Source: a virus | Taxonomy: Monodnaviria > Loebvirae > Hofneiviricota > Faserviricetes > Tubulavirales > Inoviridae | Virus record (IMG/VR): IMGVR_UViG_2565956711_000001 | Length of the DNA stretch: 12,715 nt | Strand: one strand, 5' to 3' | In this document: one piece after another, positions 1 through 12,715 of the stretch | Layout: every line of letters starts with the position of its first letter | How positions within the stretch are numbered: position 1 is the stretch's first letter | Notes under the pieces: generated by a model | The model's input: only the letters and a program-made list of their open reading frames with translations | The model's database searches: none | Told to the model about the DNA's origin: nothing | Translations under genes and position numbers: made by a program

Positions 1-297
1 TCACCATTCCTCACGCCTTGCCGGTGAATCAAACTCCTTTTCTACAAAATTTGCAGGGTTTGTATAAGTTGAAAGCGGTGCAGAACTGAGCGAAATCTCC
101 ACCCCTAAAATATTTAACACTTTGTATAGACGCTCAAAACTTGCTTTTGAAGGATTTGACTCAAGGCGAGCATAAGTCTGCTGGGTTATACCCAACATGG
201 CAGATAATTCTCTTTGAGTTAATCCTTTTGATTTACGAAAACCAATTAGAAGTGGACGTAACTGGCTAAGAAGTCTAACGGGAAAAATAGTATCCAT
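1..297 (-). CDS. XRE-family HTH protein, HipB-like antitoxin (98 aa); cognate HipA-like kinase expected immediately beyond the left window edge
   Basis: Complete ORF with ATG at 295-297 and stop at 1-3. The HTH core GLTQRELSAMLGITQQTYARLESNPSKASFERLYKVLNILGVEISL aligns by eye with E. coli HipB (GWTQSELAKKIGIKQATISNFENNPDNTTLTTFFKILQSLELSMTL). The disordered tail ends in EW, as HipB does. No obvious SD. Confidence 0.7.
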   Translation of the reverse strand: MDTIFPVRLLSQLRPLLIGFRKSKGLTQRELSAMLGITQQTYARLESNPSKASFERLYKVLNILGVEISLSSAPLSTYTNPANFVEKEFDSPARREEW

Positions 298-348
298 AAG
301 TAGGTGGCCATGTCGATTACTTCATAATAAATTCACTCCTCGTAAGAA

Positions 349-391
349 ACAGCCTGTAAGGTGTCTTATTACTTTACAGCTTACAAGGTGT
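349..391. promoter_or_regulatory. Imperfect direct repeat pair upstream of the HipB-like gene (candidate operator)
   Basis: ACAGCCTGTAAGGTGT (349-364) and ACAGCTTACAAGGTGT (376-391) match at 13/16 positions, 27 bp apart. The second copy contains the small palindrome CTTAC-N5-GTAAG. They lie 50-95 bp upstream of the ATG at 297. Confidence 0.3.
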
Positions 392-413
392 AAGGGTGAA
401 CTCGTTGTATTAA

Positions 414-608
414 CTAATACTGCTCAAATTTTAAAGGTTGCATCTCGCGCTGGCTGGGATTATATTTATTAAGGACTAGCATATAGTGGTGTACGCTGTT
501 ATCCTCTTTGTAATGAGGCTTATCAGTGTGTGAAGGGAGAGGGCGGACTCTGCTTTGCCCTCTCTCTTTCATGGACTTATTTAACTTTAAATGTTTTTTA
601 AAAGTCAT
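414..608 (-). CDS. Hypothetical small basic protein (64 aa), possibly translationally coupled to the upstream gene
   Basis: Its ATG overlaps the stop of the 605-1165 ORF in an ATGA arrangement. The sequence is K/R/H-rich with no recognisable motif, and such an ORF could arise by chance in AT-rich DNA. Confidence 0.3.
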   Translation of the reverse strand: MTFKKHLKLNKSMKERGQSRVRPLPSHTDKPHYKEDNSVHHYMLVLNKYNPSQREMQPLKFEQY

Positions 609-1165
609 TGCCTTATTGCAATGGTTTTATTAAAAATCCCAATCAATGTGTTTATTTTTTCATTTATCTTAATTTGCTTTTTCTCTTGCTCGAGAGAAAG
701 TTTTCTGAATTCATTTTCCCTGCTCGGCACGGCAATTATCAACTCTTCATAAATCTCCTTTGCTCCTGATACTTTTTCCAACTCGCTGCTGTATTTTTCG
801 ATAAGAGTTCTTATTTGAATATTTACATTTCTGTATTCATGACTGGTAGCACTTAAAACAAGTTGACTGGAATTTTTTTTGGGTGCCTCAATTAACTCTA
901 CGCTTTTCTTTACGACATTGAATTCAGATGTGACTGAGTATACATATTGATACGCGCCTGATTTTCTGACTTTACTCAATAATCCTTTTCTAACTAAACA
1001 CTGAATTTGGTTATAAGCAAAAGCTTTTGCCTTAAAATAACTTTTCGGAAGTGAAAATCGCTCGATAAGAATTTGAGCCACATCGTTACTGGTGAAGTTA
1101 TCTTTAGCAATATAGATTATTGCGGAAAATATGTACGACTCAGCGTTGGATACTCGACTATTCAT
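605..1165 (-). CDS. Hypothetical protein (186 aa): predicted N-terminal winged-helix DNA-binding domain plus C-terminal coiled coil
   Basis: The ORF is clearly AT-rich by eye. NQIQCLVRKGLLSKVRKSGAYQYVYSVT resembles a recognition helix followed by a beta-hairpin wing. The C-terminal half is heptad-like and E/K-rich (EKYSSELEKVSGAKEIYEEL...LSLEQEKKQIKINEKINTL). I cannot name a family. Confidence 0.65.
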   Translation of the reverse strand: MNSRVSNAESYIFSAIIYIAKDNFTSNDVAQILIERFSLPKSYFKAKAFAYNQIQCLVRKGLLSKVRKSGAYQYVYSVTSEFNVVKKSVELIEAPKKNSSQLVLSATSHEYRNVNIQIRTLIEKYSSELEKVSGAKEIYEELIIAVPSRENEFRKLSLEQEKKQIKINEKINTLIGIFNKTIAIRQ

Positions 1166-1186
1166 ATGACTAAAACAAGGCAGTTA

Positions 1187-1237
1187 ACTTAGGATTGCTA
1201 AGTATACAACAATGGCAGATACTTAGACAATCTAAGC
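1187..1237. promoter_or_regulatory. Twin palindromic operator-like sites in the divergent intergenic region
   Basis: ACTTAG-gattg-CTAAGT at 1187-1203 is a perfect 6+5+6 palindrome. ACTTAG-acaat-CTAAGc at 1221-1237 repeats it. Centres are 34 bp apart, between the divergently transcribed 605-1165 (-) and 1263-1595 (+) genes. Confidence 0.45.
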
Positions 1238-1262
1238 ATTCGAGGCCAATGAAGATGAATCA

Positions 1263-1595
1263 GTGTCTGAAAAAAATCCGATACCAGAAAGACTTAAGGA
1301 AGCGAGAAGCAGGGCGGGTTTATCACAGCGCTCATTGGGCCTCCTTGTTGGGTTTGATCCCGCTTCGGCTAGCAGTCGTATGAATCATTATGAGAAAGGG
1401 CGCCATGTCCCCGATATTGATACGCTTCGACGGATGGCGGCAGAGTTAAACGTGCCGTTGAACTACTTTTTTTGTGATGATCAGACCACAGCTGAACTTG
1501 CATTACTCATATCCCGGATGACAGAGGAAGAGCGAAGTAATCTTATCGAAGCACTCAAAAGGCATCCAGGCGAAAAGCATGCTGACAAAAAATGA
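1263..1595 (+). CDS. XRE-family helix-turn-helix transcriptional regulator (110 aa)
   Basis: GTG start at 1263. An in-frame stop at 1233-1235 excludes upstream starts, and later ATGs would truncate the HTH. The motif RLKEARSRAGLSQRSLGLLVGFDPASASSRMNHYEKGRHVPDIDTLRRMAAELNVPLNYFF is a typical Cro/C1-type HTH. This is the only convincing plus-strand gene in the window. Confidence 0.8.
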   Translation: MSEKNPIPERLKEARSRAGLSQRSLGLLVGFDPASASSRMNHYEKGRHVPDIDTLRRMAAELNVPLNYFFCDDQTTAELALLISRMTEEERSNLIEALKRHPGEKHADKK

Positions 1596-1756
1596 TATTA
1601 CATATAAAGCGACTGAACTTTTTGAAGGTAACGAAAGTGTAGCATTACACTGATGCAATGAACCAAGCAGGACATTACAGTGGGAGACGCCCTCTCAGAT
1701 AACAAACTCAAAAGAGGGAGCCATAAATATATGTTTATCAATACAACCAGCATTCT

Positions 1757-1780
1757 GCCGACAACCGGGAAGCTGTCGGC
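1757..1780. terminator. Weak hairpin between the convergent HTH and ginD-like genes
   Basis: GCCGACA (1757-1763) and TGTCGGC (1774-1780) form a 7-bp stem with a 10-nt loop. No clear U-tract follows on either strand. Confidence 0.2.
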
Positions 1781-1799
1781 TAAATCTTCCATGTCAGAA

Positions 1800-2237
1800 T
1801 TATGACGACTTATGTAGTTCCCGAATCATATGGTTGGCCAACAGGCTTTCCACCGGTATAACCGAATTGATTTTTACCGCTTTGACAATTTCTATCAACG
1901 AAAGGGTATTTTGCGCTAATTGGTCTCGCAATTCACTTACTTCAGCCTGCAACTGCTGGTTTCTGGCCAGTAAAGCCTGACGGGTTTTGCGGTTGACGTA
2001 TTGCTGTTTTTCTTTTGGGCGTAGATTCAATGGGCCAAGTTGCTGGTCAACATAGGCAGCAATTAGGCGTTTACGCTCTAGGCTGCTCAGCGTACTTAAA
2101 CCACCGTTAACGATACCTTTTGCCTTGAGCCTAATATGCAGGGCCTTGGCGGAAATAGGGGACTTGTCAAAGCCTTCAACCAGCATCAGTTGTAATTCGT
2201 GCTCAATCAGTGTGTTCAGTTCCTTGCCGCGCATCAA
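1800..2237 (-). CDS. Small coiled-coil accessory protein, GinD-like (145 aa), fourth gene of the recombinase operon
   Basis: The track start is TTG at 2235-2237. An ATG at 2232-2234 shares one base with the ginC-like TGA stop (TGATG), and GGAG lies 8 nt upstream of it. The C-terminal half is coiled-coil-like (RKTRQALLARNQQLQAEVSELRDQLAQNTLSLIEIV). Position and size match the small fourth gene of GInt gin operons. Confidence 0.75.
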   Translation of the reverse strand: MMRGKELNTLIEHELQLMLVEGFDKSPISAKALHIRLKAKGIVNGGLSTLSSLERKRLIAAYVDQQLGPLNLRPKEKQQYVNRKTRQALLARNQQLQAEVSELRDQLAQNTLSLIEIVKAVKINSVIPVESLLANHMIRELHKSS

Positions 2238-4600
2238 TCATTCTCCTGCATCAATTGTTGGTATTCAAGTGCAAAAAGCTGGGCCAGTGTACGGACTTTG
2301 CCCTCGGTGATTACTCCACCAGACAACACACTCTCAGCAGCAACCAGTTGTTGAGTCTTGGCACGACGATGCCATTGTGCTTGTATTGCCTCGAGTTGCT
2401 GTAACCGTCGTTCGATGTCGGCCAGTCTGGTCTGGTAATCAGGCTGATGTTGAGTAAGTTGGGTCAACTTCGAATGTGCTTGCTGTAAAGCCTGTTTTTT
2501 GGCAATCAGATTTGGTAGCTCATCTATCCGGCCTGTCAGCGTGAAATGTTCACAAAAGGCAGCACTCTGGCATTTCAGTCGATAAGGACATCCCCAGAGG
2601 TTAACTTCCCGCATACAGGAGCCAAATTTCAGCGGATACAGCACGGCATGTCTTGCCACCATGTCAGAGGCTTGCTCTGGTCCTTCTGCGTCGCGGATTT
2701 CTTCAAAGGCGGCAGCAACATCTTCAAAGAGGCCGTTAGCAAATGACGCCTCGACAAACCTGGCTACATCATCCCGATCGTCAAAAGTATGCAGGTTGGC
2801 TTTGATGGTATTGTCCAAAGTCATGTGTTCCGTGACCGCCAGTTGGCCGGTCCGTTTGACGATATCCAGTGGCGTAGCAATGGAGGACGAAGAGGGCGAG
2901 ACAGTTAGTGCTGTCGAAATCGGCTGCAAGGGCACCAACGAGGCGGCTTTTCGCCGTTCTGCAAGCGCCAGATGTTGATAATGCTGATTCTGCGTGATGT
3001 CCACTCGACCCATCAACATTGCCTGTAAGTGGTCAGAGATATCCGCAATAGCAAGAAAGGTATTGATGTTGTGCCGGGGAATGTGGGTACGCATCCGCGT
3101 CGAGGTGCCATCCTCCTCCAGTAATTGATATTTGCTGAATACTGATCCATCAGGCTCAACGTTGCCTAAGAATTTATTCATAAGTGTGTTAGTGAAGGGT
3201 ATCGGTGTAGCCAGCAAAGCCAGTGTGCGCTTTAATGCCAGCGAACCCTTCTCGTGTAGAAATAGCAGATCCTCGTAGTTAACTTGGTAGCGTTTGCCAT
3301 TTTCCATCCAGGCGTGTGTACAGGGTTCGTTGGCATTCGCCAGACCAAATTCGGTCTTAATGTAATGATTGAGAGCAGTCTTGGAATAATAGATAGATTT
3401 GCTGTTTTTCGGGCCTGGTATTTCTTGAACGGGCAGCACACCTCTTTTGCTAAGGGCTTTGGATGTTTTGTCCCGTTGTCCTGCCCGGCCCCGAAAACTT
3501 GAGGTAGTTTGGGTGATGTACTTCACCACATCGTCCAGTTCGACTCGTTCACCGGGCATGTTGCTGATGGCCTGTGGCAGGTAATCAGCAAAAGATTTTG
3601 CCCGTAGATAGGTAAGATGGCTGCGTATTGGTGCGGTCAACATTTTAACGGTACTGAATATACTCTCGACCAGCGGTACTGCCAGCGGTTCTACCCAATG
3701 CGTTCGCTCCCCAGCACCTTTGACACCAACATAACGGATACCAAGAAAATAATCGGGTAATCCCTTGTCCTGAAATCGTTTGCAGATTGCCGGATCATCA
3801 ATCTGGCGTTTAAACAGGGCATCCTGTCTGAGATTAAACGCTTCAATGGAGCGAAAGCCGGTAATAACCAATAACAACAGGCAATTTAACGCGATTTTCT
3901 CAGCATCACTTTCCACCCGCTGGATTAATGCAACTATGTTCAGAAATCCGCGAATGGTAATCAACGCATCTTCACCATCGGTAGTGGTATCAGACAGCTT
4001 GGCCTGCTGTTTCAGCGCCATGGTTTCCCGGGCTTTGCGGGTCAAGTTGGTTTTGTTGGTATACTTCACATCAGAGTTGTATTGCAGTTTAACCAACGTA
4101 AATGTGAAGTGATTGACCAATTTTTGAAGGCTAACGCACCGCCCTTTATAGTTAGCTGTATTGGGGTCACTAGGAGATGAAACGCTACTGAGAAGATCCA
4201 TCGCTCGTTGAATGACAACTGTGCTCAGGTAAGATGGATGGGTCTGTCCTGTCTCATAAAGCATCGCATGGTACCATCGTTTCAGAATCATCAAAGTTGC
4301 CTTTGCCACCGCTGGCGACATACTCCTATTTCCCTGTCGGTAAACCACTACCAGCATAGCTTTCATGAACTGACTATATTCTTTGTCGATGGGCAGATGT
4401 TCTACAATACCTTTGAATCTGTTCATCTCATCAAAACGTAATGTATTTCTGCCGTTCCCTCGCAACCATCCACTTCCCTGGTTACCACTTACCCAGATAT
4501 GATCATTCCATGTTTGGGCAAAATCAGCAGACAGGTGCTGTTCGAACCATTTTTTTTGCTCTTCAATAAAAGCCTGAAAATGCTCAAAGTGATTTTTCAT
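2234..4600 (-). CDS. Large tyrosine recombinase/integrase, GinC-like (788 aa)
   Basis: ATG at 4598-4600 with AGGTGA 7 nt upstream; it overlaps the upstream gene by 17 nt. Catalytic signature: TGFRSIEAFNL (Arg-I), HIPRHNINTF (H-x-x-R-H), LMGRVDITQNQHYQHL (Tyr nucleophile). The C-terminus carries a 4-Cys cluster followed by a Q-rich coiled coil. Confidence 0.9.
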   Translation of the reverse strand: MKNHFEHFQAFIEEQKKWFEQHLSADFAQTWNDHIWVSGNQGSGWLRGNGRNTLRFDEMNRFKGIVEHLPIDKEYSQFMKAMLVVVYRQGNRSMSPAVAKATLMILKRWYHAMLYETGQTHPSYLSTVVIQRAMDLLSSVSSPSDPNTANYKGRCVSLQKLVNHFTFTLVKLQYNSDVKYTNKTNLTRKARETMALKQQAKLSDTTTDGEDALITIRGFLNIVALIQRVESDAEKIALNCLLLLVITGFRSIEAFNLRQDALFKRQIDDPAICKRFQDKGLPDYFLGIRYVGVKGAGERTHWVEPLAVPLVESIFSTVKMLTAPIRSHLTYLRAKSFADYLPQAISNMPGERVELDDVVKYITQTTSSFRGRAGQRDKTSKALSKRGVLPVQEIPGPKNSKSIYYSKTALNHYIKTEFGLANANEPCTHAWMENGKRYQVNYEDLLFLHEKGSLALKRTLALLATPIPFTNTLMNKFLGNVEPDGSVFSKYQLLEEDGTSTRMRTHIPRHNINTFLAIADISDHLQAMLMGRVDITQNQHYQHLALAERRKAASLVPLQPISTALTVSPSSSSIATPLDIVKRTGQLAVTEHMTLDNTIKANLHTFDDRDDVARFVEASFANGLFEDVAAAFEEIRDAEGPEQASDMVARHAVLYPLKFGSCMREVNLWGCPYRLKCQSAAFCEHFTLTGRIDELPNLIAKKQALQQAHSKLTQLTQHQPDYQTRLADIERRLQQLEAIQAQWHRRAKTQQLVAAESVLSGGVITEGKVRTLAQLFALEYQQLMQEND

Positions 4601-6149
4601 TGGACTTCACCTGTTCCTGATGAAAACGGCAGCGGGCGATAACAGACTCAATTTCAAACTGTGTGGTTTCATGGATTAAAATGAGCGGATTTCGGGAATT
4701 ACCTACACCGTCTGAAATAGCGATTAGTTCATCGACTTCTTTTTTGACGCATTCAAGTAGAGCCTGATGTTCACCATCCGTAAAAGGGCGATAATACAGA
4801 CAGCCGTAACAAGAACGCACTTCGCTGAAAGGGCATGTACTACTGTTCCTGGAGCAACCACCAATTTTATCATGCAACTCGTCACCAACGAGTCCCACCA
4901 CTGGATGGCCTTTCCAATGTGCTGAGTCGACCAGTTCCCCAGTGAGCATCATAGCCACCATATTTTGCCAAACGGGATTCGACCCAAGCGCTTTAGCACG
5001 GATCAAGGCCAACGCGGGAGTTGCCATAATGTAGTATTTAGCTACGGCAAGAGAGGTGTGCCCCAGTACATGTGCTATCTCTTCAGCGCTAGCACCTTGC
5101 ATCGCCAAAGAGTGCCCAACATTGTGGCGTAAATCAGTGGGTGTAATTGTGGGCAATGCAGCTTCGCCACATGCTACGGCGGCTTGATATTCAGGAGGAC
5201 AGAAATTTAGGATTGCCTGATTAATTGCCTGAGACACATAATGCGGAGCTGAAACGCTGAAATCGAATAGTTTATCTTCGGGGTTTTTCTTATATCTCAC
5301 GGTATAGTTCATAATTAACTCCCCAATTTCTGGGGGGATCGCCAGAAATAACCGCTCTGTCGTCACTCGTCTTTGTTTAGCATATGGTAAAAAAACACTG
5401 TATCGAATCAGACCAGATTCCTGATTTCGTGTATCGATACGAACATCTTTGACCGCCAGCCTAGCGAGTTGTACTGGGCGTGCACCCGTTACATAAGCCA
5501 ACCCAAGGATAGCTGCATTGCGCACTTCGCTGTGACTGAAACTTTTGCCATCGCGTAACAACGAAGCCATTTCAAACAGTCCATTGCAAATCATGTTTTT
5601 TTCAAGAGGGTCAAGAATATTATCGATTTCTTGGTAACCCCCCCAATGTTCGAGATACGGTCGAGGGACGAACTCAAGATCATCGTAATCTTCAAGATTG
5701 AAACCTGGGAATGTTTCAGCACAAAGTATTTTTAATCCGAATAACACGGAATAAAAAGTAGCATTATCAATATCCTCTTTTTCGATAAATAATCGGAGCG
5801 TACTAAGCGAAAACCCACCATGTTCTCGACAATATGAAATGATATTCCTCCAATCAAGGTGCAACGCTGGAAGTTTGGTTGGAAATCTCGTCGATGCATA
5901 TTTGAAACAGATATACTTGTTTAATTTATTTGAGATATAATCTTGATTGAAAACAAGATATCGCCGACTGCCTGAATAATCGAAAGTCCATTTATTTCCT
6001 TTGTTAACAATATATTTATCATCAAACTCCATTGCCGTTTTTAGATAAATTCGATCAGGAATATCGAGTTCAAAGATAGCCTTAGCTAAATCAGGAGGGT
6101 AAACTGAGTTCCCTTCGTCAGATTTTAATGCATTATCAAATGATGTCAT
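4584..6149 (-). CDS. Tyrosine recombinase/integrase, GinB-like (521 aa)
   Basis: ATG at 6147-6149 overlaps the upstream gene by 14 nt. Catalytic signature: TGARPVQLARL (Arg-I), DLRHNVGHSL (R-H box), LGHTSLAVAKYY (His-II and Tyr). A C-terminal 4-Cys cluster is present. Confidence 0.9.
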   Translation of the reverse strand: MTSFDNALKSDEGNSVYPPDLAKAIFELDIPDRIYLKTAMEFDDKYIVNKGNKWTFDYSGSRRYLVFNQDYISNKLNKYICFKYASTRFPTKLPALHLDWRNIISYCREHGGFSLSTLRLFIEKEDIDNATFYSVLFGLKILCAETFPGFNLEDYDDLEFVPRPYLEHWGGYQEIDNILDPLEKNMICNGLFEMASLLRDGKSFSHSEVRNAAILGLAYVTGARPVQLARLAVKDVRIDTRNQESGLIRYSVFLPYAKQRRVTTERLFLAIPPEIGELIMNYTVRYKKNPEDKLFDFSVSAPHYVSQAINQAILNFCPPEYQAAVACGEAALPTITPTDLRHNVGHSLAMQGASAEEIAHVLGHTSLAVAKYYIMATPALALIRAKALGSNPVWQNMVAMMLTGELVDSAHWKGHPVVGLVGDELHDKIGGCSRNSSTCPFSEVRSCYGCLYYRPFTDGEHQALLECVKKEVDELIAISDGVGNSRNPLILIHETTQFEIESVIARCRFHQEQVKSNEKSL

Positions 6150-7530
6150 CGTTATATCTATCCATTATAGTATCTAACGTATTATGTAGCGCTGCATTGT
6201 CTTGAATAATTCGTTGGACATTGGCAGCATTAGCCTGCTCAGACAGGAAACGTTTTGCATATAGATCAGGCATTTGACTTGTCGGACTCCATCCCCCCAT
6301 CAGTCGTAGTTCATCTTTAGCTTCTTCCATTATCCCTGAGAGGGAAGGGACTTCAGCAATAAAGTGTGTTTTATTTTGCTGGCTTTTCAAATATTTTAAA
6401 TGCCATATTTTTTGCAATGTCAAAAAGGCCCAAGTATGTCGGGTTGTATGCGGAGTCAATCGTTGCAACGAGTCAGAGTACAACGGTGATTTGTACTCTG
6501 GATATTGGTTAGTGAAGACCTGATCTATTTTCGAAAAAATAGAATGAACTGATGTGTAGGACAAAGGCTTCGCTGACTGTTGACTCGATGTAAAGATGAA
6601 ATCGTGTTTATCAGTTTTTGGTCGAAGCTTTGCTATATAAATGCTTAAAAAAATATAATCCTGCTTATCGAGCTCCAACACACGATTAGCCCATGCATTT
6701 TTGAGAGATGGCGCATTCTTTCTTGGTTCGTATGCCTCGTCGACAGTTGTCACAATCAAACTAAACTTATCACCTTTTAAATTAGGTTTAATTGAGCTGC
6801 ACTCTAACAACAATAGCTCACCTGTTCGTAAACCATAATTTAACAACAGACGAATAATCAAAAAATTGCGGAACTGAAGATGCCCGGAAGGGAAAGGATT
6901 TAGCGGGTTATGCTTTTGGGCAGAAGAGGGGGTTATTATTCCATACAGGCTGAGCACCATTGCCCCAGACAAACTCTGAAATCCTTGGCTGCTGTGACTA
7001 TGTTGCGAAAATTTGTTTGATGTAAGCGTTCGATAATTCTCCCGGCAAAGCTGTAAACGGGTGTGTAAACGCGAAGCCAAAAGTGATAATGCTTTGGGAG
7101 AGTCATCCCGGTATGCAGGTGATATGTAGGTGTTAATCAAAAAAGAAATGAAATGGATCACAGCACGAACTCTAACTGTATGAGTTAAGCTATTGGCTTT
7201 TGTGACTCTCGTTAAAGACAACACATTTGACTGGACGTTGTGGCCATTTTCTAGATACATCCAAAATGCGGGCATTTCACCGACAGCAATGTCTGGATTG
7301 TGGTCAGATGAATAGAAGCTGTAGCAAAACGAGACACCATACTTTTGCCTCCAGAATTCGTAAAAAAACTTCACAGATTGAAGTGAAGCTGACTGTGTGG
7401 ACAATGAGCGGAAAGCCAAATGGTCAATATGGTACCTAAGGGGATACAGCAACGGCAGAGAGGTTTCCAAGTCCATCAGGATCCATCGCCTTTTACGGCC
7501 TGAGATAACCAACTGCTTTAGTGAATACAC
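6136..7530 (-). CDS. Tyrosine recombinase/integrase, GinA-like (464 aa), first gene of the operon
   Basis: GTG start at 7528-7530 with GAGG 8 nt upstream; an alternative ATG lies at 7474-7476. Catalytic signature: YGLRTGELLLL (Arg-I), HTTRHTWAFL (H-x-x-R-H), GGWSPTSQMPDLYAKR (Trp in the His-II position, then Tyr). Confidence 0.9.
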   Translation of the reverse strand: MYSLKQLVISGRKRRWILMDLETSLPLLYPLRYHIDHLAFRSLSTQSASLQSVKFFYEFWRQKYGVSFCYSFYSSDHNPDIAVGEMPAFWMYLENGHNVQSNVLSLTRVTKANSLTHTVRVRAVIHFISFLINTYISPAYRDDSPKALSLLASRLHTRLQLCRENYRTLTSNKFSQHSHSSQGFQSLSGAMVLSLYGIITPSSAQKHNPLNPFPSGHLQFRNFLIIRLLLNYGLRTGELLLLECSSIKPNLKGDKFSLIVTTVDEAYEPRKNAPSLKNAWANRVLELDKQDYIFLSIYIAKLRPKTDKHDFIFTSSQQSAKPLSYTSVHSIFSKIDQVFTNQYPEYKSPLYSDSLQRLTPHTTRHTWAFLTLQKIWHLKYLKSQQNKTHFIAEVPSLSGIMEEAKDELRLMGGWSPTSQMPDLYAKRFLSEQANAANVQRIIQDNAALHNTLDTIMDRYNDDII

Positions 7531-7673
7531 AATATTTACCTCAAAATTATCATGGATATGAAGAGAATGTACTCTGTACCTAATGCAAGAAACGAGAGGG
7601 AGATCAGAAATCCTAACGTATTGATTTATCAGTTAGTGGGAGTGTCATATGAACTTATTTACCACAGTAGGTG

Positions 7674-7701
7674 ATTTAACATAATATACATTATGCGCAC
7701 C
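7674..7701 (-). other. dif: dif, the chromosome dimer resolution site for XerC/XerD
   Basis: The plus strand reads ATTTAACATAATATACATTATGCGCACC. Its reverse complement is GGTGCGCATAA-TGTATA-TTATGTTAAAT, a 28/28 match to the canonical E. coli dif. The XerD arm faces left (island side) and the XerC arm faces right (prophage side). Confidence 0.95.
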
Positions 7702-7851
7702 AGTGCGCAGATACGCCAGAAATCAGCCTGTAACCATCACCACGGCATTAAACGGTCATCGCTGTTACGTTCTTTCGTCTTCGACCGTCAGCCATCCGTA
7801 TCGCTTCTGAATACGCCGGAATGAAAAACAGGCTTTGCAGTGCCGGGAATT

Positions 7852-7871
7852 ATTATGGCTGACGCCATAAT
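7852..7871. repeat. Perfect 8-bp stem hairpin with TGAC loop
   Basis: ATTATGGC-TGAC-GCCATAAT; all 8 pairs were checked base by base. Confidence 0.8.
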
Positions 7872-7922
7872 GCTGTTTATGTCCTCGCTTCGCTGCGGGG
7901 CTTCCGGCGCTAAGCGCCTCCC

Positions 7923-7953
7923 ATGCCTGACGGCATAAAAACCGGATATGCCG
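7923..7953. repeat. Two overlapping, mutually exclusive hairpins
   Basis: ATGCC-TGAC-GGCAT (7923-7936) and CGGCATA-aaaaccgga-TATGCCG (7931-7953) share the GGCAT segment. The first is a compensated variant of the 7852-7871 hairpin, with the same TGAC loop. Confidence 0.7.
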
Positions 7954-7986
7954 CCACGTCACCGCATGATACGTCCGTCGCCACCA

Positions 7987-9249
7987 TCACCGCGCGCGCT
8001 CCTCGTGGGAACTCGGTGCGTGCGCGGCGCTGGCGCGCCTGACTTTTTTCGCCTGTAACACGACAAGAATATCCGTCTTGTTCTTCTCGTCAGATGAACT
8101 GGTGAGCCAGCCTTTTGGCAGAAAGCTGAACCCGGTATCGGCGTTTGTGACCTTCGATTCAGCCAGGCCACCCAGCAGAATAATATCCCCGTCAGCCGCT
8201 GATACCTCCGTATTCACCTCGCGCTTAATCAGCGTCGGGCTGTTATTCACGCCCGTATCCGTCTTCGCAAAGCTGGAAAGCTGCTGCTTAATCACAAGGT
8301 CAATATTGTCAGTCCGGATTTGCGGTTTCACGTCGAGGATAACGCCACTAGAGCGATATTCAATCGACTGGATCGGCCTGTTGTCGGCGTAGCTCACCTG
8401 ACCCAGCACCGGAACCTCGTTACCGACTGAAAACGTGGCAGATGCGCCATCCTTCACCCTGAGCCGCGGGGAACTGACGACATGAAAACGACTGTCCGTC
8501 CTGAAAAGCTCATACAGCGCATCAAGAGAGCCTGTATTCACCCGGATAAAGTTATCAAAACCGCCAGACGCGCCAATCTGTATATTCAGCTTGCCGGAAA
8601 GCAGCTTCGCCGCCAGTGCCAGCCCGGAACCGTTACGCTCACTGGTCTGAACCTCAAACACGTAAGCTGCGACAATCACTTCTTCAGAGGCAGTATCAAT
8701 CAGCGGTAAAAGCGTCTGCAACCGCTTAATCTCTGACTTCCGGCCATAATAAACCAGCACATCCCCGGTACGGTTCATAAAGTCCGATGCCGTACCCGCT
8801 ACGGCCGCTTCTGGCGATATCTGCCCGGACGGTAACGAGTTACGCTGACTGTTAAACTGCCCGGTAAACTGTCCGGCCAGAATGTCAGACAGATACGCCA
8901 CGGAACGGAAGCGAGGCCGATAAACAAAGGTCTCCTGCGGCGGCACATACACTTTCGGCGTGAACGGCGCCACGTAGTCAATGCCCTGTTTGTTATAAAT
9001 CGCAATGTTCATATTGCCGAGATAGCGCTTAATAAATGCCCGTTCATCGATATCCGGCGTGATACGGAACGTCACCACCTTATCGGATTTGGCAAGCTCC
9101 GGGTCAAGCATAAACGGCTTATCGAACACCTGAACGTAAATCATGTTCAGCGCCTGCGGCAGCGGAACAGCGTTGAGCTCCAGACTGACGCCCTTCGCCA
9201 TAACCAGCCCCGGAACCAGTAAAAAAAGTAAACCTGTTATCAGCTTCAT
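7987..9249 (-). CDS. Filamentous-phage pIV-like outer-membrane secretin (420 aa)
   Basis: Signal peptide MKLITGLLFLLVPGLVMA. The secretin C-domain motif GDIILLGGLAESKVTNADTGFSFLPKGW...TDILVVLQAKKV parallels f1 pIV (GQTLLLGGLTDYKNTSQDSGVPFLSKIP...LYVLVKATIV). The ATG overlaps the pI-like stop (ATGA). Confidence 0.9.
   Translation of the reverse strand: MKLITGLLFLLVPGLVMAKGVSLELNAVPLPQALNMIYVQVFDKPFMLDPELAKSDKVVTFRITPDIDERAFIKRYLGNMNIAIYNKQGIDYVAPFTPKVYVPPQETFVYRPRFRSVAYLSDILAGQFTGQFNSQRNSLPSGQISPEAAVAGTASDFMNRTGDVLVYYGRKSEIKRLQTLLPLIDTASEEVIVAAYVFEVQTSERNGSGLALAAKLLSGKLNIQIGASGGFDNFIRVNTGSLDALYELFRTDSRFHVVSSPRLRVKDGASATFSVGNEVPVLGQVSYADNRPIQSIEYRSSGVILDVKPQIRTDNIDLVIKQQLSSFAKTDTGVNNSPTLIKREVNTEVSAADGDIILLGGLAESKVTNADTGFSFLPKGWLTSSSDEKNKTDILVVLQAKKVRRASAAHAPSSHEERAR
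7990..8049 (+). terminator. GC-rich double hairpin ending in a T6 run (terminator-like on the plus strand), overlapping the last ~18 codons of the secretin gene
   Basis: CCGCGCGCGC (7990-7999) pairs with GCGTGCGCGG (8018-8027): 10 bp with one G-T. GGCGC-TGGC-GCGCC (8026-8039) follows, then TGACTTTTTT (8040-8049). The T-run follows the stems only on the plus strand, antisense to the phage genes. Confidence 0.4.
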
Positions 9250-10280
9250 CGTATCGCCCCTGAATAAACCGTCACCGTTTCGCCGTCGATTTCACCCGTC
9301 ATCATCATGCCGTCAAAGCTGAACTGCGAAGCCGGCTCTATACGCAATCTGCCTGACGTGTCTGCAACAACAACCCATGCCTGACCATCGCGTTTAAGCC
9401 GTCCGGCAAGTCGCCATTTGTCCGACACAACGGGCTTAGCTGGCGCGGCAGGTACAAAAGACGCTGAATTATTTGCGGCGGGTAAATCTTTAGTCTGCTG
9501 TTCAGGCTCTGAATTACCGTTTGACGTGAAAAACCAGAACAGATAAAAAATGGCAATTACCGCCAGAATCAGTAACCCGACAGCTTTAAACCACAACATT
9601 TTAGAACTGAAAATATTCTGACGTTTATCGGTGACAAGTTCCCTTCCCTGCCCGTTCTCATGGGATTTATATAGGGGGAATATCGCCTTGTCATATTTAT
9701 TCTGATAACTGTTCGTCAGATTCGACTTAAACAGTTTGATACCCGTAAATACGTCCACACGGTAGCGGTTATGCAGACCCAGCGCCACATGCTTACTCAT
9801 GCGATACGTTGTTTCCACCCGGTCTTTAATGAATCGCGGAAGGTTGGCAACAGACTGATTCATAACCACTAAATCACAGGTTACGCCCGTTTTTTCATCG
9901 GCAAAATGGCGATGTTCTGCAATGAAAGAGCGATGATTTGCAGGAATCCCTTTATCGTTCTCCCATATGCGCCATGCTTCATCAATACAGATTAAATCCC
10001 CCGGACGGCAGAACGTATCATCCGCAATGCCTGAATCCGTTTTGTAGGGAAAGAAATTATCGTTCTGAACGTCTTCATTCTGAACAAGTAAAATTTCACC
10101 AAGTGATTCCCTGTCTGCCTTTTTAATATCAACGCAGTAATCATAAATACTTTGCGTGGCAAGGCCGTAAATATTACTGACAATGCGACGCCCAGCGATA
10201 CAGGCGGGAATAATGACGCTTGCCACCACTTCGTAAGATTTACCGCTTCCGGGAATGCCCACATACGCAGAAATAGCCAT
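9246..10280 (-). CDS. Zot-like / pI-like phage assembly NTPase (344 aa)
   Basis: N-terminal Walker A GIPGSGKS, followed by DEAW (Walker-B-like). A single TM segment (LWFKAVGLLILAVIAIFYLFWFF) precedes a periplasmic C-terminal domain. Position between pVI-like and pIV-like genes is as in Ff and CTXphi. Confidence 0.9.
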   Translation of the reverse strand: MAISAYVGIPGSGKSYEVVASVIIPACIAGRRIVSNIYGLATQSIYDYCVDIKKADRESLGEILLVQNEDVQNDNFFPYKTDSGIADDTFCRPGDLICIDEAWRIWENDKGIPANHRSFIAEHRHFADEKTGVTCDLVVMNQSVANLPRFIKDRVETTYRMSKHVALGLHNRYRVDVFTGIKLFKSNLTNSYQNKYDKAIFPLYKSHENGQGRELVTDKRQNIFSSKMLWFKAVGLLILAVIAIFYLFWFFTSNGNSEPEQQTKDLPAANNSASFVPAAPAKPVVSDKWRLAGRLKRDGQAWVVVADTSGRLRIEPASQFSFDGMMMTGEIDGETVTVYSGAIR

Positions 10281-10283
10281 AAA

Positions 10284-10571
10284 TTAACCAATCAAAGGAA
10301 TGCGACGAATAATAAAGCGCGTTAACAATGCTGAAAACATCAGTTTAATCCCTTCCGTGACCATAAACAGATTCACGAAATACCATACGCTATCAGGTAG
10401 TGAGGAAAACAACCCGGCAATATCAACAGATTTTGGCAACAGTGACGCCAGAACCGGAACAAACGCCTGTACGACAAAGTACAGGCCAAAAAACAGAATA
10501 AATTTGACAACCACCGTTCGCAGCACAAAACCCAGCGCCACGTTAAAGGCTGAAACCAGAATACCAAACAT
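10284..10571 (-). CDS. pVI/Ace-like minor coat (virion cap) membrane protein (95 aa)
   Basis: Very hydrophobic. The C-terminus SALLTRFIIRRIPLIG resembles the CTXphi Ace tail (ALMTRFALRALNL). GGAGG lies 5 nt upstream of the ATG. The stop lies 3 nt before the pI-like ATG. Confidence 0.7.
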   Translation of the reverse strand: MFGILVSAFNVALGFVLRTVVVKFILFFGLYFVVQAFVPVLASLLPKSVDIAGLFSSLPDSVWYFVNLFMVTEGIKLMFSALLTRFIIRRIPLIG

Positions 10572-10581
10572 AACGCCTCCG

Positions 10582-12465
10582 TCACGCAGTCAGAATGATA
10601 CGCAGCGAAATAATGCCCCAGATAAGCAGGAATACCGCTTTCAGAAGTGGCCTGATTTTTTCCAGAAGCTCGCAGTGAGAATCAATGGAATATTTATTGT
10701 CCCAGAGTTCGAACGACCATACCGGACACTGAACATCCTTCGATGAAATACTCAGGTTTTTAATGTCCGGCATTAATTCTGTAATTGGCTTGAGAATTTC
10801 CTCACCTGTAGGCGGTTTTTCAAGTTCCGGCGATTTAATGCCGGGGTCTTCGCCTAAATCAACAGAAGTATCGGTATCTGTGCCTGTACCAGGGTGTACA
10901 CCTGTATCCGTTCCCGCACCGGGTCTGGCATTAACCCACGACTGAGGAACGACAACCGGACTATAAAGCAAGCCCTTATCAAGTTTTACGCCAACAGCAT
11001 TAGCCGCAGCCGTCAGTTCAGCCGCCGTAAAAGGTTTATCAAGCGGTATCCCCTGATATCCTTCCTGAACAACAGTCTGACCTGCAAGGCCATTAATAAG
11101 ATTAACCAGCGCAGCCGGGTTTAACTGTTCCTCCGGCTTGAAATCTATATTATCAATAACCTCGCCATTAATTACCTGAGGTAAATTTGATGTATCAAAT
11201 TCTGTATTAAAAAATATCTGGTCTTTAACATCCTGAACATCATTCGTCGTTTTATACACGGCCTTCTCAGGGTGGCAAATACTTTTCCACTGCGTTTTGG
11301 GATTATCAGCCGTACTGCCCGGCGCAGGTACTTTCTCGCTTTTACATAAATCCCATGAGTTTTCAAGCGTAACCGTTGTTGTTCCAACAGATAAAACCAC
11401 AGTTACAATCGATGAATATCCACCAAAATAAGGATTCGGCTTTTCATACTGAAAGTCTTTAACGGAAACCGAATAAACCTTAAAATTTCTTGGCATCCTG
11501 ATATGTAAGTTATTGTCGTCAGACGCCTCATGATAAGTCACATTGGAATGAGAATAACCATTAATCGACTTATAAAGCGCAATCATTACCGGATTATCAC
11601 TGACAAGTACAGCATCGCCCTTTGCATCCCTGATATCAGTCGAATAAGGATATTTAGTACCCTTAACTGACACACGATATACATCATTCGGTAATGGCTG
11701 GCTTATCGGCGGTGGTGCATCAATATTGTAATAGGTTGGCGCAATCTGAACAGGTTTAACCTGATGATTATAAGGGCTTATCGAGTCCTGAATATTCTTC
11801 GCAGAAAAGCCAGTAGCATCAGAGGGCAAATAAACAGCAACAGGGCTTTTAGGTGAAGGTGCAACAGAAGAAGTAACAGTAGCGCCATTGGACAAATTAA
11901 GTAAATAAGTTCCATCATCCTGTTTTATTCCACTTGTAATATATTCAACAGCTTTTGCGCCCTGCTTTAAAGCAAGGTCAGCAACGGAAATAACACCCGC
12001 AGCCTGCCCCAGCAATCCCCATGTTGTCTGTCCGGCAGCCATCATATTACTGCCAAAACTTGAAATACCCGTGGATATCGAATCGTCAATTGTATGCTTC
12101 GCAAGGCCATAAGCAGCCGCGAAAACTGACGTTCCGGTGCAAAGCTGAGGATTACCCACTTTCTCGCCACACATGCGGATTGAATCAAAAACGTCAGGAC
12201 GTTCGCGTATAACCTCCGCAGCGACAGCGATACCCGCGCCCATACCGAGAGAACTGGCACCCGTTGCGAATACACGCCCCGCAGATTGAGAAACAACCTG
12301 AGCTTCACGGGTTTCAACCATTTGCTGAATTACACGTCCAAATCCGTCTGCTGTTACTGCATCAGCATGTACACCGGATGAAACCAGTAAAGACAATATA
12401 GTAATACCTAACTTTCCAGACCCTGAATGACCGCCCAGGCGCATAAAAGCCCCCATAAAAAACAC
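10582..12465 (-). CDS. pIII-like adsorption / minor coat protein (up to 627 aa; the true start is probably the ATG at 12442-12444)
   Basis: Signal peptide MRLGGHSGSGKLGITILSLLVSSGVHA-DA from the third in-frame start. The linker is G/T/D-rich (GAGTDTGVHPGTGTDTDTSVDLGEDPG). The C-terminal domain KYSIDSHCELLEKIRPLLKAVFLLIWGIISLRIILTA parallels M13 pIII (YEFSIDCDKINLFRGVFAFLLYVATFMYVF). Position after the major coat gene and terminator matches Ff. Confidence 0.8.
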   Translation of the reverse strand: MFFMGAFMRLGGHSGSGKLGITILSLLVSSGVHADAVTADGFGRVIQQMVETREAQVVSQSAGRVFATGASSLGMGAGIAVAAEVIRERPDVFDSIRMCGEKVGNPQLCTGTSVFAAAYGLAKHTIDDSISTGISSFGSNMMAAGQTTWGLLGQAAGVISVADLALKQGAKAVEYITSGIKQDDGTYLLNLSNGATVTSSVAPSPKSPVAVYLPSDATGFSAKNIQDSISPYNHQVKPVQIAPTYYNIDAPPPISQPLPNDVYRVSVKGTKYPYSTDIRDAKGDAVLVSDNPVMIALYKSINGYSHSNVTYHEASDDNNLHIRMPRNFKVYSVSVKDFQYEKPNPYFGGYSSIVTVVLSVGTTTVTLENSWDLCKSEKVPAPGSTADNPKTQWKSICHPEKAVYKTTNDVQDVKDQIFFNTEFDTSNLPQVINGEVIDNIDFKPEEQLNPAALVNLINGLAGQTVVQEGYQGIPLDKPFTAAELTAAANAVGVKLDKGLLYSPVVVPQSWVNARPGAGTDTGVHPGTGTDTDTSVDLGEDPGIKSPELEKPPTGEEILKPITELMPDIKNLSISSKDVQCPVWSFELWDNKYSIDSHCELLEKIRPLLKAVFLLIWGIISLRIILTA

Positions 12466-12489
12466 ATAAAATCAAAAAGATATTGAGCC

Positions 12490-12518
12490 ATAAATATAAA
12501 GGGGCTGTTACGCCCCTT
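12490..12518 (-). terminator. Rho-independent terminator after the major coat protein gene
   Basis: The minus strand reads AAGGGGC-GTAACA-GCCCCTT followed by TATATTTAT: a 7-bp stem with a T-rich tail. It lies 12 nt downstream of the coat gene stop, analogous to the strong terminator after gene VIII in Ff phages. Confidence 0.75.
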
Positions 12519-12529
12519 ACCTTTATGAA

Positions 12530-12715
12530 TTAAGCGCCACGAACCATACGCAAAATCCAGCGGACACCCGCAGAACCTGCATACAGAACAATAAGAGAAC
12601 CCGCTACCGCCATAATTCCGGTCAGAACGGAACCGAAATTAACGCTGTTAGTCAGTGGCGTAAGGTCAATACCTTTACCACCAACAACATCACCTTCAGC
12701 AGCAAATACGGCAGG
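12530..12715 (-). CDS. pVIII-like major coat protein (C-terminal 61 codons plus stop; N-terminus beyond the window)
   Basis: My own translation of the minus strand gives ...PAVFA/AEGDVVGGKGIDLTPLTNSVNFGSVLTGIMAVAGSLIVLYAGSAGVRWILRMVRGA*. It has a signal-peptidase-like AxA site, an acidic mature N-terminus (AEGD, as in M13), a hydrophobic core and a basic C-terminus. The ORF track omits it because the ORF is open at the window edge. Confidence 0.8.
   Translation of the reverse strand, partial: PAVFAAEGDVVGGKGIDLTPLTNSVNFGSVLTGIMAVAGSLIVLYAGSAGVRWILRMVRGA

Follow-up and report, generated by a model that had tools for sequence, protein, structure and literature searches.

A ginABCD recombination module next to dif in a GInt-type island of Escherichia coli

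Gene organization of the locus

The window analysed here, a stretch of DNA of 12,715 nt, contains four co-directional ORFs on the minus strand at 7530-1800, which encode 464, 521, 788 and 144 aa in the ORF listing and are referred to as P1 to P4 (Table 1). The gene boundaries given in a preliminary description of this locus were confirmed by the ORF coordinates: ginA and ginB overlap by 14 nt (6136-6149), ginB and ginC overlap by 17 nt (4584-4600), and ginC and ginD meet in a TGATG boundary, in which the ATG of ginD uses the A of the ginC TGA stop (...aatgatTGATGcgc). P4 is 145 or 144 aa long, with a start at 2237 or 2234, respectively. For P1, an alternative ATG start at 7476, often chosen by RefSeq, would give 446 aa, but the longer form is favoured because the residues before M19 are conserved in a paralogue of 55% identity. 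The gin operon order is kept in 60 loci from other species and is thus far from a chance arrangement, and P4 is the best conserved of the four gin proteins across the clade. These genes are labelled 'site-specific integrase' or 'hypothetical protein', as the preliminary description had remarked.

Table 1 Features of the window
Feature	Position	Strand	Description
HTH gene, island cargo	1-297	-	
64-aa ORF, island cargo	414-608	-	
186-aa ORF, island cargo	605-1165	-	
HTH 'control protein'/RstR-like gene, island cargo	1263-1595	+	
P4, ginD-like small all-alpha protein	1800-2234	-	144 aa
P3, ginC-like large tyrosine-recombinase-fold protein	2234-4600	-	788 aa; C-terminal Cys4 cluster and helical tail
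P2, ginB-like tyrosine recombinase	4584-6149	-	521 aa; Cys4 cluster at C-terminus
P1, ginA-like tyrosine recombinase	6136-7530	-	464 aa; GTG start at 7530
Island left end, non-coding	7531-7673	-	(G)TTCAT at 7649-7654, starting 21 nt after the XerD arm
GTTAAAT, outer 7 bp of XerD arm	7674-7680	-	Common to attB, attL, attR and tandem junctions
dif, chromosome dimer-resolution site	7674-7701	-	Perfect E. coli 28-mer: XerC arm, 6-bp centre, XerD arm
Filamentous (inovirus) prophage, outside island	7702-12715	-	
Secretin	7987-9249	-	Pfam Secretin 2e-24
Zot/pI	9246-10280	-	Pfam Zot 3e-24
pVI-like	10284-10571	-	PHROG minor coat family
pIII-like	10582-12465	-	PHROG minor coat family

About 143 nt upstream of ginA, an exact match to dif was found, for which none is expected in shuffled sequences. 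Beyond it, the Zot and secretin genes are part of another element, a filamentous prophage that likewise uses dif: this phage is found without the gin operon and its boundary lies exactly at dif. The preliminary description had overlooked the dif target, this prophage and the earlier report of defence-carrying GInts in E. coli, while its operon and its GInt type have stood. The gin genes are co-directional with the phage secretin gene and immediately downstream of it, a different inovirus occupies the same position at locus L002, and P1 and P2 have matches to PHROG families whose function is unknown, all of which would suit three recombinases that serve as the integration module of the adjacent phage. 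This explanation is nonetheless extremely improbable: dif stands between the gin genes and the phage, homology breaks exactly at dif, tandem copies of the phage at dif lack gin genes, and the E. coli genomes listed with the operon (it is present in 72 complete ones) have hipA rather than a phage across dif.

Homology to GinA-D and assignment to GInts

The Gin proteins compared came from the E. coli GInts of Idola 2023 and from the Chryseobacterium artocarpi GInt (GinC BBI01_07240), an entry in Table S3 of Bardaji 2017 (PMC5385486). The earlier reading of the operon as a GInt core was upheld by profile and BLASTP similarity: each of the four proteins has its own counterpart among GinA, GinB, GinC and GinD, and the genes follow one another in the same order. 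By BLASTP, P1 matched GinA of C. artocarpi (4e-29) and of E. coli H5 (2e-15), and P2 matched GinB of the same two (6e-33 and 1e-10). The best NCBIfam match of P2 is NF041502 (1.4e-24), a GinB-type model that scores 314-320 bits on GinB of two E. coli GInts. A P3 profile reached GinC BBI01_07240 with an E-value of 1.2e-30 in a search of 1.84 billion proteins; by BLASTP, P3 matched C. artocarpi GinC at 2e-23 and GinC of the Idola 2023 E. coli GInts at 3e-9, and it is collinear with E. coli H5 GinC over 529 aa, with the R, K, HxxRH and GR..Y motifs common to both. P4 aligned with GinD of the C. artocarpi GInt in hhalign (probability 94.7%, E 6e-8), and no match was found between P4 and GinD of the E. 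coli GInts.

By the published definition, a GInt carries its operon at one end, has variable cargo that begins after ginD, is AT-rich at the far end and lies between imperfect repeats (PMC5385486). Here, the co-directional ginABCD genes stand at one island end, with the left end 143 nt upstream of ginA, and the cargo after ginD varies behind identical operons (Gabija, SLFN/AlbA, type I RM), with CBASS in a related copy. The cargo starts in the window at 1-1799, a block with Pfam, NCBIfam and PADLOC hits; most E. coli copies have this block after ginD as well, with Gabija, SLFN/AlbA and other defence genes behind it. In E. coli the island carries anti-phage defence genes (Gabija and others) as its cargo, and GInts have already been reported as defence-carrying elements in this species (PMC10121019). 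The far end is short, AT-rich and poorly conserved apart from some conserved stretches, the right end of this particular island lying outside the window, and insertion is site-specific between imperfect direct repeats of 13 nt, within the 10-17 nt described for GInts. These data indicate that the island is a GInt-type integrative element of E. coli whose left end carries the ginABCD recombination module, at 1800-7530 of the window.

Catalytic residues and predicted folds

The catalytic boxes noted earlier in all three large proteins are conserved across homologue alignments, from which the three appear catalytically competent. Conservation reaches at least 95% for P1 R235, K277, H361-x-x-R364-H365, W414 and Y424 among 42 homologues, as it does for P2 R224 (aligned with Cre R173), K258, R341-H342 and Y373 among 46, and the P2 cluster C432/C439/C447/C450 is also conserved. 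In P3, R250, K294, H506-x-x-R509-H510, R532 and Y541, together with C662, C671, C677 and C683, show no variation across 16 homologues, which reach as low as 39% identity. Pfam Phage_integrase matches P1 (4e-07) and P2 (1e-10), and a Pfam search with P3 returned neither this family nor any other. The top 26 PDB matches of the P3 AlphaFold model in Foldseek are all Cre, XerH or Tre, at weak E-values (best 1.8e-3), and the catalytic region 506-574 has a pLDDT below 50 in the model. The AF2 model of P4 is all-alpha (pLDDT 86.5) with a 38-residue helix at 84-121, and fits the small coiled-coil protein of the preliminary description.

GinC has been described as lacking catalytic residues, either the first Arg or the RHRY motif (PMC5385486, PMC10214605). 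P3 departs from this published trait by having R250, H506, R509 and Y541, and the same residues align in GinC of two E. coli GInts. The missing residues are a descriptive and not a defining feature of GInts, and the activity of P3 is uncertain, since published accounts give GinC no catalytic residues.

The island adjoins the outer end of the dif XerD arm

Compared with K-12 MG1655, a genome without the island, the window has only 7672-7702 in common, which is T+dif+CA, or dif plus 3 nt. In K-12, the 'empty' flank could in turn be what is left of a degraded element end, which makes it a putative rather than a clean attB. The match runs through dif in all of the best 30 E. coli records, and the insertion site is identical in all listed E. 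coli copies. In strain VG1046-3E9, attR reads ...ctcaacataaGTTAAATCA followed by the K-12 flank, and tandem junctions read ...caacataaGTTAAAT followed by a left end. Tandem junctions were seen in four genera in all. The attL repeat TTATGTTAAATCA and the attR repeat ATAAGTTAAATCA are identical at 11 of 13 positions around GTTAAAT, and the junctions in general have a common core of 7-9 bp inside 13-nt imperfect repeats. From these comparisons GTTAAAT is the putative crossover region, located to the length of the common sequence rather than to exact cleavage points. Right ends in E. coli, E. whittamii and Acinetobacter carry ATGAAC-N13-15-(C)ACATAA directly before the junction, with the inverted ATGAAC about 20 nt inside.

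The same adjacency recurs across the clade. The host's own complete Xer site lies upstream of ginA in 38 of 48 related loci from other species, which include Enterobacterales as well as Acinetobacter, Psychrobacter, Vibrio and Kangiella. Among the loci with a Xer site, positions 18-27 of the XerD arm do not vary, and 35 of the 38 have TTCA[TC] at +21, the 20 nt between being variable. A Xer site was not found near ginA in 10 of the 48 loci, four of which have too little upstream sequence to tell; the remaining ones may be rearranged. Even a Pseudomonas chlororaphis GInt with a GinC identity of only 25% has the Xer site in the same place.

An IMEX encodes no recombinase; it is flanked by two dif-like sites, which XerC and XerD recombine in the central region. 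That the island is such an element, moved by host XerC/XerD with its three recombinases in another or auxiliary role, is suggested by its position exactly at dif, always on the same side, as in IMEX arrays, and by a true IMEX, the filamentous prophage, at the same dif in this window. We consider this unlikely. The far junction has no XerC arm or dif-like central region, as read directly at locus L013, and a second dif-like site (at most 7 mismatches) was detected neither in the window nor in seven related E. coli loci other than L013. Moreover, what the junctions have in common is the outermost 7 bp of the XerD arm, and strand exchange by XerC/XerD takes place in the central region instead; Xer sites with quite different central regions (TCAGCA, TCATTG, TCAACA, plasmid and variant ones) are used equally; and the element has three recombinases of its own with fully conserved catalytic residues. 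Own recombinases, the absence of a second dif-like site at that threshold and a core in the outer XerD arm thus place the island outside the IMEX class.

Spread and probable mobility of the element

Copies 99.9-100% identical occur across unrelated lineages of E. coli, in Enterobacter and also on IncHI1A plasmids, whose hosts are Klebsiella, Salmonella and E. coli; the junction on the Xer side was checked in the E. coli lineages, in Enterobacter and, among the plasmids, in the E. coli one. In Enterobacter wuhouensis, all four gin proteins are 99-100% identical. On conjugative IncHI1A plasmids the same element lies beside the plasmid Xer site, which in pCP131 is AGTGCGTATAA-TCAGCA-TTATGTTAAAT, and GinC homologues were found in 113 plasmid records, 84 of them conjugative. 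GInts are characterized by excision as a circle that depends on all four genes; for this element, tandem arrays and identical copies across genera and plasmids may be an indirect sign of it.

The hipA-ydeT interval is full of IS elements and is a known variable hotspot (PMC10121019). This setting, together with the truncated copies and relic ends of the element that exist, could point to a fixed, immobile remnant at a recombination-prone terminus hotspot. Such a remnant is very unlikely in view of the four intact, overlapping ORFs and of the nearly identical copies in unrelated E. coli lineages, Enterobacter and IncHI1A plasmids.

Proposed integration mechanism

Based on the sequence comparisons above, we propose that the GInt island probably entered the outer edge of the dif XerD arm through site-specific recombination. 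The joined island ends would form an attP of about 58 bp (ATGAAC-N14-ACATAA-GTTAAAT-N19-GTTCAT), which would recombine with the chromosomal site by exchange across the common GTTAAAT, rebuilding an intact dif at the ginA-proximal junction and leaving a XerD-arm remnant, ATAAGTTAAAT, at the far junction. Since dif would survive, further elements could enter at the same place and give rise to tandem arrays, and filamentous phages that use dif could still integrate on its other side, as in this window. Strand exchange would be carried out by the island's own three recombinases rather than by XerCD, and, as a conjecture, each of them may act on a half-site of its own within attB and attP, which are very asymmetric. 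GinD might bind GTTCAT, the most conserved DNA motif, at both ends and pair the two ends through its long helix. Transfer between cells may occur by hitch-hiking on conjugative plasmids.

Comparison with known systems

No report of GInt insertion next to dif or plasmid Xer sites was found in the searchable literature, and we regard the element as a genuine GInt with Xer-site targeting not found described there. It resembles GInts (Bardaji 2017, PMC5385486) in its three tyrosine-recombinase-fold proteins and small helical protein at one end, its cargo after ginD, AT-rich far end, imperfect direct repeats and site-specific insertion, and in the homology of its four proteins; with GInts in E. coli (PMC10121019) it shares defence cargo. 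Different from published GInts, whose targets are ABC-transporter, ssb, ribonucleotide reductase alpha-subunit, HU-2 and O-acyltransferase genes (PMC5385486), it targets the XerD arm of Xer sites (dif and plasmid sites). In addition, its recombinases are larger (464/521/788 aa versus 401/437/543 aa in the E. coli Sakai GInt), none of the catalytic residues, the first Arg among them, is missing from its GinC, and its family is frequent on conjugative plasmids.

Like the IMEXs CTX-phi, VGJ-phi, TLC-phi and the gonococcal genetic island, the island is integrated at dif, which is regenerated, allowing ordered tandem arrays and coexistence at the same site. Unlike them, it has three recombinases, its junction is at the outer margin of the XerD arm, and its far end is free of XerC-arm-like sequence.

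SEs (Idola 2023, PMC10214605) have a similar layout, with a four-gene module at one end, inverted terminal motifs, a large third recombinase with RHRY that resembles IntB or TnpB, a small coiled-coil auxiliary protein and a gammaproteobacterial host range, and the accessions of the element do not appear in the portion of the ginC-ginD list considered here (PMC10214605). Tn554 likewise transposes by tyrosine recombinases with strong target specificity; its second recombinase is large and its third protein small. Membership among SE or Tn554-type elements is nevertheless highly improbable. The SE order is intA-tfp-intB-srap, in which the second protein, Tfp, lacks the RHRY residues (PMC10214605), whereas P2 has R224, R341, H342 and Y373 and a Pfam integrase match; the accessions are absent from the complete SE (tfp-srap) list too (PMC10214605); and the four proteins have their best counterparts in GinA, GinB, GinC and GinD, in that order, SE and Tn554 being set apart by their descriptions. 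Judged by gene content, the three recombinase genes do not agree with the Tn554 family sensu stricto (TnpA, TnpB and TnpC), which has only two recombinases, Firmicutes hosts and the target att554. RIT elements, summarized in PMC10214605, also have three adjacent tyrosine recombinase genes; their recombinases are smaller, a fourth gene is lacking and long terminal inverted repeats are present. The GInt type and defence carriage in E. coli were already known, and the Xer-site target is the part not found in the searchable literature.

The operon encodes three recombinases with conserved catalytic residues and a predicted helical fourth protein

Along the minus strand, the window carries pIII-like, pVI-like, Zot/pI and secretin genes, a gap, the overlapping genes for P1, P2, P3 and P4 (the ginA-, ginB-, ginC- and ginD-like products), an HTH gene and small ORFs. 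The gene-boundary overlaps claimed for P1-P4 in the preliminary description (14 nt, 17 nt and TGATG) were all exact. No tRNA gene was found in the window and a tRNA target was therefore discarded, and a promoter/terminator scan gave no signal above shuffled expectation.

Features of the window in minus-strand reading order
Feature	Coordinates	Strand	Length	Basis or remark
pIII-like gene	12465..10582	-		ORF listing
pVI-like gene	10571..10284	-		ORF listing
Zot/pI	10280..9246	-		Pfam Zot
Secretin	9249..7987	-		Pfam Secretin
Gap between secretin and P1			456 nt	
Perfect E. coli dif	7701..7674			between secretin gene and ginA
P1	7530..6136	-	464 aa	Pfam Phage_integrase
P2	6149..4584	-	521 aa	Pfam Phage_integrase
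P3	4600..2234	-	788 aa	Pfam: no match
P4	2234..1800	-	144 aa	Pfam: no match
HTH gene	1263-1595	+		orientation opposite to P1-P4
Three small ORFs				after the HTH gene

The three large proteins had been described as retaining the catalytic residues of tyrosine recombinases, and homologue alignments bore this out. R235, K277, H361, R364, H365, W414 and Y424 of P1 are conserved in at least 95% of 42 other-species homologues, as are R224 (the alignment partner of Cre R173), K258, R341, H342, Y373 and a four-cysteine cluster of P2 in at least 95% of 46. R250, K294, H506, R509, H510, R532, Y541 and four cysteines of P3 are invariant in 16 homologues with identity down to 39%. The conserved cysteine clusters lie past the catalytic domains (C432/C439/C447/C450 in P2, C662/C671/C677/C683 in P3) and probably form a zinc-binding module; in E. 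coli, the GinB and GinC proteins of other GInts, integrative islands with a ginABCD operon at one end, have similar clusters.

In the AlphaFold model of P3 (mean pLDDT 71.7), residues 506-574 are poorly modelled; its top 26 PDB structure matches were all Cre, XerH or Tre, with weak E-values. PDB sequence searches returned only weak Cre matches for P2, and none for P1 or the P3 profile. P4 is predicted to be all-alpha, with an N-terminal part of four helices and a 38-residue helix (pLDDT 86.5), and a fold search with it found no similar solved structure.

The element belongs to the GInts

GInts are defined by a 5' ginABCD operon, cargo that begins where ginD ends, a short AT-rich 3' end, imperfect flanking repeats of 10-17 nt and site-specific insertion (PMC5385486). 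Our Gin references were two E. coli GInts (Sakai ECs_3512-3509 and strain H5, both listed by Idola et al. 2023 in Additional file 10), NCBIfam NF041502 and the GInt of Chryseobacterium artocarpi UTM-3. By BLASTP against the E. coli GInts, P1 matched GinA (2e-15), P2 GinB (1e-10) and P3 GinC (3e-9), the last alignment being collinear across 529 residues with common R, K, HxxRH and GR..Y motifs. NF041502, which scores 314-320 bits on GinB of Sakai and H5, was the best hit of P2 (1.4e-24). A P3-family profile searched against 1.84 billion representative proteins retrieved BBI01_07240 of C. artocarpi UTM-3 (E 1.2e-30), which sits in an ssb-inserted GInt (ssb, 385 aa, split ginB, 696 aa, 130 aa) entered in Table S3 of Bardaji (PMC5385486). 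Against this operon, P1, P2 and P3 gave E-values of 4e-29, 6e-33 and 2e-23.

P4 had no BLASTP match to GinD of the E. coli GInts, and hhalign found no relationship between the P4 family and the Sakai-type GinD family (probability 1.6%). The P4-family profile matched C. artocarpi GinD with a probability of 94.7% (E 6e-8, 35% identity across 72 columns). As a control, the Sakai-type GinD family was itself only weakly related to Chryseobacterium GinD (37%), and the failure against Sakai GinD therefore does not disqualify P4; judged by sequence, GinD proteins are diverse. The ginABCD-like reading of the operon was thus upheld by one-to-one matches to GinA-D, including those of a GInt in Bardaji Table S3, and on these similarities we class the element as a GInt. 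The family's protein and genome accessions are absent from the list of SEs (strand-biased circularizing integrative elements) of Idola et al. 2023; their absence from the examined part of the GInt list of the same study is suggestive only.

The island abuts dif and leaves it intact

The dif site in the window (GGTGCGCATAA-TGTATA-TTATGTTAAAT: XerC arm, centre and XerD arm of the chromosome dimer-resolution site) nearly coincides with the only homology to K-12 MG1655, a chromosome without the island, which spans 7672-7702 (one T, dif, CA). In E. coli VG1046-3E9, a window-type element of ~32.8 kb comes first, then a second element truncated by IS1 (GinA 55% identical) and lastly the K-12 flank. 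All junctions share the outer 7 bp of the XerD arm, GTTAAAT, which lie inside 13-nt imperfect repeats, and an intact dif is rebuilt at attL, the ginA-proximal junction.

Junction sequences and XerC arms by host
Site	Sequence
attB (K-12)	...TGTATATTAT GTTAAATCA tgtctgagtg
attL (window)	...TGTATATTAT GTTAAATCA cctactgtggtaaataagttcat
attR (VG1046-3E9), far edge of inserted DNA	...ttcatgaaccaagtttgcactcaacataa GTTAAATCA tgtctgagtg
Tandem junctions (right end, GTTAAAT, left end)	...caacataa GTTAAAT + left end
XerC arm, enterics	GGTGCGCATAA
XerC arm, Acinetobacter	ATTTCGTATAA
XerC arm, Psychrobacter	TTTTCGCATAA
XerC arm, Vibrio	GGTGCGCATTA

In E. coli MS20655 (locus L076, ~9040-9100), a GInt-like left end comes after dif, with TTCAC at +21 and a sequence 77% identical to window 7589-7716; the gin operon is absent, and the stretch resembles a relic end. 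Past dif, the K-12 flank (...gcgAAGTGCTT at +18) weakly echoes the left-end motif, and an old element may thus have left both the K-12 'empty site' and the yneL pseudogene as remnants. KOPS (GGGNAGGG) are very few in the island, with one in the window at 6342 (+) and none in the non-permissive orientation; two phage-side KOPS, at 9641 and 9646 (-), are likewise directed at dif.

The same arrangement recurs at Xer sites across species and on plasmids

A one-genome-per-species search yielded 60 loci, from Enterobacter, Escherichia whittamii, Pectobacterium, Klebsiella, Citrobacter, Providencia, Acinetobacter, Psychrobacter, Moraxella, Aeromonas, Vibrio, Photobacterium, Shewanella and Kangiella. 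All 60 preserve the order P1-P4, and P4 is usually the best-conserved protein. A complete host-type Xer site lies upstream of ginA in 38 of the 48 loci with a GinA match, at a distance of 83-697 nt in 31 and ~2.5 kb in seven. XerD-arm positions 18-27 are invariant in these 38 loci, and TTCA[TC] starts exactly 21 nt past the arm in 35, the intervening 20 nt varying between subfamilies. Right ends carry ATGAAC ~20 nt inside the junction, inverted relative to the left-end GTTCAT; this outer pair is the only clear one, and no convincing classical inverted core arms flank the crossover at attP or attB. A Pseudomonas chlororaphis GInt with a GinC identity of 25% has the same Xer-site arrangement.

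The loci with ~2.5 kb of extra DNA between left end and ginA belong to Psychrobacter (L028, L029, L042, L053, L072) and Photobacterium (L051, L064); the Xer site and left-end motif are present, and the extra DNA points to a further gene within the left end of some subfamilies.

GinC homologues occur in 113 plasmid records, 84 of them predicted conjugative. IncHI1A plasmids from Klebsiella and Salmonella carry a P3 that is 100% identical, with a 99.7% copy from E. coli, and all four proteins recur at 99-100% identity on an Enterobacter wuhouensis chromosome. In pCP131-IncHI1, the left end lies directly against a plasmid Xer site whose centre differs (AGTGCGTATAA-TCAGCA-TTATGTTAAAT-CAcctactg). 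Variant centres are also found in loci L021 and L036, so recognition does not depend on the central region.

Strand exchange is probably the work of the island's own recombinases

Elements at dif can be mobilized by the host XerC/XerD recombinases, as in IMEXs, and this was weighed for the present island. Such a mechanism is unlikely, because the far end has neither an XerC arm nor a dif-like centre, the common core GTTAAAT lies outside the XerCD crossover region, and Xer sites with differing central regions are in use. A second dif-like site, expected of an IMEX, was sought in eight loci at up to 7 mismatches and none was found.

Most probably, strand exchange across GTTAAAT is carried out by recombinases of the island itself. 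The partners would be a ~58-bp attP (ATGAAC-N14-ACATAA-GTTAAAT-N19-GTTCAT), expected from the joined ends as ...ACATAA-GTTAAAT-CACCTACTG..., and the XerD arm of an Xer site. The three recombinases may each act at a different half-site, a division that fits the sites, with conservation limited to one side of attB and inner arms that differ between subfamilies. GinD, in turn, might bind GTTCAT motifs and bring the ends together.

The E. coli islands carry defence genes at a known hotspot

A protein identical to P3 is encoded in thousands of assemblies, the large ones being E. coli chromosomes, and at least 80% of the operon region is present in 72 of 5,426 complete E. coli genomes. As the preliminary description had anticipated, E. 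coli genomes carrying the operon annotate it only as 'site-specific integrase' or 'hypothetical protein'. The genes usually run autotransporter, hipB, hipA, P1-P4, HTH, 186 aa, 64 aa, HTH and then defence genes, comprising Gabija (GajA/GajB), an SLFN/AlbA protein, a large ATPase and, in a related copy, CBASS. Hochhauser et al. 2023 (PMC10121019) listed the hipA-ydeT interval as hotspot #20 and named GInts as defence-carrying elements of E. coli.

For the HTH protein encoded at 1263-1595 (+), matches were found to PADLOC 'Control_protein' (1e-25) and to the RstR family (1e-09). Most E. coli copies retain this protein after ginD, with the 186-aa and 64-aa ORFs, which have no assigned function; it may regulate the island or the defence cargo. 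In other E. coli strains, Shedu SduA with an HTH protein (L003, 4316-6782) or a SIR2 protein (L006, 4255-5607) lies on the XerC side of dif, between it and hipA. No second dif-like site was found for these single defence genes at up to 7 mismatches; they may be small Xer-dependent modules.

A filamentous prophage occupies the other side of dif

The genes at 7702-12715 (pIII-like, pVI-like, Zot, secretin) belong to a filamentous (inovirus) prophage at dif, on the XerC-arm side. It is found in five complete E. coli genomes, with homology beginning exactly at dif, and in tandem copies without gin genes in one E. coli strain; a different inovirus occupies the same position in locus L002. Island and phage are adjacent because both use dif, from opposite sides. 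The gin operon was also considered as the phage integration module and rejected, as the two are found independently of each other, with dif between them. An inverted repeat, TGCGCAC/GTGCGCA, extends across the phage-dif junction. P1 and P2 (window 4584-7530) strongly match PHROG families that have no assigned function, phrog_18324 (1e-40) and phrog_24633 (2e-140), likely because GInt ends beside dif-integrated inoviruses have been swept into phage records.

Implications and relation to known elements

GInts are poorly understood, both in their need for three recombinases and a fourth protein and in their movement between cells. On balance we lean towards a broad GInt clade, spanning Enterobacterales, Moraxellales, Aeromonas, Vibrionaceae, Kangiella and some Pseudomonas, whose own three recombinases recognise the nearly universal XerD arm of chromosomal dif and plasmid multimer-resolution sites and insert at its outer edge, leaving the site intact. 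In a bolder form of this reading, one Gin protein would mimic the DNA specificity of XerD or cooperate with dif-bound XerCD. If the clade reading is right, dif would serve these self-sufficient, Xer-independent elements as a safe harbour, and hops between dif and the Xer sites of conjugative plasmids would explain the spread of elements without transfer genes, the copies beside Xer sites of large conjugative plasmids offering a plausible transfer route. It would also explain why the E. coli terminus accumulates defence islands together with filamentous phages, dif-preserving insertion accounting for the hipA-ydeT hotspot and for the stacking of islands and inoviruses there.

The system is favourable for study, with a defined, universally conserved 28-bp target and an E. 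coli host open to standard genetics. Its asymmetric sites (conserved dif on one side only, variable inner arms, conserved outer GTTCAT) suggest that the four proteins share out the work in a way open to testing, and a recombinase set for a site found in most bacteria is a possible broad-host integration tool.

In literature consisting largely of non-subscription journals, searches combining GInts with dif, or dif-adjacent islands with integrases, found nothing relevant. Xer-site targeting, its breadth, dif preservation, tandem accretion and plasmid Xer-site copies were not found described in this literature. The operon type, the E. coli hotspot and the type of cargo are already known. Published GInt targets are other genes (PMC5385486), and GinC of the present element differs from the published description of GInts by keeping every catalytic residue.

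Follow-up and report, generated by a model that had tools for sequence, protein, structure and literature searches.

[quoted passage not shown] GInts carry a ginABCD operon in which a fourth, small gene, ginD, lies directly downstream (Bardaji et al., 2017, PMC5385486; Idola et al., 2023, PMC10214605). This operon marks one end of an island whose cargo is variable, the island is flanked by imperfect direct repeats of 10-11 nt (attL and attR), and its excision and circularisation depend on ginABCD (PMC5385486). The corresponding module of SEs is intA-tfp-intB-srap (PMC10214605; PMC9345347). The published GInt descriptions (PMC5385486; PMC10214605) say nothing of the cysteines described below.

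A GInt-type recombination operon

The stretch of DNA analysed here (the window; 12,715 nt) carries the ginABCD-type recombination operon of a GInt, with all four genes on the minus strand. The ginA-like tyrosine recombinase gene (6136..7530) is a 464-aa ORF with a GTG start, for which RefSeq copies use a start at 7476 that yields 446 aa. It is followed by a ginB-like tyrosine recombinase gene (4584..6149; 521 aa), a gene for a ginC-like large recombinase-fold protein (2234..4600; 788 aa) and a small ginD-like gene (1800..2237; 145 aa, no cysteines) that was assigned by position and size. The start of ginB overlaps ginA by 14 nt and that of ginC overlaps ginB by 17 nt; the ginD-like ORF overlaps the ginC stop and is kept 3′ of ginC in most related loci. 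Gene order, relative sizes and overlapping starts are those of a GInt, and so is the terminal position of the operon on an island of variable cargo. When the window was compared with four independent copies, from E. coli EC09, Enterobacter wuhouensis, E. chinensis and Escherichia whittamii, similarity on the ginA side ended at 7700-7703 each time, and this breakpoint (7700..7703, unstranded) approximates the ginA-proximal end of the mobile element. A core spanning 1791-7700 is common to the four hosts, and the cargo beyond ginD varies, being of defence type in the EC09 copy.

The three large proteins match X. citri GInt proteins A, B and C by BLASTP at 1.7e-10, 2e-10 and 1.1e-9, and E. coli Sakai ECs_3512, ECs_3511 and ECs_3510 at 1.5e-14, 7e-8 and 2e-8. 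X. citri GinD (WP_011051910.1) stands in the accessible part of the GInt list of Idola et al. The window clade is nevertheless divergent from classical GInts, with 20-32% identity, a GinC of 788 aa as opposed to about 620-700, and a ginD-like protein that gives no BLAST match with its classical counterpart at E < 0.1. We also considered whether the window might be an SE, which has a four-gene module of similar sizes, and rejected this assignment. Sequence similarity to SEs is almost absent (best match E 1e-3, at box II), BLAST against the SE proteins of pAQU1 and pBT2436 gave no meaningful match, and, unlike SE Tfp, which is reported to lack the RHRY residues, the window GinB keeps R224, K258, R341, H364 and Y373. 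The SE list lacks the accessions concerned as well as one host genome.

The canonical tyrosine recombinase domain bears the series R...K...HxxR...H/W...Y. GinA and GinB both score above the PF00589 gathering cut-off of 27.1 bits, GinA with 30.4 bits and GinB with 42 bits over residues 203-376. The best Foldseek matches of GinB are XerA, Cre and XerH (E about 3e-6), and R224, K258, R341, H342 and Y373 are invariant among its homologues, with H364 nearly so. For GinC, Pfam and NCBIfam gave no match and PHROG a weak integrase match; its assignment comes from Foldseek, with Cre and XerH as best matches (E 1.5e-3, Foldseek probability 1.0), and from residues R250, K294, H506, R509, R532 and Y541, which are invariant among homologues.

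Two conserved four-cysteine clusters beyond the catalytic domains

Downstream of the conserved tyrosine (GinB Y373, GinC Y541), GinB and GinC each carry four clustered cysteines: C432-x6-C439-x7-C447-x2-C450 in GinB (4800..4856, minus strand) and C662-x8-C671-x5-C677-x5-C683 in GinC (2552..2617, minus strand), both invariant or nearly so among homologues. A sequence-only reading of the window had pointed out these clusters, and translation of the minus-strand ORFs reproduces its peptides and nucleotide ranges exactly; three of its spacings were miscounted by one residue, in x7/x8/x2 for GinB and x8/x5/x6 for GinC. It rightly noted P-F (GinB) and P-Y (GinC) directly after the second cysteine; the proline is common among homologues without being invariant. 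Its placement of the clusters outside the canonical tyrosine recombinase domain also holds, with PF00589 ending at GinB residue 376 and no Pfam model matching either cysteine module, as does the absence of a cluster from GinA, which has just three scattered cysteines (69, 162 and 244) and, across 40 GinA sequences, no alignment column that reaches 75% Cys. The modules have no Pfam domain, no PDB relative and no description in the literature searched, and so appear to be undescribed.

The GinB cysteines are all kept in 70 of 71 database homologues and in 45 of 45 proteins from genome loci (115/116 together), the sole exception (P0102) being a chimeric ORF, and those of GinC are kept in 88 of 88 and 48 of 48 (136/136). 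The genome-locus proteins, 45 GinB and 48 GinC, come from 61 loci and span 29-100% identity. Cysteines outside the clusters drift, C188 and C317 of GinB each being kept in 3/71 homologues and C273 of GinC in 4/88. When conservation is compared across 30-residue windows of each protein, the cysteine module comes in the top three and equals box I. These alignments show that neither cluster is a chance feature and that strong purifying selection acts on both.

Distribution of the clusters

Classical GInt proteins carry both clusters, in the forms C-x5-C-x6-8-C-x2-C in GinB and C-x8-C-x5-C-x2/3-C in GinC. Ten distant plasmid-borne GInt operons of the classical kind, from Gamma-, Beta- and Alphaproteobacteria, have both clusters, and the carriers include X. 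citri proteins that Idola et al. list as GInt. As judged by hhalign, the window module of GinB is homologous to that of classical GinB (E 7e-19) and the window module of GinC to that of classical GinC with C-x8-C-x5-C-x2-C (E 2.8e-8; 0/60 shuffles reach the score), although the last pair of the window GinC is C-x5-C rather than C-x2-C and a fifth cysteine is lacking. The lineage of E. coli O157 Sakai retains just half of each cluster, the CxxC pair in GinB and the C-x8-C pair in GinC, and has reduced tails in both proteins.

In an exhaustive search of 1.84 billion proteins, the GinB-module profile matched 158 cluster representatives. Full-length matches (about 430-650 aa) hold it ~80 residues before the C-terminus and keep C-x4-10-C-x5-9-C-x2-C in 87 of 92 cases. 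Four matches were sampled for genomic context, and each lies in the middle of an A-B-C(-D) operon. The signature [IV]-G-x-C-x5-8-C-x6-8-C-Y-x-C-x2-F-x-P would serve to identify this middle gene. Both clusters recur in three of four distant trios recovered by the GinB-module search, the GinC of the fourth ending at a contig edge. The NCBIfam model NF041502 ("integrase_1", site-specific integrase) also spans the module, GinB 397-478 aligning with profile positions 380-460 (E 3.9e-8), and its true members, P0395 (510 bits) for one, occupy the middle position in A-B-C trios and have C-x5-C-x7-C-x2-C. We rejected membership of the window GinB itself, of which just the C-terminal third, cysteine module included, aligns; its 86.7 bits against a whole-protein cut-off of 350 bits place it in a sister clade of NF041502. 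The name of this model is silent on a metal site.

Predicted structure and relationship of the modules

The helical or coiled-coil tail that had been suggested to follow each cluster is borne out by AlphaFold2, which predicts long helices in both proteins. In GinB, a C-terminal helical hairpin (residues 461-520; 4590..4769, minus strand) starts at the invariant H461 and is predicted to consist of helices 461-482 and 488-520, with block pLDDT values of 64-87. The predicted helical hairpin or coiled coil of GinC (residues 694-747; 2360..2521, minus strand) comprises helices 694-716 and 720-747, with a further helix at 772-787, and this tail has only weak sequence matches in the PDB, all of them to coiled-coil proteins. 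The predicted order of elements is alike in the two modules: a strand up to Cys1, Cys2 within a loop, Cys3 on a short helix, then Cys4, another strand and the long helices. Confidence is low within the clusters, falling below 50 at GinB 443-449 and GinC 667-669, with surrounding 10-residue blocks at 50-66. Classical zinc ribbons have two CxxC-type knuckles and treble-clef fingers a knuckle together with a helix N-terminus, four thiols meeting at one metal in either case. At this low local pLDDT, the predicted succession of strand, loop and helix would suit a treble-clef-like site. GinB has one CxxC knuckle and the window-clade GinC none, so that neither looks like a textbook zinc ribbon; classical GinC has one.

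The two clusters had been suggested to be matching parts of a shared module, a proposal that the profile-profile comparisons do not bear out: GinB against GinC gives E 0.02-0.15, near column-shuffled controls, which reach the observed score in 4/100, 4/60 and 19/60 trials. Because these scores are non-significant and yet the modules have in common their position, a G-x-C...C...C...C pattern and a similar predicted order of elements, a common origin is plausible but unproven. The opposing account, in which the clusters are unrelated, independently acquired and do not cooperate, so that their resemblance is superficial, has perhaps one chance in its favour for several against. Besides the profile scores, it draws on the exhaustive GinB-module search, which gave no GinC-length proteins, and on the quite different Tfp and IntB cluster spacings in the two SEs examined. 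The profile test, however, has little power, since the GinB and GinC catalytic domains, which have one fold, score just E 0.51 by the same method. Independent origin must also contend with the shared topological position and predicted element order, with classical forms that lie closer to each other (C-x5-C-x7-C-x2-C versus C-x8-C-x5-C-x2-C), and with the joint reduction of both modules in the Sakai lineage.

A proposed metal knot and its alternatives

Four invariant cysteines within 19-22 residues of a cytoplasmic DNA enzyme probably form a metal-binding Cys4 site. The metal-site part of the earlier zinc-binding proposal stands as the natural reading of near-invariant cysteines, with zinc itself as the default metal. 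We infer from these patterns the binding of metal, its identity and a role in assembly, and on balance lean toward a structural Cys4 (Zn) knot that scaffolds the helical tail for assembly of the recombination complex. The cysteines of GinB and of GinC would each hold one structural metal ion, Zn2+ by default, in a small domain placed after the catalytic domain and the post-Tyr segment. The knot would serve as a rigid base for the helical hairpin or coiled coil, and the two together would be an elaborated version of the C-terminal docking device of canonical tyrosine recombinases, one that would assemble and order a GinA/GinB/GinC(/GinD) complex on the element ends. In keeping with an assembly role, reduction has affected both modules and both tails at once in Sakai, a single lineage. 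All four gin genes are reported to be essential for recombination (PMC5385486), and coiled-coil C-termini have been reported for GinD and Srap (PMC10214605). The residues conserved alongside the cysteines are Gly, Pro, aromatics and one His, with no basic patch, which is more in line with a structural or protein-contact role than with base-specific reading of DNA. The hints of hetero-oligomerisation or DNA-arm binding, both raised in the sequence-only reading, are indirect.

Several other readings of the cysteines were weighed. Composition alone is weak evidence for the GinB cluster, since shuffled GinB (12 Cys) places four cysteines in the observed span with P = 0.05 (P = 0.004 for GinC), and this marginal value is what a chance or compositional origin has in its favour. 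That origin is effectively refuted by the near-invariance of the cysteines across over 100 sequences of each protein, at identities as low as about 30%. Intramolecular disulfides are unlikely in cytoplasmic DNA enzymes, which reside in a reducing compartment, and we regard the probability of either reading as close to negligible. An iron-sulfur cluster such as [4Fe-4S], which would render recombination sensitive to redox or iron supply, seems to us improbable. Such clusters are present in several DNA-processing enzymes, and the [4Fe-4S] cluster loop at the C-terminus of the HhH glycosylases EndoIII/MutY, C-x6-C-x2-C-x5-C, has a span like that of the exactly four invariant cysteines seen here within 17-22 residues; proline often follows Cys2, aromatics flank the site and the window-clade GinC is without a CxxC zinc knuckle. 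Yet the GinB and GinC spacings fit no Fe-S motif known to us, no Fe-S family was matched in Pfam or NCBIfam, the hosts include strict aerobes (e.g., Acinetobacter and Psychrobacter), and Zn(Cys)4 is far commoner than Fe-S in small appended domains of recombinases and transposases. Membership of the EndoIII/MutY loop type in particular was rejected, as the spacings differ and no HhH glycosylase-type family was matched, a result that lowers membership only. We consider it unlikely, if less so, that the modules act as zinc domains for DNA binding, recognising flanking or arm sequences of the element ends, instead of as protein-protein assembly devices. GInts show site specificity (PMC5385486) and require more determinants of it than a simple core site supplies, the four conserved C-terminal cysteines of large serine recombinases have been linked, together with zinc, to the DNA-binding activity of phiC31 integrase (PMC3556126), and a few basic residues near the clusters (GinB R445; GinC R674 and R691) are kept in the window clade. 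These three residues are not kept in classical GInt modules, however, the family-wide invariant positions being Gly, Cys, Pro, aromatics and His, and no DNA-binding family was matched in Pfam, NCBIfam or PDB searches. By analogy with the Cys-rich domain of large serine integrases, DNA binding could also coexist with the assembly role.

A more speculative version of the assembly hypothesis, to which we assign a low probability, is a regulatory metal centre, in place of inert structural zinc sites, that gates complex assembly, either through redox-active Fe-S clusters or as an inter-subunit clasp whose shared sites draw ligands from both GinB and GinC. The complementary halves retained in Sakai (CxxC in GinB, C-x8-C in GinC) offer a hint of such a clasp. 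If this were true, the mobility of GInts and SEs, whose cargo includes defence islands and resistance genes (e.g., tmexCD-toprJ and blaGMA-1), would be tied to the metal or redox state of the cell. More generally, the Cys4 modules predict metal dependence and provide a handle on how multi-recombinase elements assemble.

Comparison with known systems

Within the GInt family, a near-invariant Cys4 module with a helical tail occurs in proteins 2 and 3 and never in protein 1. The two SEs examined show a similar distribution, with a looser C-terminal four-cysteine cluster in proteins 2 and 3 (C-x19-28-C-x5-C-x2-C in Tfp) and none in proteins 1 and 4, although the cluster spacings differ from those of the window.

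In canonical tyrosine recombinases, the C-terminal segment (Cre helix N, its counterparts in XerC/XerD and the lambda Int tail) docks onto the neighbouring subunit and determines which subunits are active; both cyclic contacts between subunits and half-of-the-sites control arise at this position. Like these segments, the GinB and GinC modules lie C-terminal to the Tyr-bearing helix. Whereas the canonical segments comprise 10-30 residues and are metal-free, GinB and GinC extend for ~150 and ~250 residues past the tyrosine, with a putative Cys4 knot and a predicted helical hairpin.

In large serine integrases, the C-terminal segment serves att-site binding, subunit pairing and directionality control. 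A zinc-ribbon plus coiled-coil architecture was reportedly described for these enzymes by Rutherford et al. in 2013. For phiC31 integrase, four conserved cysteines and zinc are documented (PMC3556126). The likeness of GinB and GinC to phiC31, A118/LI and Bxb1 integrases, namely a C-terminal four-cysteine segment with long helices, is an analogy of design only: the serine and tyrosine superfamilies are unrelated, there is no sequence similarity, and the GinB and GinC helices come after the cluster instead of being inserted in it. This analogy suggests that tyrosine recombinases and large serine recombinases may have converged on an accessory design consisting of a Cys4 domain plus a coiled coil.

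A divergent GInt adjoining an inovirus-like block

The minus strand of the window carries four overlapping gin genes, namely a ginA-like gene at 7530..6136 (464 aa), a ginB-like gene at 6149..4584 (521 aa), a ginC-like gene at 4600..2234 (788 aa), and a ginD-like gene at 2237..1800 (145 aa). The length of GinA is that of its longest reading frame, which opens with a GTG at 7530; the identical gene in RefSeq starts at 7476 and encodes 446 aa. In their order and sizes, the genes agree with the ginABCD operons of genomic islands with three integrases (GInts). The window A, B, and C proteins match their counterparts in a plasmid-borne GInt-type operon of X. citri (1.7e-10, 2e-10, and 1.1e-9, respectively), whose GinD (WP_011051910.1) is an entry in the accessible part of the published GInt list (PMC10214605), and they also match ECs_3512, ECs_3511, and ECs_3510 of E. 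coli Sakai. [quoted passage not shown] GinA and GinB pass the Pfam Phage_integrase threshold, and GinC and GinD reach the gathering score of no Pfam family. In Foldseek comparisons of AlphaFold2 models with the PDB, GinB resembled XerA, Cre, and XerH (E about 3e-6), and GinC matched Cre and XerH weakly (E 1.5e-3, probability 1.0). The window element is a divergent GInt.

Its conserved core spans 1791-7700. Similarity to the window stops at 7700-7703 in four independent copies, which places the ginA-side end of the element there; a further copy on an E. coli plasmid (AP026448.1) is frameshifted and uninformative. Directly beyond this end, positions 7704-12715 hold genes of filamentous-phage (inovirus) type, including, all on the minus strand, a secretin (7987-9249), a Zot-like protein (9246-10280), and two further open reading frames (10284-10571 and 10582-12465). 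Elsewhere, copies of the gin operon adjoin other DNA at this end, such as an ISNCY transposase in E. coli EC09, and the island and the inovirus-like block are therefore separate, adjacent insertions.

Two HTH regulators and a reading frame of 186 aa come first in the cargo beside ginD (1-1595). In the identical EC09 copy (locus L062, 236-13896), the cargo runs on to an ATP-dependent nuclease and UvrD-type helicase pair, which we read as Gabija-like, and also includes a SEC-C domain protein, an AlbA-domain protein, and a NACHT protein. Going by these annotations, the island looks like a phage-defence island. Cargo of the other GInt-type operons fetched includes Avs4, restriction-modification systems, and arsenic- and metal-resistance genes.

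Four-cysteine clusters are conserved in GinB and GinC

A sequence-only reading had placed a four-cysteine cluster C-terminal to the conserved tyrosine in both GinB (nt 4856-4800, minus strand) and GinC (nt 2617-2552, minus strand), and its coordinates and peptide strings proved exact. The spacings it gave were in error: with cysteines at residues 432, 439, 447, and 450, the GinB cluster is C-x6-C-x7-C-x2-C, and that of GinC, at 662, 671, 677, and 683, is C-x8-C-x5-C-x5-C. GinA was correctly described as lacking such a cluster, as the window protein has three scattered cysteines; 40 GinA homologues contain 0-8 cysteines each, with no alignment column above 75% cysteine. In shuffled sequences, four cysteines as tight as these arise with a probability of 0.05 in GinB and 0.004 in GinC, and composition alone is thus weak evidence.

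Cysteine conservation among homologues, which that reading had proposed as a check, was borne out. All four cysteines are kept in 70 of 71 full-length GinB homologues, the sole exception being a chimeric reading frame, and in 88/88 GinC homologues, while cysteines outside the clusters are conserved in as few as 3/71 and 4/88, respectively. Sixty-one genome loci collected via GinC (28-100% identity by tblastn) come from Enterobacterales, Acinetobacter, Psychrobacter, Moraxella, Aeromonas, Vibrio, Photobacterium, Providencia, and Kangiella; every complete GinB (45/45) and GinC (48/48) encoded there has the four cysteines. In both proteins, the module, comprising the cluster and its surroundings, ranks among the top three conserved 30-residue windows.

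Alignment of GinC (2234-4600) also revealed catalytic-type residues. R250, K294, H506, R509, R532, and Y541 are invariant in 44/44 aligned homologues, within a box I-like arginine motif (TGFRSxE), a lysine, HxxRH, and GR...Y; most classical GinC proteins carry AP.R..E, H..RH..NT, and GR......Y.H. This conservation conflicts with published statements that the first arginine or the RHRY motif is missing from GinC, and, despite those statements, the protein may be capable of catalysis. In its AlphaFold2 model, residues 517-572, Y541 among them, have a confidence below 50.

The modules extend across GInt-type operons

Scans with the isolated modules detected no Pfam family for either one, and among NCBIfam models only NF041502, whose positions 380-460 correspond to the GinB module alone (E 3.9e-8). 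Searches of PDB sequences with the module profiles returned no relative, just chance or coiled-coil matches, and Foldseek matches of both models to the PDB were all to the Cre/Xer-type catalytic domain, leaving the C-terminal modules unmatched. A word-index search with the GinC module retrieved nothing but GinC fragments. One match labeled as having a CCG domain (P0307) is a fusion artefact, with similarity to the tail only.

Run exhaustively as an HMM against 1.84 billion representatives, the GinB-module profile found 158 proteins at E <= 1e-3. Full-length matches (about 430-650 aa) have the module some 80 residues before the C-terminus, and 87 of 92 fit C-x4-10-C-x5-9-C-x2-C, the remaining five being small variants. 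Context was looked up for four distant matches, one of them a true NF041502 member, and all four are encoded between an A gene (374-419 aa) and a C gene (566-780 aa) in A-B-C(-D) operons; three of the C proteins contain G-x-C-x8-C-x5-C-x2/3-C, and the fourth ends at a contig edge. Both modules recur likewise in ten classical GInt-type plasmid operons (E. coli IncN, three Pseudomonas, X. citri, P. multocida, S. stutzeri, Burkholderia, Azospirillum, and Caballeronia), as G-x-C-x5-C-x6-8-C-x2-C-x2-F-x-P...H in GinB and C-x8-C-x5-C-x2/3-C, usually then x4-C, in GinC. Homology of the window modules to these classical ones is confirmed by profile comparisons, giving E 7e-19 for GinB and E 2.8e-8 for GinC, and 0/60 shuffles reaching either value. 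GinD of the window has no cysteine, whereas classical GinD often has one, at position 31 or 32 (5/8 plasmid copies examined from loci L071-L080, plus Sakai GinD).

The Sakai GInt, an entry in the accessible part of the published list (PMC10214605), occupies ECs_3509-3512 of E. coli O157:H7 (locus L070), annotated within 'prophage Sp17'. Its 437-aa GinB retains only a CxxC nine residues before the end, its 543-aa GinC only a C-x8-C, and both helical tails are shortened; the two remnants are complementary half-clusters. This lineage, of little diversity, is present in 351/5426 complete E. coli genomes.

Nature and role of the modules

The sequence-only reading had called the two modules matching. 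This holds for their position, the G-x-C...C...C...C pattern, and the predicted order of elements, which in both AlphaFold2 models is a strand ending at the first cysteine, a loop with the second, a short helix with the third, the fourth cysteine, a strand, and long helices. As to their origin, hhalign of one module against the other gives E 0.02-0.15, and column-shuffled controls score at least as high in 4/100, 4/60, and 19/60 trials. As even full-length GinB and GinC score E 0.51 although their catalytic domains share a fold, the profile method has little power here. The clusters may be unrelated, and with a sequence comparison that is marginal to non-significant, we do not claim a common origin.

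Each cluster is most likely a metal site, given that a DNA enzyme of the cytoplasm has four invariant thiols packed into about 20 residues. Zn(Cys)4 is the default expectation; the four cysteines may instead hold an Fe-S cluster. A site shared between subunits may also be considered, as hinted at by the Sakai half-clusters. The modules might be zinc domains that bind DNA, as in large serine integrases (PMC3556126); alongside the cysteines, conservation falls on Gly, Pro, aromatics, and one His, with no basic patch, which favours a structural or protein-contact role. Canonical tyrosine recombinases have a trans-docking C-terminal segment where the GinB and GinC modules sit, and a helical hairpin is predicted after each module (GinB 461-520, GinC 694-747). 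GinD and Srap, the fourth SE protein, are reported to be coiled-coil proteins (PMC10214605), and all four gin genes to be essential (PMC5385486). Together with the residue pattern, these features suggest that a metal-stabilised knot would anchor the helical tail, which in turn would serve assembly of a hetero-oligomeric recombination complex. We infer the metal, geometry, and role of the modules; local pLDDT falls below 50 at GinB 443-449 and GinC 667-669.

Comparison with known systems

We found no mention of the cysteine modules in the GInt and SE literature accessible to us. As accessory parts of a known recombinase system, they are real, strongly conserved, and apparently undescribed. Although function and metal are predictions, the module provides a clear point of entry for experiments on this uncharacterised multi-recombinase machine.

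The two SEs examined, on pAQU1 (L083) and pBT2436 (L084), also encode C-terminal four-cysteine clusters in protein 2 (Tfp) and protein 3 (IntB), and none in proteins 1 and 4 (IntA and Srap). Their spacings differ from those of the GInt clusters, although that of Tfp, C-x19-28-C-x5-C-x2-C, resembles the GinC-type C-x5-C-x2-C. The window proteins do not belong to an SE: GinB has catalytic residues that Tfp is reported to lack, and similarity to the two SEs is negligible. The nearest functional parallel is with the large serine integrases, an unrelated catalytic superfamily that carries a Cys4 zinc domain with a coiled coil.

Follow-up and report, generated by a model that had tools for sequence, protein, structure and literature searches.

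An island of the GInt type that very probably uses the XerD-binding arm of dif and plasmid Xer sites for attachment

The window analyzed here, the whole stretch of 12,715 nucleotides, contains the recombinase end of an island, an intact dif site, and a filamentous prophage. The genes in the island part, which belongs to the first of three island lineages distinguished below, are the following:

1-297, minus strand: HTH regulator of the XRE type, conserved backbone gene (PF01381, E 3.6e-15; 95% identical between lineages 1 and 2)
605-1165, minus strand: backbone ORF of 186 aa with no significant family match (97% identical between lineages 1 and 2)
1263-1595, plus strand: HTH regulator of 110 aa (NCBIfam phage_RstR, E 1.3e-9, 38.3 bits, below the cutoff of 80; 99% identical between the lineages)
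1800-2237, minus strand: ginD-like gene, 145 aa, fourth gene of the operon, overlapping ginC (95% identical between the lineages)
2234-4600, minus strand: ginC-like gene, 788 aa, tyrosine-recombinase fold, homolog of ECs_3510
4584-6149, minus strand: ginB-like tyrosine recombinase gene, 521 aa (PF00589, E 1.1e-10; box I GARP, box II LRH...GH...YY)
6136-7530, minus strand: ginA-like tyrosine recombinase gene, 464 aa, GTG start (PF00589)

As in the published GInts (Bardaji et al., 2017, PMC5385486), overlapping genes in the order ginA-ginB-ginC-ginD, here ORFs of 464, 521, 788, and 145 aa on one strand, are located at one end of the element and are followed by cargo and an AT-rich far end. GinA, GinB, and GinC are homologous to proteins of a catalogued GInt of E. 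coli Sakai, i.e., ECs_3512 (E 4e-15), ECs_3511 (E 2e-8), and ECs_3510 (BLASTP 9e-9; hhalign probability 97%, E 8.5e-11), respectively. ECs_3510 is the GinC ortholog in Idola et al., and ECs_3512, 3511, and 3510 are contained in Additional file 10 of that study (PMC10214605). GinD showed no similarity to Sakai GinD ECs_3509 (BLASTP E 2.1) and agrees with it in position and size alone; GInt families are mutually just 24-40% identical. The island differs from the published GInts in the larger size of GinC and in a GinD without sequence similarity.

Both GinA and GinB carry the catalytic residues; among relatives of GinA, R235 is nearly invariant and H361, R364, and Y424 are invariant. GinC had no match in Pfam, NCBIfam, or PDB sequence searches, and a profile-profile comparison with GinA was negative. 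When its AlphaFold model (mean pLDDT 75.6) was compared with the PDB by Foldseek, the 44 best matches were all tyrosine recombinases, at weak scores (best E 3.9e-3), and the invariant residues R250, H506, R509, H510, and Y541 form an R...HxxRH...Y pattern. In NCBI/RefSeq, the lineage-1 ginA gene starts 54 nt inside the GTG at 7530 and encodes 446 aa. We prefer the 464-aa protein, since its first 18 residues are kept in relatives and a spacing of 141-146 bp between ginA and the Xer site is kept in Enterobacterales.

Other multi-recombinase systems fit less well. [quoted passage not shown] SE and GInt proteins form separate clusters (Idola et al., PMC10214605). A gamma-mobile trio was not recognized, as GinB scored 17.5 bits against NCBIfam GmtY, for which the cutoff is 340.

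Complete islands of the family could be delimited at 27.7, 22.1, 7.7, 18.2, and 33.8 kb, and no annotated transfer genes were seen in the element. The annotated cargo (L001, L063, L075, L078, and L083) consists largely of anti-phage defence genes, for example for type I restriction-modification, a pair of an ATP-dependent nuclease and a UvrD-like helicase, Hachiman HamA with its helicase, a nucleotidyltransferase/E1-like/JAB/exonuclease cluster, and Abi and SIR2 proteins; the island of plasmid pX14-3-NDM also carries mrk fimbriae genes.

The intergenic region between ginA and the prophage contains the following features:

7531-7673: ginA-proximal terminal region of the island, missing from island-free E. 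coli and present beside unrelated Xer sites on plasmids
7614-7627: conserved motif TAACGTATTGATTT, kept across genera
7648-7656: conserved motif TATGAACTT, kept across genera
7657-7673: lineage-specific inner segment within the ginA-proximal terminal region
7674-7680: crossover core ATTTAAC (read as GTTAAAT on the dif strand), which makes up the outer 7 bp of the XerD arm and recurs at the far island end
7674-7701, minus strand: intact dif (XerD arm 7674-7684, central region 7685-7690, XerC arm 7691-7701)

dif is among the most conserved non-coding sites of bacteria and is needed for chromosome segregation. The consensus GGTGCGCATAATGTATATTATGTTAAAT is matched at 28 of 28 positions, and none of 200 dinucleotide shuffles contained a match even when up to three mismatches were allowed. 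The XerD arm, ATTTAACATAA on the plus strand, faces leftward, i.e., toward the island, and exactly 143 non-coding bases separate it from the GTG of ginA, as had been noticed in the first-pass annotation. A second dif-like site with up to three mismatches, be it the other end of the phage or a copy borne by the island, is not present in the window. A promoter consensus scan of positions 7400-8000 gave three weak matches, none of them convincing for ginA. A weak sigma-70-like site on the plus strand (TTTACC-16-CATAAT, 9/12; 7658-7685) has a -10 hexamer composed of XerD arm and central region and would read outwards across dif; outward promoters have been described for Pseudomonas GInts.

To locate the end of the island, which the first-pass annotation had assigned to the 143-bp gap, the region was compared with island-free E. 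coli. In most complete genomes the match is confined to 7672-7704, i.e., to dif and a few bases, and all of the 143 bp are therefore accessory DNA belonging to the island rather than a stretch that island-free chromosomes also possess. The boundary lies in dif itself. In E. coli EM18-18-42, the same island is found without the phage at the normal dif locus, between ydeT and hipA. Read from the XerC arm to the XerD arm, the empty site is ...TGTATA TTAT GTTAAAT CATGTCTGAG..., the ginA-side junction ...TTAT GTTAAAT CACCTACTGTGG..., and the far junction ...CACACAACATAA GTTAAAT CATGTCTGAG.... From this comparison of empty and occupied sites, the crossover is placed in GTTAAAT, the outer XerD arm (7674-7680). 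The direct repeat that had been suggested as a search target at the far end of the island thus exists; it is 7 bp long and the same at both ends, as expected for site-specific insertion with short direct repeats. In the occupied locus a complete dif is found at the ginA end, while the far end has only ATAAGTTAAAT, corresponding to 9 of the 11 positions of the XerD arm, and neither a central region nor a XerC arm.

Three diverged lineages of the island, with GinA proteins pairwise 52-60% identical, fill one and the same dif slot of E. coli, and about 7% of the complete E. coli genomes have at least part of one of them there. At the ginA end, GTTAAAT is followed by lineage-specific sequence in each of the three, whereas the far end reads ...CAACATAA GTTAAAT CATGTCTGAG, with ...TCAACATAA GTTAAAT being common to all. 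Element and target are identical over exactly 7 bp in lineage 2; in some lineages the identity extends to 9-12 bp, which we ascribe to chance similarity with the flank, and the limit of 7 bp derives from a handful of pairs of empty and occupied sites. The 17 bp beside the core vary with the GinA lineage, in contrast to the conserved far end. This covariation would fit a reading of the inner half-site on the ginA side by GinA and/or GinB, and shared ancestry explains it equally well.

The two ends of the island also differ in base composition and in their motifs. The distal 200 bp have an AT content of 67.5%, compared to 52.5-53.8% for the whole island. They contain three motifs of the TTCATGAA type, and the ginA end has one further copy, in inverted orientation, at a distance of 18 bp from the core. 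About 50 bp inward from the ginA end there is a second conserved motif, AAATCAATAnGTTA. Both kinds of motif are plausible candidates for arm-type protein-binding sites. Along the operon, the identity between lineages 1 and 2 (window 1-7530 versus L063:1836-9362) climbs from 56% for GinA over 66% for GinB and 88% for GinC to 95% for GinD and 95-99% for the downstream regulators, suggesting either an exchange of modules or faster divergence at the dif-proximal end.

The proximity to dif had raised the question whether the target site of the family adjoins or overlaps dif or whether the dif region merely collects foreign DNA, and a survey of related gin operons had been proposed. A scan with an alignment of GinA relatives, covering one genome for each species, yielded 57 loci, 52 of them with usable upstream sequence. 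In about 40 of these 52, a Xer site with a perfect XerD arm is present upstream of ginA, in one orientation throughout. The hosts comprise Enterobacterales, Acinetobacter, Psychrobacter, Moraxella, Shewanella, and Rheinheimera, and the distance between Xer site and ginA is mostly 124-193 bp, with outliers at 82 and 271 bp. A GinA protein identical to that of the window is indexed in 5941 blocks of public assemblies, and each of the eight contigs retrieved (8/8) has dif at a gap of 143 bp. Over 27 distinct occupied sites, all 11 positions of the XerD arm are invariant, including GTTAAAT in 27/27, and the XerC arm and the central region vary. The roughly 50 occupied sites do not all represent independent events, since relatives share ancestry.

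The variation of the XerC arm follows the host: Enterobacterales have GGTGCGCATAA, Acinetobacter has ATTTCGTATAA, and further variants occur in Psychrobacter, Moraxella, Shewanella, and Rheinheimera. Even with a 100% identical GinA, the XerC arm and the flank are different in Enterobacter wuhouensis. A contig labelled Chryseobacterium sp. 18061 (L019) combines an Enterobacterales-type dif (GGTGCGCGTAA TGTATA TTATGTTAAAT) with a lineage-2-like island and probably reflects contamination or mislabelling. The exceptions in the survey are of two kinds, namely very short contigs and about 10 Acinetobacter copies with a truncated ginA, which are joined to TTATGACAATT, matching the XerD arm at 8 of 11 positions, or to unrelated DNA. 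In these copies, several of which are on plasmids (L037, L043-L048, L052, L056, and L071), ginA stops after about 325 residues and the proximal end starts at the usual base, abutting TTATGACAATT instead of TTATGTTAAAT. They may represent insertions into secondary sites.

Plasmids are used as well. In PLSDB, 192 plasmids encode a relative of GinA, many of them large resistance plasmids, and eight of ten inspected copies have, directly adjoining their ginA end, a Xer site whose XerD arm is perfect. The same holds true for plasmid ET734 and for a remnant lacking ginA on pD2-tet(X4). The XerC arms of these plasmid sites are variable and their central regions are not dif-like (TCTATC, CAAAGA, TCATTG, GAAATT, CGTGTC, CGAGGA, and GATGGA). 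One element, defined by GinA proteins at least 98% identical, was found at the dif sites of E. coli and Enterobacter and at three plasmid xrs; its presence at several different sites indicates recent, repeated, and precise insertion.

A pair of plasmids shows a site before and after an insertion. In pD2-tet(X4), the xrs is followed by GTTAAAT and an old remnant of a lineage-1 end, and in pX14-3-NDM, the same xrs is followed by GTTAAAT, a 33.8-kb element of a distant lineage, GTTAAAT, and the same remnant. Similarly, a lineage-1 element of plasmid p4710 (L076:1644-19828) is inserted with the xrs on one side and the end of an older element on the other. The regenerated arm can therefore be used again, so that elements stack with the youngest nearest to the Xer site. 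These stacked plasmid arrays also indicate that the sequence beyond the XerD arm is irrelevant to targeting. Stacked or decayed elements were seen in p4710 (L076), in pX14-3-NDM (L078), and in the EM18 chromosome (L001:2437-3107), in which a further, truncated ginC'-ginD module is found deeper inside the island. On many large E. coli plasmids, among them tet(X4) and NDM plasmids (e.g., H70-H90; L003:10008-10123), all that is retained of lineage 1 is a ginA-proximal remnant of 116 or 51 bp, adjoining a Xer site or the far end of another island.

Taken together, these sequence comparisons support the view that closeness to dif is a targeting rule of a widespread island family and not a coincidence, because the family appears to insert into the outer edge of dif or of look-alike plasmid sites and to rebuild it. 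Of the two possibilities raised initially, targeting is thus retained in its overlapping form, with a base-precise junction and a fixed orientation at more than 50 chromosomal and plasmid sites in several orders, and the homologous islands share the association with dif.

We consider it very probable that the island is a GInt-type integrative element that attaches to the XerD-binding arm in dif and in the Xer sites of plasmids. According to this model, the element would excise as a circle, in which the joined ends form attI: the far end ...TTCATGAAC-N14-CAACATAA, then GTTAAAT, then N17-AAGTTCATA... of the ginA end. The Gin recombinases would pair attI with a Xer site and swap strands within the GTTAAAT of the outermost XerD arm. 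Since attI and target share the same 7 bp, the ginA end would receive a complete dif again, and the XerC arm, the central region, and the TTAT of the rebuilt 28-bp site would be derived from the host. Since the far end has neither central region nor XerC arm, one functional dif would be kept and XerCD would be unable to delete the island. The orientation would be fixed, with gin transcription directed away from dif, and the regenerated arm could be hit again, so that newcomers would pile up between older elements and dif. A route between cells would be open to the element through the Xer sites of conjugative plasmids.

The junctions, the 7-bp repeat, the fixed spacing and orientation, the host-specific XerC arms, the use of plasmid sites, and the stacking are read from aligned DNA. 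Going beyond these, we infer that integration is independent of XerCD catalysis and most likely catalyzed by the Gin proteins, and the same step of reasoning applies to the exact cleavage positions and to the protein that reads the target. In Pseudomonas GInts, experiments have shown that ginABCD are required for integration and excision and that the cuts are staggered by 6 nt (PMC5385486), with which the favored model is consistent. Because the target DNA outside the XerD arm is not conserved, the target has no conventional two-sided core site. Recognition could occur by direct readout of the Xer site or by docking on bound XerD, both of which are possible.

The second of these modes, in which Gin proteins would dock on XerD within the XerD/XerC nucleoprotein complex and cut the outer edge of the arm, instead of or besides reading naked DNA, is a variant of the favored model and not an exclusive alternative. 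We regard it as possible, though on balance rather unlikely. It is in line with the Xer site being the sole conserved target DNA, the other flank being anything, even the end of another island, and with all occupied sites being full Xer sites and none a lone TTATGTTAAAT word. For the IS1202-family elements, which insert on the opposite side, it has likewise been argued that they do not read sequence alone (Siguier et al., bioRxiv 10.1101/2022.12.17.520857). However, the invariance of the XerD arm includes positions at which natural Xer sites tolerate changes, which points to a direct requirement for sequence or homology, and XerD bound to the arm would cover the proposed cleavage site.

Integration by the host XerCD recombinases, with the gin genes as passengers or accessory factors, would make the island comparable to integrative mobile elements exploiting Xer (IMEXs) such as CTXphi, TLCphi, VGJphi, and the gonococcal genetic island. 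These likewise use dif as docking site, keep a functional dif, and can stack, and a true XerCD-dependent phage is in fact located on the other side of the dif studied here. In contrast to the island with its three recombinase-family proteins, however, IMEXs encode no recombinase and recombine via XerCD in the central region, with dif-like sequences at both ends. In the island, the crossover falls into the outer XerD arm and not into the central region, in which XerC and XerD cleave, there is no Xer site at the far junction, the deduced attI is dif-like for 7-9 bp at most, and plasmid targets with unrelated central regions are used. These features make catalysis by XerCD unlikely, and so does the need for ginABCD in Pseudomonas GInts (PMC5385486); we rejected this explanation as very improbable. 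We also rejected two explanations that the junction data contradict and that retain practically no likelihood. The dif neighborhood is indeed rich in accessory elements (phage, IS1202-family elements, islands), but the terminus as a passive sink does not account for a junction that is the same to the base, in a constant orientation and at a constant spacing, in many genera and also on plasmids, which have no terminus; and although dif is always at the ginA end, as expected for a resolution site brought in by the island, XerC arm and central region are contiguous with the host flank and identical to those of island-free strains at this locus, they follow the host taxon and the plasmid, respectively, and there is one full site per insertion.

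On the XerC side of dif, the window contains a prophage with the following features:

7702-12715, minus strand: filamentous (inovirus) prophage, assigned by Pfam matches, cut off by the window end
7987-9249, minus strand: secretin gene (Pfam)
9246-10280, minus strand: Zot/pI gene (Pfam)
10284-10571, minus strand: DUF2523/pVI-like gene (Pfam)
10582-12465, minus strand: pIII-like gene, 627 aa

At the DNA level the prophage shows weak similarity to inoviruses. In E. coli G5 (L075:11001-22317), the same inovirus is present at dif as a tandem array of two or more copies, each about 7.7 kb long, and the junction between copies contains two inverted dif-like half sites, GCGCATAA-TGACG-TTATGCTAAAG and AACATAA-N10-ATTATGCGCACC, as in an attP of the CTX type. 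With Zot, secretin, DUF2523, and inverted dif-like half sites, the neighboring phage is a Xer-dependent inovirus of the CTX type. The juxtaposition of island, dif, and phage had been called unusual in the first-pass annotation, but it is not unique: it recurs in G5, which has a lineage-2 island on the XerD side, and at another locus (L082) with a different inovirus and IS1202-family elements. The lineage-1 island together with the same phage was not found among the complete E. coli genomes of the collection.

The island leaves dif intact after insertion. In three complete islands (L001 with L005, L063, and L064), the KOPS motif GGGNAGGG occurs nine times in permissive and never in non-permissive orientation, all pointing toward dif; the counts are 3:0 and 10:0 in the host flanks on the two sides, and 1:0 and 2:0 in the island and phage parts of the window. 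Since the counts are small and the islands share homologous DNA, this bias is no more than suggestive of selection against blocking FtsK. The cumulative GC skew of the window peaks at about 7250-7750, i.e., at dif.

Transposase genes or ends (..ATTGAGCC.CTACA..) of IS1202-family elements (ISNCY/ISKpn21 type) are located about 5 bp outside the XerC arm of island-bearing Xer sites on plasmids (L002, L003, L065, L067, L068, and L073), at further loci (L010-L012, L082, and L086), and at many Acinetobacter loci; in L082 and L086 the IS lies beside an Abi_C-type or SIR2 gene. That this family targets the XerC side has been published (PMC10132070; bioRxiv 10.1101/2022.12.17.520857). Like the islands, IS1202-family elements (ISAba32/ISAjo2/ISKpn21 subgroup) use chromosomal dif and plasmid xrs in fixed orientation, can stack, and occur at the very same sites. 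They differ in having a DDE-type transposase, in inserting 5-6 bp outside the XerC arm, and in a duplication of 5-6 bp, whereas the island relies on tyrosine recombinases and overlaps with the XerD arm. Since island, phage, and IS1202-family elements each use dif differently, dif is exploited in three positions by three mechanisms.

GInts themselves are already known, and what appears to be new is a GInt clade with dif/xrs as attachment site. [quoted passage not shown] In the open-access literature and bioRxiv we found no link between GInts and dif, which may have been described elsewhere, nor a relevant paper on multi-recombinase islands at dif or on a hipA/dif hotspot. The GInt and SE papers do not mention dif, and the IS1202 papers and a 2026 paper on Acinetobacter dif do not mention recombinase islands on the XerD side.

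We lean toward the broader view that a large clade of GInts, found at least in Enterobacterales, Moraxellales, and Alteromonadales and on many conjugative plasmids, adopted the XerD arm as target, cuts inside it, and rebuilds it, perhaps guided by XerD. This would be a third way of exploiting dif/xrs beside those of the IMEXs (central region, host XerCD) and of the IS1202-family elements (5 bp outside the XerC arm), and bound XerD may act as a targeting cofactor. It raises the question how foreign tyrosine recombinases act on a site normally occupied by XerD, without conserved DNA on the opposite side, and the interplay of Gin, XerCD, and FtsK/KOPS becomes directly testable. The system could also give a broad-host, programmable-free integration tool. 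For the elements, dif/xrs would be a safe target present across many bacterial groups, and plasmid Xer sites, with relatives on 192 PLSDB plasmids, would offer a path from the chromosome to conjugative plasmids. If true, this would explain how islands without annotated transfer genes move defence and resistance cargo between chromosomes and plasmids, and why defence cargo piles up beside dif.

Follow-up and report, generated by a model that had tools for sequence, protein, structure and literature searches.

[quoted passage not shown] Filamentous phages that integrate at dif have been tied to host fitness and virulence, strongly in the case of CTX-phi and modestly in those of CUS-1 and Ypf-phi. 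CTX-phi is not known to encode a secretin and exploits the host EpsD, unlike the phage described here, which has its own pIV. CUS-1 and Ypf-phi are 99% identical over 7.1 kb, and UP-phi, whose core genes share approximately 70% amino-acid identity with those of IKe/I2-2, integrates at dif in tandem.

The locus analyzed here lies in a stretch of 12,715 nucleotides, referred to as the window. Positions 7702–12715 very probably constitute the 3' two-thirds of an Inoviridae-type filamentous prophage at dif, an IMEX of the CTX-phi/Ypf-phi type; the element is classed as an IMEX because, lacking a recombinase gene of its own, it relies on XerCD and dif of the host. The phage DNA, 5,014 bp in length, runs to the end of the window, the edge of which cuts gene VIII; any replication and regulation genes, a second junction, and further copies of this prophage would lie beyond that edge.

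A morphogenesis module beside dif

The following features were annotated in the window:

7674–7701, minus strand: reconstituted chromosomal dif, an attR-type junction, with a 28/28 match to E. coli dif (GGTGCGCATAATGTATATTATGTTAAAT); in the plus-strand layout, XerD arm 7674–7684, central TGTATA 7685–7690, XerC arm 7691–7701
7693–7824, plus strand: 43-aa open reading frame overlapping dif, probably spurious
7702–7986, minus strand: 285-bp non-coding 3' phage end between gene IV and attP/dif
7987–9249, minus strand: gene IV, pIV-type outer-membrane secretin, 420 aa (PF00263 Secretin, 2e-24)
9246–10280, minus strand: gene I, Zot/pI-type assembly ATPase, 344 aa (PF05707 Zot, 3e-24; phrog_197, 8e-88)
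10284–10571, minus strand: gene VI, minor coat protein, 95 aa (DUF2523, PF10734, 1.3e-12; phrog_974, 6e-28)
10582–12444, minus strand: gene III-like adsorption protein, 620 aa (phrog_3942, 5e-194)
12499–12518, minus strand: terminator-like hairpin between genes VIII and III, AAGGGGCGTAACAGCCCCTT followed by a T-rich tail
12530–12715, minus strand: gene VIII, major coat protein, partial, with 61 of 82 codons inside the window

Pfam and PHROG matches, together with the translations, assign genes VIII, III, VI, I, and IV in Ff order and all on the minus strand, as the first-pass annotation had read them. None of the five genes in view is damaged, the 5' end of gene VIII lying outside the window. 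That annotation had also placed a dif here, some 285 bp from the end of the module, with the prophage on the XerC-arm side, and each of these readings holds. The dif assignment rests on identity at all 28 positions, and 0/200 shuffles matched dif with up to 3 mismatches. Exactly 285 bp separate the end of dif (7701) from the gene IV stop codon, which starts at 7987, and the layout of the dif arms on the plus strand sets the XerC arm against the phage DNA. Judged from its sequence, the element is the morphogenesis and secretion part of a filamentous (M13-like) prophage, a relative of CUS-1 and Ypf-phi that forms a separate lineage.

An unoccupied dif with the same XerD-side flank is present in E. 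coli WP5-S17-ESBL-11, where hipA follows dif; beyond the far end of the window prophage, a hipA-side flank (...GGATTCTTCCTTGGTTTATACT) would be expected. The exact 464-aa recombinase sequence occurs in 5,941 blocks of the collection, and the window phage was found at 0 of the 10 places listed.

In the gene I product, a Walker A motif (GIPGSGKS) is present and a single transmembrane helix is predicted; the gene VI product is weakly Ace-like (phrog_306 'Ace-like', 6e-6). For gene III, an alternative GTG start at 12465 would give a protein of 627 aa. Its translation reads as a signal peptide at the start, a linker rich in Gly, Thr, and Asp, and a membrane anchor at the C-terminus; searches of Pfam and of solved structures returned no match, and no receptor is therefore proposed. 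The hairpin at 12499–12518 occupies a position equivalent to that of the terminator that follows gene VIII in Ff. The visible part of gene VIII (...PAVFA/AEGDVVGGKG...RWILRMVRGA and stop) is typical of an inovirus coat protein, and its complete 82-aa counterpart from a Citrobacter-type genome (L007) matches phrog_2186 at 2e-26. An Rfam search of the window gave zero RNA families, and the 285-bp region, folded as single-stranded DNA, shows no significant structure (z = -0.94); no packaging signal is claimed for it.

Complete copies in other genomes

The 5,014 bp of phage DNA are 100% identical to the corresponding part of a complete prophage in the Citrobacter-type genome (L006/L007), the 285-bp region included, and 99.2–99.9% identical in three further genomes. 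In all of these the prophages form tandem pairs with a 7,669-bp spacing, and a prophage in E. coli G5, 98.7% identical, shows the same tandem arrangement. The 7,669-bp unit encodes a G2P-type initiator (PF05155/PF05144), a single-stranded DNA-binding protein (phrog_8473), and a coat protein, with no integrase among its 10 genes. The replication module and second att junction that the first-pass annotation had proposed to look for on the right are thus both found in copies identical to the window over its 5,014 bp of phage DNA. These copies suggest the tandem state and the replication module of the window copy. On plasmid p98219, a morphogenesis module with 97.9% identity is coupled with another type of replication gene, Rep_trans, so the right half of the window copy cannot be assumed with certainty; its 285-bp end matches the G2P type and not p98219.

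Exact copies of the phage proteins are found in Klebsiella, Citrobacter, Enterobacter, Salmonella, Serratia, and E. coli, and the 100% match to complete prophages, arranged in tandem, of another genus implies that a functional phage was transferred very recently. When the element was compared by megablast with 50,697 phage records, no match emerged, its relatives surfacing only in protein-level searches, and no name for the lineage was found in the literature searched. A lineage that is identical across several clinically important Enterobacterales adds one more player at the crowded dif hotspot.

The attP cassette and the proposed route of integration

In copies outside the window, attP is a 95-nt cassette in which two inverted dif-like sites flank a GC hairpin (GGTGCGCATAA-11 nt-TTATGTTGAAAA-GGCCGCTGCG-loop-CGCAGCGGCC-TCTTTAGCATAA-5 nt-TTATGCGCATT), and it was found at all inter-copy and distal junctions. 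Folded as single-stranded DNA it reaches -31 kcal/mol (z = -8.65), a stability matched by 0/200 shuffles. The central regions measure 11 nt and 5 nt and the dif-like sites lie approximately 32 nt apart, compared with central regions of 12 bp and 5–7 bp and a distance of 90 bp between the sites in CTX-phi attP1/attP2. The cassette agrees with this published type.

Natural markers distinguish phage from host DNA at the junctions. In Citrobacter-type lysogens, the distal junction retains AGTGCGCATAA, while the dif beside gene IV and the inter-copy junction bear the phage GGTGCGCATAA. The empty dif in three Citrobacter genomes likewise begins with A; such empty Citrobacter-type sites were recovered with a degenerate pattern, and the exact sequence predicted for an unoccupied site in the Citrobacter-type host gave zero matches. 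A two-base marker in plasmid p98219 (distal arm AGTACGCATAA, proximal arm GGTGCGCATAA) confines the crossover to the interval from position 4 of the XerC arm to position 3 of the central region. The phage central region and that of chromosomal dif share TGT on the XerC side, and the remainder is unrelated. The phage origin of the XerC arm in the restored dif, proposed in the first-pass annotation, is supported by both markers. The mapped interval contains the XerC cleavage site, and other routes are compatible with the markers as well. From genome sequence, the A/G markers neatly confirm the exchange of XerC arms that the CTX-phi model predicts.

A plausible sequence of events starts from the packaged (+) single-stranded DNA, in which the two inverted dif-like sites would fold around a 10-bp GC stem. 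The resulting forked hairpin would offer one XerC-binding and one XerD-binding duplex. XerC may then swap one strand pair with chromosomal dif, aided by the shared XerC-side TGT, and the junction would be resolved by replication. Beside gene IV, the predicted product is a functional dif composed of the phage XerC arm and the chromosomal central region and XerD arm; at the far end, it is a dead hybrid site with the host XerC arm, TGTGTGACTCG, and TTATGTTGAAA. Since the hairpin is lost once the DNA is duplex, the prophage is not expected to excise. Progeny single-stranded DNA would arise by rolling-circle replication across the tandem copies, and pI, the Zot-like ATPase, would assemble virions with a coat of pVIII, pIII, and pVI, which would be extruded through the pIV secretin that the phage itself encodes. 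Both XerC catalysis on a single-stranded substrate and virion production by the window phage are predictions of this model.

Alternatively, the prophage could have entered as double-stranded RF through a single attP, as in the VGJ-phi type, which would leave two usable Xer flanks and an excisable element. The site beside gene IV in the circular genome indeed pairs a perfect XerC arm with a good XerD-like arm (TTATGTTGAAA), and the junction products would be indistinguishable from those seen. The central region of that site is, however, 11 nt long (10 nt in the p98219 variant), compared with 6 in dif and 7 in attP-VGJ. Retention of the inverted second dif-like site and the strong hairpin in four lineages also speaks against this route, as does the tandem arrangement of all resolved copies. 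In addition, the same cassette is carried by CUS-1 and Ypf-phi, and published work assigns these two phages to the CTX type. Entry by this route is therefore considered unlikely, and integration of the CTX type is preferred.

Two further readings concern the identity of the element rather than its route of entry. Since the window stops within gene VIII, the rightward part is outside the view, and the element could be a decayed remnant, either a morphogenesis module alone or an inactive copy that yields no virions; damage does occur in related dif prophages, as in MB51. This is nonetheless very unlikely given the intact state of the visible genes, the complete identity to full tandem prophages in another genus, and the recurrence of the exact pI sequence (named MULTISPECIES Enterobacterales in the database) in 207 blocks of the collection. 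That the genes are instead a piece of a type II secretion or type IV pilus locus of the chromosome is suggested by the name of a RefSeq homologue, 'type II secretion system protein GspD', and by the match of the secretin domain to solved GspD structures at approximately 1e-15. The GspD equivalog profile TIGR02517 is matched, however, only at positions 408–592, within the C-terminal secretin domain, and the score of 116.9 bits is far under the cut-off of 351.35. By contrast, gene IV matches phrog_1012, 'protein IV of M13', over its full length (1.2e-135, residues 4–405) and the f1 pIV structure 7OFH at 1e-12. The pIV-like secretin named in the first-pass annotation is borne out by these scores, and the Zot-like protein, too, matches a phage family full-length, which sets both apart from the non-phage components weighed against them there. 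With Zot/pI, pVI, pIII, and pVIII as neighbors in Ff order and other T2SS and T4P genes, the gsp neighbors included, absent from the window, a secretion or pilus fragment is effectively refuted. The labels 'GspD' and 'zonular occludens toxin' at this locus denote phage assembly proteins.

The filamentous prophage of the CTX type remains the preferred reading, and its cassette extends beyond the window lineage. Identity to the window-type attP is 88/95 in CUS-1 (UTI89) and 85/95 in the UP-phi-like prophage of MB51, and four phage lineages in all retain the second, inverted dif-like site together with the strong hairpin. It is conceivable, though offered tentatively, that the ~95-nt attP is a portable lysogeny cassette exchanged among otherwise unrelated enterobacterial inoviruses and that the window phage represents an undescribed, broad-host-range, replication-swapping species. 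The cassette occurs in CUS-1/Ypf-phi and the IKe-like UP-phi as well as in the window and A37 types. On this reading the window phage, which is the same in E. coli as in Citrobacter, would combine a novel receptor-binding domain with exchangeable G2P and Rep_trans replication modules, and would lysogenize plasmid-borne Xer sites as well.

Relationship to described filamentous phages

CTX-phi resembles the window type in its lack of an integrase, its tandem prophages, and the restoration of a functional dif on one side. It also has two inverted dif-like sites of which one has an over-long central region, with homology on the XerC side only. It differs in its RstA (Rep_trans) replication gene and in ctxAB.

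UP-phi and IKe/I2-2 (Lineavirus) are enterobacterial inoviruses that share the Ff gene order and a gene IV of their own with the window phage, and the UP-phi-like prophage of E. coli MB51 occupies the same dif, beside the same island, with the same attP cassette. Its gene II is interrupted by IS1. Membership of the window phage in this group was rejected: its pIV is approximately 28–31% identical to those of IKe/I2-2, and only in the C-terminal half (57% of the length), whereas the MB51 pIV is 73% identical to that of I2-2 and 28% to that of the window. No detectable match to UP-phi, IKe, or I2-2 was found for pI, pVI, or pIII. The 'Zot prophage' of a Salmonella Hadar paper is an IKe-like phage and hence not the window phage.

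A phage of E. coli A37 (7,439 bp) is closer, with identities to the window type of 91% for pIV, 89% for pII, 80% for pV, and 68% for pI. It has a window-like attP and has been deposited in two forms, a tandem prophage at dif and a circular record of 7,439 bp with intact attP, although the latter could be an assembly artefact of the tandem repeat. Its pIII is much shorter (428 aa) and related to the window pIII at the C-terminus alone (44%), and nucleotide identity is confined to gene IV (85%). In the metagenomic genomes Dulem virus 52/53 and Inovirus D_HF, pIV is approximately 52% identical to the window pIV.

The closest published analogues are CUS-1, whose sequence was taken from the UTI89 chromosome, and Ypf-phi. 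Both sit at dif and are oriented as the window element is, gene IV lying beside the reconstituted dif, as seen directly for CUS-1, and both phages encode their own secretin and a Zot-like pI in the same gene order; as in the window-type copies, tandem arrays and a CTX-type attP have been reported for them. Identity to CUS-1 is 56% for pIV, 48% for pI, 57% for pVI, and 62% for pVIII, and pIII aligns with PuvA only over the C-terminal ~250 aa (33%). The N-terminal two-thirds of pIII are unrelated to the CUS-1 counterpart, which implies a different receptor. Megablast and blastn revealed no nucleotide similarity between the window type and CUS-1 outside attP, and tblastn gave no match for pII or pV; by blastp, pII is marginally similar (27% over 149 aa). 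CUS-1 has two open reading frames between gene IV and dif, an HTH repressor, and orf1/orf1a, all absent from the window type, which has two other small reverse-strand open reading frames instead, in a unit of 7.7 kb. With morphogenesis proteins 33–62% identical and replication proteins only marginally related, the window phage was rejected as a member of the CUS-1/Ypf-phi species.

The first-pass annotation had set the element apart from CTX-phi by its secretin. The secretin is indeed present, but it is no distinction among dif phages, since CUS-1/Ypf-phi and UP-phi encode one too and the combination of dif with a phage-encoded secretin was thus already known. As the mechanism, the secretin, and the integration site have all been described for close analogues, the finding mainly refines the annotation of this locus, alongside CUS-1, Ypf-phi, and UP-phi, as a separate lineage at the same site.

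The dif site and the adjoining morphogenesis module

[quoted passage not shown] None of 200 shuffles contained a match even with up to three mismatches (0/200). Laid out on the plus strand, the site reads as follows.

7674-7684, XerD arm
7685-7690, central region
7691-7701, XerC arm

The XerC arm is therefore in contact with the element, and the gene IV stop codon lies exactly 285 bp from dif. An E. coli genome that shares the XerD-side flank of the window contains an empty dif followed directly by hipA, which indicates that insertion of the prophage was precise. To the right of dif, five genes and a terminator-like hairpin are all located on the minus strand.

Features to the right of dif
7987-9249, minus, gene IV: 420 aa; Pfam Secretin; full-length match to PHROG 'protein IV of M13' (1e-135)
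9246-10280, minus, gene I: 344 aa; Zot family; Walker A motif
10284-10571, minus, gene VI: 95 aa; DUF2523; weakly Ace-like
10582-12444, minus, gene III-like: 620 aa; signal peptide, Gly/Thr-rich linker, C-terminal anchor
12499-12518, minus, terminator-like hairpin: 20 nt; stem-loop with T-rich tail
12530-12715, minus, gene VIII (3' part): 61 of 82 codons; typical inovirus coat sequence

The first-pass annotation had described dif, an Ff-order gene module and a filamentous prophage in the orientation of an IMEX (an element using host XerCD/dif for integration), and all of this holds up. The best reading of the Zot-like and Ace-like proteins is that they are the assembly and coat proteins pI and pVI.

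Bases 7694-7709, which run from the XerC arm into the start of the phage DNA, form an inverted repeat, TGCGCAC-CA-GTGCGCA; it is conserved in phages of the window and A37 types and in the variant on plasmid p98219, but not in CUS-1. A 43-aa ORF (7693-7824, plus strand) overlaps dif; it appears in the RefSeq annotation of E. coli G5 as a "hypothetical protein" and is probably spurious.

On the XerD side, window 1800-7560 holds the dif-proximal end of a genomic island, with four overlapping genes; two of them encode tyrosine recombinases, and the others encode a 788-aa protein with weak similarity to integrases and one of 145 aa. The arrangement resembles the ginA-D order of GInt elements.

Island genes
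6136-7530, minus
4584-6149, minus
2234-4600, minus
1800-2237, minus

Among 5,426 E. coli genomes, 75 have the island directly against dif on its XerD side. Its cargo varies and looks defence-like: G5 has a nucleotidyltransferase/ThiF/JAB set, other genomes Abi, SIR2 or restriction genes. The same island end has two further settings, next to a dif-like site on a plasmid and at a locus outside the terminus; at the latter, homology breaks off within the XerD arm (ATTTAAC). At locus L001 (27370-29042) and at L047, L054, L058 and L061 there are transposase units of the ISKpn21 family (ISNCY), which carry a single cargo gene apiece (DUF6904, AbiJ-like or SIR2-like); in one case two copies lie in tandem. 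The units directly abut a XerC arm, either that of dif or that of a dif-like site on a plasmid, and in several other genera dif is bordered by terminal sequences like theirs, which suggests dif-targeted insertion.

Complete copies, possible activity and spread

As the window ends inside gene VIII, the same DNA was sought in other genomes. The 5,014 bp of phage DNA (7702-12715) are 100% identical to a prophage in GCA_046559515.1. Identity is 99.9% in each of two more assemblies and 99.2% in another; E. coli G5 and NCTC9040 follow at 98.7%. All of these genomes carry a head-to-tail pair with a spacing of 7,669 bp. The 7,669-bp unit comprises ten genes, with no recombinase gene among them: two small ORFs on the reverse strand, a rolling-circle initiator of the G2P type, an ssDNA-binding protein and an 89-aa ORF, followed by the coat protein, III, VI, I and IV. 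The replication module and second junction whose joint absence would have pointed to a remnant are thus both present in identical copies, and the window copy stops in gene VIII. The E. coli plasmid p98219 (272 kb) differs in that its morphogenesis module, 97.9% identical, is linked to a Rep_trans replication gene; the 285-bp end in the window agrees with the G2P type and differs from the p98219 variant. The plasmid (NZ_CP173491.1, 1100-18200) carries a tandem pair of this ~8.5-kb variant, with different accessory ORFs, inserted in a plasmid-borne Xer site, AGTACGCATAA-TGTACG-TTATGTTAAAT.

All genes visible in the window are intact. The phage DNA is identical between E. coli and a Citrobacter-type genome, and the exact proteins are named MULTISPECIES (Klebsiella, Citrobacter, Enterobacter, Salmonella, Serratia and E. 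coli), which argues for very recent horizontal spread. A related phage of E. coli A37 (pIV 91% and pII 89% identical) has been deposited twice: once as a prophage in tandem copies at dif, and once as a circular record of 7,439 bp whose attP is intact. The latter, 'plasmid unnamed4' (NZ_CP195780.1), is a complete filamentous phage genome; it may be an assembly artefact, but is probably a replicative form deposited as a plasmid.

The attP cassette and the proposed route of integration

In phage orientation, the first attP site consists of the XerC arm GGTGCGCATAA, an 11-nt central region (TGTGTGACTCG) and TTATGTTGAAAA; the stem region follows (GGCCGCTGCG, a 12-nt loop, CGCAGCGGCC), and then the second site (TCTTTAGCATAA, CGTCA as a 5-nt central region, TTATGCGCATT). 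The reading is the same at each inter-copy junction and each distal junction. attP is thus a GC stem flanked by two inverted dif-like sites, predicted to form a forked hairpin as ssDNA (-31 kcal/mol, against a shuffle mean of -12 kcal/mol; z = -8.65; 0/200 shuffles fold as well). The architecture is that of CTX-phi, whose published attP1 and attP2 have central regions of 12 bp and 5-7 bp, neither usable as duplex, and to whose class the literature assigns Ypf-phi and CUS-1-phi. The only part common to the phage and dif central regions is TGT, on the XerC side.

Natural polymorphisms locate the exchange. In Citrobacter-type lysogens, the distal junction begins with AGTGCGCATAA, and the gene IV-side dif and the inter-copy junction begin with GGTGCGCATAA; unoccupied dif sites in three Citrobacter genomes begin with A, and in one of these, C. 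meridianamericanus, the flanks closely match those of the lysogens. On p98219, the distal arm reads AGTACGCATAA, against GGTGCGCATAA-TGTACG-TTATGTTAAAT at the proximal site. The XerC arm of the restored site is therefore phage-derived, and exchange occurred between XerC-arm position 4 and central position 3, an interval that includes the XerC cleavage point. By analogy with the CTX-phi paradigm, integration would be catalyzed by XerC, would use ssDNA as its substrate and would be irreversible.

The 95-nt cassette is 88/95 identical between the window type and CUS-1 despite their distant proteins, and 85-87 of 95-96 positions are identical in the A37 phage and in an IKe-like (UP-phi-like) prophage that occupies the same dif in E. 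coli MB51. Across the four lineages, the ~95-nt two-site hairpin cassette is conserved at 85-92 of 95 positions, whereas their proteins are 30-60% identical or unrelated.

Copies of the attP cassette
L007 (Citrobacter-type genome), 12579-12673
L012, ~22507-22601
L049 (E. coli MB51), ~36342-36436
L002 (A37 circular record), ~4579-4674

This likeness reflects either a very strong constraint imposed by XerCD or exchange of the cassette itself. The most interesting residue of the analysis is that unrelated lineages have this cassette in common and that replication modules are swapped.

Relationship to CUS-1, Ypf-phi and other inoviruses

CUS-1, as taken from the E. coli UTI89 sequence itself, occupies dif in the orientation seen for the window prophage. 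It encodes a secretin, Zot, DUF2523, PuvA-like pIII, coat protein, DNA-binding protein, G2P and an HTH repressor, and hipA comes next.

Protein identity, window type versus CUS-1
pIV, 56%
pI, 48%
pVI, 57%
pVIII, 62%
pIII, 33%, C-terminal part only
pII, no match by tblastn; 27% over 149 aa by blastp
pV, no match

The pIV proteins of Ff, IKe and I2-2 are 28-31% identical to that of the window, and the closest deposited genomes by pIV are metagenomic inoviruses, at about 52%. In E. coli MB51 (27700-36440 of L049), the island-dif context of the window is occupied by a different, IKe/I2-2-like prophage, with a pIV 73% identical to that of I2-2, an IS1 inside gene II and a distal XerC arm that begins with A, unlike the usual E. 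coli dif.

The contrast drawn earlier between an element with its own secretin and CTX-phi, which borrows one, is valid, but it is not a novelty. Ypf-phi encodes its own secretin (GspD2) and Zot, and UP-phi carries all the Ff core genes, so the combination of integration at dif with a phage-encoded secretin was already known among inoviruses. No published name for the lineage was found in the literature searched; the window prophage represents an unnamed lineage of its own in the CTX-type, CUS-1/Ypf-phi-like group of enterobacterial inoviruses.
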